In this document: positions 1 through 64,000 of the stretch, piece by piece
How the letters are laid out: each line of letters opens with the position of its first letter
Numbering within the stretch: the stretch's first letter is position 1
Source of the DNA: Candidatus Latescibacterota bacterium
GTDB lineage: Bacteria; Latescibacterota; UBA2968; UBA8231
Assembly: GCA_963422735.1 (NCBI GenBank)
Contig: OY730476.1
Location: 736,001 to 800,000 of the forward strand
DNA length: 64,000 bases
Direction of reading: 5' to 3'
Translations under genes and position numbers: made by a program
Notes under the pieces: model-generated
Told to the model about the DNA's origin: nothing
The model's database searches: none
Seen by the model: only the letters and a program-made list of their open reading frames with translations

Positions 1-488
1 TGGCCCGCCCTTCGCTCTACCAAGCATGCGAGGTGTTGGGGGAGGAAGAGTGCGACTTTTTGCGGCAAGGGGTCTTTCGGCGCGTGGAGCGCAATGCGGC
101 TTTATCCCACGCCAACCCCCTCAAGCCTGAAGAATGGGAACCCCTCCTCATGTACGATCGCGTCACTTGGTGCATGAGCCGACTCAAGTGGCCATTAGCT
201 TTTGTCGGCCACACGCACGAAGCGCGCATTTATTGCAATATGCGCGACGACCCCGTGCCGCTGACCTCGGCCACGGTCGCCATAGGGGAGCACCAATACT
301 TAGTCGCCGTCGGCAGCGTCGGCCAACCCCGCGATGGCGACTGGCGGTCAGCCTATACCCTGTGGGATCCCGACGAGCAATGGGTCGAACTCCAGCGCGT
401 CGAATACCCGGTCAAGCTGACCCAACAGAAGATCGACAATCTCGGCTACCCCAACTATCTAGCCGAGCGCCTTGCCAAAGGGGAGTAG
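1..488 (+). CDS. Metallophosphoesterase family protein (5'-truncated by window edge)
   Basis: Motifs 'FVGHTH', 'VGSVGQPRDGD' and 'RVEYPV' typical of calcineurin-like phosphoesterases; stop TAG 486-488. Confidence 0.85.
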   Translation, partial: ARPSLYQACEVLGEEECDFLRQGVFRRVERNAALSHANPLKPEEWEPLLMYDRVTWCMSRLKWPLAFVGHTHEARIYCNMRDDPVPLTSATVAIGEHQYLVAVGSVGQPRDGDWRSAYTLWDPDEQWVELQRVEYPVKLTQQKIDNLGYPNYLAERLAKGE

Positions 489-504
489 GCAGAGGCGGGC
501 GCTT

Positions 505-1410
505 ATGCAGGGCCGCATCATCAGAGTCTCTGGGCTACAGTGCCTCGTCGAGGTCGAGCAAAGCCACTGGCAATGCGAGATTAGAGGCCGTCTCAAGGCC
601 GGATGCCGCAAGACCAGCTCTCCGGTCGTCGCCGGCGATTGGGTTGATGTCGTACCTACGGCCGAACGGACGGGCGTCATCGAAGCGGTACATCCCCGAT
701 CTTCCAAGTTCTCGCGCGGAGCCAGTGGGACGCGCCCGTTTGAGCAGATCCTCTTTGTCAATATGGAGCAATTGGTCGTCGTCATAGCCGCTTGCCAACC
801 AAGCCCCCGCCGCGGCTTTATCGACCGAGCGATTGTCATGGCCGTAAAGGGAAATCTCCAGCCCGTGGTCTGCATCAACAAGGTCGATTTAGTCTCCCCA
901 GCGGCCGTGGGAACCCTGACCGCGCCCTACGAGGCCCTCGGTTATCCAATCTATCGCACCAGTGCCCTACGAGGCGACGGCATGGGCGCGTTCAAAGAAG
1001 CCCTGATCAATCGCAGTACGGCCGTGGTCGGTCAATCTGGGGTCGGCAAATCGACCTTGCTCAACGGCATCGAGCCGGGGTTGGGACTAAAGACAAAAGA
1101 AATAATGAAGCGCCACGACCGGGGCCGGCACACGACCACGACCGTGCATTTGTTCAAGTTGCAACAAGGCGGCTATGTGGCCGATACGCCGGGGGTTAAA
1201 GAACTCCGCTTATGGGGAGTAAAACCCGCCGAGCTAGAGACGTATTATCCCGAGCTAGACCCCCTGCGTGGCCAGTGTCAATTCGGCGATTGCAGCCACT
1301 TGCACGAACCCGGTTGCGCGGTTCGTGCGGCCGTGGCGGCCGGCCATGTGGCGTCGGCGCGCTACGAAGGATACCGGCGTATCTTCGAAAGCTTAAGTAG
1401 CGATGAGTGA
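505..1410 (+). CDS. rsgA: Ribosome small subunit-dependent GTPase A
   Basis: Circularly permuted GTPase motifs NKVD, GQSGVGKS, RGRHTTT, DTPG; C-terminal Zn motif CQFGDCSHLHEPGC; ATG at 505 preferred over TTG 472. Confidence 0.95.
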   Translation: MQGRIIRVSGLQCLVEVEQSHWQCEIRGRLKAGCRKTSSPVVAGDWVDVVPTAERTGVIEAVHPRSSKFSRGASGTRPFEQILFVNMEQLVVVIAACQPSPRRGFIDRAIVMAVKGNLQPVVCINKVDLVSPAAVGTLTAPYEALGYPIYRTSALRGDGMGAFKEALINRSTAVVGQSGVGKSTLLNGIEPGLGLKTKEIMKRHDRGRHTTTTVHLFKLQQGGYVADTPGVKELRLWGVKPAELETYYPELDPLRGQCQFGDCSHLHEPGCAVRAAVAAGHVASARYEGYRRIFESLSSDE

Positions 1411-2344
1411 ACTGACTATCAAGGATCTACTAGCCACCTACGGGCAGCAACTGAAGCTGAAGCTCATCGCCGGCACCAAGGGGCTACAGCGGACTATTAA
1501 CAACAGCGACATCCATCGCCCCGGCTTGGCTCTGACGGGCTTCGTCGAGCTGTTTACCTTGGATCAAGTGCAGATATTGGGCAATACCGAAGTGGAGTAC
1601 CTACGCAGCTTGTCCCTAGACCGACGGCGGCAGGCTCTCAAAATCATATATCAATTCGATATTCCATGCGTGGTCTTGACCAGTCGGGGGCGCGTGTACT
1701 CCGAGTTGCGGCAGCTAGCCGATGAGTGCGCGGTTCCGTTGCTGAAGTCCGAATTCAACACAGCCGAGTTTACCCATCTCATCCGCTTTTACCTCGACGA
1801 GGTGTTTGCGCCCCAAGTGTCCGTACATGGGACGCTGGTCGACGTCTCTGGAGTAGGGCTGCTCTTTCGCGGCCGCAGCGGCATTGGCAAAAGCGAGGTC
1901 GCCTTGGATTTGGTCGAGCGCGGGCATCGGCTGGTAGCCGACGATATAGTCATCATCAATCGCAAGCCCCAAGGTATTTTGGTGGGGCGTAGCTCGGAGA
2001 TGCTCCAAGACCAGATCGAAATTCGCGGCATCGGCATCCTAGACGTAAAGAAGATGTTTGGCGCGTGGGGGACTCGGCGGCAGAAGCGGGTGGAGGTATT
2101 GGTCAACCTCGTCGATTGGGATGAAAAATATGCCTACGAACGCCTCGGCCTCGAAGACAATAAGGTGGTAATCCTCGGTGTCGAGGTGCCCGAGGTCTTC
2201 ATCCCTTTGTTTCCCGGCAAAAATATCACGGTACTCGCCGAGACCATAGCGATAGATTATCTCTTGCGCTTGGACGGGGAGTACGCGGCGCAGGCGTTTA
2301 GCGAGCGGCTCCGCGAGCGGATTAAGGCGGGCAGGAAACCATGA
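1403..2344 (+). CDS. hprK: HPr(Ser) kinase/phosphorylase
   Basis: IHRPGLALTG, VHGTLVDV, GRSGIGKSEVALDLVERGHRLVADD, EIRGIGI motifs. Confidence 0.95.
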   Translation: MSELTIKDLLATYGQQLKLKLIAGTKGLQRTINNSDIHRPGLALTGFVELFTLDQVQILGNTEVEYLRSLSLDRRRQALKIIYQFDIPCVVLTSRGRVYSELRQLADECAVPLLKSEFNTAEFTHLIRFYLDEVFAPQVSVHGTLVDVSGVGLLFRGRSGIGKSEVALDLVERGHRLVADDIVIINRKPQGILVGRSSEMLQDQIEIRGIGILDVKKMFGAWGTRRQKRVEVLVNLVDWDEKYAYERLGLEDNKVVILGVEVPEVFIPLFPGKNITVLAETIAIDYLLRLDGEYAAQAFSERLRERIKAGRKP

Positions 2345-3150
2345 TGACGCTCGGCGTGGCAGGCCATGCCCGCGAGGTAGCCGTCCATCGGGATGCCTTG
2401 CGGGGCTGCCGCGATATCCAGCTCGTACACCAAGCCGACTGCGCCGCGGTTTTGGAGCAGAAAATAGATGGCCTAGTGCTGTTGCACGTGGACGATAAAT
2501 CGCATTGGATCGGCGTGGCCATAGCGTCTGGTCTGCCCGTTATGGCTACCCATCCCGTACAGGATCCGTTTGCAAATAGCCATCCCAATGTGTGCGTGCT
2601 GTCCTTGGGGAGGCATACGCACTTTTGCACGGCTCTGGCCGCCCGACAGGGCATAGCGCATTATTCCTTGGAGCTTTCTTTTGATTCGGCTTCATTCGAT
2701 CCGATTGACCGCGCGACGATCTGCAACCAAGCAGCTTTGGACGTATGCGACTTGCTGCTGAGCACTTGGGGGCCGGTAGATGTGCTGTACAGTAGGATGT
2801 GCAACTTCTTTCATCCCGGTCGCATGGAGGACGTGTCGGTCGCGTTGCTAAGGATGCGCAACGGCGTCGAAGGCTCGGTTGCGCTCCTCGACTTTCCGGC
2901 TGTAGCCCCGGCTTTGCGGACCCGCGCGTATGCACAGGGCGAAATATTCGATACGTCTTGGCCTTGGGCATGGGAAGTGGACGATCTAGCGGTGTACTAT
3001 CGCAATTTCATCGCCTGTATCCAAGGGCGTACCCAGCCGCTGTTGGGTTTGGGACAGGTGGCCGAAAGCTATAGTCTTTTGGAATGGATGCGTATGTCGG
3101 CGAGACAAGATGCGGTTTTAAGCCGCAGACAAGTAAACAAGCGTTTATGA
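2341..3150 (+). CDS. Divergent Gfo/Idh/MocA-like oxidoreductase family protein
   Basis: Weak N-terminal 'LGVAG' Rossmann start; C-terminal 'EDVSVALLRMRNGVEG' and 'FIACIQGRTQPLLG...SAR' resemble the Gfo/Idh/MocA C-domain; ATGA overlap with hprK. Confidence 0.5.
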   Translation: MMTLGVAGHAREVAVHRDALRGCRDIQLVHQADCAAVLEQKIDGLVLLHVDDKSHWIGVAIASGLPVMATHPVQDPFANSHPNVCVLSLGRHTHFCTALAARQGIAHYSLELSFDSASFDPIDRATICNQAALDVCDLLLSTWGPVDVLYSRMCNFFHPGRMEDVSVALLRMRNGVEGSVALLDFPAVAPALRTRAYAQGEIFDTSWPWAWEVDDLAVYYRNFIACIQGRTQPLLGLGQVAESYSLLEWMRMSARQDAVLSRRQVNKRL

Positions 3151-3207
3151 ATGAATGTCTTATAAAATTTTTTATGTAAATCAAAAATAAAAATCAGCAT
3201 ATATATA

Positions 3208-3732
3208 ATGAATGAACCATCCACGCCACCCACATACTTCGCTCTTGCATTAGCAAGCTTCTTATTAGCAATCGTGTTGCTGTTCAACTTGCTCAGCCCT
3301 ATGGCCATGCAGGTTACCAAGGAGCAGTTCGCTCAGATAAGAGAGGCCGATCTCATCGAGTATCTGATCGTGCAACCCCGGGGATTTACTTGGCAGCTCA
3401 AAAGGGCTGTGCGCGTCCAAGGGACCAACGGCGCGACGATGGCGGAGCGTATCGCGCTAGCTGAGCCCGACCCAGCCGTGGCCGAAGATTGGCGACAAAA
3501 GGGAGGAGCGGTGCGCCAAGAGCAAGATACCTCTTGGGGGGGGGGTGCAGTCTTCATCGCCTTGTTGCTCAGCGTGGGGGGATGGCACATCTGGTCCCAA
3601 ATACGGCTGGATCTCAAAGGGGGAGGGGGGCCACGCCGCCGCTTGCGCGACTTGGAAACCGCGCTCAAACAAGGCAAGATTACCCAAGCCGAATTCCGGC
3701 AGCAGGCCGAGCGGCTCTGGGCCGAATTGTGA
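3208..3732 (+). CDS. Two-TM membrane protein with C-terminal SHOCT-like domain
   Basis: Hydrophobic segments near aa 10-32 and 113-130; C-terminal 'LRDLETALKQGKITQAEF' SHOCT-like; ends 6 nt before mutL. Confidence 0.65.
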   Translation: MNEPSTPPTYFALALASFLLAIVLLFNLLSPMAMQVTKEQFAQIREADLIEYLIVQPRGFTWQLKRAVRVQGTNGATMAERIALAEPDPAVAEDWRQKGGAVRQEQDTSWGGGAVFIALLLSVGGWHIWSQIRLDLKGGGGPRRRLRDLETALKQGKITQAEFRQQAERLWAEL

Positions 3733-3738
3733 GGATAT

Positions 3739-5481
3739 ATGGTGGGTAGCATTCGCGTTCTCGACGAAAGTCTCATTGGAAAAATCGCCGCCGGCGAGGT
3801 AGTGGAACGGCCGGCCTCGGTCGTGAAGGAGTTGGTTGAAAACTCGATCGATGCGGGTGCCGCTGAAATCCGCGTGGAAATCAAGGCCGGTGGCAAGCAG
3901 TCGATTGTCGTGACCGACGATGGATCGGGTATGAACAGGGAGGATATTGCTTTGTGCGTACACCGGCATGCCACGAGCAAGATGGCCTCGGTGGCGGACC
4001 TGTTTCGCATTCAGACGTTGGGGTTCCGCGGCGAGGCCCTAGCCAGCATTGGTGCGGTTGCCTACTTGGCGATAGAATCGCGCACACAGCAAAACGAAGC
4101 AGGGACGCGCTTGGTCGTGGAAGGGGGGATAGAGCGAGAGATGCACAGTATCGGCCGAGCGCACGGCACGACCATTATAGTAAAGAACTTGTTTTTTAAT
4201 ACGCCTGCGCGACGCAAGTTCCTCCGGTCCGTCGATGTGGAAGCCCGCCACGTGGCACAGACCATCATCCATTTATCCGCTGGCTACCCGGCCCTTGGCT
4301 TTGAACTAGCACGAGAAGATCGCCAAGTCTTGAGCTACGCCCCGGCATCTCGTCGAGAGCGGGCAGCCGAGTTGTTAGGGATTCAAGCGGCCGAATTGTT
4401 GGATCTCGCTTACGAGGAGGAAGGTCTCAAAATCGAAGGAGTCTTGGCCGGTCCCGAACACTGCGGCCGAAGCAAGGGCAAGCAGTACCTCATCGTACAG
4501 GGGCGGCCCATTTCTTCGCGACTGATGGCCAACGCCGTACAGCGGTGCTTTGAGGGGCTGCTGCCCGAAGGACATCATCCGGTATTTATGCTCTGGATCG
4601 ATATGGATCCCAAGAAAATCGACGTCAATGTCCATCCGACAAAGCGGGAGATTCGCTTGGCCAACGAAGGGCAAGTCATCGCGGCCATTGATAACAGCGT
4701 CCGGCAGAAGCTCAGGCTGCCCGATATGCAATCCTTTGTCTATGCTGCGGCCCCAATTCTGAGGCCGGACAGGATCCGCGTGGGCGAACCGGCGTCGCCG
4801 GTGTTGCACAGCCTACCCGCACCCGGCGAGCCCGAGTTAGCAGCAACCCATGATGTAGATGATCAACTTTCTCTGACTCTCGTCGCTCCGGCCGCGGCCA
4901 GAGTCGCCATAACCGAAGACGCCGCGATGTGGCAGGTCCACAACCAGTATATCCTCGTCGAGGTGGCCGATGGCTTGCTCTTTGTCGATCAGCAGGCCGC
5001 GCACGAACGCATTAACTACGATCGGGCCATGGCGCAAATGGACGGCGTGGCCGGCGAGAGTCAGCAGTTGCTCTTTCCCATACAGCTAGAAATGGGCGCA
5101 GCGGATTTTGAGGTCTTCAACCAAGTGCGGGCCGACATTGCCAAGCTGGGCTTTGTCGTGCGGGATTTTGGTACGCGGACGGTGTTGGTGGAAGCTGTCC
5201 CGGCTGAATTGGATCGCTTTGGCGAAGGCGATGTTTTCTATCAACTACTGAACGACATGCACGATGGCCAGCATTCGGGCCGGTCTTGGCGCGAAGCACT
5301 CGTCTTGGCGTACGTGCATAAAGCGAGCATCAAAAAAGGGCAGAAACTGAACGCCGAGGAAATGGCACACTTGATCGACGAATTGCTAAAGGTTGACACG
5401 CCGCACATAAGCCCGACGGACAAGCCGGTTATGACGCGGATGAAGTTGGGCGATATGGAGCGTCTGTTGCGGAAGTTCTAG
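3739..5481 (+). CDS. mutL: DNA mismatch repair endonuclease MutL
   Basis: IAAGEVVERPASVVKELVENSIDA, GFRGEAL, DVNVHPTK, DQQAAHERI endonuclease motif. Confidence 0.97.
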   Translation: MVGSIRVLDESLIGKIAAGEVVERPASVVKELVENSIDAGAAEIRVEIKAGGKQSIVVTDDGSGMNREDIALCVHRHATSKMASVADLFRIQTLGFRGEALASIGAVAYLAIESRTQQNEAGTRLVVEGGIEREMHSIGRAHGTTIIVKNLFFNTPARRKFLRSVDVEARHVAQTIIHLSAGYPALGFELAREDRQVLSYAPASRRERAAELLGIQAAELLDLAYEEEGLKIEGVLAGPEHCGRSKGKQYLIVQGRPISSRLMANAVQRCFEGLLPEGHHPVFMLWIDMDPKKIDVNVHPTKREIRLANEGQVIAAIDNSVRQKLRLPDMQSFVYAAAPILRPDRIRVGEPASPVLHSLPAPGEPELAATHDVDDQLSLTLVAPAAARVAITEDAAMWQVHNQYILVEVADGLLFVDQQAAHERINYDRAMAQMDGVAGESQQLLFPIQLEMGAADFEVFNQVRADIAKLGFVVRDFGTRTVLVEAVPAELDRFGEGDVFYQLLNDMHDGQHSGRSWREALVLAYVHKASIKKGQKLNAEEMAHLIDELLKVDTPHISPTDKPVMTRMKLGDMERLLRKF

Positions 5482-5542
5482 CCGGTTATTGGAGTTTTAG
5501 CAGGATGGTTATTAGGGTGCCGACTTGGGCAACAAGTTGTCC

Positions 5543-5571
5543 TTGACTTTTATTTTCTTGTAAGTTATACT
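5543..5571 (+). promoter_or_regulatory. Sigma-70 promoter of the recombinase gene
   Basis: TTGACT (5543-5548), 17-nt spacer, TATACT (5566-5571). Confidence 0.75.
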
Positions 5572-5600
5572 ATCTATAACAGGCATTATCGGTAGTATAA
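5565..5600. other. dif-like tyrosine recombinase target site
   Basis: TTATACTATCTATAA-CAGGCA-TTATCGGTAGTATAA: 15-bp inverted arms (2 mismatches) with ATAA-N6-TTAT core, 26 bp upstream of the recombinase ATG. Confidence 0.7.
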
Positions 5601-5626
5601 AAACCAATAGCCCCTGCGAGCATTCA

Positions 5627-6607
5627 ATGAGCGAAACACTTAATCCGGTCGTCAACAGGCTGACGCCAACTCCAGCGTTAGCATTAGCAGCGGACGATCC
5701 TTTGGAACAATTTCTCAGCGGCCAACTCAGCGAGCGCACGCGGCGTGCGTATTACGCTGATCTCCAGCATTTCTTTTTTTCTATCGGCATGGAGCTAAAT
5801 GAAGTCTCCCTCACCATCTTGCAGTCAATCACCTTTGAGCACGTGGTCGCCTTTAGAAATCAACTCGCCAGCGCAGGCTACAAACGCAGCAGCATCAACA
5901 GAAAATTGTCCAGCCTGAAGTCGTTGTTCAAGATGTTAGTCGCTTTAGGCCACATTGAGAAAAATCCCGCTGACTCCACCTTGGTACGCGGCTACAAGGT
6001 GGACGAAACACTGGCCGGCAAAGCGCTTTCTAATGAGGTGCTGAATAAGCTCCAGCAAGCTATTGCCCAAGAAAAAGACGACTTGGTCCGCACTCGGGAT
6101 GCGGCCATGTTCCATTTGCTCACTTTTGGCGGGCTGCGCCGCTCCGAAGTGGCAGGGGTCGCTTGGGAGGATATATCCTTGGAGGGCGTTTTTCACATCC
6201 TGAACCTGCCCCAAACTAAATCAGGCGTGGCTCAGGAAATCAAACTACAAAACATCGTCTTACATTATCTCGAACTATACAAACAACAACTACAAGTAGC
6301 GGGCTTGCCGACGACCGGCAAGGTCTTTATCAGCCTGTCGCGCAACCATTCTCACGGCCAGCCGCTGACTGACCAATCGGTCAATCACATCGTCAAGAAG
6401 TACGCCCTGCGCGTCGGCCTCTCCCAAAACGTCACCGCGCACATGTTCCGCCACACCTGCTGCACCTTGGCGATTGAAGGCGGAGCCAAGCCCCAGCAGG
6501 TGCAAGCCCATTTGCGTCACAAGGATCTAAAGACAACCATGCGCTACTACGAAAATCGCGAGAAGCTGCTCGATAATGCGTCTGATTATATTAGGATTAG
6601 TAGTTGA
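5627..6607 (+). CDS. Tyrosine recombinase (Xer-like)
   Basis: Catalytic set R (GLRRSE), K (TKSG), HxxR (HMFRH), H (HLRH), Y (TTMRY); N-terminal SAM-like domain 'SERTRRAYYADL...SINRKLSSLKSLF'. Confidence 0.93.
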   Translation: MSETLNPVVNRLTPTPALALAADDPLEQFLSGQLSERTRRAYYADLQHFFFSIGMELNEVSLTILQSITFEHVVAFRNQLASAGYKRSSINRKLSSLKSLFKMLVALGHIEKNPADSTLVRGYKVDETLAGKALSNEVLNKLQQAIAQEKDDLVRTRDAAMFHLLTFGGLRRSEVAGVAWEDISLEGVFHILNLPQTKSGVAQEIKLQNIVLHYLELYKQQLQVAGLPTTGKVFISLSRNHSHGQPLTDQSVNHIVKKYALRVGLSQNVTAHMFRHTCCTLAIEGGAKPQQVQAHLRHKDLKTTMRYYENREKLLDNASDYIRISS

Positions 6608-6642
6608 TTATTTTTTGTTTACATATTAAATAGTATAAGACA

Positions 6643-9573
6643 TTACACCACGATATTTACAATTTTATTCGGCACCCATATAAACCGTTTTATCGCTGTC
6701 TCATCTGCTACGTATTTCTGGATGCTCTCCATGTCGAGCACCAAGGATTTTATCTCATCTTCTCCGGTGTGGACCGGCACTTCGACTTGGCCGCGCATTT
6801 TGCCATTAACCTGAATGGGCAAAACGATCGTGTCCTCGGCGGCTTTTGCTGCATCCCACTCGGGCCAGTTCCGGCGACTGACCCCTTCCGTCCCGAAACC
6901 CGCCATTTCCCATAGCTCCTCGGCAATGTGCGGAGCAAAGGGCGCGAGCAGGATCAAGAAGGGCTTAGCGATGGCCTGTGGCACCTCGTCTAAAGGAACC
7001 AACAGGTTGTTTAACTCGATCAAGGCGGCAATGGCCGTATTAAACCGAAGCCCCTCTATATCCTCGGTTACCTTTTGGATGGTTTGATGCAGCTTTCTTT
7101 CCAGCTCCGGCGCAAGCGCAGTGCTCTCCCCTATTTTCACCTGTCGATCCGCATCGACAAAGTTGCGCCAAACGCGCTGCAAGAAGCGCTGCATCCCGCG
7201 AATGCCTTCCATGCTCCACGGCGCACTCGCTTCGAGCGGCCCCATGTACATTTCGTACAGCCGCAAAGTATCCACGCCAAATTCCTCGCCAACCTCTTCG
7301 GGCGGCAGCCCGTTTTTGTAACGTTTGCCCATTTTGCCGGGAGACCGGCGCAGCGTCTTCCCCGTCCCTTTCTCAATAGGCTCTCCGTCGCGGAACTCAA
7401 CTTCGCGAATGTCGATATACACGCCGCGATCGTCCTGAAAAGCATCTGCGGTCATCATACCTTGATTGAACAGCTTCTTAAACGGCTCGGGCGTGGATAC
7501 GTGCCCTAAGTCGTAGAGGGCCTTGTGCCAAAACCGGGCGTAGAGCAAGTGCAACACGGCGTGTTCAGCGCCGCCGATGTAGAGATCAACGGGCATGAAG
7601 TAGCCCTCCTTGGCCAAGTCGCAGAAGGCTTCTTCGTTGTGTGGGTCAATAAAGCGGAGATAGTACCAGCAAGAACCGGCCCATTGGGGCATGACATTGA
7701 GTTCGCGCTGGCAGGCCACCCCGTCAATTTCCACCGTCATCCACTCCGCTCCGGCCCGGTGCAGCGGAGGCGAAACGGGGCGGGCGGGATCGTCGGAGGT
7801 CTCCGGTCTAAAATCCTCTATATCCGGCAGTGCCACCGGAGGCGCGACCGCTACGGAATATCCATCGGGATGCGTGGCCAGTGGAAAAGGTTCGCCCCAA
7901 TAGCGCTGCCGCGCGAAGGTCCAGTCGCGCAGTTTGTGGTTTACCGCAGATTGGCCGCGCCCTTGGGCGACTAGTGCAGCGACAATCTGGACTTTGGCCG
8001 CGGCCGTTGGCAATCCGTTAATGGCATACGGACTATCGCCGCTATCATCCTTCCGTGACGGAGGCGAATTGATCGCGGTTCCCTCCCCAGCATACCACTC
8101 TGTCTCGCCAGCACTGGCGAGACAGAGCACGGTCTCCTCTTCCCCGGTAACTACCTTCACAATGTCCAAGTTATAGGCAGTGGCGAAGGCGAAATCGCGC
8201 TCGTCGTGGGCCGGCACGGCCATAATCGCTCCCGAGCCGTAGTCCATACTGATGTAGTCGGCGACGAAAACGGGAATTTTTTGTCCACTGACTGGATTGC
8301 GGGCGTAGATGCCGGAGAAGATGCCCGTTTTTTCCTCGGTTTCATCTGCAGTGGAGACAGCAGCCTGAGCGACGTACTGGGCTACAGCTTCCCGAATGGG
8401 ATTCCCTCCCCCCTTCCCCTTCCACTGCTGAGGCGTCCTGTCGGGCCAAGTGCTGGGAACCAAGTAGGATTCCTCAGCAGGATCCACCAGCGGATGCTGA
8501 GGCGCAACGGCCATAAAGGTCGCCCCAAAGAGCGTATCGGGCCGGGTCGTGAACACGGGTAACTGCCCAGCGACCACATCGCTTTGCGGATCGAGGATAT
8601 CAAAGTACACTTCAGCCCCTTCGCTACGACCAATCCAGTTGCGCTGCATCCGCTTGATAGGTTCTGGCCAATCGAGCCGGAAGGGCTCGCCGTTGCGATC
8701 CTCTAGCTCGAAGTCCAAGTCCTCTAAGAGCCGCTCGGCGTAGGCTGTTATACGCATTGTCCACTGCCGCAGCGGTTTGCGATATACGGGAAAAGCGCCC
8801 CGCTCGCTGCGGCCTTCGTTGGTTACCTCCTCGTTGGCCAACACAGTGCCCAAGCCTGGGCACCAGTTGACGACGGCCTCTTGTTGGTACGCTAGCCGGT
8901 AGTTGTTTAGCACGGCTTGGTGCTCGGCCGCACTGAGTGCTGACCAGTCAGCATCAGTGCCGAGTACTTCGCGATCTGCAACCGACAATGCCCTGCCAGC
9001 CGCAAATTGGTCCTCTAAGTCGGCGATAGGCTTGGCCCGCCCTTTTATTTGCCGTCTATTGCCGTCTTCCCAGATCTCGTCTGCGTCGAAATAGCTATCG
9101 AAAAGTTGGGCAAAAATCCACTGGGTCCAGCGGTAGTACGATACCCGCGACGTGACCTGTTCGCGGGCCCAGTCAAACGACAGCCCGAGGAACTGCAATT
9201 GGCCGCGCATCGCATCAATATTTTGCTCGGTAACAGCCGCTGGATGAATGTTGTGTTCGATGGCGTATTGCTCGGCCGGCAATCCGAAACTGTCGAACCC
9301 CATCGGATGCAGGACGTTAAATCCCTGCATCCTTTTGTAGCGGCTGTAGATGTCGCTGGCGATATACCCTTTGGGATGGCCGATGTGCAACCCCGCGCCG
9401 CTTGGATAGGGAAACATATCGAGGACGTAGCACTTGGGTTTGCTGTCATCGAAACCGGGGTCTCCCGGTCCCAGCGTTTGATAAGTCTTCTCCTGATCCC
9501 AGTGGGACCGCCATTTGGCTTCGATAGTTTGGAAGTTGTAGTTGTATTGGCCTTTTTTTGATTTTGTTGACAT
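6643..9573 (-). CDS. leuS: Leucine--tRNA ligase
   Basis: DMFPYPSGAGLHIGH, MQRNWIGRSEG, GGAEHAVLHLLYARFW, KMGKR (KMSKS variant). Confidence 0.97.
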   Translation of the reverse strand: MSTKSKKGQYNYNFQTIEAKWRSHWDQEKTYQTLGPGDPGFDDSKPKCYVLDMFPYPSGAGLHIGHPKGYIASDIYSRYKRMQGFNVLHPMGFDSFGLPAEQYAIEHNIHPAAVTEQNIDAMRGQLQFLGLSFDWAREQVTSRVSYYRWTQWIFAQLFDSYFDADEIWEDGNRRQIKGRAKPIADLEDQFAAGRALSVADREVLGTDADWSALSAAEHQAVLNNYRLAYQQEAVVNWCPGLGTVLANEEVTNEGRSERGAFPVYRKPLRQWTMRITAYAERLLEDLDFELEDRNGEPFRLDWPEPIKRMQRNWIGRSEGAEVYFDILDPQSDVVAGQLPVFTTRPDTLFGATFMAVAPQHPLVDPAEESYLVPSTWPDRTPQQWKGKGGGNPIREAVAQYVAQAAVSTADETEEKTGIFSGIYARNPVSGQKIPVFVADYISMDYGSGAIMAVPAHDERDFAFATAYNLDIVKVVTGEEETVLCLASAGETEWYAGEGTAINSPPSRKDDSGDSPYAINGLPTAAAKVQIVAALVAQGRGQSAVNHKLRDWTFARQRYWGEPFPLATHPDGYSVAVAPPVALPDIEDFRPETSDDPARPVSPPLHRAGAEWMTVEIDGVACQRELNVMPQWAGSCWYYLRFIDPHNEEAFCDLAKEGYFMPVDLYIGGAEHAVLHLLYARFWHKALYDLGHVSTPEPFKKLFNQGMMTADAFQDDRGVYIDIREVEFRDGEPIEKGTGKTLRRSPGKMGKRYKNGLPPEEVGEEFGVDTLRLYEMYMGPLEASAPWSMEGIRGMQRFLQRVWRNFVDADRQVKIGESTALAPELERKLHQTIQKVTEDIEGLRFNTAIAALIELNNLLVPLDEVPQAIAKPFLILLAPFAPHIAEELWEMAGFGTEGVSRRNWPEWDAAKAAEDTIVLPIQVNGKMRGQVEVPVHTGEDEIKSLVLDMESIQKYVADETAIKRFIWVPNKIVNIVV

Positions 9574-9592
9574 AATAATCCTTATAAGACAC

Positions 9593-10897
9593 TTATGGAT
9601 AGAGGCGCTGCATCATGCGCGGAAATGGAATGGTCTCGCGCACATGCTTGACGCCGCACAACCAAGCGACCACCCGCTCGATTCCCATGCCAAAGCCAGC
9701 GTGCTCTACCGAGCCATAGCGCCGCAAGTCGAGATACCAACTAAAGGCTTCTAGGGGCAACTGATGCGCGGCGATCTTGGGCTGCAAGACGGCGAGATCG
9801 TCTTCGCGTTGCCCGCCTCCGATGATTTCCCCGTATCCTTCGGGAGCCAACAGGTCCATGCACAGGGCCAAGCGGCGATCTTGGGCATCTTCCTTCATGT
9901 AGAATGCTTTGACTGCGCTGGGATAGCGGTGGACGAAAACCGGTGACTCAAACTCGGAGGCGAGGACGGTTTCATCGTCCCCACCCAGATCACTCCCCCA
10001 TGTGATGTCGTTACCAAGAGCTGTCAAGCGCTCGACAGCTTCATCGTACGTTATGTGCGGAAAGGGCCGGCTGATCCGTTCCAGCTTGGCGATGTCTCGG
10101 TCGAGGTGCTTTAGCTCTTCGCGGCGGCGGTTGAGCACGCGGTCGAGCACGTACAGGACCATGTCCTCGGCTAAGACCATAGCACCCTCTAAATCGCAAT
10201 ACGCCATTTCCGGCTCGATCATCCAGAACTCGGTCAGGTGCCGGCGAGTCTTGGACTTTTCAGCGCGGAATGTCGGCCCAAAACAATAGACCTTACCCAA
10301 GGCCATGGCGGCTGCTTCCATATAGAGCTGACCGCTCTGGGTCAAATAAGCCGTGTCGTCGAAATACGCGGTCTCAAACAGGGTCGAGGTCCCTTCACAG
10401 GCCGCAGGCGTAAAAATCGGCGCATCGACGAGAACAAAGCCGCGCACTTCCATGAAGTCGCGGCAGGCTTTGCAAATTTCGCTGCGGATCTTGAGAATGG
10501 CCCCGGGCCGCCTCGACCGCAGCCACAAGTGGCGGTGGTCGAGGAGAAAGGACACCCCGTGTTCCTTGGGGGCGATGGGGTATGGCTCGGCCTCCTGCAC
10601 GACGTCGAGGTGGCAGACCCCCACCTCATAGCCGATGGGCGCACGCGCCTCCCGCCGCACTTGGCCGCGGACTACGAGCGAAGATTCTTGGGGCAAGTGA
10701 TCGCACCGCTCGAATAACTCGGACTCGACATCCCCCTTAAAAACAACGCATTGTACCACGCCGCTGCCGTCGCGTAGCTGCAGAAAATGCAGCTTGCCGC
10801 TGGAGCGCTTGTTGTACAACCAACCGCGCAGTTTTACTTCTCGACCCTCGTAGCGGCCGATGTCAGCCACCTGAATCGACTCCATTTGCTTATTCAT
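9593..10897 (-). CDS. asnS: Asparagine--tRNA ligase
   Basis: [49 protein letters not shown]. Confidence 0.96.
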
Positions 10898-10912
10898 ATA
10901 CCATATAATAGG

Positions 10913-10943
10913 AAAAGACTATCGAGATGGACTCGATAGCCTT
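10913..10943 (-). terminator. Intrinsic terminator after pnp
   Basis: Minus strand AAGGCTATCGAG-TCCAT-CTCGATAGTCTT followed by short T-run. Confidence 0.55.
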
Positions 10944-10969
10944 CTCATCCTGTGGCTTAAGACCAACAC

Positions 10970-13039
10970 CTACTTCTTTAGTAGGGCCTTGTGGCTGAGC
11001 CGCATCTTGCCGCCGGTGTCGATTTCGAGGACCTTGACGGCGATCGTGTCCCCTTGTCCAACGACATCCTCAACCTTGTCCACGCGCCGATGCGCTAGCT
11101 CGGAGATGTGCAACAGGCCCTCCTTGCCGGGCAGAATCTCGACGAAGGCTCCAAAGGGCATGACCCGCTTGACCACCCCGTCGTACTCTTTACCGACCTC
11201 GGCGTCGGCGGTGATTGCCTCAATCATGCGCCGAGCCTGTTCGGCTGGACCGGCCTCAACAGAGGCAATGGTAATCGTGCCGTCTTCATCAACATTGACC
11301 GTGGCACCGGTCTTTTCGATCTCGCGGATGGTTTTGCCACCTGGTCCGATGACCGCGCCGATTTTGCTCTGGTCGATCTTGACAAACTCAATGCGCGGTG
11401 CCCAGCGCGAAAGTTCGGGCCGCGCCTCGCTCAGGCATTCGTTCATACTAGCTAAGACCTTGTCGCGCCCCTCCTTGGCGCGATCGAGGGCCTCCTTGAA
11501 AATATCGAGCTGCAAGCCTTGGATTTTAATATCCATCTGGATCGCGGTAATCCCGTCCTTGGTGCCAGCGACCTTGAGGTCCATGTCGCCGAGAAAATCT
11601 TCGGCGTCGCGGATGTCGGTCAGCAGCTCGTACTCGTCCCCCTCCTTGACTAAGCCCACGCCCGTGCCGCATACCGCGGTTTTGACGGGAATTCCGGCGT
11701 CCATCAAGGCGAGGGAGCAGCCACACACCGTGGCCATGGAACTGGAGCTGCTCGACTCGGTAATATCCGACACCAACCGAATCGTATAGGGAAAGGACTC
11801 GACCGATGGGATAACCGGTTCTAGGGCGCGTTCGGCCAGATGACCGTGGCCGATATCCCGACGCCCTGGACCGCGCTCAAAGCGCACTTCGCCGACCGAA
11901 TACGGAGGAAAGTTGTAATCTAAATAATAGGACTTAAACCGCTTGCCCTGCAGGTCGTCGGCCATGCGCTCGTCTAGCTTGGTACCCAGCGTTGCCACGC
12001 AGAGCGCTTGCGTCTGCCCACGGGTAAAAAGTGCCGATCCGTGCGTCCGCGGCAACACAGTGCTTTCGCAGGCGACGTCGCGCACAGCATCAAGCGCCCG
12101 CCCGTCGATGCGCCGCTTCTCCTCGATGATCATGGTGCGCATGTCGGCCTTGAGCAGCACCTCCAACTCGTCCTTGATATGCTTTTCAGAGTCTGGAAAG
12201 CGCTCGGCCAAGCTCCCCAAGACCTCGGCATTAATCGCGTCGATGCGCTCTTGTCGCTCTTCTTTGAGCGGGCTTCTGTTGGCCTCGGCGATCCGCTCTT
12301 GCGCCAGCTCGGCTACGGCATGGACCAGTTCGGGATCGGCTTCCTCGATCTCAATGGCAATCTTCTCCTTGCCGACTTCGGCGACAAGCTGCTCCTGTAA
12401 CTCGGCCAATTCGGCGATGCACTCGTGGCCAAAGGCCAGCGCATCCACTAGATCTTGCTCGGCAATCTCGTGGGCACCTCCTTCGACGCTGACGATGGAA
12501 TCGGCCGTGCCACAAACTATGATTTCGAGATCAGAATCATCTAGCTCGGCGGAGGTTGGATTGGCGACGAACTCGCCGTTGAGCCGCCCGACTCGCACGG
12601 CTCCCATGGGGCCGGCAAAGGGAATGTCGGAGATACTCAGGGCCGCCGAGGCCCCGATCAAACCCAAGACATCGGCGTCGTTTTCTCTGTCGTACGAAAA
12701 CACCGAAACATAGACTTGGATCTCATAGGGGAACTTCTTGGGAAACATCGGCCGAATGGGATGATCTATTAATCGAGCACTCAGGGTCTCCTTTTCGGAG
12801 GGGCGCCCTTCGCGCTTGAAGATGTTGCCCGGTATCTTGCCGCCAGCGTAGGCTTTTTCCCGGTAATCGACGATCAAGGGCAAAAAGCCCCGATCCTCCG
12901 GGGTCTTAGTCCGACAGGCCGTTACGAGCACTACGGTCTCCCCGTATTGCAGCCACACGGCCCCGTTGGCTTGCTTGGCGATTCTGCCCGTTTCGATCGA
13001 CAGACTCCGCCCGCCTATTTCACATTCGAGTTTAGTCAT
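10970..13039 (-). CDS. pnp: Polyribonucleotide nucleotidyltransferase
   Basis: Two RNase PH domains, RTHGSALFTRGQTQ, YNFPPYSVGE, GDMDLKVAG, KH (IGPGGK) and S1 domains; follows rpsO. Confidence 0.97.
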   Translation of the reverse strand: MTKLECEIGGRSLSIETGRIAKQANGAVWLQYGETVVLVTACRTKTPEDRGFLPLIVDYREKAYAGGKIPGNIFKREGRPSEKETLSARLIDHPIRPMFPKKFPYEIQVYVSVFSYDRENDADVLGLIGASAALSISDIPFAGPMGAVRVGRLNGEFVANPTSAELDDSDLEIIVCGTADSIVSVEGGAHEIAEQDLVDALAFGHECIAELAELQEQLVAEVGKEKIAIEIEEADPELVHAVAELAQERIAEANRSPLKEERQERIDAINAEVLGSLAERFPDSEKHIKDELEVLLKADMRTMIIEEKRRIDGRALDAVRDVACESTVLPRTHGSALFTRGQTQALCVATLGTKLDERMADDLQGKRFKSYYLDYNFPPYSVGEVRFERGPGRRDIGHGHLAERALEPVIPSVESFPYTIRLVSDITESSSSSSMATVCGCSLALMDAGIPVKTAVCGTGVGLVKEGDEYELLTDIRDAEDFLGDMDLKVAGTKDGITAIQMDIKIQGLQLDIFKEALDRAKEGRDKVLASMNECLSEARPELSRWAPRIEFVKIDQSKIGAVIGPGGKTIREIEKTGATVNVDEDGTITIASVEAGPAEQARRMIEAITADAEVGKEYDGVVKRVMPFGAFVEILPGKEGLLHISELAHRRVDKVEDVVGQGDTIAVKVLEIDTGGKMRLSHKALLKK

Positions 13040-13128
13040 TAGATATATCTTTTGCTCTTTCCTTTAGGGTTTTAAGATCTGTGCAACACCCGTTCCAACG
13101 AGCACTGCGGTGAGTCGCTCAGTACGAG

Positions 13129-13401
13129 CTAACGGCGCAATCCAAGATCGCGGATCAACGCCGCATACGCTTGCGGGTTTTTCTTGTGGTAGTAGCTCTG
13201 CAATCGCCTCCTTTTGCCTATGAGTGTGAGTAACCCCCGCCGCGTGGCAAAGTCCTTTTGCTGGTCTTTGAGGTGTTCGGTCAGGTTCCGGATGCGCTCG
13301 GTGAGAATAGCAATCTGCACCGGGGCGGATCCAGGGCCACCCTCTTGGCCGAACTTATCGATCAGTACTTTCTTGCGTTCAGTTGTTATCGACACCTTCA
13401 A
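13129..13401 (-). CDS. rpsO: 30S ribosomal protein S15
   Basis: GSAPVQIAILTERIRNLTEHL...RRGLL...GLRR. Confidence 0.96.
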   Translation of the reverse strand: MKVSITTERKKVLIDKFGQEGGPGSAPVQIAILTERIRNLTEHLKDQQKDFATRRGLLTLIGKRRRLQSYYHKKNPQAYAALIRDLGLRR

Positions 13402-13817
13402 CCTCCGTATTTCGCGCCGAGCTTTCCACCTTCAGCACTAGAGGAGAACAGGGCACGTGCTTGGTGAATATCTCTGCGGATTTGCGCTACCAGCTCGTCT
13501 GGACAGGCAAATGCGCGTTGGTCGCGCAGCTTTTTTACGAGGACGACCTGTAGGTTTTGTCCGTAGAGGTCGCCGGCAAAATCGAGTATGTGCAACTCGA
13601 CGACTATGGCTGCTTCGACAAATGTAGGCCGGGGGCCGATATGGGCCACGGCCTGGAAAACCCGACTGTTAGGGTATTGCACTTCAGCGGCAAATACCCC
13701 CTGCGGCAGGGGCTTATCGCCTTGAGGCAGCAAATTCGCCGTGGGAAACCCCAGTGTTCTACCGCGTCCTTGGCCCCTCGTGACGCGGCCGGAAAAATGA
13801 ACGCTAGCGCACTCCAT
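13398..13817 (-). CDS. Monofunctional riboflavin kinase (RibF C-terminal domain only)
   Basis: GRGRTLGFPTANL, IGPRPTF, ELHILDF, LRDQRAF; 139 aa, starts directly after truB stop so no adenylyltransferase domain. Confidence 0.88.
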   Translation of the reverse strand: MECASVHFSGRVTRGQGRGRTLGFPTANLLPQGDKPLPQGVFAAEVQYPNSRVFQAVAHIGPRPTFVEAAIVVELHILDFAGDLYGQNLQVVLVKKLRDQRAFACPDELVAQIRRDIHQARALFSSSAEGGKLGAKYGG

Positions 13818-14714
13818 CTAAGGTTGGCGCAAAACGCAAAGGGGTCGCAACGCCCCCTTCTCCCACCGTGCGAGGCCAAACAAGGTTTCCGTAGCGTCAA
13901 AAACCGCGCAGACTTCGCGCGGCCCTGTGCCAACTGGATGCTCTATCGCCTTCCCATGGGCGAAATCGACCAGCTTGCCTTCGTTCAGCTCGACGGCCGC
14001 TAGCTCACTCAGCGCCAGTCGAGGATGGACGAGGGCCTTTTCAATTTGGCCCGCTCTACTGAGGCTTATTACTTGCTCCAATGTTAGGGCTTTGTCCAGC
14101 CCGAGACCACCGGCGCGGATCCGGCGCAATGCCGCCAAATAGGCACCGGTCCCCAAGGTGTGCCCCAGATCGGCGGCCAACGAGCGAATGTACGTTCCCG
14201 CAGAGCAGTGGATTCTCACGCTGAGTATAGGGAAATCGTAGCCGAGCAGGTCCATTGCGTGGATGTGAACCTGGCGAGCTTTGAGAACGACCTCATCCCC
14301 GCGACGTGCCCTCTTGTACGAGCGCACCCCGGCTACCTTTATAGCTGAATGCGCCGGCGGCACTTGGTCTATGGCACCCGTAAAATCGCGCAGGGCTTGG
14401 GCCACGCTTTGGTCGTCGGGAGGCGCACAGTCTTCTTGGAGGTAAATCGGGCCCTCAGCATCGCCTGTGGCACTTACAGCCCCCAGACAAATCTCGGCCT
14501 CATATTCCTTATCCGCGCCGCTGAGCCACCGGTTGAGCCGGGTATAACGCCCCAAGCAAACGACCAAGACGCCGCTGGCCAAGGGGTCCAGCGTGCCGCA
14601 GTGACCAATGCGCCGCAACTGCAATAGGCGTCTGAGCGAGGCGATTACGTCGTGGGAAGTGGGGCCTTTGTCTTTGTCGATGACCAAAACCCCGGTCAAG
14701 GCCGGATCAGCCAT
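13818..14714 (-). CDS. truB: tRNA pseudouridine(55) synthase
   Basis: DKDKGPTSHDV, GHCGTLDPLASGVL, CSAGTYIRSLA; ATG 14714 with GGAG SD. Confidence 0.96.
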   Translation of the reverse strand: MADPALTGVLVIDKDKGPTSHDVIASLRRLLQLRRIGHCGTLDPLASGVLVVCLGRYTRLNRWLSGADKEYEAEICLGAVSATGDAEGPIYLQEDCAPPDDQSVAQALRDFTGAIDQVPPAHSAIKVAGVRSYKRARRGDEVVLKARQVHIHAMDLLGYDFPILSVRIHCSAGTYIRSLAADLGHTLGTGAYLAALRRIRAGGLGLDKALTLEQVISLSRAGQIEKALVHPRLALSELAAVELNEGKLVDFAHGKAIEHPVGTGPREVCAVFDATETLFGLARWEKGALRPLCVLRQP

Positions 14715-15060
14715 GCTGCGCTCCACCGAGGCTATCGATCAGGGCTGTGACGTGCGCGGCGCGCTCGGTGGTGTCGTCGTATGCAACCCCCAACTGAGGT
14801 GCGTAGCGCAAGCGCATGCGCTGGGCGATTTTTCGACGCATAAAACCCAAGCCCCGGTGCATTCCTTGGAGTACCTGCTTTTTGTCGTCTGCGTTGCCGA
14901 GTGTGCTGACAAAGATTGTGGCATAGCTCATGTCGGCGGAGAGTTCTACATCAACAACTTGGACTAGCTGCAGCCTCGGATCCTTCATCCGCCCTACGAT
15001 GTCGGTTAGCTCGCGCAGCAACTGACCGCGCACTCGGCTAATTCGTTGAGGGGAGGCCAC
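14707..15060 (-). CDS. rbfA: Ribosome-binding factor A
   Basis: KDPRL...VELSADMSYA...LRYAPQL; canonical position after infB/DUF503. Confidence 0.92.
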   Translation of the reverse strand: MASPQRISRVRGQLLRELTDIVGRMKDPRLQLVQVVDVELSADMSYATIFVSTLGNADDKKQVLQGMHRGLGFMRRKIAQRMRLRYAPQLGVAYDDTTERAAHVTALIDSLGGAQHG

Positions 15061-15066
15061 CTGCGC

Positions 15067-15348
15067 TCAGTGTACTTCCATTTGGTAGTCGAGGATATGC
15101 ACCCGGGCATCGCCTTCGACGAAGTTGACGATTTTGGTTAGCATCTCGTCGCAGTGTTCAACGGCCGAACTCACCACGGCAACCCCCAGCACCGCCCGCT
15201 GCCAGAGCGCGTGGTCATCTACTTCGGCCACGGCCGCGTTAAAGCGGTTGCGGATGCGCCCCTTGAGGCTATTGAGGACTTGCCGCTTGTCTTTGAGCGA
15301 ATGGCTATCGCCGATATAGATTTGCACCGCACAACTCATAACGATCAA
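15067..15348 (-). CDS. DUF503 (YlxP-like) protein
   Basis: SHSLKDKRQVL...FNAAVAEV...LWQRA; usual position between infB and rbfA. Confidence 0.9.
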   Translation of the reverse strand: MIVMSCAVQIYIGDSHSLKDKRQVLNSLKGRIRNRFNAAVAEVDDHALWQRAVLGVAVVSSAVEHCDEMLTKIVNFVEGDARVHILDYQMEVH

Positions 15349-15364
15349 AACAGAGCAACCGCCC

Positions 15365-17707
15365 TTAGAGCGTCCGCTCGGTCTCGACTACAACCAAGGA
15401 CTCGACAATGTCACCTTCTGCGATGTCGTCGAATCCCGCAAACCCCATGCCGCACTCAAAGCCTTCGAGGACCTCTCGCACGTCGTCCTTGAACCGCCGC
15501 AACGAAGTAAGCTCCCCGGTAAAGACGACTTGATCACCGCGCAAAATCCGCACCTGATTGCTGCGGGCAATGGTGCCGTCTTGCACCAAACAACCGCCGA
15601 TCGTCCCCATGCGGGACGAGGTAAAGATCTGACGGATTTCGGCCCGGCCAACCACCTGTTCTTCGGTCGTCGGGGCCAAAAGGCCAGCTAAGGCGGCCCG
15701 CACATCCTCGATGACCTCGTAGATGATTCGGTAGTTGCGAATTTCCACTCCCTCCTGTGCGGCGAGGTCGCGGACAGAAGGTTGGGTATTTACGTGGAAA
15801 CCGAGCAAAATGGCACTAGAGGCCGCCGCCAACAGCACATCCGATTCCGAGATGGCCCCCACTGCGCTGTGAATGACGTTGACCCGCACTTCCTCGTGGG
15901 TTATGCGGCCCAACTCTTCTGCGATGGCCTCGACCGATCCATCAACATCGCCTTTAACTATCACCCGCAGATCTTGGATGTGGCCCTGCTGGATTTGATC
16001 GTGTAAATCGCTGAGCGTGACCGTGTGCAGCTTGCGGTGATCCTGCTCGCGCTTGATGAGCTGCCGCCGCTGGCTCAGTTCCTTGGCTTCGCGCTCGGAA
16101 TTGGCAACGGCGAAAATATCTCCAGCTTGCGGGACCCCGGGCAACCCGAGCACTTGGACGGGTACCGAGGGCTTGGCTTCTTGGACGCGCTGGCCATGCT
16201 CGTCGAGAAGGGCGCGAACCCTGCCGCTATAGACTCCGGTAATAAAAGGCTCGCCGACGCGGAGCGTACCTTCTTGCACCAAGACCGTGGCCACGGGACC
16301 CCGCCCCTTGTCGAGGTGGGCTTCGACGATCGTCCCACGAGCTTTCTTATAAGGGTTGGCCTGCAACTCGAGCAACTCAGCCACAATAAGGAGAATTTCC
16401 AGCAAGTGGTCTATACCCTGTCCAGTCTTGGCAGAAATTTCGGCACAGGGAATCTGTCCTCCCCACTCTTCGACTAAGACCCCTCTTTCTGCCAACTCCC
16501 GCTTGATCTTGTCTGGGTCGGCCGTAGATAAATCTATTTTGTTAATCGCGACGACTAAAGGAACCTGCGCGGCCTTGGCGTGGTCGATCGCTTCAATGGT
16601 TTGCGGCATGACGCTGTCGTCGGCCGCGGCGACCAAGATCACAATGTCGGTTACCCTCGAACCGCGAGCCCGCATCGCCGTAAAGGCCGCATGCCCTGGG
16701 GTGTCGAGGAACGTCACGCCGCGACCGTCTTCCATGTTGATCACGTACGCCCCAATGTGCTGGGTAATGCCTCCAGACTCGCCTTCGGCCACCTTGCTTT
16801 CGCGCAAGTAGTCGAGCAACGAGGTCTTGCCATGATCGACGTGGCCCATGACGGTGATGACCGGCGGACGAGGCTCAGATTCGCCGATTTCTTCCTCCTC
16901 GACGATCTCATCCAACTCGGCTTCTTCAGCCTCCAGCGGGACCACTTCGCAACCCAACTCGTCGGCTAGCATCTGCATGGTGTCCATATCGAGGCGTTGA
17001 TTGATGGTCGCCATGGCACCCATCTGCAGGCACAGGGCGATCACTTCGCTGACCTTGACGCCGAGTTGTTCAGCAAATTCGCCAAGTGTGATAAACTCGC
17101 TGACCTTGATCTGGCGGAACTGGCCGTCTTCTCCGGCATCGTCTTCGCGCGGTCCGCGCTCGTAGCGACGGCGCACCCGGCCTTCGTTGAGTTGACTCAA
17201 GGTCCGCCGTACGCTTTCTTGGACCTCCTTGGCATCTGGCGTTCCTTTGCGCCGCTTCCCCCGCCGACGCTTTGTAGGCACCCCGGACAAGTTGGCTTGA
17301 GCGGTTACTTCCCGCTTTTCGCCCAATCCCTCGCGGGTGCTTTCCAATCCTTCTTGGCCCTTGCCACGGCGGCGGCCGCGACGACGACCTCCCTCGGCCT
17401 TGTCGGGCAGCGGCGCGGTGCGCTCTCCGGTGCTCTTCTTGCGGGTCCCCGGACCCTTTTCGCGGCGCTTTGGCCGAGGCCCATCGGCCTGTTTGCGGCT
17501 ATCCTCTTTGGCCTTCTGCCGCTTTACTTCCTCTATCGAGCTCTTCTTCTCTTCAGCCAGCTTGCGGTTGATGGCCTCCAGCATCTCGGGCGTAACTACG
17601 CTCATATGGCTTCTTACTTCCATATCCATGCCTTTGAGCATAGATATAAGCGCATCGCTGGACAGCTTCTGTTCTTTGGCTACCTGATAAACCCGACGCT
17701 TTTCCAA
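15365..17707 (-). CDS. infB: Translation initiation factor IF-2
   Basis: MGHVDHGKTSLLD, GGITQHIGAY, DTPGHAAF, NKID, SLRRFKDDV. Confidence 0.98.
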   Translation of the reverse strand: MEKRRVYQVAKEQKLSSDALISMLKGMDMEVRSHMSVVTPEMLEAINRKLAEEKKSSIEEVKRQKAKEDSRKQADGPRPKRREKGPGTRKKSTGERTAPLPDKAEGGRRRGRRRGKGQEGLESTREGLGEKREVTAQANLSGVPTKRRRGKRRKGTPDAKEVQESVRRTLSQLNEGRVRRRYERGPREDDAGEDGQFRQIKVSEFITLGEFAEQLGVKVSEVIALCLQMGAMATINQRLDMDTMQMLADELGCEVVPLEAEEAELDEIVEEEEIGESEPRPPVITVMGHVDHGKTSLLDYLRESKVAEGESGGITQHIGAYVINMEDGRGVTFLDTPGHAAFTAMRARGSRVTDIVILVAAADDSVMPQTIEAIDHAKAAQVPLVVAINKIDLSTADPDKIKRELAERGVLVEEWGGQIPCAEISAKTGQGIDHLLEILLIVAELLELQANPYKKARGTIVEAHLDKGRGPVATVLVQEGTLRVGEPFITGVYSGRVRALLDEHGQRVQEAKPSVPVQVLGLPGVPQAGDIFAVANSEREAKELSQRRQLIKREQDHRKLHTVTLSDLHDQIQQGHIQDLRVIVKGDVDGSVEAIAEELGRITHEEVRVNVIHSAVGAISESDVLLAAASSAILLGFHVNTQPSVRDLAAQEGVEIRNYRIIYEVIEDVRAALAGLLAPTTEEQVVGRAEIRQIFTSSRMGTIGGCLVQDGTIARSNQVRILRGDQVVFTGELTSLRRFKDDVREVLEGFECGMGFAGFDDIAEGDIVESLVVVETERTL

Positions 17708-17721
17708 AACTATTCCCTCAG

Positions 17722-19113
17722 CTACTCGGCCCTTTGGTCTGCTTCATCTTCTCCACTCGTCCCCGCAGCGGGCGCGGCGAGCGTTTCTTCCCCTTCTTGC
17801 TCAGCCGCCTCTGCCTCCTCGGCAGCGATCAATGCCTCGATATCGACCTCCCCGCGTTCGGCAAGATACGCTGCTGCTGCCGCCTTTACCCCCTGGGCGG
17901 TTTCGGCCTGTTCTAAGCCTGGCACGGTCTGCAATAGTTCCGAATCGGCCTCGACGACCGAGGCAATAGAGTCGAAACCGGATGTGGTCAAACTCAGGGC
18001 AATCAGTTCGCTAATACCATCTATCTGGCGAAGTACCTGCTGGTACTTCTCCTGCTTGGCACGGCGCTCTTGGTATTGCTCATCGGTGATGATATCGAGA
18101 CCCCAACCTGTGAGTTGGCTAGCTAGTTTGGTATTTTGGCCACCCTTGCCAATGGCCAGCGATAGCTGCTCCTCTTCGACTATCGCGACGGCGTGCCGGC
18201 GGCGCGAATCCGTGATGCAGCGCACCACAGTGGCCGGGCTTAGCGCCCGGCCTATGAATATATCCGGCTCGTCGATCCAAGGAACGATATCTATGCGCTC
18301 GCCGCTCAATTCTCTGACGATGGCTTGGACTCGCGATCCTTTCACCCCGACACAGGCCCCCACTGGATCGACGCGTTCATCGCTGCTGCTGACCGCGATC
18401 TTTGCCCGCTCGCCCGGCTCGCGGGCCACGCCGTGAATATCGACGATGCCCTCGGCGATCTCCGGCACTTCTGTGGCAAAGAGCTTCCTGAGGAATTCGG
18501 GCCGGGTGCGGGAGAGCAAGACCTGAGGCCCCCGGCTCGACTTGAGCACCTCGTATATATAGCCCCGCACGGCATCGCCTTGGCGGTAGCGCTCGCGGCG
18601 GATTTGCTCTTTGTATGGAACAGCCGCCTCGGCCCGACCAAGGTTGAGGATGATGTCGCCATGGCTGATCTGCTGTACGGTACCGGATTCGACGAGGCCG
18701 ACCCGGCCGATGAATTCGTTGTATATTCGCTCGCGCTCGGCTTCGCGGACCCGCTGAATGAGAATTTGTTTTGCGGTCTGTATGGCGTTGCGGCCAAAGT
18801 CGGCGAAATTGAGTTGCTGCACTAGCACGGAGCCTAGCTGGGCATGGGGGTCGATGTCGCGGGCGTCGGCGAGGAGAATCTCCATGGACGGCTCAACGAC
18901 TTCTTCGACGACGGTCTTGCGGGCGTACACGGCCATCTTGCCTTGGGCCGCGTCGATGTCAACTTCGTAGTTCTCGGTATTGCCGTAGTGCCTTTTAGCG
19001 GCTGAAATCAGGGCGTCGGCGAGGGTCTGCACCACCAGTTCCCGGTCGACGTTTTTTTCGCGGGCAATCTGCCCCAAGGCTTCGACAATGTTCGCGTTAT
19101 TCATTTTGCTCAA
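17722..19113 (-). CDS. nusA: Transcription termination factor NusA
   Basis: FGRNAIQTAKQ, AREPGERAKIAV, DPVGACVGVKGSRV, LAIGKGGQN; alternative ATG at 19104. Confidence 0.97.
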   Translation of the reverse strand: MSKMNNANIVEALGQIAREKNVDRELVVQTLADALISAAKRHYGNTENYEVDIDAAQGKMAVYARKTVVEEVVEPSMEILLADARDIDPHAQLGSVLVQQLNFADFGRNAIQTAKQILIQRVREAERERIYNEFIGRVGLVESGTVQQISHGDIILNLGRAEAAVPYKEQIRRERYRQGDAVRGYIYEVLKSSRGPQVLLSRTRPEFLRKLFATEVPEIAEGIVDIHGVAREPGERAKIAVSSSDERVDPVGACVGVKGSRVQAIVRELSGERIDIVPWIDEPDIFIGRALSPATVVRCITDSRRRHAVAIVEEEQLSLAIGKGGQNTKLASQLTGWGLDIITDEQYQERRAKQEKYQQVLRQIDGISELIALSLTTSGFDSIASVVEADSELLQTVPGLEQAETAQGVKAAAAAYLAERGEVDIEALIAAEEAEAAEQEGEETLAAPAAGTSGEDEADQRAE

Positions 19114-19130
19114 CCTTTACTACTTACAAT

Positions 19131-19583
19131 TTACAATTCTGGTTCGATGTTGGCTTTAGCAATATCGGCCCGCGCCACGGACTCGGCTGGGCTTTCGAGC
19201 TGAACCTGGTCGGCTTCCCAAGCGATCAGCCGGCCTTTGACAACTCGGCCGGACGTGAGCACGACTTTAAGCAAACGGCCACGGGCGCGGGTGAAATCCC
19301 CATCGGTCTTTAGGGGCCGGTCCAATCCTGGCGAGGTAACTTCGAGTCGATACCGTCCGGCAATGGGATCTTCTATGTCGAAAAGATCGGCCACTTCGCG
19401 ACTGATCGACTCGCAGGTGGCCAGTGTTATACCACAATTTTTGTGAACCAATAATCTGACTAGTTGACTGCCTTGGGCACCGCTGAGTTCGATATCGACG
19501 AGCTCGGCCTCGTGCTCGTGAATAATGGGTTCGACAAAAGCGGCTATATCGGCCTTTAATGCGAATTTATCTATGGCGGAAAT
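19131..19583 (-). CDS. rimP: Ribosome maturation factor RimP (probable non-canonical ATT or ATA start)
   Basis: YRLEVTSPGLDRPL motif; RimP-like N-terminus (FVEPII...ELVDIEL...LVRLLVH) extends upstream of TTG 19451 to ATT at 19583, giving 150 aa. Confidence 0.88.
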   Translation of the reverse strand: MSAIDKFALKADIAAFVEPIIHEHEAELVDIELSGAQGSQLVRLLVHKNCGITLATCESISREVADLFDIEDPIAGRYRLEVTSPGLDRPLKTDGDFTRARGRLLKVVLTSGRVVKGRLIAWEADQVQLESPAESVARADIAKANIEPEL

Positions 19584-19602
19584 ACGCGCTTTCCCCTTAA
19601 AG

Positions 19603-19627
19603 AAAAAAGTGGGCTATGACGCCCACT
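19603..19627 (-). promoter_or_regulatory. rimP leader hairpin (terminator-like attenuator)
   Basis: Minus strand AGTGGGC-GTCATA-GCCCACT then T-run, just upstream of rimP, matching the widespread rimP-leader motif. Confidence 0.8.
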
Positions 19628-19696
19628 GGGATTATAAAATATGGGATTGTATTGATTTAGGCAAGACGACTTAACAGTCCTAGCCAAATGCCAACG

Positions 19697-20119
19697 CTAG
19701 AGGAGGCGCAAAATTTCGCGCAACTCCTTTTTGGCTTCTTCGATCATTCTGAATGCGGCCTCCCGGTCCTGTGCAGATTTGCGGTTAGTCCGCTCCGGTG
19801 CTGCAGCGGGCCTGCTCTGCTGTTTAGCGCGCAAAACAGGGACTTGTTCCCCAACCTGGCACAGGAGCACGGGTTCGTCTTTGAGCTTCTTCTTTACGCC
19901 CTGCGTCGTGTAGCACTCCTCGTGGAGGAGGCGTTTGAGCAACAAGATGATCCCTATATCGCGCTCCCTATAGGCTCTGTTTTTACCACCGCGCGCACGG
20001 CGCGGCCGCAAACAGGAGAATTCCTTCTCCCATGCCCTAAGCGTATAGGGTTGTAGCTGTGTGAGTTCTGCGACTTCGCTAATGCTGTAATACAGCTTGT
20101 TTTGCAACGGATTCTTCAC
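19697..20119 (-). CDS. MerR-family HTH regulator
   Basis: KLYYSISEVA...LRAWEKEF...RAYRERDI...LLHEECYT. Confidence 0.88.
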   Translation of the reverse strand: MKNPLQNKLYYSISEVAELTQLQPYTLRAWEKEFSCLRPRRARGGKNRAYRERDIGIILLLKRLLHEECYTTQGVKKKLKDEPVLLCQVGEQVPVLRAKQQSRPAAAPERTNRKSAQDREAAFRMIEEAKKELREILRLL

Positions 20120-21471
20120 GATCGCACTTCTCTGTATCCTTTGCGCCGACGCCAGACAATGCGCAAGGGCGTTCCCTCGAAATCAAACTCCGACCTCAGT
20201 CGACTTTCGATGTGGCGTCGATAATTGCCCGGCACGGAGCGAGGCAGATTCGTAAAGATCGTAAACGCTGGCGGATTGATCGCGTGTTGGGTGGCGTAGA
20301 GCAGGCGGATGTCTCGGCCATCTTGAGTCGCCAAGTACTCGCCGGAGAGTTTCTGAATAATCTTGTTCAAGCGCGCAGTGGGAATCCGCGTCCGGCGCTT
20401 GTTGCCCACCACGGCTACCACTTCGAGACACTTGTGAACCCGCCGTCCGGTCAAGCCCGATATGCACAGCACTGGATAGTCGCGCAAAAAGGGATAGCGG
20501 TCGCGTAGCTCGCGGCGGTACTCAGCTGCGGTTTTCTCGGCGACTAAGTCCCATTTATTGATCGCCACCACTAAGCCGCATCCAGATTTTATCACCTGTT
20601 CCATGATGCGGGCGTCCTGCATGACCCATCCCTCGGCACTGTCTAGGAGCACGACCGCCACATCGGCTTGGACGATGCTGTTGGCCGCCCGGCGCGTGCT
20701 GTAGAATTCCACCGGATCATCGACCTTAGATCGCCTCCGCAAACCGGCCGTGTCCACGAACAGCAGGTGGTTATCCTGCCAAACCAAGCGCAGTTGGGTT
20801 GGGTCTCGGGTCGTACCGGGCCGTTCGTGAACGATGGAAACCTGATAGCCTGCGAGGCGGTTGATCAGCGTGGATTTGCCCACATTGGGCCGCCCGACCA
20901 AAGCGACCCGGATCGCCTCTTCATCCCATTCCGGCTCATAAGCCCCAGCCTCGTCGAAGAGCGCAATGAGCGCGTCGAGTAAATCGCCGGATCGCCGCCC
21001 GGTAACGGCTGAAACCGGCAGGGGATCCCCCAAGCCGAGCCGGTAGAATTCGTCGAGCGAAGCGACCGGCCCCACCCCATCAACCTTGTTGACGGCCAGC
21101 AAGCACTTCCCACTCCCACTGCGCAGCATGGCCCCCATCTCTTGGTCGAGATCGGTCACACCCGTGCTCCCATCGCAGAGAAAAATGGCTATATCTGCTT
21201 CTGCCAATGCCTTTGCCGCTTGGGAGCGCACGGCCGCGGTTAGCGCATCTTTGGCTCTGGGCATATAGCCTCCGGTATCGACCAAAGTGAAGGAGCGCCC
21301 TCCCCACTCAGCCGCGGCAAATATCTGATCGCGCGTGACCCCGGGCTGGCCATCGGTTATGGCCCATCGAGTCCCCAAGATGCGATTGAAAAGGGTCGAT
21401 TTGCCCACGTTGGGCCGACCAACAATCGCCACGATGGGTCGGCGATGGCTCTCGACGGTTTGGGTACTCAT
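20116..21471 (-). CDS. der: Ribosome biogenesis GTPase Der
   Basis: Two GRPNVGKS G-domains, DTGG/DTAG, NKVD/NKWD, C-terminal FEGTPL; ATG 21471 overlaps upstream stop. Confidence 0.97.
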   Translation of the reverse strand: MSTQTVESHRRPIVAIVGRPNVGKSTLFNRILGTRWAITDGQPGVTRDQIFAAAEWGGRSFTLVDTGGYMPRAKDALTAAVRSQAAKALAEADIAIFLCDGSTGVTDLDQEMGAMLRSGSGKCLLAVNKVDGVGPVASLDEFYRLGLGDPLPVSAVTGRRSGDLLDALIALFDEAGAYEPEWDEEAIRVALVGRPNVGKSTLINRLAGYQVSIVHERPGTTRDPTQLRLVWQDNHLLFVDTAGLRRRSKVDDPVEFYSTRRAANSIVQADVAVVLLDSAEGWVMQDARIMEQVIKSGCGLVVAINKWDLVAEKTAAEYRRELRDRYPFLRDYPVLCISGLTGRRVHKCLEVVAVVGNKRRTRIPTARLNKIIQKLSGEYLATQDGRDIRLLYATQHAINPPAFTIFTNLPRSVPGNYRRHIESRLRSEFDFEGTPLRIVWRRRKGYREVRS

Positions 21472-22826
21472 TTTTCGCGCCCTATGTAATAACCCAGCTC
21501 GGTTAGCTGCCGCCCTTCCCCCTGTACTTTCACATGCTGATCGGTCCAAAAGCGCTCAAACGATCCGACTAAGTCGTACCCCCCTACCGCAAGGGGGACG
21601 CCGACCTTTTCCGCGAGTTGGAGCACGGTCATGTCGTCTAGCGTCAAGCCCTCGCCATTGACGCAATTGGGCGGCAGCAAGACCAAATCTCGCTGGATTC
21701 CATCGCGCACTCTCGCCGCTATATCGCGGCCGGTTAACAGGCCCGATACAGTGATGCCGCGGCCGAAAAAGTCGTTATCTACCGGCAGGAGATCGACCTG
21801 TACGTTCTCGATAGCATTCAGCCTAGCCACTAGGGGCACGAGGATTGGCTCGGCCAAGCGCCCGGTCAGCAGGCCGACCCGCACGGCCTCGGCAGTGCGC
21901 CCGGGCAGCCTCTTTTTGGCCTCGTCCCAAGTGTCGAGGAAGGAGCGGACCATGCCGATGCCGTTTTCTAGCTGGGGAAACGCATCGTAATACGGTGCCT
22001 CTGGCAGAGGCCGGCCCGTCAGCAGAAAGATCTCGTCAGCCGCATAGACGAACCGCTCGCCAAAGCGAGCTTTGAATTGCAAACCCCACGCTTCGGCTGC
22101 GGCCGCGTACTCAGCGGCCCTAGCCGGGGTCACCGGATCGAGTTGGACGAGCTTGTGCCGATGATCGGTCAGCCCCACGGGCACGAGTGCCACCGAGCGG
22201 ACCGCGGGATAGTAAGTGGATAAATCGGCCACCGTGCGCTCTAGGTGCGGCCCGTCGTTCCAGCCCGGGCAGAGCACAACCTGGGTGTGCATTTCAATGC
22301 CGTTGGCAGCTAGTTTGCGCAAGCGCTCGTTGATATCGACGGTCGCTTTCGTGCGGCCGAGCATGACTTGCCTCAGCTCGGGGTCGGTGGCGTGGACTGA
22401 GATGTATTGCGGTGTTAGCCCTTGTTCAATGATGCGGTCGATATCGCTTTCGCGGACATTGGTCAGGGTTACGTACGAGCCGTGGAGAAAGGAGAGCCGA
22501 AAATCGTCGTCCTCAAAATACAGGCTGCGCCGCATGCCCTTGGGCATTTGGTGGATAAAGCAGAAGACGCATTTGTTGTTGCAGCTACGCAAGCGCATAT
22601 CCTCGAAGACGAGCCCTAGGGACTCGCCGCTCCGACGCTCAATCTCGGCCTCGTACAGGTCTTTGCCGCGCTCGATTTCTACGCAGATCACTTCCTCGGC
22701 GCTGTTGACCTGAACGTCGATCAAATCGCGCACTTCTTCGCCATTGATGCGCAAAATGCGATCGCCAATGCAAAATCCCGCACGCGCGCCGAGGCTGTCG
22801 GGTTCAATCTGTTTTACGACGACCAT
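21468..22826 (-). CDS. PDZ + radical SAM/DUF512 Fe-S protein
   Basis: N-terminal PDZ, CNNKCVFC cluster motif, DDDFRLSFLHG, QLENGIG, TVSGLLTGRD; commonly adjacent to der. Confidence 0.9.
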   Translation of the reverse strand: MVVVKQIEPDSLGARAGFCIGDRILRINGEEVRDLIDVQVNSAEEVICVEIERGKDLYEAEIERRSGESLGLVFEDMRLRSCNNKCVFCFIHQMPKGMRRSLYFEDDDFRLSFLHGSYVTLTNVRESDIDRIIEQGLTPQYISVHATDPELRQVMLGRTKATVDINERLRKLAANGIEMHTQVVLCPGWNDGPHLERTVADLSTYYPAVRSVALVPVGLTDHRHKLVQLDPVTPARAAEYAAAAEAWGLQFKARFGERFVYAADEIFLLTGRPLPEAPYYDAFPQLENGIGMVRSFLDTWDEAKKRLPGRTAEAVRVGLLTGRLAEPILVPLVARLNAIENVQVDLLPVDNDFFGRGITVSGLLTGRDIAARVRDGIQRDLVLLPPNCVNGEGLTLDDMTVLQLAEKVGVPLAVGGYDLVGSFERFWTDQHVKVQGEGRQLTELGYYIGREK

Positions 22827-22921
22827 AGCGAACTAAGCAATTAATCTACGTATCGTAATGTGGGGCAAGATGTTCTATCGGTAAAGGTATATGGATATTC
22901 CGCCGACGGCAATACCTTGGG

Positions 22922-22961
22922 AAAAATAAAAAATCCGCCTGACCGAGTTGGCCAGGCGGAT
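22922..22961 (-). terminator. Intrinsic terminator after tRNA-Gly
   Basis: ATCCGCCTG/CAGGCGGAT stem followed on minus strand by a T-rich run. Confidence 0.75.
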
Positions 22962-22963
22962 GA

Positions 22964-23038
22964 TGGAGCGGGAGACGGGAATCGAACCCGCGACATCAAG
23001 CTTGGGAAGCTTGCGCTCTACCCCTGAGCTACTCCCGC
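22964..23038 (-). tRNA. tRNA-Gly(CCC)
   Basis: GCGGGAGTAGCTCAGGGGTAGAGC...CAAGC-TTCCCAA-GCTTG...GGTTCGATTCC...CTCCCGCTCCA; 75 nt with CCA. Confidence 0.97.
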
Positions 23039-23078
23039 TAATTTTGTGGCCCTAAGGTAGGAGAGGCCCCAACCGCTG

Positions 23079-24029
23079 TCAACCCGGATCGCTCCCCCAT
23101 CTGTACTCCCACTCGCCGACGATGCGCTGGACGACACCGGCCTTTCCCCATACGTCGAGGTCTAATTCGCGCAAGCGGCGGTCGCGGCGGCACCACGTCA
23201 CTTGTCGTTTGGCCAAGTGACGGGTGCGCCGTTTGGTCCGCTCAACGGCCTCCTTCCAAGGGCAATGCCCTGCCAGCGCACTGCATATTTCGAGATAGCC
23301 CAACGTCCCCAAGGCACTGGCACCTGGATCGTATCCCATTTCGCGCAAGGCGCGGACTTCCTCGACCCATCCCCGCTCTATCATTTGCTCGACCCGCTGG
23401 TCGATCCGATCGTAGAGTCGACTGCGCGCCATGGTCAGGCTGATCGTTTGCGGCTGCCGCGCAAACGGCTGCCCCTTGCGCTCTCGCCATAGCTCGCTGA
23501 GGGTGCTCTTCCCACCTATGGCTACCTCCAAGGCCCGGAGGATCCGCTGCGTGTCTCCCGGCTGCAAACGCGCTTGCGCGATCGGATCCCGACAGCCCAA
23601 CTCATCGTATAGGGATGCAAGCCCTTCGCAATGCAGGCGATTTTTCAATTCAGCGCGGATCGGCGCGTATTCGGTCTCGTCCTCAAAACATCCGTCCAAT
23701 GCACTCTGCCAGTACAGGCCCGTTCCTCCAACCACTATGGGAAGGCCCCCTCTGTTCCAGATCTGCCCAATGATGTGCCTTGCAGCTCGAGCATACGCTC
23801 CCGCGCTATAGTTTTCCTCGGGACCGAGCACATCGAGCAAGTGATGGGTGCATTGGCTTTGCTGCTCAGCGGTTGGCTTGGCCGTGCCGATGTCCATGTA
23901 GCGGTAGATTTGCCGCGAGTCTGCCGAGATGATTTCCACTTTGGGCAAGTGCCGGGCCGCTTTGAGGGCTATTTCCGTTTTGCCGGTGGCCGTGGGGCCG
24001 GTGATCAGGATGAGAGGTTTGTTTAACAT
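23079..24029 (-). CDS. miaA: tRNA dimethylallyltransferase
   Basis: GPTATGKT, ISADSRQIY, DIGTAKP, VGGTGLY, AKRQVTW. Confidence 0.96.
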   Translation of the reverse strand: MLNKPLILITGPTATGKTEIALKAARHLPKVEIISADSRQIYRYMDIGTAKPTAEQQSQCTHHLLDVLGPEENYSAGAYARAARHIIGQIWNRGGLPIVVGGTGLYWQSALDGCFEDETEYAPIRAELKNRLHCEGLASLYDELGCRDPIAQARLQPGDTQRILRALEVAIGGKSTLSELWRERKGQPFARQPQTISLTMARSRLYDRIDQRVEQMIERGWVEEVRALREMGYDPGASALGTLGYLEICSALAGHCPWKEAVERTKRRTRHLAKRQVTWCRRDRRLRELDLDVWGKAGVVQRIVGEWEYRWGSDPG

Positions 24030-24109
24030 ATTTTTAAATATAAATACAATTGAGGACCGTGGCGGTTTCTCTCTTTAATTCGGGGCAAAAGCGTCCCCTC
24101 GTGATGAGT

Positions 24110-25801
24110 TCACGGGGCCGAAGATATGCCATATTCTTCTTTTTTTAACAAGGCCGGCTCCACGACGATCGTTTTCTCGCGGCGCAACAGCGCCTGGCCG
24201 GGCGCACCTCCACGTGGCTTAGTGACGTGTTTTACCAAAGCGTACGCCACGGAGACCTTTTTCGCCGTTTTGCCCTTGCTCCAATACGCGGCTAAAGCTG
24301 CGGCCTCTTCAATAGTCTGCTTACTGGGGGCTTCTTTGCGGCCTTCGCTCCGCAGGACGACGTGCGATCCCGGGTACCCTTGGGCGTGAAACCACAGATC
24401 GTTTTGGGCGGATATTTTATGCGTCAGCACATCGTTCTCCTTGTTGTTGCGCCCAGCCCACACCGACCACCCGGTAGATGTCCTATAGCGCCGGGGATGG
24501 GCCTGGGGATGCTTGCTTGCCGTTTTGGCCGTTTTGTCGGCACTTATCATCTTACTCTCCAACCAGTTTTGCAGCGCGGCGTTGGCTTCCCAAGTACCGG
24601 CATCCACCGCGCCAATCCAATGCTCGTATTGGGTGCACTGATGCCTGAGCTGGGCCAGGAGCTGCGGCAGGACTTGTTGACGGCGTTCGTATTTTTTCGC
24701 GGCCTTTAGATAGGATGCGGCGTTTTTCGCCAAGCTGCGGTTTGCATCCAAGTCAATTCGCAGGATCGAGTACTCCTCTGAATCAAAGGGGTCGGCCAGT
24801 TCTACTTGCGTGGGTCGACCGGATAGCTGCCCTATGTTGGCCCATAGCGTGTGGCCCTTTCGCTTGTACTCCTCGGCGCGTGCAGCCTCGTCGAGTTCGA
24901 CTTGTATGGCGGCCAAACGCCGCCGGGCATTTTTCAGGGCTTGCCCCAGCCGCTTGCGAATTTGTTGCTGGGTCTGCTGTGCCTGGCGCTGTACCCGCTC
25001 TTTTTGGCACGCCGCCCATATCCCTCGGCTGACCGCGTCAAACTGCTCGTAGGCCCCTTGCAAACGGCGCGGTTCAAGGGCGGAAAAATGAAATCGGCCC
25101 GCCTCTTGCCACACGTAGCTCTGGCCGGCCACCGCGCCGGTGTACGCCTCCGTGGCCGCGCTCCACAAGGCTGTGGCCAGCCCGCCTTCCCCCTGCTGAC
25201 TGCGGAAGATCAATTCGCGCACCACCGAGGCGTCCGCTCCGGCCAGCCAGCGCCTCGCTGCCTTTTCCAAGGCCGCATCCGCGCTCGCCAGCCGGTCGCG
25301 CCACGCGCTGGGCACATCCGTGCCGGGCAGCAGTCGGCCCGACGGCTCGGGCGGCTGGTACGGCTCACCCAAGGGGGATCTGTCCTTGGCCGTGCCCCAG
25401 TAGCCCAAAATCGCGCCATCGGCTTGGCGATGGAGAACAAACCGCACCTTGTTGGGAATGAGCTCGCACACCAAGACGCCAAAGCTCGAGCGGCCGCCAC
25501 GGTCTCGGCGCTCTAGGCGCAAGCGCAAGAGGCGCTCGCGGTGCTCGGCTTCGACGGCTACAACCCGCGCTCGCACTAGGTACTTTTCCGGGCCATCGCT
25601 CGCTCGCCAAGGCCGTGGCCAAGCCTCCCGCCGCAGGCAGAGCAAACCCTCCCGGCCGCTCGCGCCGTACAGCCAATCACCTTCGTCAACTGAAAAGGCG
25701 AGTTCCGTAGGCTGGGCATAGGCCCGCTCGATGACCGCCCCCTGCAGAAACGCCTGTAACTCCTGCGCGAGGGCCTGAATGGTGAAGTAGTCAAACGCCA
25801 T
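24110..25801 (-). CDS. NFACT / RqcH (FbpA-like) ribosome quality control protein
   Basis: NFACT-N region, coiled coil, NFACT-R domain 'GRNNKEND.LT...DLWFHAQGYPGSHV...AAALAAYWSK'. Confidence 0.88.
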   Translation of the reverse strand: MAFDYFTIQALAQELQAFLQGAVIERAYAQPTELAFSVDEGDWLYGASGREGLLCLRREAWPRPWRASDGPEKYLVRARVVAVEAEHRERLLRLRLERRDRGGRSSFGVLVCELIPNKVRFVLHRQADGAILGYWGTAKDRSPLGEPYQPPEPSGRLLPGTDVPSAWRDRLASADAALEKAARRWLAGADASVVRELIFRSQQGEGGLATALWSAATEAYTGAVAGQSYVWQEAGRFHFSALEPRRLQGAYEQFDAVSRGIWAACQKERVQRQAQQTQQQIRKRLGQALKNARRRLAAIQVELDEAARAEEYKRKGHTLWANIGQLSGRPTQVELADPFDSEEYSILRIDLDANRSLAKNAASYLKAAKKYERRQQVLPQLLAQLRHQCTQYEHWIGAVDAGTWEANAALQNWLESKMISADKTAKTASKHPQAHPRRYRTSTGWSVWAGRNNKENDVLTHKISAQNDLWFHAQGYPGSHVVLRSEGRKEAPSKQTIEEAAALAAYWSKGKTAKKVSVAYALVKHVTKPRGGAPGQALLRREKTIVVEPALLKKEEYGISSAP

Positions 25802-28561
25802 CTAGGCTTCGACGAGCTTGAGGCTAGCGTTTAACTTTTCCTGGGTGGCGCGATATTCGGCCTGGCGCTGGCGCTCCTGTGCGACGATTTCGGGCGGAGC
25901 TTTGGTGAGGAAGCACTCATTGGCGAGTTTGGCGTCTAGGCCCTTGAGCAAGCCGGCCAGCTTTTGGATTTCTCGTTTGAGCCGCTGCCGCTCTGCGGCT
26001 AGATCGATCAATCCCTCTAAGGGCACGAAAATCTCGGCCGCGGCCGTCATCGCGCTCCCCGAAGCCGGCGGCCGAACGAGCCCCTCGCCGACTTGCACGG
26101 ATGCGGCCCGGCTCAACAGAGCGATGTCGGGGACAGCTTGGCGCAGGGTCTGTTCCACCTCGTCTGAGGTGGCCGAAATCAAGACCTCGACTTTGCGCCC
26201 CGGCGGGACGTTCATCTCGCCGCGAATGATCCGCACTCCAGTCACCACCTCTTGCAGACACTGCATTTGCGCTTCAGCCTGCTGGTCTATCAGTGCGGCA
26301 TCGCATTCCGGCCAAGCCGCGACCATGATGCTATTAGCCGACGAGCCGTGGGGCAGGGCCTGCCACAAGGTCTCGGTGATAAAGGGCATAATAGGGTGCA
26401 ACAGCCGCAGGGCGGTTTCGAGTACCCGCACGAGATGCTCTTGGGCCGTGCGTCGTGCCTGGGGATCGCCTCCCTGCAAGCGCACCTTGGCCAATTCGAG
26501 GTACCAATCGCAATAGTCGCGCCAGACGAAGTCGTAGATCGCCCGCGTCAGGTCGCTGAAGCGATAGGATTGCAGGGCCTCGGTCATCTCGCGCACGGCC
26601 ACCTGCAACCGACTCCAGATCCAACGGTCAGCCAATTCGCTCCGCTCGCAAGGGCTTGGCTCGTAGCCATCGATGTTCATCAGCACGAAGCGGGTCGCAT
26701 TCCACAGCTTGTTGCCAAAGTTGCGGCCGGCCTCCGCGCTGGCCGAGGTCTGCACTTGGTTGTTGGCGACCACGGCATCAAAGCGCACGTCTTGCACGGC
26801 CCCGGCTTGTGCCAACAGACAGTAGCGGGTCGCATCCGCGCCGTAGCGCACGACCAAGTCGAGCGGGTTGAGGCCCGTGCCCAAGCTCTTACTCATGCGG
26901 CGGCCGTCTTGGGTCAGAATGGTCGGGTGAACCAGCACCGTCTTAAAGGGAATTTGCTCTATGCACTCTAGCGAGGTCATGGCCATCCGCAACACCCACA
27001 AATAGAGAATGTCGCGGGCTGTGATGAGCAAATCCGTGGGGTAAAAGTAATCCAGCGCATCGCGGCGCTGCGGCCAGCCGAGGGTGGCAAAGGGCCACAG
27101 AGCGGAAGAAAACCACGTGTCGAGCACATCTGGGTCCTGCACCCAATCTTGGCCACCACATTCGGCGCAGGCGGCTGGCTTAGCCGCGCTAACTACGGGC
27201 TGGGCACCGGCCGCGACTGAGACCCTAAAGTTGCCTTCTCGCAGGGCCTGTTCCCGGTCCAAATCGCTCATCGGGATCAGGCCATCGGCACTGCAATGGG
27301 TGCAATACCAAGCGGGAATGCGATGCCCCCACCAGATCTGCCGCGACAAGGGCCAATCGCGTATTTGGCCCAACCACTCGATGGCATAGTGGCGGAAGCG
27401 GTCGGGCGCGTATTGGATGTCCTGCTGCACGAGCACGGGTCTCGCCTTGGCCGCTAGCTCCTTCATGTTCATAAACCACTGCTCCATCGGCAGGGGTTCG
27501 ACGACCGTGCCGCACTTGTCGTGGTGAGGTACGGCGCGATGGTGATCCTCTATTTTTGCCATCAACCCCTCGGCTTCCAACGCCGCCACCACGGCCTCGC
27601 GGGCCGCGTAGCGATCCAACCCCGCAAAACGACCAGCCGCCTCGGTCATAACTCCGTCAAAGCCGATGACTTGGATTTGCGCTAGGCCGTGGCGCAGCCC
27701 GAGCTCGTAGTCGTTGGGATCGTGGGCTGGCGTGACCTTGACTGCGCCACTGCCCAACTCGGGGTCGGCGTATTCATCGGCGACAATGGGAATGGCTCTA
27801 TCTGTCAGCGGCAACTCGACTTGCAGGCCAATGGCCGCGCGCCAGCGGTCGTCGTTGGGGTGGACGGCTACGGCCGTGTCCCCAAGCATAGTCTCCGGCC
27901 GAGTGGTGGCGACCACGACTCGCAGCGCGCCCTCTTGGGCCGGGTAGAGAATGTGCCACAAGTGGCCGGAGACCTCGCGCTCTTCGGTCTCTAGATCGGA
28001 AATGACAGTGCGACACTGTGGGCACCAGTTGATCATGCGGGTGCTGCGGTAAATCCACCCTTTCTCCGCAAAGCGCGCGAAGGCCTGCAAGACGGCTTCG
28101 ACGTACTCCTCGTCGAGGGTGAACCGCTCCCATCGCCAATCGTAGCTGGCCCCGAGTTGGCGCAATTGGTGGTAGATGGCGTCCCCGTATTTTTCCTTCC
28201 ACTGCCAAATCCGATCGAGCATAGCGGCGCGCCCCAAGTCGTAGCGATTCTTGCCCTCGACCTGCAAAAGCTCCTGCTCGACCTTCATATGGGTGGCAAT
28301 GCCCGCGTGATCGGTGCCCGGCAGACAGAGCGTCTCAAAGCCCTGCATCCGCTTCCATCGCACCACTAAGTCGTGGATGGCGTGTTGAATCGCGTGGCCC
28401 ATGTGCAGCTCGCCCGTCACGTTGGGCGGGGGAATTACTATGCAGTAAGGAGGCTTGTCCGGGTTAATCCCCGCGTTAAAAAGGCCGTTTTCCTCCCAGA
28501 AATCGCACCACTTTTTTTCTATCGCCACCGGATCGTACGTCTTGGCCAATTCTTCCGTCAT
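25802..28561 (-). CDS. valS: Valine--tRNA ligase
   Basis: PPPNVTGELHMGH, GTDHAGIAT, SRQIWWGHRIP, DVLDTWFSS, RMSKS, C-terminal coiled coil. Confidence 0.97.
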   Translation of the reverse strand: MTEELAKTYDPVAIEKKWCDFWEENGLFNAGINPDKPPYCIVIPPPNVTGELHMGHAIQHAIHDLVVRWKRMQGFETLCLPGTDHAGIATHMKVEQELLQVEGKNRYDLGRAAMLDRIWQWKEKYGDAIYHQLRQLGASYDWRWERFTLDEEYVEAVLQAFARFAEKGWIYRSTRMINWCPQCRTVISDLETEEREVSGHLWHILYPAQEGALRVVVATTRPETMLGDTAVAVHPNDDRWRAAIGLQVELPLTDRAIPIVADEYADPELGSGAVKVTPAHDPNDYELGLRHGLAQIQVIGFDGVMTEAAGRFAGLDRYAAREAVVAALEAEGLMAKIEDHHRAVPHHDKCGTVVEPLPMEQWFMNMKELAAKARPVLVQQDIQYAPDRFRHYAIEWLGQIRDWPLSRQIWWGHRIPAWYCTHCSADGLIPMSDLDREQALREGNFRVSVAAGAQPVVSAAKPAACAECGGQDWVQDPDVLDTWFSSALWPFATLGWPQRRDALDYFYPTDLLITARDILYLWVLRMAMTSLECIEQIPFKTVLVHPTILTQDGRRMSKSLGTGLNPLDLVVRYGADATRYCLLAQAGAVQDVRFDAVVANNQVQTSASAEAGRNFGNKLWNATRFVLMNIDGYEPSPCERSELADRWIWSRLQVAVREMTEALQSYRFSDLTRAIYDFVWRDYCDWYLELAKVRLQGGDPQARRTAQEHLVRVLETALRLLHPIMPFITETLWQALPHGSSANSIMVAAWPECDAALIDQQAEAQMQCLQEVVTGVRIIRGEMNVPPGRKVEVLISATSDEVEQTLRQAVPDIALLSRAASVQVGEGLVRPPASGSAMTAAAEIFVPLEGLIDLAAERQRLKREIQKLAGLLKGLDAKLANECFLTKAPPEIVAQERQRQAEYRATQEKLNASLKLVEA

Positions 28562-28698
28562 GCCGCGTCCTTATCCTTATGTTTACTATGAAGGTTAAAA
28601 TAAAAATATAACCCTTTCCCCTGCTCTGACAATTTTGCTCGACGCGCTCGGCTGTCTATTTTGTGTCAGTTCATATCATCTGTGCTAGGCGATTCAAT

Positions 28699-29625
28699 AT
28701 GGGCAACTGGTCCAAATTACAAACCGAGCAGCGCAATCCAGCCACTGAGCGCATCGACGAGGTCTCGACGCTAGAGATGTTGGCGATCATCAATCGAGAA
28801 GACGCCCTCGTGTCGGCCGCAGTCGCCACGCAATTGGGTCCCATCGCCGAGGCGGTTGACTTGGTGGCCAGCCAGTTCGGGAATGGAGGCCGCCTGTTCT
28901 ACCTCGGCGCGGGAACCAGCGGTCGGCTCGGCGTGCTAGATGCCGCTGAATGCCCCCCCACCTTTGGCGCGAATCCCCAGTTGGTACAGGGCCTGATCGC
29001 CGGCGGGCCAGCAGCCTTGGACCAAGCCGTAGAAGGCGCAGAAGACGACCGCGAGACCGCGCCCAGAAAATTGGCTCAGCGCGGCTTGGGGCCGTCCGAC
29101 GTAGTTATGGGCATTGCCGCTAGCGGCGTCACCCCTTTCGTTATCAGCGGAATGGAGTACGCCGCACAGCAGGGTTGTCCGACGATCTTTTTTACGTGTA
29201 GCCCCACGGCCGCCGAATCCGTTGCAGCCTCAATTAGGATCGTCCCCAAGGTCGGCCCGGAAGTCATCACCGGATCGACGCGGATGAAGGCTGGAACAGC
29301 GACCAAACTGGTGCTCAACATGATCAGCACCGGCACTATGGTGAAACTGGGCAAGACCTACGGCAACCTCATGGTCGATCTCCAACCCACTAATGCCAAG
29401 CTGCGCGACCGCGCCGAGCGCATCTTGGCGACGCTGACCGGGGCCTCGCCGCAAGTGGCTGCTGCCCGGTTGAAGGCGGCTGAAGGCGGCTTGAAGCTAG
29501 CGCTGGTCATGGAGTTGTGCCAGCTAGATCGCGCCCGAGCACAGCACCTCCTCGACGCCTGTGGTGGGAGCGTCAAGGCAGCCACCCTCGCCACCGGAGC
29601 AGCCCCTTGCAATACGCAAATCTAG
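28699..29625 (+). CDS. murQ: N-acetylmuramic acid 6-phosphate etherase
   Basis: TEQRNP, GAGTSGRLGVLDAAECPPTFG, GPEVITGSTRMKAGTATK, NLMVD. Confidence 0.95.
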   Translation: MGNWSKLQTEQRNPATERIDEVSTLEMLAIINREDALVSAAVATQLGPIAEAVDLVASQFGNGGRLFYLGAGTSGRLGVLDAAECPPTFGANPQLVQGLIAGGPAALDQAVEGAEDDRETAPRKLAQRGLGPSDVVMGIAASGVTPFVISGMEYAAQQGCPTIFFTCSPTAAESVAASIRIVPKVGPEVITGSTRMKAGTATKLVLNMISTGTMVKLGKTYGNLMVDLQPTNAKLRDRAERILATLTGASPQVAAARLKAAEGGLKLALVMELCQLDRARAQHLLDACGGSVKAATLATGAAPCNTQI

Positions 29626-30551
29626 GCCGCACGAACCTGCGCCTGTCGGCCCTCGGCCTTGGCACTGTGCAATTGGGCATGGCGTATGGCTGGGATCACC
29701 AGCCGCCACCGCCAGATCACTGCGCGATTGGCCTGATCCGCCGCGCTTTGGATCTGGGCATCAACTACATCGACACGGCCTCGGCGTATGGCCGCAGCGA
29801 AAGCCTCGTAGGCCGCGCGTGTGCCGGGCTGAGCTGTCGGCCCGTGGTTGCCACCAAGCTCTCCATCCGGGATTCCGACAGCGCACAGCTATTGACCGGG
29901 CAGGCACTGCGCCAGTCCGTCGAGCAGGCGCTGTGCCAGAGCTTGCAGACACTCGGCGTCGAGGTCCTCGAACTCGTGCAGTTGCACAGCCTCGACACGC
30001 GCTTTGCTACCCCGGAACTGCTGGACCTGCTAGCGCAGTACTGCCAACGCGGCTGGGTCCGCTATTGGGGCATTACCACGTACGGCGAAGAGGCACCGCT
30101 CGACGCCTTAGATCATCCCGAGCTAATTTATGCACTGCAAATACCTTATAATGCGCTCGACCGTCGAATGGAACGCAAGGTGCTCCCCCGTGCCCAAGAG
30201 CAGGGTACAGGCGTCGTCCTGCGCTCCATCTTCCTCCAAGGCGTCCTGTCCCATCGGCTCGACTCGCTTCCGGCCGCGCTCGCTGATCTGGCACCCTTGG
30301 CTGCGCCCCTGCTGCGGCTAGCGCGGGACGCAGGTATGGAGCTGACCGAACTGGCTTTGCGCTTTGCCGCCTTTGCTCCCGGCGCTCACTCAGCTATTTT
30401 TGGCACCACAAGCGTCTCCGAACTCGAAGCCAATATCCGCGCAGTCGAGGCCGGTCCCTTACCGCCCGATCTAGTAGCAGCCATGCACGCAATCGCGGTC
30501 GCGAATTCAACTCTGCTCAACCCTGGCAACTGGAGGCTACCTACGCCGTGA
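29607..30551 (+). CDS. Aldo/keto reductase
   Basis: LGRTNLRLSALGLGT, GINYIDTASAYGRSE, QIPYNALDRR; TTG 29607 with GGAG SD. Confidence 0.9.
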   Translation: MQYANLGRTNLRLSALGLGTVQLGMAYGWDHQPPPPDHCAIGLIRRALDLGINYIDTASAYGRSESLVGRACAGLSCRPVVATKLSIRDSDSAQLLTGQALRQSVEQALCQSLQTLGVEVLELVQLHSLDTRFATPELLDLLAQYCQRGWVRYWGITTYGEEAPLDALDHPELIYALQIPYNALDRRMERKVLPRAQEQGTGVVLRSIFLQGVLSHRLDSLPAALADLAPLAAPLLRLARDAGMELTELALRFAAFAPGAHSAIFGTTSVSELEANIRAVEAGPLPPDLVAAMHAIAVANSTLLNPGNWRLPTP

Positions 30552-31645
30552 ATGCACCCACGTCCGGCCAAGCAGTTGGCGATTTAGAGACCCCGGTGCT
30601 GCTGCTCGATCTCGAGCACTTTGAATCCAATGTGCGGCACTTGGCCGCGTATTGCCGCGACAACGGTAAGGCATGGCGGCCGCACAGCAAGGCGCATAAA
30701 TCCCCCGCCATAGCCCACATCGAACTGGCCAACGGAGCCTGCGGTATCACCTGCGCCAAATTGAGCGAAGCCGAGTGGATGGTCGCGCATGGCGTACCTT
30801 CCATCCTGTTGGCCAATCAGATCGTCAGTCCGGCGAAATTTGCCGCCCTAGCCCGCTTACAACACCGATCTGAAGTCATTGCCGCAGTGGATAATATCGC
30901 CGTCATTGAACCTATGGCCGCAGCGGCCACTGCCGAGGGCGTCTGCATCCCCGTGGTCGTGGAGATCGACATTGGCATGAAGCGGGTCGGCGTGGAGCCT
31001 GGTCCTCCTGTTCTCGCTTTGTCCGCGGCCATTAGCGACCAACCTAAGCTGGCGTTCAAGGGCCTGATGGGGTACGAGGGCCACGTGCTCGACTGCTGGC
31101 CGCACTCGGCCAAGCAAAAGGCCTGTTACCAAGCACTGGACCTATTAGTAGAATCGCGCAACTTACTCGAAGACAATGGAATATCAGTGGAGATTGTCAG
31201 CGCCGGCGGTACGGGTTCATACGAGCTCAGCGCCCTCCACGACGGGATCACTGAGCTTCAAGCCGGCGGCGGCGTGTTCATGGACGCCATGTATCGCCAC
31301 ACCTGTCACGTCGAAGCCCTCGCCCCTGCCCTAACGGTGCTCACCACGGTCACCAGCCGCGCTGCCGACCGAGTCGTCGTCGATGCCGGCTTTAAGACAT
31401 TGTCTTCCGGCCATCAGCCGCCGGAGGTGCTGGGCCGAGACGATTTGCACTTGCGTTACCTGTCTGCTGAACACGGCGTCTTCGACATTGCAGAAGGCCA
31501 AGCTGGACCGGCTTTGGGCGAGCGGATCGAATTGCTCGTCGGCTATTCGGATTCGACGACCTTCCTCCACAATTACTTCGTCGCCATCCGCAAGGGGCGC
31601 GTGGAAAAAATATGGGATATCTCAGCTCGGGGCCTCTTGCGCTAA
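30548..31645 (+). CDS. DSD1-family PLP enzyme (D-threonine aldolase / D-serine dehydratase-like)
   Basis: LETPVLLLD, WRPHSKAHK (PLP Lys), MGYEGH, SAGGTG, LSAEHG. Confidence 0.88.
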   Translation: MNAPTSGQAVGDLETPVLLLDLEHFESNVRHLAAYCRDNGKAWRPHSKAHKSPAIAHIELANGACGITCAKLSEAEWMVAHGVPSILLANQIVSPAKFAALARLQHRSEVIAAVDNIAVIEPMAAAATAEGVCIPVVVEIDIGMKRVGVEPGPPVLALSAAISDQPKLAFKGLMGYEGHVLDCWPHSAKQKACYQALDLLVESRNLLEDNGISVEIVSAGGTGSYELSALHDGITELQAGGGVFMDAMYRHTCHVEALAPALTVLTTVTSRAADRVVVDAGFKTLSSGHQPPEVLGRDDLHLRYLSAEHGVFDIAEGQAGPALGERIELLVGYSDSTTFLHNYFVAIRKGRVEKIWDISARGLLR

Positions 31646-31673
31646 CGCCGACTAACAGCAATGGAGCAAGCAA

Positions 31674-31958
31674 ATGACTAAAGCTGAGATCGCCCAGCAG
31701 CTAGCCCAGAGCACTGGGCTCTCCCAAGTGGACACTGCGGCTGTTATCGAGGGTTTCATCGAAGCCATAGCCCAAGCCCTCGAAGCGGGTGACCACGTCG
31801 AAATCCGCGGCTTTGGTACCTTCAAGGTCGTGGAGCGCGCACCGCGCACCGGACGCAACCCCAAAGCCGGTGCGGCTATCGCCATCCCCAGGCGCAAAAT
31901 CCCGACCTTCAAACCCTCCAACGCCGTAAAAAGCAGAATCGTCCAGCGCCAACCATGA
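31674..31958 (+). CDS. HU/IHF-family DNA-binding protein
   Basis: MTKAEI...IRGFGTF...RTGRNPK...PTFKP. Confidence 0.95.
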   Translation: MTKAEIAQQLAQSTGLSQVDTAAVIEGFIEAIAQALEAGDHVEIRGFGTFKVVERAPRTGRNPKAGAAIAIPRRKIPTFKPSNAVKSRIVQRQP

Positions 31959-33064
31959 ACCTGCTATTGATTTCGGTCGATAGCCTGCGCTTGGACTTTG
32001 CCCCTCGGGTTAGTGCGGCCGTGCGCACGCCCCGGTTTTCCGACTTGACGCACGATTTTCACGTCTGCCAGCACTGCTTTTCGGTTTCTTCGGCGACTCG
32101 TCCGGTCCACACCTCGCTTTTTACTGGGCTATACCCATTTGAACACGGCATCGAAGGCCAGCAGTCGCCCGCTATGCGGCAGGGCTTTGCCAACCTCTTC
32201 GACCTCTGCCATCGAGCCGGCTATGCGGTCGGTGCGTTCTCAGAGGCCCCGGACATTTTTACCGGCCTGAGCTACGCCGACCACATAGCCCCCTTGCCAG
32301 CCGACGAGCAGCTTGCCGGCTGGCTACAACGCCGCGAGCCGACTGTTCTCTTTATTCACTACTGGAGCGTTCATCCTCCTTACGGCGCCGCAGATGGGCT
32401 GGCCTTCGGGGAGGTGGGCCAGCTACTAGCGGCCGGGCGCATCGACTTGGTACAGGCGCGTTATCGAGCTGCCATTGAACAGCTCTTCGAGCGGCATATT
32501 GCCCGGCTGTTGGCCGCCTTGGACCTGAGCGCGTGGGCCGTTTTCATCATCAGCGACCACGGTCAGAGCTGGCGGGACGACGAACCCTATCACGGCCAGA
32601 CCTTGTGCAACGACGTGCTGCGGGTGCCTTTGTACTACCGACTTCCCTCGGAGGAATCTGCCGGGCGCGGCTTGATTTCCCTCGTAGATCTTTTCCCTAC
32701 TTTCTTGTCTCTATTGGAGTTAGATCACTCCTACCGCGGCTTTGCCCGCGACATTCGCTCCCCGCTCACGCCCCAGTACTATCTCGCCGAAATCGACCCC
32801 GGCCCGACAGTCCCCCACTATGGCCGCCAGTGGTCGCTCTTTGACGCGGACGCCAAGTTCACTTACGACGAAGAGACTCAGCGTGAGACCTTAGTTTCCA
32901 CCTTCAGCGAAACGCCGCGCTCGGCCTTGGGCCGCTCACACCAGTACCACGCGGCATACGCTGCGCTCAAGGCAGCGTCAAGCTACGGGCATTCGGATTG
33001 GGGTCCGCTCACGGATCGCACAATGTTGGAGCAGCGGCTGCGGAAGCTAGGCTATTTGGATTGA
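31955..33064 (+). CDS. Sulfatase-like / alkaline phosphatase superfamily hydrolase
   Basis: ISVDSLRLD, TRPVHTSLFTG, SDHG, C-terminal LRKLGYL. Confidence 0.85.
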   Translation: MNLLLISVDSLRLDFAPRVSAAVRTPRFSDLTHDFHVCQHCFSVSSATRPVHTSLFTGLYPFEHGIEGQQSPAMRQGFANLFDLCHRAGYAVGAFSEAPDIFTGLSYADHIAPLPADEQLAGWLQRREPTVLFIHYWSVHPPYGAADGLAFGEVGQLLAAGRIDLVQARYRAAIEQLFERHIARLLAALDLSAWAVFIISDHGQSWRDDEPYHGQTLCNDVLRVPLYYRLPSEESAGRGLISLVDLFPTFLSLLELDHSYRGFARDIRSPLTPQYYLAEIDPGPTVPHYGRQWSLFDADAKFTYDEETQRETLVSTFSETPRSALGRSHQYHAAYAALKAASSYGHSDWGPLTDRTMLEQRLRKLGYLD

Positions 33065-33446
33065 TTTTCGTCCGGGCCGCCGGCAGGGCCCGTTATTATG
33101 ATCCACGTCAAACGCCGATAGCAATTCCTCGCTGCCGAGCATGTCGTCCAAGGATAGAGAACGGATCCTACGCGCCAGCAACGTCGGCGTACCCGTCTCG
33201 AACCAGTAGGCCCCGAACTGATGATCGAAGAACAGCAACAACACGTCGAAGGGGTTGTACACCCTCTCGTCGCCCAGCCAGTTGTAGCCGTTGTGCCACG
33301 TGCGTATTTCATTCCGGTCCAACCTAAGAAGTTCCGGCGCAAACACCGCGTCCAAGTCTGCCTCGGTATAGCCGCAAATGGCCGAATAGCGCGGGTCTAA
33401 GGTAATGTCAATGAGGCGGGCGGGAAGCTGGGCTATTTGGATTGAT
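33042..33446. repeat. 24-bp direct repeats (33042-33065 and 33423-33446) bracketing an insert
   Basis: GGAAGCT[A/G]GGCTATTTGGATTGAT, one mismatch, 381 bp apart. Confidence 0.85.
33098..33415 (-). pseudogene. Internal fragment of an AAA-ATPase-like / PD-(D/E)XK nuclease family gene
   Basis: DITLDPRYSAICGYTEADL...WHNGYNWLG..VYNPFDVL...YWFETGTP; no credible start, Walker A or nuclease domain. Confidence 0.75.
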
Positions 33447-33993
33447 CTGAGGCCGCGAACGCGGGTTTCATCGTCTGATAATCGGCCCCCAAACGGGCAA
33501 ATATGTCGGCCCACCGGCGCGGATAGGATGGATGGCTGTTATTGGGCGCGAAGCCCAGCTTGAGGTAACAGCGCAGGGCCGGGATGCGGAAGTCGTCGGT
33601 CAGCAGGTATATGGGCCGTGGACCTAAAGCCTTGGCTTGGGCCACGGCTGCTCCTACGATAAACTTGCCTAGGTCGCGCCCCTGAAAGGCCGGATGAACC
33701 GCAACCCAACCGATTTCCCAACAAGGCCGCAACTCGCGGATGCGGTCGTTGCAACCCGTACAGGCGACGATCTGCCCCTTGCACTCGACAAAGAGCTGGA
33801 CCCGGGTTCCTTCCAGTACGCTTTCTAGCCGCTGCCGGTCCCAACGGCCCAATTCGCCGTTGTCCTGCAATAGGGCCAGCCAGCCCTCCTCGTCGCCCGG
33901 CTGGTACGTCCGCAGCCGATAGCCGGCCATCTCCGGCAAGGCCGGGGCCGTCTCGCGCCCATACCAGAGGATGAGCTGGGGCAGGGGATTCAA
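33433..33993 (-). CDS. GNAT-family N-acetyltransferase
   Basis: IGWVAVHPAFQGRDLGK acetyl-CoA motif, ALRCYLKLGF. Confidence 0.88.
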   Translation of the reverse strand: MNPLPQLILWYGRETAPALPEMAGYRLRTYQPGDEEGWLALLQDNGELGRWDRQRLESVLEGTRVQLFVECKGQIVACTGCNDRIRELRPCWEIGWVAVHPAFQGRDLGKFIVGAAVAQAKALGPRPIYLLTDDFRIPALRCYLKLGFAPNNSHPSYPRRWADIFARLGADYQTMKPAFAASDQSK

Positions 33994-34400
33994 GTGCGGC
34001 CTTCCTGACGCCGGAAAAGAGACGACTTAAACTGCTCGGGACGATGGGGCTGGAGAACGACGATTTCGCACTGAGGGAAGGCTCCGGCCAAGCCCGCTGG
34101 CCTCCTTTGATCGTAGCCGAGGGCAATAATGTGGGGCGCGATCTCGCCGACGATGCGCAAAAAGTTACACCCCGCGTGGCCGAGGCGGACCTCGGTGACT
34201 TCGGGCAGCTTCGCCAGCGCGGCTTTGCGCTCCTCTTGGGATTGATCGGGATAGTGCCCCTTGATGCGCCGGACGTTCTCGTCGCGGGCGACCACGACGA
34301 ACAGTTCGTCGCCCAGCGCAGCCGCCTGCTCGATGAAGGAGCGGTGGCCCGGATGCAGGTAATCAAAAGTGCCGCAGCACAGTACGCGGGTTTTATTCAT
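33990..34400 (-). CDS. Cytidylyltransferase-family protein, probable RibL-type FAD synthase
   Basis: GTFDYLHPGH, VVVARD..V..IKG, IALGYDQ, KSS; pattern of archaeal-type RibL. Confidence 0.75.
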   Translation of the reverse strand: MNKTRVLCCGTFDYLHPGHRSFIEQAAALGDELFVVVARDENVRRIKGHYPDQSQEERKAALAKLPEVTEVRLGHAGCNFLRIVGEIAPHIIALGYDQRRPAGLAGAFPQCEIVVLQPHRPEQFKSSLFRRQEGRT

Positions 34401-34836
34401 CGGCGCGCCGGTCTATCCAATACTCGACACCGCGATCCTTGGCAAAAATGCGGCCGAAGCGGTCGGCGTCGGCATGATTGGCGAAATAGCCGATCCGCAC
34501 ACGCACGCCAGCATCGCTCTGCATGCTATAGACCGGATAGCCCTCGTCCTTCAATTCGCGCACCTTCTGATCGGCTCGTTTCGCGTCCCGATAGACACCA
34601 ACTTGAATGGTGAATTGGCCTTCGGGATCAAAAAATATCGGGCTAGTATCGCTGGTATCGACGGCATCCGCTAGGGTGGACACAGAATCAGCCGGGGTTA
34701 AGACGACTACTTCGCGACGGCCGGCAGGTTCGAGATCCTGTTCGTCTTTGCGGACACCACCCTCGTTGGCGCATCCCCCGGCCCAGACGAGGGTACAGGC
34801 GAGCATCCACAGCCTATTGGGATTCGCCGCGTTCAA
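34393..34836 (-). CDS. SPOR-domain lipoprotein
   Basis: Signal with lipobox-like AGGC; C-terminal FTIQVG...A...VRVRIG.F. Confidence 0.8.
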   Translation of the reverse strand: MNAANPNRLWMLACTLVWAGGCANEGGVRKDEQDLEPAGRREVVVLTPADSVSTLADAVDTSDTSPIFFDPEGQFTIQVGVYRDAKRADQKVRELKDEGYPVYSMQSDAGVRVRIGYFANHADADRFGRIFAKDRGVEYWIDRRADE

Positions 34837-36134
34837 TGCACAGCCTTGAGCGCATCAAAATGAATGCGGAGGGTTTCTTCGACATCCCCTTCCCCGTGGG
34901 CAAGCGAGGGAAACATACATTCGTATTGGGAGGGGGCCAGATAGAGACCCCGCTCTAGGCAAGCCCAGAAATAGCGCTTAAAGCGCGCTAGATCGACCGT
35001 GCCGACGCTGGCAAAATCCACCACCGGGCACGAGGTAAAAAATAGGCAGAGCATGGCACCAACCCGGTTTAGCGCATAGCTCAAACCCAGTTTTTGCAGG
35101 TTGTCAACCATGCCAGCCGCCAAGTCGGCGCAGCGGCTCTCCAGCGTTTCGTACATTCCGGGTTCGGACAGCATATTCAATTGCTCCAAACCAGCGGCCA
35201 TGGCCAGCGGGTTGCCCGATAAGGTACCGGCCTGCGAGACTTTTATGCCCAGCGGCGACACGTTTTCCATAATCTCCCGCTTGCCGCCGTACGCGGCGGC
35301 CGGCAAGCCCCCCCCGACGATCTTGCCCAAGCATGTCAGGTCGGGCAGCACGCCATAGCGCTCTTGCGCCCCGCCCGGGCCAACGCGGAACCCAGTAATG
35401 ACTTCGTCGAAGATGAGGACGATTCCCTCTTCATCGGCTATTTGGCGCAGTGCGGGGAGAAACCCCTCGCGCGGGAGCACAGCCCCCATATTGCCGGCCA
35501 CCGGCTCGACGATGATGGCAGCGATCTGGCCGCTGTTTTCCCGCGCGAACGCCCGCACGGCATCCGCGTCGTTGTACGGCAGCGTCAAGGTCGAATCGAC
35601 CACGCTTTGCGGCACGCCCGGACTGGTGGGGACCCCCAAGGTCAGGGCCGAAGACCCGGCCTCGCTCAAGAAGCTGTCCCCATGCCCGTGCCAGCAACCC
35701 TCGAACTTGGCGATTTTGTCCCTTCCGGTATAGCCGCGAGCCAAGCGCACCGCGGCCATCGTGGCTTCGGTCCCCGAACTCACCATCCGCACCATTTCGA
35801 TGGACGGCACCATCTCCACGATGCGCTCGGCCAGCGCGATTTCCAGCTCGGTCGGGGCACCGAAACTGGTCCCCTTCGCGCAGGCTTCCTGCACGGCTTT
35901 TACGACGCGGGGATGAGCATGGCCGAAAATGAGCGGCCCCCAAGAGCACACGTAGTCGATGTATTCGCGGCCGTCGATATCAAACAGCCGCGAACCAGCC
36001 CCCCGGTCGATGAAGCGAGGGCCACCGCCCACCGCACCAAAGGCTCTAGCTGGGCTGTTTACTCCCCCTGGGATGACTTTCTGCGCTTGGGCGAAAGCCC
36101 TTGCGGAGCTAGGTGGCGACATGAGTCTATCCAC
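34833..36134 (-). CDS. hemL: Glutamate-1-semialdehyde 2,1-aminomutase
   Basis: IPGGVNSPARAF, SSGTEATM, FDEVITGFR, GKIVGGGLP, QAGTLSGNPLAMAAG; alternative ATG 36122. Confidence 0.96.
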   Translation of the reverse strand: MDRLMSPPSSARAFAQAQKVIPGGVNSPARAFGAVGGGPRFIDRGAGSRLFDIDGREYIDYVCSWGPLIFGHAHPRVVKAVQEACAKGTSFGAPTELEIALAERIVEMVPSIEMVRMVSSGTEATMAAVRLARGYTGRDKIAKFEGCWHGHGDSFLSEAGSSALTLGVPTSPGVPQSVVDSTLTLPYNDADAVRAFARENSGQIAAIIVEPVAGNMGAVLPREGFLPALRQIADEEGIVLIFDEVITGFRVGPGGAQERYGVLPDLTCLGKIVGGGLPAAAYGGKREIMENVSPLGIKVSQAGTLSGNPLAMAAGLEQLNMLSEPGMYETLESRCADLAAGMVDNLQKLGLSYALNRVGAMLCLFFTSCPVVDFASVGTVDLARFKRYFWACLERGLYLAPSQYECMFPSLAHGEGDVEETLRIHFDALKAVH

Positions 36135-36168
36135 TTAATACACCACACCCGAGCAGCAGACAGACGAA

Positions 36169-36228
36169 TTAGTCGTCATCGTCGCCCCGACCAGTATCAT
36201 CGTCGTCATCCAAAATAATCGTTTTCAT
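36169..36228 (-). CDS. Small Asp-rich ORF, 19 aa (MKTIILDDDDDTGRGDDDD)
   Basis: ATG 36228, TAA 36169-36171, SD-like AAGGGGAG 9 nt upstream; below ORF-track cutoff. Confidence 0.55.
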   Translation of the reverse strand: MKTIILDDDDDTGRGDDDD

Positions 36229-36309
36229 TAGATCGTCTCCCCTTACAGAAAGCGATGTAGTTAGATCCTTTTCCTTTTTTTAATATAATAATACTTTTCC
36301 TTAGAGCGT

Positions 36310-37278
36310 TCACAGTATCTGTAAAAGCCCAGCCTCTTCCTCTTCCAAACGTTCAAGAACGACCAGCCGATACGCCCGCCCGCGCTCGCGCATCTCCAAG
36401 TCGGCCAAGACTTCCAGAGGATAGTCCCCGGCTTCCAAAAGGGCGATGAAATGGGCGAAATGGGCGACTTGAACGATAGCGATCCCACCTGCTCGCAACA
36501 CCCGCGCCAATTCGGCCAGCTCAGCGGCAGGGTTTTCTCCGGCCAAGCTGAACGCGTAATCGAGACGCGCACCCACAAGAGGCAGATGATCCAGCGCGGC
36601 GATTAGGTGCGCTCGGATACCTACTAGCAGGCGCGGCGCAAACGCCTCTTGTAGCGCGGCCAACTCACCAAGATCGCGGCGCGCCCAGAGGACGCACGCC
36701 CCCGGCCGCATGGCCGACAAGCGGCCCAAGCAATACGCCACGGCCGCATTCGGTGCTGCGCCCTCCCCCAGCCGCAGACCCAACAAAGCACGTCGCCCAG
36801 TTAGCTGTAGGTGCAGCCGCAGCAGATGCGACCCTTTGCCTCGGCGCAACCCGTGCTTGTCGCGTAAAACCGCGGTCACGGCCGCGATCAGCTCGGCCGC
36901 GCTAAACCGATATCGGCCCCGCAGCGTCGCGCTCAGGGCAAAAGCACGGGTGTCAACTGCTGCGGATTGGGCCTGCGCGAGGCTTTTGACTGGCGTCAGA
37001 TCGCAGCGGGCGATGCGTTTGCAGATGTATTCAAGGCCCGGGCGACCCACCGTAACGCCGTGCATCTGGCCAATTAAACCGGCGAGTTGCACGGCCGAGC
37101 GCAGGCGCAGCAGCCGCCCCGGGCTGCGCCTGTACGCGAAGAAAATCTGGCCCACGCGCCCGCCCGGTTCGACTTCGATCTGCTGTGCTTCGGGCGCGTA
37201 CTCGCGCAACTCGTCGAGTGCGACCGCCTCCAATCCGCTCGGCACTGCGATCCAATAGCGATAGATCTTGTCGGCCAT
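36310..37278 (-). CDS. THUMP-like protein with degenerate methyltransferase-like C-terminus
   Basis: N-terminal 'AVPSGLEAVALDEL' typical of THUMP RNA methylases; C-terminal 'ELARVLRAGG'; no clear SAM motif I. Confidence 0.55.
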   Translation of the reverse strand: MADKIYRYWIAVPSGLEAVALDELREYAPEAQQIEVEPGGRVGQIFFAYRRSPGRLLRLRSAVQLAGLIGQMHGVTVGRPGLEYICKRIARCDLTPVKSLAQAQSAAVDTRAFALSATLRGRYRFSAAELIAAVTAVLRDKHGLRRGKGSHLLRLHLQLTGRRALLGLRLGEGAAPNAAVAYCLGRLSAMRPGACVLWARRDLGELAALQEAFAPRLLVGIRAHLIAALDHLPLVGARLDYAFSLAGENPAAELAELARVLRAGGIAIVQVAHFAHFIALLEAGDYPLEVLADLEMRERGRAYRLVVLERLEEEEAGLLQIL

Positions 37279-38609
37279 TACTCCGCGCGTCCCGTGGGCA
37301 CAATCTGCATCGCGCTCAGGTGCACTGGCGACAAGCAGCTCTCCAGCACTTCGAGGATATCACCGACCGCGATCTGCTCGCGTACGTCAAAATAGACGCT
37401 GGGCGCGGCCCCGCTTACTGCGGCCGAGCAGAGCAGATCGGCCACATCTTCGGCTTGCTCCCACGCGCGCAGCAGCAGGCCGTAGGCTTTGCGCTGGGCG
37501 CGGCCCAAATCCGCGGCCACAGCGCACTCGTCGAGGCCGGCCAACGCAGCACCTATTTCCTCGCACAATCGCTCGCTCTGCTGGGTATATCCGCCCACCG
37601 TGCAAAAGCAGAACGTGGGCTCGGCATAGACCTCGGCCCCAAAGGCATCGCCGTCGATCAGGCCATCTTCGTAGTGCGCGGCAAAAAAATTGCTCGCCGG
37701 CCCCAAGGCGATGTCCAAGGCCAGCTCTAAGGCCAATTCCCGCAGGAGCAAGTCGCGGCCCGACCGGCCCGCCTTGTCGTCGCCGAAAAACAGCAAGGTA
37801 TAGGGCCGGCTGACCGGCAGTGCCAAAGCCCCGAGCGGCTGCGGAGCCGGCAAAGCCACCGGCCGCTCCACGCGGTCCCATGCGGAGCGTGGCCGGTTGT
37901 ACTTTGGCAAGGTGGACTCAACGGCCGCGCAAGTGGCCTCTACGTCGAAATCCCCGCACAAGTACAACCCCATGTATTCGGGTCGGTAAAAGACCTCGTG
38001 GCAACGGGTTAGCGCGTCCGCGTCGATCTGTCCGATGCTCTCCCGCGTACCGGCCATGTCCCACGCCAAGGGCTCGTTTCGGTACAGCCCCTCAAGGCCG
38101 CGCAAAAACCCGACCCACTCCGGGTCGTCGCAGCTTATCTGTAGCTCGCGGTCGATGATTTCGCGCTCCTGAGCGACGCCAACCGGCAGGATGTGCAAGT
38201 CCAACGCCAGTTCAAAGAGCAAATCTAGGTGGGCGGCAAAATGTTCGATGCACGTCAGGGAGAAGACAGTTGAAGTAAAACTGGTGCTGGCGTTTACGTC
38301 GCCACCGAGGCGGCTGATTTGCTCGGAGATGTCGCCGTAGGGTTTTGCAAAAAGGCGATGTTCGAGAAAGTGCGCGGTTCCAGCCGGCGTGGTCTGTACC
38401 TGCCCGGAGTCACAGGCGCGCAAATGCAAATCAACCGAACCGTAGTCTATGTATAGAACGGCCGCTTTTTGCCGACTGCCTGGCCGAGGTACCGCCCATA
38501 TATCGAGGCCACCTAAGCGGCTGCGGTACACGACTTCTCCCAATAGTGCATCCGCGATCACGGTCTCACGTCCCGTGCAAGAGAAAGGCAGTGTCCGCTG
38601 CGACGCCAC
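37278..38609 (-). CDS. M16 family zinc peptidase (YmfH-like)
   Basis: GTAHFLEHRLF inverzincin motif, NASTSF, EREIIDREL, FYRPEYM; real start may be GTG 38561. Confidence 0.88.
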   Translation of the reverse strand: MASQRTLPFSCTGRETVIADALLGEVVYRSRLGGLDIWAVPRPGSRQKAAVLYIDYGSVDLHLRACDSGQVQTTPAGTAHFLEHRLFAKPYGDISEQISRLGGDVNASTSFTSTVFSLTCIEHFAAHLDLLFELALDLHILPVGVAQEREIIDRELQISCDDPEWVGFLRGLEGLYRNEPLAWDMAGTRESIGQIDADALTRCHEVFYRPEYMGLYLCGDFDVEATCAAVESTLPKYNRPRSAWDRVERPVALPAPQPLGALALPVSRPYTLLFFGDDKAGRSGRDLLLRELALELALDIALGPASNFFAAHYEDGLIDGDAFGAEVYAEPTFCFCTVGGYTQQSERLCEEIGAALAGLDECAVAADLGRAQRKAYGLLLRAWEQAEDVADLLCSAAVSGAAPSVYFDVREQIAVGDILEVLESCLSPVHLSAMQIVPTGRAE

Positions 38610-39837
38610 CAGCCACGCGGGCTAGCTCCTCGACGCCGACTTGCTCGATGCGCTGCCACAAAACTTGCGGGGACTGGCTCCCTCCGGTCAGCCCCTCCCG
38701 CAATTGATAGCGAAAAAAGCCCTCGCGGTCTTCGGCTAGCCCCAACAGCCGCGCCCTCAGCAAGTGCCGAGCTGCTTCGATTTCCCGGGGGTCAAAAACC
38801 CCTGAGCGCAGCGATTGGAGCTGTTCCTCCACCTTATTCCGGACCTCGGGGTACGCGGCGGCCTCAATGCCCGCAGCCACGAAGAGCAGTCCGCTCAATG
38901 CCTCAATATGCGATGCAATGTAGTAGCACAAGCCCTCTTCTTCCCGGAGGTGCTTAAACAGCCGCGATGGACCATCGCCGCCGAGCATCAGATTTAAGAG
39001 TACTAAGGCCGGATAGTCGTCTGTGCCGCCCGCTCCATAAGCGACTTGGGTGCGATAGCCCAGCACCATTTTTGCCTCTCGCACCGCTTGGCATTCAAAA
39101 ATCTCGCGCGGCGGCCCAGCGATGCGCGGGTGCGGTGGCTGGTGCTGAGGCTGGCTCGCGGCGCGCTCCCAAGTAAAAAGCGACTCCATCAAGGGATGAA
39201 TCTGCTCCAAGCGTAAATCGCCGCTTACGAAGAGGTCTAGGCGGTCGGCGGCCGTCCGCTCGCGGTGGAAAGCCCACAGCTCGTCGGCCTGCACGGCGGC
39301 AAAGTCCGCGGGGTTGCCCAGCGGCGACAGGCCCAGGGGTTCGCCCCGGCACATCTCTTCGCTGCATCGCCTTTGTGCATAGCTTAGTTTGTCGTTAAAG
39401 CCATCGGCGATTTGCCGCGCGAGGCGGTGCTTTTCGCGCTCTAGATATTCGCGCTGGAATCCGCTGCCATCGCGCAGGACATTGCGGAGGAAGGCCAGAC
39501 CGCGCGCTAGTATCCCTTTCTCCCCAAGGAAGTTCTCGTCGATGACCTCTAGACATAAATGAATGAACTGATGTTCGCCTAACCGATCGACTTGCACCGA
39601 GTAATGCGCCCCGTAGAGGTCGTCGATAAAGCGGTTGAGGCTCTGTACATCGGGCAGCTTGTGCGTACCACGCGCCAGCAGTCGGCTACTCAGGGCCATG
39701 AGCGAATGTTGCGGCGTACACAGCGGCGAGCTCAGACACACATCCACCCGGATCGTCTTGTACAACCCAATGCTGTGCAAGTGCAAATAAACGCCGTCCG
39801 CGAGTTGGATGCGGATGAATTCACCGGCTGTGTGCAT
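38566..39837 (-). CDS. M16 family non-catalytic peptidase subunit (YmfF-like)
   Basis: LLARGT, DDLYGA, GGDGPSRLFKHLREEEGLCYY; lacks HxxEH; tandem with active M16. Confidence 0.85.
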   Translation of the reverse strand: MHTAGEFIRIQLADGVYLHLHSIGLYKTIRVDVCLSSPLCTPQHSLMALSSRLLARGTHKLPDVQSLNRFIDDLYGAHYSVQVDRLGEHQFIHLCLEVIDENFLGEKGILARGLAFLRNVLRDGSGFQREYLEREKHRLARQIADGFNDKLSYAQRRCSEEMCRGEPLGLSPLGNPADFAAVQADELWAFHRERTAADRLDLFVSGDLRLEQIHPLMESLFTWERAASQPQHQPPHPRIAGPPREIFECQAVREAKMVLGYRTQVAYGAGGTDDYPALVLLNLMLGGDGPSRLFKHLREEEGLCYYIASHIEALSGLLFVAAGIEAAAYPEVRNKVEEQLQSLRSGVFDPREIEAARHLLRARLLGLAEDREGFFRYQLREGLTGGSQSPQVLWQRIEQVGVEELARVAGGVAADTAFLLHGT

Positions 39838-39877
39838 TGGCGCGTAGTATCCTTCTTAGTTTAGTTTGGCACACCGT

Positions 39878-40615
39878 ATGGATCCTCTCGACAACATCCG
39901 CGTCGTGCTCGTCGAGCCGGCGACGCCCGGCAATATCGGCGCTACGGCCCGGGTGCTCAAAACCACGGGCATAAGCCAGTTGGCCTTGGTCAATCCCGGG
40001 GCGTGGGATACGCCGGAAGCGCGCGCCTTTGCCCACGGCGCGGGCGATATTCTCGACGGCAGCCAAGTTTTTCCCAGCCTCGCCGCGGCCGTAGCCGACT
40101 GTCACATCGTCGTCGGCACGACTCATCGGCAGGGCCGCTTCCGCGCGGTTACTTCCGCGCCGGGGCCCCTGATTGCCCAATTAGCCTCCCAAGTACATCG
40201 CCACCGAATTGCCCTAGTGTTCGGACGCGAAAGAGATGGCTTGTGGCATGGGGAACTCGCGCTGTGCCACCAAGTACTGAGGTTCCCCACGGCCGTAGCC
40301 TATCCCTCCCTCAACCTCTCCCACGCCGTGCTCTTGTTCACCTATGGCCTATATGCGGCCGTGGGCGAAAAGCCACCGGACCCGCCCGTGCAACTGGCTA
40401 CGGCCGGCGAGCGCGAGCGCATGTTCGCTCAAATCCTGCAAGCTCTTGCCGAGATCGAGTTTACCCCGTACAACAACAAGCCGGATCACTTCGGCCGAGT
40501 GCTGCGCCGCTTCTTCAACAAGGTCGATTTGGAAGTTCGCGATGTGCGGGCGATTCAGACGATATGCAGCCAAATCCGCAAGTTCAGTCGCCGCTATCGC
40601 CGCAGTGCCGGGTAG
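39878..40615 (+). CDS. trmJ: TrmJ/LasT-family SPOUT RNA methyltransferase
   Basis: [37 protein letters not shown]. Confidence 0.85.
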
Positions 40616-41604
40616 TCCGGCCTCAGTACTGGGGCCGACTGATGGGCCACCTGCTCTAAGTCCCAGTCAACCATCTGCTGCACCATTTCCTCAAAGCCGA
40701 CTTCGGGTGCCCAACCGAGTTTTTCCCGTGCCTTAGTCGCATCGCCCAACAGGGTATACACCTCTGCGGGGCGCAAAAAGCGCTCATCTACGACCACGTA
40801 TTGCCGCCAGTCCAAGCCGGCGTGGGCAAAGGCGACCTCGCAAAATTCGCCAATAGTGCGCGAGGTACCCGTGGCGATGACGTAGTCCTCAGGCTCGTCC
40901 TGCTGGAGCATCATCCACATCGCACGGACATAGTCGCCTGCATAGCCCCAATCGCGCCGGGGATCGAGGTTGCCGAGGGGCAGCTTCTCGTCCAACCCGC
41001 ACTTGATGCGAGCCACGCCATGCGTGATTTTGCGGGTGACGAACTCGCGCCCGCGGCGCGGCGACTCGTGATTGAAGAAAATGCCCGCGCAGGCAAACAG
41101 GCCGTAACTCTCTCGGTAGTTGATGGTGATCCAATGCGCGTAGAGCTTGGACACCCCATAGGGAGAGCGTGGATAGAAGGCCGTTTGCTCGTTCTGCGGC
41201 GTCTCTTGCGCCTTGCCGAATAGCTCGCTGGTGCTGGCCTGGTAAAAGCGAATGTTCTCGTCGCAAGCGCGGATAGCTTCCAAAAGCCGCGTCACGCCCA
41301 AGCCGGTGATCTCGCTGGTCAACATAGGCTGCTCCCAAGAGGCCGGCACAAAGGACTGGGCACCCAGATTGTACACTTCCTGCGGCCGCGCGGCCTGCAG
41401 CGCCGAAATCAGCGACTTTTGGTCCAACAGATCGCCGGAGATCAGCTCGATTTTGTCCTGCAAATGGCCGATCCGCTCAAAATTGACCGTGCTACTGCGG
41501 CGAATCAGCCCAAAGACCTCGTAGCCCTTTTCCAGCAGCAATTCGGCCAAGTACGAACCGTCTTGGCCGGTAATGCCGGTGATTACAGCGCGCTTCTGGC
41601 TCAT
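40594..41604 (-). CDS. gmd: GDP-mannose 4,6-dehydratase
   Basis: [48 protein letters not shown]. Confidence 0.96.
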
Positions 41605-41605
41605 T

Positions 41606-44518
41606 TCACTCCTCTTGTGAGTACGCTTCTACAGGCGGACAGGAACAGATCAGGTTGCGATCACCCTGCGCGTCGTTTAGTCGCCCTACGGTCGGCCAGA
41701 ATTTGCGCTCCAGCAACCAAGGGGCTGGCAAGGCGGCAACGGCTCTAGAATAGGGCCGATCCCACTCGGCGGCCAGCACGACGTCCAAGGGGTGCGGCGC
41801 GTGGACGAGCGGATTGTTGGCTCGGTCCATTTCCCCGGCGGCTACCTGCCGGATTTCGCCGCCAATGGCGATCATGGCCGCGCAGAACCGGTCCAATTCG
41901 GCCTTGGACTCGCTCTCGGTGGGTTCGACCATCAGGGTCCCGGCAACTGGGAAGGATACCGTAGGAGCGTGGAACCCGTAGTCCATCAACCGCTTGGCCA
42001 CGTCTTCTACGCCAATGCCGTACTCCCGCGCCCAGCGCAGGTCGAGGATGCATTCGTGGGCCACGCGCCCGTTGCGCCCTTTGTACAGCACGGGGAAGGA
42101 ATCCGCGAGGCGGTTGCTCAGGTAATTGGCGTTGAGGATCGCCACCTGCGTCGCCTCGGCGAGGCCCGCGCCGCCCATCAGGCGCAAATACGCCCAAGAT
42201 ATGAGCAGAATCGAGGCACTGCCCCACGGAGCGGCCGCAATGGGGCCGATCGATTCACCGCCTGAAGGCGGCGGGTGGGACGTTTCACCGCCTGAAGGCG
42301 GCGGGTGGGGCGTTCCGGCCCCGCCGGTGTGGACGAGAGGGTGCGAGGGCAAAAACTCCACCAAGTGCTCGGCCACGGCAATGGGCCCCATCCCCGGGCC
42401 GCCCCCGCCGTGGGGGATGCAAAAGGTCTTGTGCAAATTCAAATGGCACACGTCAATGCCGATTTCCCCGGGCCGGCACAATCCCACCAAGGCATTCATA
42501 TTGGCACCGTCCATATAGACTTGACCGCCTGCTTGGTGAACGACCGCGCAGATTTCGCCGATGGCCTCTTCAAACACCCCATGGGTCGATGGATACGTCA
42601 CCATCAGGGCCGCTAGCCGATCGCGGTGTGCAGCAGACTTCGCTCGCAGATCCGCCAAGTCGATATTGCCCTCGGCGTCACAGGCGACGACGACCACGTC
42701 GAACCCAGCCATCGCCGCGCTAGCCGGGTTCGTCCCATGGGCCGAGGCCGGAATGAGGCAGACGTTCCGCTGGACCTCCCCGCACGTTTGGTGGTATTTG
42801 CGCACGATGAGTAGGCCGGCGTATTCGCCCTGCGAACCCGCGTTGGGTTGCAGTGAAATGCCCTTGAGGCCGGTGATTTCGCGCAGCATGTCCTCCATTT
42901 CGGCGAAAATCGCCGCGTAACCCCGGGCTTGCTCTACGGGCGCAAACGGATGCAGCGCAGCAAATTCAGGCCAAGTAACTGCCATCATTTCCGCGGTCGC
43001 ATTGAGCTTCATGGTACACGAGCCGAGGGGAATCATCGCGTGGACCAAAGACATGTCTTTGGCTTCGAGCCGGCGCATGTAGCGCATCATTTCGGTCTCG
43101 GAATGATGCAACGCAAACACTGGATGCTCCATGAAGCGCGAGTGGCGGCCGTGGACAGACTCCCAAGCAGGCTCTGCACCAACTTGGGCAGGCAGCTTGC
43201 TGCCTAGCAAGGCGAGGATAGCCTGCAAATCGGCCTTGTGCGTCGTTTCGTCGAGGGCAATGCCCCAGTGCCCGTCCCCCAAATCGCGGAAGTTCGTCCC
43301 CTCGGTCCGCGCCTGTGTCAACAGCGCGTCTCCCTGCGCCCCCACCTCAACTCGTAGCGCGTCGAAGTACTGATCGTGGACGACTCGGTAGCCGGCTTCC
43401 TCCAGCCCGCGGGCAAGCGCCCGCGCTTGGCGGTGTATGCGGCGGGCTATGCGCAGCAACCCTTCCGGCCCGTGATAGACCGCGTACATGCTCGCCACCA
43501 CGGCCGGCAAGACCTCGGCCGTGCAGATGTTGCTCGTAGCTCGTTCTCGTTTGATGTGCTGTTCGCGGGTTTGCAGGGCCATGCGCAGGGCGGGCCGGCC
43601 GCGGACGTCCTCTGAGACGCCAATGATGCGCCCGGGCACCTGCCGCCGGAACTCGGATCGCGTCGCCAAAAAGGCTGCGTGCGGGCCACCGTATCCCATC
43701 GGCATGCCAAAGCGCTGTGCGCTCCCGATGGCCGCATCGGCCCCAAATTCCCCGGGGGGCCGCAGCAAACACAGGGCGAGCAAATCGACCGCCACACACA
43801 CCAGCGTCTGATGGGCGTGAGCCTGAGCGCAGAACTCGGTGTAGTCGTATAGAGCACCGTCTGAGGCTGGATACTGGAGCAGGGCTGCGAAGGCCCCGGC
43901 CGCAAAATCCCATTCTCGATGATCACCTACTACAACCTCCCATCCCCGCGACTCGGCCCGGACCTTGACCACTGCTACGGTTTGCGGGTGGCAGGCCGAC
44001 GAGACAAAGACGCGCTGGCTCGCGTTCTTCTTTTGCACTGCCCGCAGCATGGCAATGGCTTCGGCTGCGGCCGTGGCTTCGTCCAACAAGGAGGCATTGG
44101 CCAAGGCAAAACCCGTCAGATCGCCGACCATGGTCTGGAAGTTGAGCAGGGCCTCTAGCCGCCCTTGGGCGATTTCGGACTGGTAGGGCGTGTACTGGGT
44201 GTACCAACCTGGGTTCTCCAAGATGTTGCGCTGGATCGCCGGAGGGGTTATGCAGTCTGAGTAACCCATGCCGATAAAACTGCGGTATATGCGATTCTGG
44301 CCGGCCAATTCGCGCAACCTTCCCATCAGCTCGTACTCGCTGATGCCTTCTCCCAGCGCCAAGGGGCCTTGCATCCGAATCGCCGCCGGCAGGGCCTCAG
44401 CCATGAGGTCGTCCAAGCTGTCGGCTCCCACGGCTGCGAGCATGGCGGCTACGTCTGCGTCCGTAGGGCCGATGTGCCGGCGGACAAAAGCATCGCTAGG
44501 TCCAAATTCGTCGCCCAT
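41606..44518 (-). CDS. gcvP: Glycine dehydrogenase (decarboxylating), single-chain
   Basis: [59 protein letters not shown]. Confidence 0.97.
42251..42314. repeat. In-frame 30-bp tandem repeat with palindromic core inside gcvP
   Basis: CG[A/T]TTCACCGCCTGAAGGCGGCGGGTGGG[A/G] x2; core CCGCC-TGAA-GGCGG; encodes HPPPSGGE twice. Confidence 0.9.
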
Positions 44519-44530
44519 GTGCCCTCCGCG

Positions 44531-45640
44531 TCAGTCCTTTTTAATGCCCGAAGGCACAAAGGGCAGCTTGACCACCAAGGCGGGTTGTCGCTTGCCCTTC
44601 ATGTCGATGTACACCTCGGTGCCTATCTTTTGCACACCGCTCTGCAAGTAGGCCAGCCCGATCCCCTCTCCGAGTACCGGCGAGTGCGTCCCACTGGTCA
44701 CGGTACCCACCTGCTCACCATGCTGGTCGAAAACTGGATAATCCGGTCGGGGAATGCCCCTTTTCAGCATGCGGAAGCCGCGCAGGCGACGATAGCCTCC
44801 GGCTGTGCGTTGCGCCCGCAACGCCTCGGCTCCGACAAAAATCGCCTCTTTTTTTAAGTCCAAGGTCCAAGTCAAACCCGCTTCTAAGGGGGTCGTCTGC
44901 TCGTTCAATTCGCGGCCATAGAGGCAAAACCCCATCTCGATGCGCAAGGTGTCGCGCGCACCTAGCCCACAAGGCCGGGCACCGGCCGCACGGAGTTTCG
45001 CCCACAGCGCGGCAACTTGATCGGCCGGGCACATGATCTCAAAGCCGTCTTCTCCGGTGTAGCCATTGCGGCTGAGCAAGGCTCGTATCCCGGCGATCTC
45101 CATCACCTTGCAGCGATAGTACCCTAGCGCCACGCTAGCCGGTCCAGCGAGTGCTTCGACTAGGGCGGCAGCCTGCGGCCCCTGCACCGCTACCATGCCC
45201 TGTTCATCGCTCAAGTCCTCAATTTGCACATCCGACCAATCTGCTACGAGCGCGGTAATCCACTGCCAATCAGCGGCTTTCCGGCTCGCGTTGACCACCA
45301 AGAGGTACTGCTGCTGTGCGAGCCGGTACACCACTAGATCGTCCACGCATCCGCCCTGTTCATTACACAGCGGCGCGTAGAGCATCTGACCGATAGTCAA
45401 TTTGCGGACCCGCGCCGGCAAGAGGCTGTCGAGGAAGGCCAATCCGCGCTCCCCGGAAATGGCGATTCGGCCCATGTGCGATATGTCGAACAGCCCGGTC
45501 GATCGGCGCACTGCCCAGTGTTCGCTGCGGATGCCCTCGAACTGGACCGGCATTTCCCACCCGCCAAAGGGCACCATGCGCCCGCCTTCGGCGACGGCAA
45601 CCTCATAGAGGGGCGTCCGCTGTAAACGCTCATTTGTCAT
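44531..45640 (-). CDS. gcvT: Glycine cleavage system aminomethyltransferase T
   Basis: RTPLY, FGGWEMPVQF, FDISHMG, GYTGEDGFEI, GLGARDTLRIEMG; ATG 45640. Confidence 0.96.
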   Translation of the reverse strand: MTNERLQRTPLYEVAVAEGGRMVPFGGWEMPVQFEGIRSEHWAVRRSTGLFDISHMGRIAISGERGLAFLDSLLPARVRKLTIGQMLYAPLCNEQGGCVDDLVVYRLAQQQYLLVVNASRKAADWQWITALVADWSDVQIEDLSDEQGMVAVQGPQAAALVEALAGPASVALGYYRCKVMEIAGIRALLSRNGYTGEDGFEIMCPADQVAALWAKLRAAGARPCGLGARDTLRIEMGFCLYGRELNEQTTPLEAGLTWTLDLKKEAIFVGAEALRAQRTAGGYRRLRGFRMLKRGIPRPDYPVFDQHGEQVGTVTSGTHSPVLGEGIGLAYLQSGVQKIGTEVYIDMKGKRQPALVVKLPFVPSGIKKD

Positions 45641-46256
45641 GGCTGCCTCTTCCCTGCGCGGCGCGGACCAACTCGGCCCACAGTGCTTCTGCCTGCGCGG
45701 CGAGCGCGGTCGAACTACCGTTGTTGTCAATGACAAAATCGGCGCGGGCCTTTTTTTTTGTTGGATCCATCTGGCGGGCCATCCGCTGTCTAATCTCGCA
45801 TACCGGCAAGCCGCTGCGCTGCTGCACCCTCGACACGCACCGTTCCTCCTCGGCATCGACCACCACGATCCGGTCAAAGTTCCCTTCGTTTCCCCACTCG
45901 TATATCAGCGGCGCATCAAATATCACGACTCCACCGCCGGCTTCCTCCACAGCCTGCGCCAGCCTGCGCTTTATGGCCGCTGCCAGCGGCGGCCGCATAA
46001 TCGCCTCTAACCGCTGGCTCGCCTCGTCCGACCGCAGAGCGCGACGCCCCAACTCCCGGCGGTTTAAGCACCCGTCTGGGCCGAGCAGATCGCGGCCAAA
46101 TGCCGCTTGCAGATTCTCTATTACTCCTGGGATGGTCGCCACTTCGCGGGCCACTTCGTCGGCATCGACCCGCAGCGCACCAAATTCGGCGAGCATCTGC
46201 GCTAGTGCGGACTTGCCCGCACCCATACCGCCAGTAATGCCTACGAGCACGTGCAC
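45630..46256 (-). CDS. coaE: Dephospho-CoA kinase
   Basis: VGITGGMGAGKS, VDAD, FDAPLIYE, ADFVIDNNG. Confidence 0.95.
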   Translation of the reverse strand: MHVLVGITGGMGAGKSALAQMLAEFGALRVDADEVAREVATIPGVIENLQAAFGRDLLGPDGCLNRRELGRRALRSDEASQRLEAIMRPPLAAAIKRRLAQAVEEAGGGVVIFDAPLIYEWGNEGNFDRIVVVDAEEERCVSRVQQRSGLPVCEIRQRMARQMDPTKKKARADFVIDNNGSSTALAAQAEALWAELVRAAQGRGSHDK

Positions 46257-46416
46257 CTGTGGCTAGCTAGGTTCAACCAACAGCACTCAAAAGATCGTAG
46301 CACTATGCCTTACAATGGTTTAAGGACTTAACTTTCGGAGGGCAACCACGTTCTGTGAACAGGGTAAAATGTACCGCGCCAACCCAGCGCGGTCAACCGA
46401 CCTGAGCGGTGCCCCA

Positions 46417-46445
46417 TTGACACTGTATTGGGCATCGCCTATAGT
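46417..46445 (+). promoter_or_regulatory. Sigma-70 promoter of clpP
   Basis: TTGACA-N17-TATAGT, 44 nt before clpP ATG. Confidence 0.75.
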
Positions 46446-46489
46446 CCATTAATCAGCGAACAGGCTCTCTTCTCACGACAGAATAATAC

Positions 46490-47095
46490 ATGGCAATCGT
46501 ACCCGTAGTAATCGAACAGACCGGCCGCGGCGAACGCGCCTACGACATTTTTTCTCGCCTTCTCAAGGAGCGGATCATCTTCATCAGCTCCCCGATCGAC
46601 GATCGCGAAGCCAACCTAATCATCGCTCAGCTCCTCTTTCTAACCTCGGAAGATCCCAAGAAAGATATTTCGCTCTACATCAACAGCCCCGGCGGCAGCC
46701 TCACAGCCGGCTTGGCCATCTACGACACCATGAAGTACGTTCCCTGCGACGTAGCGACGCTTTGCATCGGCCAAGCATATAGCATGAGCGCGATCCTCCT
46801 CTCCGGCGGAACCAAAGGCAAGCGCCACGCCCTTGCTCATTCTCGGCTCATGCTGCACCAGCCTTGGGGAGGCATCCGCGGGCAAGCGGCCGACATCGAA
46901 ATCCACGCCCGCGAAATCGTCGCGTGGCGCGACCGGCTCAACCATATCTTAGTCCAAGATACCGGCCAGCCGCTCGAGCGCATCGAGCTGGTCACCGAGC
47001 GCGATTACTTTCTTTCGCCCGCCGAGGCGATCGACTTCGGCCTAATTGACGGCCTACTGACGTCCGAAAAAGAGCTGGTAGCCCTCGCCGACTAA
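46490..47095 (+). CDS. clpP: ATP-dependent Clp protease proteolytic subunit
   Basis: [48 protein letters not shown]. Confidence 0.96.
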
Positions 47096-48375
47096 TGCCC
47101 CAGCGGGAAGGCGATCACCTCGTCTAAGCAAGACGCGCCGGCAATTACCACAACCAACCGATCCAATCCCAAGGCCACCCCACCAGCTGGCGGAATGCCC
47201 CGCTCCATAGCCGCGAGAAACGCCTCGTCGGCCGGTGCGCCCCCCGACCGAGCACCCCGCGCAAAGCGCTCGCGCTGTTGGACTGGGTCGTTTAACTCTG
47301 TATAGCCGTTTGATAGCTCCACCCCTCCCAAGTACGCTTCCGTTCTCTCGGCCACGGCCGGATCGCCTTCTTTTAGTTTGGCCAATGCGGCTAACTGCCG
47401 AGGATAATCGAAAAGGTGGACCGCCCCTAGTTTGGCCAATTCTGGCTCGACTTTTTCCAGCAAAATCTTGTGGTATAGCTCTTCCCAACTATCTCCTTGT
47501 CTAGCGCTGCCATAGCCCAAAGCACGGGCGCGACGAAAAAGCAACTCCGCGTCTGTACAGGCCTGCAGATCGACAGCAGCCCAGCGCACAAAGGCATCGC
47601 GGACGCTGAGCCGCTCCCACGGCGGCTGCAAGTCGATCTCGCTTCCTGCCCGGACCACGCTCAACCGCCCCAAGACGCTTTCCGCCACATGAGCCACCAA
47701 GTGCTCGACATCGGCCATAATTTCCTCGTAACTGGCGTACGCCCGATACCATTCGACGAGGGTAAACTCGGGGTTGTGTTGCGGCCCCATCTCCCCATTG
47801 CGGTACGAGCGGCTGATCTGGTAAATCCGCTCAAAGCCCACTCCGAGCAACCGCTTCATGTACAGCTCGGGGGAGGGAGCGAGATAAAGCTGCTCTTTCG
47901 CCTTATCCCCCTGGTACTCTGTGGCGAACAGCTGTATGTGTTCCTCTTGCGCCGAGGCGCGGGCCAAAGTGGGCGTCTCCACAGCGAGGAAGTTCGCGTC
48001 CCGAAAAAAATCGCGCACAGCGTCTAACACGGCGGCCCGCACCCGCATATTCGCCCACAGCCCGTTGGCGTGGAACCGCACCCAATCCCCTCGGTGCCAC
48101 GCCGCGCTACTAGAGGCTAACAAGCGAATTTCACTAACGTCTATAACCCCTTCTGCAGCAATCCCATATAGCTCGACTATATCCCCGACTTTTATCCCTT
48201 CTGCCCATGTCTTCACGACGAAATCAACTCCACCGCTCTCGTCTGTGATCCTCCCCCGCCCTTCGGCGAAGTGGAGGAGCCGCCCCCGCACAGCCACTTC
48301 CCCGACCGCAGCAGCCGCTGCGGCCGCAGGCTGGTGCCGCCACAGCAGCCGCGATGGATAGTGTCTAGACTGCAT
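47092..48375 (-). CDS. epmA: EF-P lysine aminoacylase EpmA (PoxA/GenX) with N-terminal OB-like extension
   Basis: [58 protein letters not shown]; ATG 48375. Confidence 0.85.
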
Positions 48376-48389
48376 TGCCCTTTTCTCAC

Positions 48390-48431
48390 AAAAAACCCTT
48401 CTCCGCCAGTGAACGCGCTGGCGGAGAAGGG
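48390..48431 (-). terminator. Intrinsic terminator after clpX
   Basis: CCCTTCTCCGCCAG/CTGGCGGAGAAGGG 14-bp stem followed by T6 on minus strand. Confidence 0.85.
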
Positions 48432-48463
48432 ATATAGTTAAAGCTCGATGCCTGGTTTGGGAA

Positions 48464-49690
48464 TCAAGCTCGCTTCTTGTTGTACACAAACGTCGGCGGA
48501 GCCTTGTTTTCGATGAACTCCTTGGTAATGACGCATTTGGCGATGTCATCTCGTGCCGGGAGATCGAACATGACTTCAAACATGACGGTCTCTAAGACTG
48601 CCCGCAGACCGCGTGCGCCCATCTCCTTTTCTTGAGTCAATGCGACGACCTTCCTCAGGGCCTCCTCTTCAAACCGCAGGGCAATGCCATCCATCTCAAA
48701 CAGCTTCTGGTACTGTTTGACGAGTGCGTTCCGCGGTTTAAGCAGGATGTCCATTAGCGCCCGATCGCTGAAGGGATGCAAGATACCCACCACCGGCAAG
48801 CGGCCAATCAACTCGGGGATTAGGCCGTACTGGATCAATTCTTCGGGTTCGACTCGCGCCAACAGATTAGACTCGTCTGATTCCTCGCGGTCGTCGAGGG
48901 GGCTGCCAAAGCCCATGGACTTGGTTCCGATGCGCTGGCTAATAATTTTGTCCAGCCCATCGAAAGCCCCTCCGCAGATAAAGAGAATGTTTTTGGTGTT
49001 TATTTGTACCAAAGGCTGTTCGGGATGTTTGCGCCCTCCTTTCGGCGGCACCCCCGACACCGTCCCCTCTAAGATCTTGAGGAGCTCCTGTTGGACTCCT
49101 TCGCCTGAAACGTCGCGGGTTATGGAGGGATTGCCGGATTTGCGGGCGACTTTGTCCAGCTCGTCGACAAACAAGATCCCGCGCTCGGCTTGTTTGACAT
49201 CGTAATCCGCGGCTTGGAGGAGCCGCACGAGGATATTTTCCACGTCCTCGCCCACGTACCCGGCCTCGGTGAGGACGGTGGCATCAACGATGGCAAAGGG
49301 CACTTTTAATATGCGCGCCAGCGTCTCCGCCAAAAGCGTCTTGCCCACTCCGGTGGGGCCGATGAGTAGGATATTGCTCTTGCTGAGCTGGACATCCGCA
49401 GTGCCGGAATATACCCGCTTGTAGTGATTGTACACGGCGACCGAGAGCGCCTTTTTGGCGCGTTCTTGGCCGATAATATGCGCGTCGAGGTGGGCCTTAA
49501 TCTCGGCGGGCTTAGGCAAGGGGCGACCGTTGAGACTGGGCTCGTGCTTGTCGTCCTCTGCCAGCCTCTCGTTGCACAAGCCGATGCACTCGCTGCATAT
49601 ATACACCGAAGGCCCCTGAATGACCTTCTCGACTTGATCGCCCCCCTTGCCGCAGAACGAACAGGCTATATCGGGCGTTTTTTTACCCAT
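48464..49690 (-). CDS. clpX: ATP-dependent Clp protease ATP-binding subunit ClpX
   Basis: CSFCGK...ICSEC Zn finger, [30 protein letters not shown] loop, GARGLR. Confidence 0.97.
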
Positions 49691-49696
49691 CTTCCC

Positions 49697-50326
49697 CTAC
49701 GATCCATCCTCGTCGTCTTGGGGATCCGGGGCACTGCCTTCGCTCTCAGAGGGGTCGCCATCGGCTGCGACGCTCTCAGCCTGCCCGGTTTCGTCGAGGG
49801 TCTCAGTCGGGGTGGCCACAGCCGTCTCCTCTTCGGCCTTGTCTTGACCGGCCTTCATCACGTTGATGGCTTGGAACCCCTTGGCGGTGCGGGTCACCAT
49901 GAACTCAACTTCGTCATCCTGGGTCAAACTCCGGTCCCAAGATGAAATATCGCGCCAGTGGACGAAGACATCGACATGGCCATCTGTAGAAATAAAACCA
50001 TATCCCTTATCATTGTTAAACCACTTGACTATGCCGCGAGTCCAGGTGTTTTCCGCTAGGCCGCGGCGCTCGTGCGTTGAAGGGCTGCTCTCCGCACTGC
50101 CGGGGAGCGGACGAGACGGCTGTTTCTTCTCCTCGCTCTCCAGAACGCGGGCGAACAGATCTTGCTTGAGACCTTGACCGCCCTCGGCACCTTGGGCTAT
50201 CCACTCGACAGCCGCCATCATACCTATGACGTAAGGACTATCGTTGCCGTAGAGCTTACGGGCGTCCCCTATGCGTTGAGCCAGTTCGCTCACCACCCTG
50301 CTTTCTAAGTGTATTGAACTACCCAA
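49697..50326 (-). CDS. Cold-shock domain protein with N-terminal extension and acidic tail
   Basis: GIVKWFNNDKGYGFI...DVFVHW...GFQAINV; about 95 extra N-terminal aa; TTG start with upstream GAGGA. Confidence 0.85.
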   Translation of the reverse strand: MGSSIHLESRVVSELAQRIGDARKLYGNDSPYVIGMMAAVEWIAQGAEGGQGLKQDLFARVLESEEKKQPSRPLPGSAESSPSTHERRGLAENTWTRGIVKWFNNDKGYGFISTDGHVDVFVHWRDISSWDRSLTQDDEVEFMVTRTAKGFQAINVMKAGQDKAEEETAVATPTETLDETGQAESVAADGDPSESEGSAPDPQDDEDGS

Positions 50327-50419
50327 TTAATCTATTCCTCCTACCCCTAAAGGGCCTTAAATGCCTCTTATCAAAGTTCGGGATATAAGGGATTTAGTTA
50401 AGCAATATGCATAGGTTTG

Positions 50420-51808
50420 TCAACCTACTCTAAACCGGTATTGCTTAACCCCTTCGTAGATGGTTTGGCCGCTCACTTTCGCTATACCCGTGAGCGGCAC
50501 GGCGATTAGCATCCCGACGATGCCCATGAATTGACTTCCCACCATGACGACAAAGAGGACGACCAAAGGATGCAACTCGACGCTTTTGGCCACCATTGTG
50601 GGTTGAATGAGTACGTTGTCGATCAGTTGAATGACCAAGAACATAACGATCACTTTGGCCACCATCGCCAAGCCACCACCAATAGCCAAGGCTACAATCG
50701 AAGAGCAGACGATCCCGATCAATGGCCCGAGATACGGGATTACGTTGGCCAACCCGGCGAGCAACCCCAGAGGCAGGGCATAATAGACGCCGATAATGGA
50801 CAAGCCGCTAATCGAGAGCACCGATACGACGAGGACGGCCAAAAGTTGGCCGCGGATATAATTTCCGATCTGTTTATTGACTTGGTACATTAGGTTTAAG
50901 CACAACTCAAAATAGGCATTGGGAACGAGTGCAATCAGGCACCGCTTCAAGCGCCGCCCCTCTTTGAGAAAAAAGAACGCCACAAATGGCACGAGCACCG
51001 CAAAAGTAAGGCCCGAGATCACGCCCTCGATGAATATCGTAGTGCCCCCCAACATCGTCTGCATTAGCCGCTCGCCGTGCTCCCGGATCAACTCGGCGAG
51101 GCGGAAATCGATCCCCAAATAGGGCTGTAGCATGGGCTCAATTTTTGAAGCCCTATCGCTGGTTTCCGTCAAGATTTTATTGCCGATTTCCACCAAGACG
51201 TTGGGGTCGGCCTCGCCAAAGCCAATATCAGTACGCGAAAACACAACGGAATCCGATTGGCCAGCCGATTGGCCTCCTGTGGCCAAACCACCATTGCCAT
51301 GGACGCTAATGCGCTGGCTATGCGTGCCTCTTCCCTGCGAGTACTCGACTAAGAGCGAGTTTGCAGCCGGTTCGTGACCCTTGGGAACAAAGCGGAGGTG
51401 AACTGCCAACTCCTCCATGGGAGCGATCTCTAGTGGCCAGCGGTGTTCCTCTCTTAGGACAAACGGCTGGTCCCGCGAATCGTCTTCCCAAGCTACCCCT
51501 CGGATGATTAGGAGTTTGTCTCCGGTGTTGGCGATGGTAAAAACTCTATCAACCGTTTCTCCGGTCAGCTTGTCTCCAACCTTAAATGCGCCCAGCCCCA
51601 ACCCGGCAAAAACGAGCGAAAAGACGAGGAGAGTACTCCAAACCCGCCCCAACCCCTTCCTCTCCATCCAATCGACGATTGGACAGAGGACATAGGCTAA
51701 GACAAAAGCTAAAACAAAAGGGGTGAGGATTCCGCGAATCTCGTATAGGAACCACCCGGCGACCGCTACGGCCACTAAGCCGATTGCGATTTTGACTTGC
51801 CAATTCAT
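50420..51808 (-). CDS. AI-2E family transporter with inserted Ig-like domain
   Basis: PFVLAFVLAYVLCPIV, YIRGQLL, NVIPYLGP, QLIDNVLIQP, LHPL, GMLIAVP. Confidence 0.9.
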   Translation of the reverse strand: MNWQVKIAIGLVAVAVAGWFLYEIRGILTPFVLAFVLAYVLCPIVDWMERKGLGRVWSTLLVFSLVFAGLGLGAFKVGDKLTGETVDRVFTIANTGDKLLIIRGVAWEDDSRDQPFVLREEHRWPLEIAPMEELAVHLRFVPKGHEPAANSLLVEYSQGRGTHSQRISVHGNGGLATGGQSAGQSDSVVFSRTDIGFGEADPNVLVEIGNKILTETSDRASKIEPMLQPYLGIDFRLAELIREHGERLMQTMLGGTTIFIEGVISGLTFAVLVPFVAFFFLKEGRRLKRCLIALVPNAYFELCLNLMYQVNKQIGNYIRGQLLAVLVVSVLSISGLSIIGVYYALPLGLLAGLANVIPYLGPLIGIVCSSIVALAIGGGLAMVAKVIVMFLVIQLIDNVLIQPTMVAKSVELHPLVVLFVVMVGSQFMGIVGMLIAVPLTGIAKVSGQTIYEGVKQYRFRVG

Positions 51809-52383
51809 TGGATACTGCCTGCTCGCCGAGCCCCTTTTAACAGGCGCTCGGGGTCGCGCAACTGCACCGAGAGTTTCTCTATAAGTTCGAGTACGTCGGC
51901 CGAGATCGCTTGCGCCAAGCCCTCGACTATTTTCGAGGCGAGCGGGATGTTACTCTCTATGAGTTCGAGTACGTCGGAGCGGCAAAACACGAGGAGGCTA
52001 CAAGGCCGGACAGCGTAAGCCGAAGCGGGGCGCGGCGATTCATCTACAAGGGCCTGTTCGCCAAAAAAATCCCCACTGGTCAAGGTGGCTAGCTGCTTCT
52101 CAACTCCATCGTCGCCCTTCTGTGCAACCAGCACTTGGCCGGAGACGACGATGTACATCCCCATCCCGGGATCCCCTTGGTTGACAATTGCCTCGCGGGC
52201 TCGCCAATCCCGCGGCCCGTAGAGCATCTCTTCTATTTTGTGCAGCTCTCGTCCGCTCAGCTCTTGAAAAATGGGGACTTTCTTCAAGAGCTTGCAGGTG
52301 GCGGTCGCTTCCTCGTTGCGACCGCTCACTAAGTGCTCTTGCAAGCGACGAAAGACATGCCTCCAGAGAGGATTAGACGGCAT
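51805..52383 (-). CDS. Cyclic nucleotide-binding domain protein
   Basis: LKKVPIFQEL, QGDPGMGMYIVVSG, GDFFGE.AL...PRPASA; no HTH. Confidence 0.88.
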   Translation of the reverse strand: MPSNPLWRHVFRRLQEHLVSGRNEEATATCKLLKKVPIFQELSGRELHKIEEMLYGPRDWRAREAIVNQGDPGMGMYIVVSGQVLVAQKGDDGVEKQLATLTSGDFFGEQALVDESPRPASAYAVRPCSLLVFCRSDVLELIESNIPLASKIVEGLAQAISADVLELIEKLSVQLRDPERLLKGARRAGSIQ

Positions 52384-52436
52384 GTTTAGCACTCCCGTTC
52401 AGACAGGCAACGCCCCAAGCTCTCTCGTCCGCACAA

Positions 52437-52763
52437 TTAAGCCAATGCGGCCTCTAGCTTTTCGGTGATTTGCCTTTTGGGGACGGCACCAATTATCTGG
52501 TCGGCAACTTTGCCCTCTTTGAAAATGAGCAAGGTGGGGATGCTGCGGATGCCGAATTCGGCCGCTGTTTTCTGAGCCTCGTCGACGTCCAATTTGCACA
52601 CTTTGGCCCTGCCCTCGTATTCACCGCTCAATTCTTGGACAATCGGCGTAATCACTCGGCACGGACCGCACCATGTCGCCCAGAAATCCACGAGCACGGG
52701 TAAACCGGCGTTGAGAACTTCGGCGCTGAAATTGTCATCGGTTAAGACAGTAGGTTCGCTCAC
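52437..52763 (-). CDS. trxA: Thioredoxin
   Basis: VDFWATWCGPC, IRSIPTL. Confidence 0.97.
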   Translation of the reverse strand: MSEPTVLTDDNFSAEVLNAGLPVLVDFWATWCGPCRVITPIVQELSGEYEGRAKVCKLDVDEAQKTAAEFGIRSIPTLLIFKEGKVADQIIGAVPKRQITEKLEAALA

Positions 52764-52816
52764 GATAGTCTATACTTTCTTTTCAACATGTTACTAACAC
52801 AATACCTTGTGCTTCA

Positions 52817-52845
52817 ATTATAGTTCTGGCACTACCCATTGTCAA
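52817..52845 (-). promoter_or_regulatory. Consensus sigma-70 promoter of trxA
   Basis: Minus strand TTGACA-N17-TATAAT, perfect consensus. Confidence 0.85.
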
Positions 52846-52847
52846 GC

Positions 52848-53867
52848 TTAGCGCTTCCTGCACAACTTGGCCACCAGCAATTCCAAAACCAAGTGCTCTT
52901 GGCGTCGCCCCTGCGATTTTAGGCACCAATCGGCCTCCTTTAAGGCGCTCAACCCCGCCCACAGCCAAGAGATGGGGCGGCGCTTGGCCTGCTCCAAATA
53001 CCCGGGCAAAAAGAACGGCGCAACACCTAATTCGGCGGCCATTTTGTCGCGCGGTAGCGATTTGTCTACTAGCCCCTTAGCCTTGAGCAAAAGCTGGAAG
53101 TGCCGGGCGACCATGGCTACGGCGCGGGTTGGCTCTTCTCCTTGGCTGAGAAACTTTTGCATCAACTCTTGGGCTAACTTGCCCTGCCCTTTGCCTAGGG
53201 CATCGGCGAGATCGAACACACTAGCCCCGCGCGTGATACCAGCGACTTGTTTGACCGCCGAGGTGGTGATCAACTGGCCCTCCCCGACAAAACTGACCAA
53301 TTTTTCTATCTCGCTGACCAACTCGCGCGGCTTGGGCCCCACGTACTGGCTGAGTAGCCGGATGGCCGCGGGCTCGATCTGCACCCCTTGGCGCTTGGCG
53401 TACCGCTGTATCCACTGTGGAACTTGGTTGTCGTAGGGCGGCCTAAATTCTAGCGTACGACCTTGCCGCGAGAGCTCGCGAAAAAACTTCCGACGCATAT
53501 CGACCTTTCGGCCCACTACCAGCAGCCGACTAGTCGCCACGGGCATTGCAAATACGCGCTCCAAGCCGCGACATTGGTCGGTCGCTAAGGCCTCGGCATC
53601 GCGCAGCACAATCAGCCGGCTCTCGGCCATCATGGGATAGGTCTCATAGACCTGAAAAAAATCCAGCACCGCCAAGCGCTCGGCCCTCAGTACGTCGAGA
53701 TTGAAATCCCGCGTCTGGGCTGGCACCAAGGCTTCGACCATAGACACAACCAAGGCCTCGCGCTCGTATTCCTCGTCCCCGTGTAATAAATAAAAGGGCC
53801 GAATATCCCCCTTGGCGATTTCGGCCAGTAGCTCTTCGGGATTCAGCCCTTTGGACCTCTTAGCCAC
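52848..53867 (-). CDS. holA: DNA polymerase III delta subunit
   Basis: YLLHGDEEY, DFN, PMMAESRLIV, EIEKL, VFDLADA; GTG 53867. Confidence 0.9.
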   Translation of the reverse strand: MAKRSKGLNPEELLAEIAKGDIRPFYLLHGDEEYEREALVVSMVEALVPAQTRDFNLDVLRAERLAVLDFFQVYETYPMMAESRLIVLRDAEALATDQCRGLERVFAMPVATSRLLVVGRKVDMRRKFFRELSRQGRTLEFRPPYDNQVPQWIQRYAKRQGVQIEPAAIRLLSQYVGPKPRELVSEIEKLVSFVGEGQLITTSAVKQVAGITRGASVFDLADALGKGQGKLAQELMQKFLSQGEEPTRAVAMVARHFQLLLKAKGLVDKSLPRDKMAAELGVAPFFLPGYLEQAKRRPISWLWAGLSALKEADWCLKSQGRRQEHLVLELLVAKLCRKR

Positions 53868-54054
53868 GATCTTCGCTTTCGGTCCCTTCTTCGTCCAATA
53901 TGCAGTATTCGGCCTCGGCGACTTGGCTCGGATCGATACTGCCGCGCTTGTTGGGCGCACTTCTGCGGGGACGTCCCCTTAGTTGCCGGTACGCAGTGTA
54001 ACATAGCAACACGATCACCGTCGCCAGCAGCAATTTGAACAACAGGAACATCAT
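53860..54054 (-). CDS. Small single-TM hypothetical protein
   Basis: Hydrophobic N-terminus, basic linker, C-terminal 'VAEAEY..LDEE'; overlaps holA start. Confidence 0.65.
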   Translation of the reverse strand: MMFLLFKLLLATVIVLLCYTAYRQLRGRPRRSAPNKRGSIDPSQVAEAEYCILDEEGTESEDRG

Positions 54055-54093
54055 AGTTTGTTCATCCCTTCTTTTTGCGCTGGAATTTAACAC

Positions 54094-54122
54094 AAAAAGC
54101 TCCCCCTGTTACCGGGGGAGCT
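54094..54122 (-). terminator. Intrinsic terminator after lipoprotein gene
   Basis: AGCTCCCCC/GGGGGAGCT stem with T-run on minus strand. Confidence 0.75.
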
Positions 54123-54151
54123 CTACGTAGTGCAGCGGGGGGCGGACTCGA

Positions 54152-54607
54152 CTATTTTGCGGCTTCCCACTTGAGCGGGAAGGGTTCGGTCTTGTTGGCC
54201 CTCTGCCACATCCGATCTAGGTTGCCATATATCTTGGTAAATTCTTCTTCGACGCGCGCAATGCTCTTTTGGGCGTTGGGCACAAATGTCGGGAAGTCCG
54301 GCTCGACCAGCTTGCGCATCGCCGCCTTCAAGGCCCGCTTCATGGCGTTGTGCAAGGCCCGGAGGCGCTTGTCTTCGAGCTCTACCTTCTCCAACTCGTC
54401 GAGCAAGGTCTGCATGACCTGTTCGACGTCGTGGGCCTGATTGGTCATGCCCTCGGTCGTTAGGTACTTCTGATAGTTCATTAGCTGTTGACTATAGCGC
54501 TCCAAGCCTTGTAAGGTCTGGATATAAGGGGTCAGTTCATCTTGTTTGCCGCCTCCGCAGGCCAAAAGCCCGCTGACGAGCGCGAATAGGATTAAACTTT
54601 TGCTCAT
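54152..54607 (-). CDS. Hypothetical alpha-helical lipoprotein
   Basis: GGAGGA SD; signal MSKSLILFALVSGLLAC with lipobox. Confidence 0.8.
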   Translation of the reverse strand: MSKSLILFALVSGLLACGGGKQDELTPYIQTLQGLERYSQQLMNYQKYLTTEGMTNQAHDVEQVMQTLLDELEKVELEDKRLRALHNAMKRALKAAMRKLVEPDFPTFVPNAQKSIARVEEEFTKIYGNLDRMWQRANKTEPFPLKWEAAK

Positions 54608-54645
54608 TGGTTCCTCCATTTCCCAAAGATATTATCAGCCCCAAC

Positions 54646-55509
54646 CTAATAATCTGTCGGGCGCGAGTCAAATGTATGGCGGCGGTGATAAAGCACCGCG
54701 TTCAACTCGCCGCCCAACAGCAAAGTAAAAGCCAGCAAATACGCGGACAGCAAGAGGATGATAGCGGTCCCGAGTACGCCATAGATGATATTGTAATAGC
54801 CGAACCGCTCGACGTAATCCAAGGCAGAGGCAATGGCCCCGGACAGTGTAGAAGACACTATACTACCAGGCAACACGTCCAACCAACGCAAGCGCACGGC
54901 GGGCATGAAATAGTAAATACAAGCGGCCGTTGTGACCATGCCGACCACGACCACCGCGTGCCTCAACAAGGCCACCAACGGAGAAAAGTGATGTGAGGAA
55001 GTCCAGTAGTCCCGCAGCCAACTCTCGACGTGTTCGCCGAATACGATGAGGTTAAAAAAAAAGACGAACGAAATCCCCAAGACCACAATTAAGACGAGCG
55101 AGAGAATGCGCCGTTTATAGAAGGACCGATGCTCTTGCACACCATAGGCCCGGTTAAGCACCATCATCGTAGTGGACATGCTAGCCGACGCCGGCCAGAT
55201 GACGCCCAAGAACCCGATGGCGAATAAACTCTGTGACGAGAGAAAGTTGATATTGTCTTCGACGGCCTCCAGCAGCGGGACGGGGATGACAACGCCCAAA
55301 ATTTCGAGGACTTGGATGAAATCTTCAGACGATATGCCCAAAAAGCCCAATAGGGCTGTCAGAACGAGAATGCCCGGGAAAATGGCAAATATAAAGTCAA
55401 AGGCCATGGCTGGGGCCGAGGTCGTGCAATCGTGGCGGAACGTTGCCACCACAGCATCGCGGCCGACTGCTAGATAGAAGACAACCCGGCTCTTGAGTGC
55501 GTCTATCAC
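54646..55509 (-). CDS. YihY / BrkB family membrane protein
   Basis: AMAF...AIFP, LNRAY..QEHRSF.KRR, YNIIYG.LG, LLLGGELNA; GTG 55509. Confidence 0.88.
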   Translation of the reverse strand: MIDALKSRVVFYLAVGRDAVVATFRHDCTTSAPAMAFDFIFAIFPGILVLTALLGFLGISSEDFIQVLEILGVVIPVPLLEAVEDNINFLSSQSLFAIGFLGVIWPASASMSTTMMVLNRAYGVQEHRSFYKRRILSLVLIVVLGISFVFFFNLIVFGEHVESWLRDYWTSSHHFSPLVALLRHAVVVVGMVTTAACIYYFMPAVRLRWLDVLPGSIVSSTLSGAIASALDYVERFGYYNIIYGVLGTAIILLLSAYLLAFTLLLGGELNAVLYHRRHTFDSRPTDY

Positions 55510-55514
55510 TGCGG

Positions 55515-56282
55515 CTAATCCAGATGCCCCATGATGGACGCAAAGAGATGCCCGTTGGAAGAGAAGGCGTCTTTGCCGTATATAGTCGGCACCCCTTGCC
55601 AATCGGTAAAGGTGCCTCCGGCTTCCTCTAAAATCGGCAGCAATGGCCCGCAATCCCACGGATTCATAATGGGGTCAAAGCTGGCCTCGGCCCGGCCGGT
55701 AGCCACGAGTATGTGGCCATAGCAATCGCCCCATCCCCGGTGTAGTTGGGTGCTGGCGACTAGCCGCCGCCACTCCTGTTCGCGGCCTTGTTCGGCAAAG
55801 CTCGGCCACGACGTATAGCAGATACAAGCTTGGCCTAGCTCGGCTTGAGCGGACACCGCCGCCCGCCTACCATTCCACCAACACCCCTCGCCTCTAGCGG
55901 CCCACACCATCTCGCCAAGGGCCGGCATATAGCAACAGCCTACATCAACCCCATCCGGCCCTTCCCGCGCGATGAGCACTCCGTAGAGCGGCACCCCTTG
56001 GACAAAAGACTTCGTACCGTCTATGGGATCGATAATCCAGCGCGTGCCGGAGCTTCCCTCAACTTGGCCAAATTCTTCGCCGACAATCCCGTCGTCGGGA
56101 TAGGCTTTGGCCAACAAGTCCCGTATCTTGGCCTCAGCTTCGCGATCGGCGACGGTCACCGGCGATAGATCTTCTTTCCACTCGGCGCGGATGCCCGACT
56201 GGAAGTAGCGCAAGGTGATCTTGCCCGCTTGCCAAGCCGCATCTACTGCAAAATCCAAACAGCTCCGCAGCGACGCGCTCAA
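55515..56282 (-). CDS. hisN: Histidinol-phosphatase (inositol monophosphatase family)
   Basis: SPVTVADREAE, GEEFG, WIIDPIDGTKSF, GWGDCYG, PWD, EAGG.FTD. Confidence 0.8.
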   Translation of the reverse strand: MSASLRSCLDFAVDAAWQAGKITLRYFQSGIRAEWKEDLSPVTVADREAEAKIRDLLAKAYPDDGIVGEEFGQVEGSSGTRWIIDPIDGTKSFVQGVPLYGVLIAREGPDGVDVGCCYMPALGEMVWAARGEGCWWNGRRAAVSAQAELGQACICYTSWPSFAEQGREQEWRRLVASTQLHRGWGDCYGHILVATGRAEASFDPIMNPWDCGPLLPILEEAGGTFTDWQGVPTIYGKDAFSSNGHLFASIMGHLD

Positions 56283-57115
56283 CCCAAAATCTCTCGGCGT
56301 AGGTCGGTAAGTAGCTGCAGGGCCGCACGGATATCCCCGACTTGATCCGGGGCGTATTCGCGCTCAATGGTCAGCGGCCCCTCGTACCCCAAATCGCGCA
56401 ACTTCAAGAGGAATGCCCTGATGTCGACGTCTCCTTGACCAAGCGGTGCATCCTCGTACCACGGCTGGTCCGGGCGGCGCTCGATTGCGGCGTCTTTGCA
56501 ATGCACACTGCGGACAAAGCGACCCACCCGATCCAATGCTTCTAGGGGTGGGCCGGCATGGTAGAGGATCATATTGGCCGGATCGAAATTGACCGCAAGG
56601 TTCTCGCGACCGACAGCCTCGATAAAGGCGAGAAGCTCGTCAGCAGTCTCCTGACCGGTTTCTAAGTGAAAATACTGGCCGTGCCCCCGGCAGTAATCGC
56701 ACACCGTGCGCGCAACTTCGACGACCGCGGCAAAATCCGGATCCGATGGATCCTCTGGCACAAAACCCAAGTGCATGCCGATAGCATCTACTCCTAGCGC
56801 CGCGGCAAAGTCCGCGATGGCCAAGGTCTCTTCGAGCCGATGCTCCCGGCGCTCTAAAGGCACGAGCCCGACCGTTTGCTGGGCAATCTCCGGCGTGGTG
56901 TAATCGTCGTCGGGAAAACCGGCGAAAACCACGCTGATTCCGATCCCGGCCGCGGCGAACTGGTCCTTGATTTCCGCGGTTTTCTCTGCGGTGCGAAAAT
57001 CGCGGCCCGGGGCGTGCAGATGCACGGTGGAAACCCCTAACTCCTTCACCGAATCCAATCCAGCCCCTAAGCCCTCGTCAATGGAGGTAAATATGCCTGT
57101 TGCCCATTTGTCCAT
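56279..57115 (-). CDS. Sugar phosphate isomerase/epimerase (TIM barrel)
   Basis: HLGFVP, LETGQE, VNFDPAN, VHCKD, LTIERE; ATG 57115 with GGAG SD. Confidence 0.88.
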   Translation of the reverse strand: MDKWATGIFTSIDEGLGAGLDSVKELGVSTVHLHAPGRDFRTAEKTAEIKDQFAAAGIGISVVFAGFPDDDYTTPEIAQQTVGLVPLERREHRLEETLAIADFAAALGVDAIGMHLGFVPEDPSDPDFAAVVEVARTVCDYCRGHGQYFHLETGQETADELLAFIEAVGRENLAVNFDPANMILYHAGPPLEALDRVGRFVRSVHCKDAAIERRPDQPWYEDAPLGQGDVDIRAFLLKLRDLGYEGPLTIEREYAPDQVGDIRAALQLLTDLRREILG

Positions 57116-57144
57116 TTGGTTTTCTCCATTTGGTTGCAGACAAA

Positions 57145-57354
57145 TTAAAAGAGGAGACAGCCAAGCCATCCCCTCTCTGGTAAATCCACGCGCTGCTTAC
57201 ACCTCCTCGCACGCTCTTCCTTTTCGTTGCGCCGCGTTCCCTCGGCCTGGGCAGCGTCCAAAACGGCCCGCACCCGCTGGCGAAAATTTTTGATCTGATT
57301 GTCAACTTCGTCTATGGAATTCAGCAGATCCTCCTCAATTACATCTTCTGACAT
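57145..57354 (-). CDS. Small coiled-coil hypothetical protein
   Basis: AGGAG SD, 69 aa, fills the gap between sigma factor and epimerase genes. Confidence 0.65.
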   Translation of the reverse strand: MSEDVIEEDLLNSIDEVDNQIKNFRQRVRAVLDAAQAEGTRRNEKEERARRCKQRVDLPERGWLGCLLF

Positions 57355-57405
57355 GGCGTACTCCTGCGACTTTTGGGGAGCAGGGGAGCCTGTTGGGGGT
57401 CGTCT

Positions 57406-58266
57406 TCAAACGCGGCTGTAGGAACGCAGATGATCGCAGCGGCTGGGATGCCGCAACCGGTGTAGCGCTTTCTCCTTGAGCTGCCTGACTCGCTCGCGCG
57501 TAAGCCCAAAGCGCATACCGATCTGGTCCAAGGTCATAGGCTCTTCCCCGTTCAACCCAAAATAGAGGCGGAGAATTTCGGCCTCGCGCCCGATGAGCCG
57601 GCTTAGGACCGAGTCAATCTGCCTGCGCAGACAGCCGCGCATCACTTGGTTTTCAGGGGACTCTTGGCGTTCGTCTGGCAGCACATCAAGCAGACTATGA
57701 TCTTCTTCGCCGAGAAAGGCCGCGTCGAGCGACCGCGTCGAGCGACCGCACATCAAGGTCTCCTTGACCTCTTCAACCGGAATATCGAGCTGCTCGGCGA
57801 TAGCTTCCGGGTGGGGATCGTCAGTGCGCTCTTGCTGCAAGATGCGGGACGCCTTGGATATCTTGTAGAGCAAGCCGATTTTGTTCAGCGGCAGGCGGAC
57901 CGTGCGCGACTGCTCGGCCAGCGTCTGTAGGATAGCCTGGCGGATCCACCAAACCGCATAGGAGATGAATTTGAAGCCCTTGTCTTCGTCAAAGCGCTCG
58001 GCGGCCGTGATCAAGCCCATGTTCCCAGCACTAACCAAATCGGCGAGGGGGACGCCGCGATTTTGGTATTCCTTTGCCACGCTAACTACAAAGCGCAAAT
58101 TCGCTTCGACCAATCTATTGCGGGCGTGTTCATCCCCTTGCTTGATCTTTCGCGCCAGATTGGCCTCGTCGGCCGGGGAGAGAGGCTTGGAATGCGCAAT
58201 TTCGGCCAGATAGCTCCCGAGACAATCTTCCATATCCCAAAATGGAGCTTTAGTCATCCCTGCCAT
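57406..58266 (-). CDS. RNA polymerase sigma-70 factor (short RpoD/SigA family)
   Basis: LVEANLRFVVSVAK, GFKFISYAVWWIRQAI, RTVRLP, LTRERVRQLKEKAL; lacks region 1.1. Confidence 0.93.
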   Translation of the reverse strand: MAGMTKAPFWDMEDCLGSYLAEIAHSKPLSPADEANLARKIKQGDEHARNRLVEANLRFVVSVAKEYQNRGVPLADLVSAGNMGLITAAERFDEDKGFKFISYAVWWIRQAILQTLAEQSRTVRLPLNKIGLLYKISKASRILQQERTDDPHPEAIAEQLDIPVEEVKETLMCGRSTRSLDAAFLGEEDHSLLDVLPDERQESPENQVMRGCLRRQIDSVLSRLIGREAEILRLYFGLNGEEPMTLDQIGMRFGLTRERVRQLKEKALHRLRHPSRCDHLRSYSRV

Positions 58267-58386
58267 GGAACCATCCTCTTCGTTTAAAAGTGGGGAGGAA
58301 AAGGAAAGCTACACATGCTTGAAACTAAAAATGTGTTATAAACTTAGCCGGGGCCACAAAACCTGTCAAGCAATTTCGCCAAGCCC

Positions 58387-59100
58387 CTACGCCTCTGTAA
58401 ATGCGCTTAAAACAGAATGTTGCACGGCCAGTAAGTGCTCTATGCCCACAGCCGCCAAGTCGAGTAACTCAACGGCTTGTGCGCGAGTAAAGGGACGACC
58501 CTCGGCCGTGCCTTGGACTTCGACGATCCCCCCCGAGCCGGTCATAACGACGTTCATATCGGTTTCGGCGCGGCGATCTTCCTCATAGCACAGATCCAAT
58601 AGGAGCTGGTCCCTTACTACCCCGACGCTGACGGCGGCGACCCGATCTACGAGCACATCGCCTTGCAGCGTCTGCAGCGCCTCTACTAAAGCCACATAAG
58701 CCCCTGTTATTGAAGCTGTGCGCGTTCCGCCATCCGCCTGTATGACATCGCAATCGACATACAGTGTCCGCTCGCCGATTTGCTCCAAATTCACTACAGT
58801 TCGCAGCGAGCGGCCTATCAGACGCTGAATTTCCCGCGCCCGGCTGTTGGACTCGCGGGGGACTCGGCGTGCAGAGGATCCCGGCAGCATGCTGTACTCC
58901 GCGGTCAGCCAGCCCTTGCCGGTCCCTACCAGAAAGGGCGGTACCTCATCGACAGGCGATACCGTGCAGAGCACTTTTGTATCGCCCATTTCGATCAGAG
59001 CCGAGCCAGCCGCCGTTTTCAGGTACCTTGGGGAAATCTGCACCGGTCGCAATTGGGCGGACCGGCGTCCATCGCTGCGCTCCCAGCTTGTCTCACGCAT
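58387..59100 (-). CDS. rph: Ribonuclease PH
   Basis: RSDGR, WLTAEYSMLP, EIQRLIGRSLR, DVIQADGGTRTASITG, EVQGTAE. Confidence 0.95.
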   Translation of the reverse strand: MRETSWERSDGRRSAQLRPVQISPRYLKTAAGSALIEMGDTKVLCTVSPVDEVPPFLVGTGKGWLTAEYSMLPGSSARRVPRESNSRAREIQRLIGRSLRTVVNLEQIGERTLYVDCDVIQADGGTRTASITGAYVALVEALQTLQGDVLVDRVAAVSVGVVRDQLLLDLCYEEDRRAETDMNVVMTGSGGIVEVQGTAEGRPFTRAQAVELLDLAAVGIEHLLAVQHSVLSAFTEA

Positions 59101-59923
59101 TGAGGTGCTTCCGATAGTCAGGGCCATTCATGGGGACGAGTTGGCACATCTCTACTAGGCGCGAGTAAATGCGGCCCTTGGCGAGATCCTCCAGTTCGTC
59201 GAGGGGCTGGTTGGTGGTCACGACCGTGAACCGTTGGTCGCCGTAGCGGGCATCTACGAGATCGTAAAGCATTTCTATTTCCCACTCGGTCCCCCGCTGG
59301 ATGCCAAAGTCGTCCAAGACGAGGTAGGGCATAGTGCACAACTCTTCGAGAATTTGCCAAGTGTGGCCATAGCGCTCGCTGTCGGCTGAATAGGTATCGC
59401 GCAACTTCTTAAAGTACGTGCGCGACAGACTGAGAAAGCGGCCCGGTTTGGTCCAGCGCAACATGAGTTCGTTGACTGCAATGCAGCCCATCAAGGTCTT
59501 GCCCGTGCCGGGATTTCCGTGGAGGAGATAGCCGCGCTTAGGCTCTTCCGCCGCTTCGATCAGGTCTTGATGAATGCGGAGATAGACCGTGCCCGCTAGG
59601 TCGATGCGGATCCCGTCTGGTGCCGCCATTCGGAAGTCGTCGACGAACTTCCACTTGTAGCGCTCGGGGATATCGGCCTGGCGAAACAGGCGGTTGGTTT
59701 CCGTCATTTTGCGGCGATAGGGACGGCAGGGACACCACTGGTTGCGCGAATCTTCGTCCCAGTACTGGTAGGGTGCCCTCCCCCCGCAGCGGCACTCGAC
59801 GCACTCCTCGCAAAGCCGAAGCGTACCATAGCGGCCCACCTCGACTATCGGGTCGTAGTACAGGCATCCACCGCCGCATTTATAACAGCGCGTCGCTTCC
59901 CGATTGGACGCGGGTACACTCAC
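59093..59923 (-). CDS. DnaC/IstB-like AAA+ ATPase with Cys-rich N-terminus
   Basis: [22 protein letters not shown]...TVVTTN, RIYSRL.EM, GPDYR. Confidence 0.88.
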
Positions 59924-60399
59924 CGATGTTGCTCCTTGAGGGCCCGGTCGACATCGCGGTCGGCCTGGCGTTGGGCCAAAGCCTGGCGCTTGTCGAACTG
60001 CTTCTTGCCGCGGACCAGTGCCAGCTCCACCTTGGCCCTGCCGCGCTTGAAGTAGATCTTCAGCGGCACTAAAGTAAGGCCCTGTTGTTGCGTCCTCCCC
60101 GTCAGTCTGCGGATTTCGCTGCGGTGCAAGAGCAATTTGCGCACGCGCTCCGGGTCGTGGTTGAAATTATTGCCTTGCTCGTATTGGGCAATGTGGACAT
60201 TGTGCAGAAAAATTTCGCCTCGTTCAACTAAAGCAAAGCTATCCTTGAGATTGGCGCGCCCAGCGCGCAGCGACTTGACTTCTGTGCCGCGCAAGACAAT
60301 GCCGGTCTCATAGCGGCCCGTTACCTCGTAATCGTGCCGGGCTTTGCGGTTTTGTACGGCGACGAACTCGCGCTTGGCACCACTTTCCGTTTTGGCCAT
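59920..60399 (-). CDS. smpB: SsrA-binding protein
   Basis: [30 protein letters not shown]. Confidence 0.97.
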
Positions 60400-60471
60400 A
60401 ACCCGCCTATTTTCACTAAGAGAACGGGCTTGACGGCTGCAAGCCCTGCATTTAATTTGTGCTGTTCAGTT

Positions 60472-60558
60472 GCCGAAGTGGCGAAATTGGTAGACGCGCA
60501 TGGTTCAGGACCATGTGGGGGCAACCCCGTGGAGGTTCGAGTCCTCTCTTCGGCACCA
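60472..60558 (+). tRNA. tRNA-Leu(CAG)
   Basis: GCCGAAGTGGCGAAATTGGTAGACGCG-CATGG-TTCAGGA-CCATG, long variable arm, GGTTCGAGTCC, ends CGGCACCA. Confidence 0.97.
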
Positions 60559-60683
60559 CTTTTTGCTTCTATCCCCTGACCGATTTAATCTACACGCCTC
60601 GTTCCAACCCGCGCAAGGGACTGACTGCACACGCAGCAGCCTGCCTTTTCTATTTATATATCAACCTGCGAAAGGATGTCTCT

Positions 60684-61061
60684 ATGGCTCGCTTCCTGCA
60701 CACCCGCATCCGCGTCGGCGATCTCGAGCGCTCTATTGAGTGGTACTGCACTCACCTTGGCCTTGAGGTCCGGAGCCGCTCCGACAAATCGCCCGCTGGC
60801 AACCAAATCGTCCATCTCGAGCTGCCCGGCAATGAACACACCCTAGAATTGACCTATTCCGCCGATTACCAGCTCGCCGTCCCCGAAGATCTCATGCACC
60901 TCGCGATCGCGGTTCCCGACTTGATCGGCTTTTGCGACACATTGGAAAACAACGGGATCGAAATATGGCCTAGCGATTGGCGCACAACCTTCCCCACCGG
61001 CCGCAAGATGGCCTTTATCGACGATCCCGACGGTTACGAGATCGAGCTACTCGAAGGTTGA
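60684..61061 (+). CDS. VOC family / lactoylglutathione lyase-like protein
   Basis: FLHTRIRVGDLERSI, LELTY, HLAI, AFIDDPDGYEIEL; ATG 60684 with AAGGA SD. Confidence 0.88.
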   Translation: MARFLHTRIRVGDLERSIEWYCTHLGLEVRSRSDKSPAGNQIVHLELPGNEHTLELTYSADYQLAVPEDLMHLAIAVPDLIGFCDTLENNGIEIWPSDWRTTFPTGRKMAFIDDPDGYEIELLEG

Positions 61062-62506
61062 TTTAACTTTTCCTTGCCGCGCAAGTACTGAGGTAAGTAG
61101 GCGTCAATGAAGTCCCGAGCTGTCCGGCCTCCGACTAAATCGTGGTTGTGTCGCATCCGCCAAACCTCGAAAGCGGCCAATACGTCTTCTTCCGACAGGT
61201 CGATCCCCGCCCGGCGCGCATAGGACATGACCATGGCGCGATATTGCTGCTTGCTAGGCAGATCGAGGAAGACCTTGAGGGCAAAACGGTCGTCGAGCGC
61301 CCGCTCCTGATCGAGGCGTTGCAGTTGTTGGGGGTCGTAGAATTCGGCCTGAATGCCTTGGTTGACTCGGTTGGGTCGCTCGTCGTCTAGCTGCATTTGG
61401 CCCAGCCCTTGCGGGCGTTCGCCCTCCCGGTCAACTAGGTCCTTGTAGTTAGAGGTCGCATAGAAGACCAAGTTGTCCGGGCACACTTCTAGCCCCCCAT
61501 CGAGCACCCGCGAGAGCAGGTGCAAGCTGTTGTCGCCCCGGCCCAAGGACACATTGTCCAGTACGCCCACAAAGCACTGGCGACGCCCCCGGACGAGGGC
61601 AAAGAGATCGGGCAAGAGATGGTAGCAAGAAGGGGCGATCTCGATGGCGCGCAGACCGCGATTAAAAAACTGACCCACTAAGGCCCGTATCAGCGTCGAT
61701 TTACCGCCGCCCCGCGGTCCCCAGATCAGCGCGTTATGCGCCCGATAACCCGCGAGGAAATGGCGCGTGTTTTCCACAAGGACTTGGATTCTCGCTTCAT
61801 TGCCCTCTAGCCAGCCGAGGGGAAATTCCGCGAAGTGGCGGATGGGTTCCAAAATCGGCTTGGCCTCCCTGCCGACCAAGCGAAAGGCCGAAAATCGGCG
61901 CAGCGCACCCTGCCCGTGCTCGTGTATCAAGCCTCCGAGCGCTCCAGCCAACCTAGCCCAATCCTCGCTGCGGGCAAAACGCTCTTTTAGTTGACCAACA
62001 GCCACGGGTTCCACCCCATCCTCGGGCACGAGGGCCAAAGGCTCCGCGTCGCCGCCGATCAGCCGCAGCCATATCCCCCAGCGGGGGCGGGCCAAGGCCG
62101 CCGCACTTTGCAAGTCGCGGCACGCAACCTGGCGCAGCGCGGTGGGAACATCTGCTGGAGATTGCTCTTCGCAAGCGCGCAAAAACGGATGTCGGCCATT
62201 GAGGATCCGGTTGAGCAACAGCCCTTGTAAATCCGGCGCACCACCACCCCAATCGCCGTTGAGTGCCGCTGCGAGGAGCGCATCTGAGCAACGCTGATGT
62301 TGCATGGCCAATTCGTCCGCAGTGCGTTGCGCCTCTTTACCGGCCACTAGCCTATCGGCACATGCCTGCGCGCAGCGCAGCAAGGAACGCAACGGATCCA
62401 TCTCGGCGGGCTCGAGCAACCGACTGAAGGAGGAAAGCCGATCTAAGGCCGCGAGCATGGCTTTGACTTGATCGGCGATCTGTAGAGCCTCTTCTCTCCT
62501 TGTCAT
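61034..62506 (-). CDS. DUF815-like AAA+ ATP-binding protein with N-terminal extension
   Basis: ENTRHFLAG..AHNALIWGPRGGGKS, LDGGLE..PDN..FYATSN, LDDRF, GRTARDF. Confidence 0.82.
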   Translation of the reverse strand: MTRREEALQIADQVKAMLAALDRLSSFSRLLEPAEMDPLRSLLRCAQACADRLVAGKEAQRTADELAMQHQRCSDALLAAALNGDWGGGAPDLQGLLLNRILNGRHPFLRACEEQSPADVPTALRQVACRDLQSAAALARPRWGIWLRLIGGDAEPLALVPEDGVEPVAVGQLKERFARSEDWARLAGALGGLIHEHGQGALRRFSAFRLVGREAKPILEPIRHFAEFPLGWLEGNEARIQVLVENTRHFLAGYRAHNALIWGPRGGGKSTLIRALVGQFFNRGLRAIEIAPSCYHLLPDLFALVRGRRQCFVGVLDNVSLGRGDNSLHLLSRVLDGGLEVCPDNLVFYATSNYKDLVDREGERPQGLGQMQLDDERPNRVNQGIQAEFYDPQQLQRLDQERALDDRFALKVFLDLPSKQQYRAMVMSYARRAGIDLSEEDVLAAFEVWRMRHNHDLVGGRTARDFIDAYLPQYLRGKEKLNQPSSSSIS

Positions 62507-62714
62507 TTCAATATGAAACCTATATATGATCTCTGGCCTAGCCCCAAAGAAATGCACATCGCACTACACTAACAGATTCTCATCGCCCTCATCGCCGGAG
62601 CATAGGATCGGCGGCCCTACACTCCGCATTTGTGCATGCTTTTCATCAAGACCCTAAAGAATGTATCGCCCGACAGTAAACGTCTGGAGGGCAGTCGTTA
62701 GCGAGGAAATGAAC

Positions 62715-62788
62715 TACCCCCGGGCGGATTCGAACCGCCGACCCACAGATTAGGAATCTGTTGCTCTATCCTGCTGAGCTACGGGGGC
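62715..62788 (-). tRNA. tRNA-Arg(CCT), CCA not encoded
   Basis: GCCCCCGTAGCTCAGCAGGATAGAGCA-ACAGA-TTCCTAA-TCTGT...GGTTCGAATCC...CGGGGGTA. Confidence 0.95.
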
Positions 62789-62967
62789 TATAGGAGGGAC
62801 GCTATCATACGATTAATACAATACCGCGAGCGGCCCAAAGTCAAATGCCTAGATCCGGGTTTTTTATTGCATCTGTTGACACCAACTTAAACTGGCCTAA
62901 TTTACAAGACTGTTTTGGTCAGAAGAGCTAAGACTGGCTTTCTACAACCTCAGCTAAACTGAAAAAT

Positions 62968-63624
62968 ATGGCTCAAGTATTCCCGCGCAGTGCTAACTGG
63001 GCTTCTAAGGCCAGCATCCTCGTCGGCCTCGTCCTAGGCGCTAGTATCCTCGGTATCGTACTCAACATCAATCGCATTTACTTCGTCAACCAAGTCAACG
63101 TGGCCGTTGATCAGCCCGTTCCCTTCAGCCACAAACACCACGTCACCGGCATGGGCATCGACTGCCGCTACTGCCATACTACCGTCGAGGTAAGTGCTTT
63201 TGCCGGCGTTCCCCCGACCGAAACCTGCATGACCTGCCACTCGCAGATCTGGACCGAAGCCCCCATTCTCGAACCCGTGCGCGCCAGCTTCCGAGACAAC
63301 GTACCCATTGAGTGGAATCGCGTCCACGACTTGCCCGACTTCGCCTATTTCAACCACAGCATCCACGTCAACCAAGGCATTGGCTGCCAGTCGTGCCACG
63401 GCCAAGTCGATCAAATGCCCCTGATGTGGAAAGCCGAATCCCTGAATATGGAGTGGTGCCTCGACTGCCACCGCGATCCCGCCCAGCACATCCGCCCACG
63501 CGACCAAGTCTTTAACATGAACTACCAGTATCCAGCCGATCAGGAAAGCTTGGGCACCCAACTCGTCGCTGAATACGGCGTACAGACCAGCCAACTCACC
63601 AACTGCTCTATCTGCCACCGCTAA
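62968..63624 (+). CDS. actA: Alternative complex III pentaheme cytochrome c subunit
   Basis: N-terminal TM, QPVPFSHKHH, five CxxCH (CRYCH, CMTCH, CQSCH, CLDCH, CSICH). Confidence 0.92.
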   Translation: MAQVFPRSANWASKASILVGLVLGASILGIVLNINRIYFVNQVNVAVDQPVPFSHKHHVTGMGIDCRYCHTTVEVSAFAGVPPTETCMTCHSQIWTEAPILEPVRASFRDNVPIEWNRVHDLPDFAYFNHSIHVNQGIGCQSCHGQVDQMPLMWKAESLNMEWCLDCHRDPAQHIRPRDQVFNMNYQYPADQESLGTQLVAEYGVQTSQLTNCSICHR

Positions 63625-63626
63625 AC

Positions 63627-64000
63627 ATGGAAACCAGAAAAAACATCGATCTCTCGGCCATCCGAGCCCGCCTCGAAGCCGCACAGGGCCAAGAGTACTG
63701 GCGCAGCTTGGACCAATTGGCTCAGACCGAAGAATTCGCCGCCATGGTCCAGCGCGAGTTCCCCGAGCAAGCTGCCGAGTTGAAGGATCCGGTAAGTCGG
63801 CGGAATTTCCTCAAGCTCATGAGTGCATCGCTGGCACTAGGCGGGCTTTCGAGCTGCACGATTCAGCCCAGCGAAAAAATCGTCCCCCAAGTCCGGGGCC
63901 CCGAAGACGTCATCCCCGGCAAGCCTCAGTACTTTGCTTCAGCCGCCGCGCTCGGCGGTATTGGCATGGGCATCCTAGTCGAGAGCCACATGGGACGACC
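63627..64000 (+). CDS. actB: Alternative complex III subunit ActB (3'-truncated by window edge)
   Basis: My translation: METRKNID...YWRSLDQL...REFPE...SRRNFLKLMSASLALGGLSSC...IVP.V..PE..IPGKPQYFAS...VESHMGRP; TAT-like signal directly after actA. Confidence 0.9.
   Translation, partial: METRKNIDLSAIRARLEAAQGQEYWRSLDQLAQTEEFAAMVQREFPEQAAELKDPVSRRNFLKLMSASLALGGLSSCTIQPSEKIVPQVRGPEDVIPGKPQYFASAAALGGIGMGILVESHMGR

Follow-up and report, generated by a model that had tools for sequence, protein, structure and literature searches.

A Xer-like tyrosine recombinase gene and its adjacent palindrome lie between two inverted dif-like sites at the replication terminus of a Latescibacterota chromosome on which genes for XerD, a XerC-like protein and FtsK-gamma are likewise present. 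We call the recombinase Rec3 and the palindrome PAL. The locus was analyzed within a 64,000-nucleotide stretch of contig OY730476.1 (the window; coordinates below are those of the window unless given as genome positions). Rec3/PAL is an extra system, not a replacement of XerCD/dif. We would give an even chance to the explanation we prefer, that a phage-derived Rec3/PAL pair was captured in a D-type dif module at the terminus, where it would act as a second, homodimeric resolution or unlinking device beside XerCD/dif. The organisms concerned are known solely as metagenome assemblies.

The ORF list and Pfam place Rec3 (326 aa, 5627..6607, + strand) between mutL (3739..5481, +) and leuS (6643..9573, − strand). 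The mutL product matches MutL_C (106.5 bits), DNA_mis_repair (103.4 bits) and HATPase_c_3 (47.8 bits), and a terminator-like hairpin 3′ of the gene (5527..5542, +) was picked up by a consensus scan only. A small predicted protein on the ORF list, orf174 (3208..3732, +), has as its sole Pfam match a sub-threshold hit to GvpG (22 bits, cut-off 30.6); orf174 and mutL are syntenic across the loci of the genus. An earlier note on this DNA had described a lone, intact tyrosine recombinase between mutL and leuS with no tRNA nearby. The ORFs, Pfam matches and catalytic residues agree with that description, and no tRNA was found in window positions 1-14000. A search of positions 2500-10000 matched no Rfam family. 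The same note was wrong in stating that no att repeats flank the gene, as inverted dif-like 26-mers are present at 3156-3181 (+) and 6617-6642 (−).

Rec3 belongs to the tyrosine recombinase superfamily, as it has a Phage_integrase domain (PF00589, 99.3 bits, cut-off 27.1) and the R-K-H-R-H-Y residues. It also matches Phage_int_SAM_1 (43.5 bits). R171, K198, H272, R275, H298, and Y307 are invariant in 26/26 aligned orthologues; the catalytic role of each is presumably that of its position in the motif. Rec3 scores below every NCBIfam Xer cut-off to which it was compared: 129.8 bits against the XerC model (TIGR02224, cut-off 335.15), 120.1 against XerD (TIGR02225, 329.6), 105.9 against XerA (NF040815, 220), and 83.5 against XerS (NF003462, 267). 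The nearest solved chain is Escherichia coli XerD (1a0p, E-value 2.8e−17). The XerH chain 5jjv is a weaker match (E-value 3e−4, 23.1 bits), which places Rec3 outside XerH as judged by similarity to this chain.

The gene is single copy, is confined to one Latescibacterota family and shows a vertical pattern within it; no match was found in other families. Rec3 identity tracks taxonomy, being 88-92% across most of the genus, 77-78% in three of its genomes (G014-G016), and 58-68% in other genera of the family. Between genus g1 and genus g19, Rec3 is 62-63% identical, comparable to LeuS (63%) and Pnp (65%), while MutL (41%), XerD (47-49%), and XerC (43-44%) are lower. Together with the invariant catalytic residues, this similarity across genera indicates an enzyme that is intact and under selection. 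Within the genus Rec3 is no better kept than XerC (88-92% vs 91-96%), which counts against this. Its closest relatives found outside the family are encoded on seven phage-like contigs, where a recombinase 42% identical to Rec3 has the same C-terminal signature. Collections of plasmid and phage records gave matches of no more than 33% identity, and a protein atlas gave generic recombinase clusters only. The gene and site are probably a module of mobile-element, specifically phage, origin, and the single copy and the phage-like relatives fit the domestication from a mobile element that had been suggested earlier.

PAL is a 36-bp palindromic core site (5565..5600) located 26 bp before the Rec3 ATG. 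Inspection confirmed its previously described anatomy of 15-bp arms that are complementary at 13/15 positions around an ATAA-N6-TTAT core. The conserved part is a 28-mer (5569-5596) with 11-bp arms, the left ending in ATAA and the right starting with TTAT, on either side of an asymmetric spacer, CAGGCA (5580-5585). None of 100 shuffles of the window matched PAL with three or fewer mismatches, and a search of the whole 4.95-Mb genome allowing up to eight substitutions found no second copy. Single-copy status holds for the site with the CAGGCA spacer, but not for the arm design, which recurs with a different spacer at genome positions 1,987,960 and 2,789,142. PAL-like secondary sites with other spacers were found elsewhere in 7/25 genus genomes searched, and they hint at a DNA-binding role beyond the terminus. 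We considered whether the secondary palindromes are the ends of an 801-kb inversion and rejected this: the DNA flanking position 1,987,960 is colinear, left and right, with G018, G012, G002, and G007, and there is thus no sign of recombination between the secondary pair.

The pairing of site and gene extends well beyond this genome. The pattern ACT-N4-ATAA-N6-TTAT-N4-AGT has matches in 21/41 genomes searched, namely this genome and 20/24 others of the genus, with 0/16 in other families; the reversed control pattern matched 0/41. In line with the reading of the earlier note, PAL is conserved upstream of Rec3 orthologues, in 52/57 loci and down to 57% protein identity, a count made with a consensus derived from the very loci scored. 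Even in L059 and L062, where the distance to the gene is 0.9 or 2.5 kb, the site is intact. In a set of 40 distinct PAL sequences, complementarity extends to 89.1% of arm cells, and 4/11 arm positions have changed on both sides; the arm covariation score (0.098 vs 0.060 in shuffles) was reached by 0/500 shuffles. This partly compensatory change, together with the linkage in 52/57 loci, supports the idea that the near-symmetric arms are tied to the gene, although covariation is limited to those 4 positions and the mismatches at arm positions 5-7 (given below) speak against it. PAL can also fold into a hairpin with 14 pairs in its stem and a loop of 6 nt, and might be a terminator or RNA element unconnected to the recombinase. 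We find this scarcely credible. Folding is only weakly favored (−4.2 kcal/mol, z −1.74), 10/200 shuffles fold as well, PAL is not followed by a T-run, and no Rfam family was matched. The spacer sequence is kept across loci in either orientation, which would alter an RNA loop; pairing fails at arm positions 5-7 in 11 to 15 of the 40 distinct sites; and the ATAA-N6-TTAT edges do not vary, which is also true of Xer sites.

A sigma-70-like promoter match (TTGACT, 17-nt spacer, TATACT; 5543..5571, +) overlaps PAL, with the −10 hexamer (5566-5571) falling in the left outer arm. It matches the consensus at 10/12 positions and is the only such match in window positions 3000-6800, a stretch in which shuffled sequence averaged 2.7 matches; it therefore stands as a consensus match only. 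The overlap is common to this genome and its sister genome L040 and is absent from most relatives; other relatives have about 100 bp extra between PAL and the ATG. As PAL overlaps the only promoter-like match of the gene in this genome, binding by Rec3 would here also repress rec3.

The module is located at the terminus of replication. Cumulative GC skew reaches its highest value in the genome in the bin 741,001-742,000, to which PAL (741,565) belongs, although past about 1.3 Mb the skew curve of the assembly is irregular. PAL is 47% of the chromosome from dnaA, genes converge at the module, and G-rich octamers switch strand there. Expressed as a fraction of the chromosome, the distance from dnaA to the module is 0.47-0.52 in 13 genomes of the genus and 0.46-0.54 in G108, G115, G116, G142, and G111. 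The sample of 18 single-contig or near-complete genomes (range 0.46-0.54) and the skew peak together support a terminus location.

At first sight, these features suggest an independently evolved single-recombinase system that stands in for XerCD/dif, similar to XerS/difSL or XerH/difH, as had been proposed from the letters. PAL adjoins its gene, is near-symmetric and conserved, and, with its spacer, occurs once per chromosome at the terminus. Rec3 is single copy with a vertical pattern in one family. Linkage of site and gene, seen here, is described as a possible hallmark of the single-recombinase Xer/dif systems (PMC5357621). In those systems, however, XerC/XerD and the canonical dif have been replaced, and here they have not. 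The genome encodes XerD (337.1 bits, cut-off 329.6), FtsK-gamma, and, beside topA, a XerC-like protein that scores below its model's cut-off (316.2 vs 335.15 bits). Across the family, a XerC-like match was found in 63/63 genomes searched and a XerD-model match in 62/63. We also entertained loss of XerC in some genera with replacement by Rec3, an idea based on a single XerD-model match in genera g11, g12, and g17-g19 and on three tyrosine recombinases in G140. It was rejected: a divergent XerC-like gene (43-44% identity) occupies the spot first taken for a 437-aa integrase, and a XerC-like match was found in all 63 family genomes searched. Two canonical dif-like sites are close to the Rec3/PAL module, one 2.4 kb upstream of it and the other 10 bp downstream. 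With XerCD encoded and dif-like sites at the real terminus, an outcome fixed beforehand as decisive, the strong form of the proposal fails, and we regard a stand-in for XerCD/dif as very improbable.

The left dif-like site (3156..3181, +) agrees with the genus consensus at every specified position (20/20) and scores highest of all matches in the genome. It consists of an outer XerC-type arm (3156-3165), a 6-bp A/T spacer (3166-3171), and an inner XerD-type arm (3172-3181). The right site (6617..6642, −; 17/20 positions) is inverted relative to the left and is degenerate in this genome, where its spacer also differs from that of the left site. A third dif-like site (9566..9591, −; 18/20 positions) overlaps the leuS start codon, and a dif-like site is found at the leuS start in nine loci (L030, L033, L036, L037, L039, L040, L042, L054, and L052). 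Both flanking sites were detected in 20/57 related loci at a threshold of at least 16/20 positions. The arms were assigned by their likeness to the dif sites of sister families and to Acinetobacter sites (PMC13141974), and with this assignment the layout is that of a D-type dif module, in which the XerC/XerD-type sites are inversely oriented and the XerD-type arms are internal. The flanking sites are apparently the only dif-like sites of the chromosome. Sister families have XerC/XerD only (two tyrosine recombinases each in G025 and G032), one dif and no Rec3, and a pattern search found their single dif-like site opposite dnaA in 5/5 complete genomes. The outer sites match this sister-family dif and are, by that likeness, canonical dif-like sites. 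In G025, G032, G066, and G068, mutL adjoins neither leuS nor any ATAA-N6-TTAT site; the mutL neighborhood of sister families was thus uninformative, synteny gave no ancestral state, and the dif was found by the pattern search.

The 3.5-kb segment bracketed by the dif-like sites holds orf174 (its first gene), mutL, PAL, and Rec3, and it occurs in both orientations among close relatives. Junction comparisons of these relatives place the orientation breakpoints inside the dif-like 26-mers. At least seven orientation changes are needed on a tree of 25 rows, five of them forced by strongly supported branches. The segment thus also rearranges by crossover within its sites, as D-type dif modules do. 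In the L037/L038 pair an outer-arm variant travels with the inner segment, which indicates that the crossover point is not always in the spacer. The dif pair encloses mutL in genus g1, and in L053, L063, and L074 mutL is outside the pair. In either orientation the genes of the segment are codirectional with one flank and convergent with the other. Inversion as an on/off switch for mutL was rejected, there being no indication of a promoter left outside the segment.

Many invertible systems carry the recombinase gene in or beside the segment that they flip, and rec3 is inside a segment that has flipped at least seven times among 25 close relatives. Rec3 might then be the invertase, acting on the dif-like sites, but this is improbable. 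The dif-like arms share only ATAA with the PAL arms, sister families without Rec3 have a dif that the dif-like sites match, and these sites persist around the unrelated Cre-like recombinase described below. XerC and XerD are available in the genome, and the inversions described in Acinetobacter occur between inversely oriented XerC/XerD sites (PMC13141974). Host XerC and XerD, encoded elsewhere in the genome, would most likely recombine the outer sites, and their action there would account for the flipping of the segment among relatives.

In three family genomes examined (G142, G111, and G113), a Cre-like recombinase is found in the Rec3 slot; the solved chains nearest to it are those of Cre (E-value 2e−19). 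In G142 and G113 this gene has a different palindrome on its own −10, and in G111 its palindrome is degenerate. A different recombinase with a different palindrome in the same slot supports the pairing of site and gene, and the swap from Rec3 to a Cre-like enzyme is compatible with module exchange. The dif-like sites persist around the Cre-like gene, and in G142 they stand back-to-back, like a module array. The swap also bears on a possible connection between Rec3 and the host enzymes, whether Rec3 partners XerC or XerD on hybrid sites or modulates the neighboring dif via PAL. XerD is the nearest solved relative of Rec3, and Rec3 was in every case found within 0.1-2.5 kb of dif-like sites. A hybrid site of one PAL arm and one dif arm was found in 0/57 loci, however, and an enzyme that is Cre-like and not Xer-like can fill the slot. 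Such a connection is, in our judgment, decidedly improbable.

A phage or plasmid leftover carried as functionless cargo of a dif module, with inverted dif sites that cannot excise it and PAL serving mainly as an operator, is unlikely, though it deserves weight. It would fit the module layout with XerD-type arms inside, the phage-like contigs that encode the closest outside relatives, a slot that can hold a different type of recombinase, and the resemblance of the G142 sites to a module array. It would also fit the overlap of the palindrome with the −10, which this genome shares with the Cre-like modules of G142 and G113. Decay would be expected of a gene without function, yet the catalytic residues are invariant in every aligned orthologue, Rec3 is as similar between genera as LeuS and Pnp are, and its identity follows taxonomy. 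PAL, for its part, is kept even where it is far from the gene or outside the promoter.

For the captured Rec3/PAL device that we prefer, the following mechanism is proposed. PAL would be the cognate core site of the adjacent Rec3, with two Rec3 monomers on the inverted arms and cuts where ATAA and TTAT meet the 6-bp spacer, as in lox, difH, and difSL. With one PAL per chromosome, at the terminus, the only partner is the sister copy, and Rec3 would accordingly bring about an additional crossover between the two sister palindromes. Such a crossover would make Rec3/PAL a dimer-resolution or unlinking device alongside XerCD/dif. The locus anatomy and its conservation, the terminus location, the XerC, XerD, and FtsK-gamma genes, the repeated inversion, and the swap of module type are observed; that Rec3 binds and cleaves PAL, recombines it with the sister copy, and thereby benefits the cell is our leading inference. 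The intact set of XerC, XerD, dif, and FtsK makes a second resolution system look redundant.

The module also bears on how such systems begin. The described single-recombinase systems occur where XerCD is missing, as far as the cited accounts go (PMC9765430, PMC5357621, PMC1914069), and they are thus seen only at the stage where XerCD/dif has already been replaced. In the Latescibacterota family, a recombinase/site pair is found inside the chromosome's own dif, family-wide, with XerC, XerD, and FtsK-gamma retained. More tentatively, and with well below an even chance of being right, the terminus of this family may be a chromosomal dif-module platform on which phage-derived recombinase/site pairs (Rec3 or the Cre-like enzyme) are captured between inverted dif sites, can be swapped through cassette exchange by XerCD, and come to work as a second dimer-resolution or unlinking device. 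It would then be a living intermediate in the origin of systems of the XerS, XerH, or XerL kind and in their invasion of a chromosome with XerCD/dif. If the module recombines sisters, it would be a natural counterpart of the engineered Cre/loxP-at-dif experiment, offer a testable route to the origin of XerS/XerH/XerL-type systems, and carry the dif-module idea to the chromosome terminus of a distant uncultured phylum. If it does not, there is still a frequently flipping terminus segment with mutL, bounded by paired dif sites. The top-ranked results of a literature search included nothing on Xer or dif in Latescibacterota.

Rec3/PAL resembles XerS/difSL of streptococci and lactococci and XerH/difH of Helicobacter and Campylobacter in having one tyrosine recombinase, a site of two inverted arms immediately upstream, and a terminus location, as those systems are outlined in PMC5357621 and PMC1914069. 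The latter treats difSL/xerS as one module and difSL as possibly part of the promoter (PMC1914069), and PAL may likewise be within the promoter of its gene. By sequence, Rec3 is outside the XerS and XerH families, and the PAL spacer is 6 bp vs the 11 bp given for difSL (PMC5357621). Unlike the XerS and XerH lineages, which are described as being without XerC/XerD and a canonical dif, this host has both, and its dif-like sites bracket the module. In XerL/dif of Legionellales, a single tyrosine recombinase, likewise restricted to its lineage, acts at a site in the terminus that a mobile element revealed (PMC9765430). In that account no dif or xerC/xerD homologues had been identified in Legionellales (PMC9765430), whereas the classical system is present here; Rec3 is set beside XerL by description.

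By analogy, PAL is also similar to loxP of phage P1, with palindromic arms, an asymmetric spacer, and a homodimeric recombinase, the last being a proposal for Rec3. Rec3 itself is Xer-like, unlike Cre, and it is the slot in G142, G111, and G113 that holds a true Cre-like protein. Cre-loxP can substitute for XerCD-dif within the ter region of E. coli and resolve chromosome dimers there, aided by FtsK translocation (PMC2680272). In contrast to loxP engineered at the E. coli dif, Rec3/PAL is a natural chromosomal arrangement that coexists with XerCD/dif, and its spacer is 6 bp. The arrangement of the bracketing sites resembles the D-type dif modules of Acinetobacter Rep_3 plasmids, where a cassette is flanked by inversely oriented XerC/XerD sites with XerD inside (PMC13141974), and, as in dif modules and chromosomal dif-module islands, crossover within the sites inverts the cassette and multi-site arrays occur (PMC13141974, PMC12907356). 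Compared with the Acinetobacter modules as described there, the module here belongs to an unrelated phylum, occupies the terminus of the chromosome itself, is inherited family-wide, and is flanked by what are apparently the only dif-like sites of the chromosome. Its cargo is a recombinase and its own site, with mutL in the genus, where the described dif modules carry resistance or toxin-antitoxin genes.

The lone recombinase gene between mutL (window 3739-5481, + strand) and leuS (6643-9573, − strand) is an ORF of 326 aa, Rec3 (5627-6607, + strand). In a profile search it carried a Phage_integrase domain (99.3 bits) and a SAM-like N-terminal domain. Its scores are far below all of the curated Xer cut-offs (XerC 129.8/335.15, XerD 120.1/329.6, XerA 105.9/220, XerS 83.5/267). 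Among solved chains, E. coli XerD is closest (E 2.8e-17), ahead of XerA (3.5e-9) and XerH (only 3e-4). The six catalytic positions are unchanged across 26/26 orthologues. Between the source genome's genus (g1) and another genus of the family (g19), Rec3 identity is 62-63%, compared with 63% for LeuS, 65% for Pnp, 41% for MutL, 47-49% for XerD and 43-44% for XerC. Within the genus, Rec3 (88-92%) is not better conserved than XerC (91-96%). A 36-bp palindrome (window 5565-5600) ends 26 bp 5′ of the Rec3 ATG, its arms complementary at 13/15 positions around an ATAA-N6-TTAT core. The earlier note had described an intact recombinase with a palindrome 5′ of the gene, and the ORF, the catalytic residues and the site confirm that observation. 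None of 100 shuffles produced a match to the palindrome, and no second copy was found in the source genome, allowing up to 8 substitutions. Two further sites share its arm design but have another spacer (1,987,960-1,987,987 and 2,789,142-2,789,169 of the source contig). They are identical over 31 bp, mutually inverted and 801 kb apart, and their flanks are dissimilar. The first lies 15 bp 3′ of the stop codon of a 305-aa ORF that belongs to a gene cluster for predicted secreted proteins, and occupies the same place in four compared genomes (G018, G012, G002, G007). The second was found in the source genome alone. G001 and G004 have variant sites.

A protein search for Rec3 homologues returned 59 loci from relatives (L numbers), 57 of them usable. 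A palindromic 28-mer precedes Rec3 in 52/57, scored as a match to the family consensus at 16/22 positions or more plus at least 8/11 complementary arm pairs; the consensus was built from the same 57 loci, and this count is thus somewhat circular. By these criteria the site was not found at L061, L064, L066, L070 and L085, and degenerate look-alikes occur at L070 and L085. An independent degenerate-pattern search is cleaner evidence for the link between site and gene: it matched 21/41 genomes, every one from the genus, against 0/41 for a reversed control. Across 40 distinct sites, complementarity holds for 89.1% of arm cells, and 4/11 arm positions vary on both sides with a covariation score above all 500 shuffles. 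Arm positions 5-7 lack complementarity in 11 to 15 of these sites.

The 6-bp spacer is kept as CAGGCA or near variants, yet occurs in either orientation relative to Rec3. Its orientation (window 5580-5585) differs even between sister genomes (the window and L040; L044 and L045). Ordinary strand exchange does not allow a recombinase to flip its own spacer; the plain guess is template switching at the inverted arms. At L059 and L062 the palindrome is intact despite 0.9 or 2.5 kb between it and Rec3, and it is also intact where the promoter sits 3′ of the site. In four loci (L046, L080, L059, L062) the recombinase gene is separated from mutL or from the palindrome by an additional 0.4 to 2.5 kb. 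In the source genome the palindrome overlaps the sole promoter-like match of a consensus scan (window 5543-5571), so that predicted Rec3 binding would repress its own gene. Relatives have about 100 bp more between palindrome and ATG than the source genome has (window 5601-5626), and the overlap is therefore not general. Part of the additional DNA in relatives is a conserved block with a TATATT-like motif at its end, which may be their promoter. Taken together, these features of the palindrome speak for a site on duplex DNA that a protein binds or recombines, more than for an RNA element or a simple operator.

The window covers 736,001-800,000 of a single 4.95-Mb contig, and related records are titled Latescibacterota metagenome assemblies. 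The genome-wide maximum of cumulative GC skew falls in the 1-kb bin 741,001-742,000, which contains the palindrome (741,565). Genes converge on this region and strand-skewed G-rich octamers change strand there. Over the first 1.3 Mb the skew curve is clean; beyond about 1.3 Mb it is irregular with several local reversals, which points to rearrangements or assembly errors in a single-contig metagenome assembly. The comparison with dnaA is therefore the stronger evidence for the terminus. The dnaA gene (3,070,039) is 47% of the chromosome away from the module. The Rec3-dnaA distance is 0.48-0.52 of the rounded genome size in 12 further genomes of the genus with a single or main contig, and 0.46-0.54 in three genomes of other genera (G108, G115, G116).

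A whole-genome scan with a dif-like 26-mer, which has XerC-type and XerD-type arms, gave four matches at 16/20 positions or more, all within 26 kb of the terminus. These are a left site (window 3156-3181, +, 20/20), a right site (6617-6642, −, 17/20), a third that overlaps the leuS ATG and is conserved in relatives (9566-9591, −, 18/20), and a fourth at genome position 715,879 (+, 16/20). A weaker copy at genome position 733,577 (+, 15/20) abuts the ATG of a 170-aa ORF. Around the terminus, extra copies on the left arm have plus orientation and those on the right arm minus; such copies may be relics of module boundaries, or AT-rich start regions with a likeness to dif. Sister families have a single dif, and its XerD-side arm is matched by the inner arm of the dif-like sites. 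That dif lies opposite dnaA in 5/5 complete genomes (0.475-0.507 of the chromosome), two of which have only two tyrosine recombinases. Arm match and single dif together identify the outer 26-mers, at the level of sequence, as dif; in Rec3's family they form a pair in inverted orientation whose XerD-type arms face inward. Such an arrangement is described as a "D module" in the Acinetobacter literature (PMC13141974).

The source genome encodes four tyrosine recombinases: Rec3, XerD (337.1 bits, over its cut-off), an XerC-like protein adjoining topA (316.2 bits) and a 403-aa integrase. An FtsK gene with a gamma domain is also present. A match to the XerD model at E 1e-60 or better was found in 62/63 family genomes, and a match to the source genome's XerC in 63/63. 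Loss of XerC in several genera was considered and rejected, as a divergent XerC-like gene was found there. The earlier note had proposed a self-contained single-enzyme system for dimer resolution. This proposal is supported in part: the terminus does have a real recombinase/site module, which shares the chromosome with XerC, XerD, FtsK and the dif-like sites and so is not the only system.

Within the genus, hprK-orf269 and leuS flank the segment orf174-mutL-palindrome-Rec3, which has one orientation in 17 loci and the window and the opposite one in 10 loci. The flank sequences swap partner exactly at the dif-like 26-mers. A 25-row tree, which excludes the partial loci L046, L047, L048 and L080, requires at least 7 orientation changes; branches with strong support impose 5 of these, and the total is not lower than for random labels (mean 7.6). 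Sister pairs about 3% apart have opposite orientations. In one close pair with opposite orientations (L037/L038) an outer-arm variant goes with the inner segment and not with the flank, so either the crossover is not always inside the spacer or the arms were homogenized later. The source genome has a degenerate right site, and its left and right spacers are unlike, so the segment may now be locked. In other genera the dif-like pair can enclose the palindrome and Rec3 alone (L053, L058, L063, L074), and often only the downstream site passes the genus-derived threshold. At that threshold, both flanks have a site in 20/57 loci, with a reverse-oriented downstream site in 32/57 and an upstream site in 24/57.

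Rec3 is single copy in 53/62 other family genomes and 14/15 genera; at E 1e-50 it was found in 0/77 genomes from the phylum's other families. Three genomes without Rec3 (G142, G111, G113) have a different recombinase in the same slot between leuS and mutL, closest among solved chains to Cre (E 2e-19). In G142 and G113 this substitute has its own ATAA-N6-TTAT palindrome, with arms unlike those of Rec3, overlapping the −10 of a TTGAC(A/G)-17-TATAAT promoter; the G111 site is degenerate. The Cre-like modules are likewise flanked by dif-like sites and antipodal to dnaA (0.49 and 0.48). In G142 (locus L117, 7602-7690), a gap of only 17 bp separates two adjacent dif-like sites. Their XerD-type arms point towards each other, as in a D module without cargo, and the Cre-like module and then a third dif-like site come next. 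A change of enzyme thus brings other palindrome arms, but the dif-like sites are retained. Of all the evidence, this argues most strongly that the palindrome is the module enzyme's own site and that the outer sites belong to XerCD.

Collections of plasmid and phage records held no close relative of Rec3 (identity 33% or less). Seven IMG/VR contigs (44-45% G+C) encode a full-length relative with 42% identity and the same C-terminal signature. On the one examined (L143), it adjoins a DNA methyltransferase, a repressor-type regulator and a RusA-like resolvase. A palindrome of the Rec3 kind was found within 2 kb of the relative on 0/7. These relatives on phage-like contigs make a mobile-element origin of Rec3 likely, as the earlier note had guessed.

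The genomes thus contain a conserved, intact recombinase with its own palindrome, one per chromosome at the terminus, nested in an invertible dif pair beside XerC, XerD and FtsK. We infer that Rec3 dimers would bind the palindrome, whose sole available partner would be the sister copy. Recombination between sister palindromes would then resolve dimers or unlink sisters, like Cre/loxP placed at E. coli dif, which resolves dimers and still needs FtsK translocation (PMC2680272). The main weakness of this proposal is that a second system would seem redundant beside an apparently intact XerCD/dif. Among the top-ranked papers (abstracts and matched passages), we found none on Xer or dif in Latescibacterota, nor on inverted dif sites of a chromosome that enclose a recombinase gene. 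In layout the module resembles XerS/difSL and XerH/difH as these are described (PMC5357621, PMC1914069), but it lacks their defining feature, the replacement of XerCD/dif, and by sequence Rec3 is a member of neither XerS nor XerH. The bracket is a D-type dif module of the kind reported from Acinetobacter (PMC13141974), but it belongs to a different phylum, lies where the chromosome terminates replication and carries a recombinase gene as its cargo.
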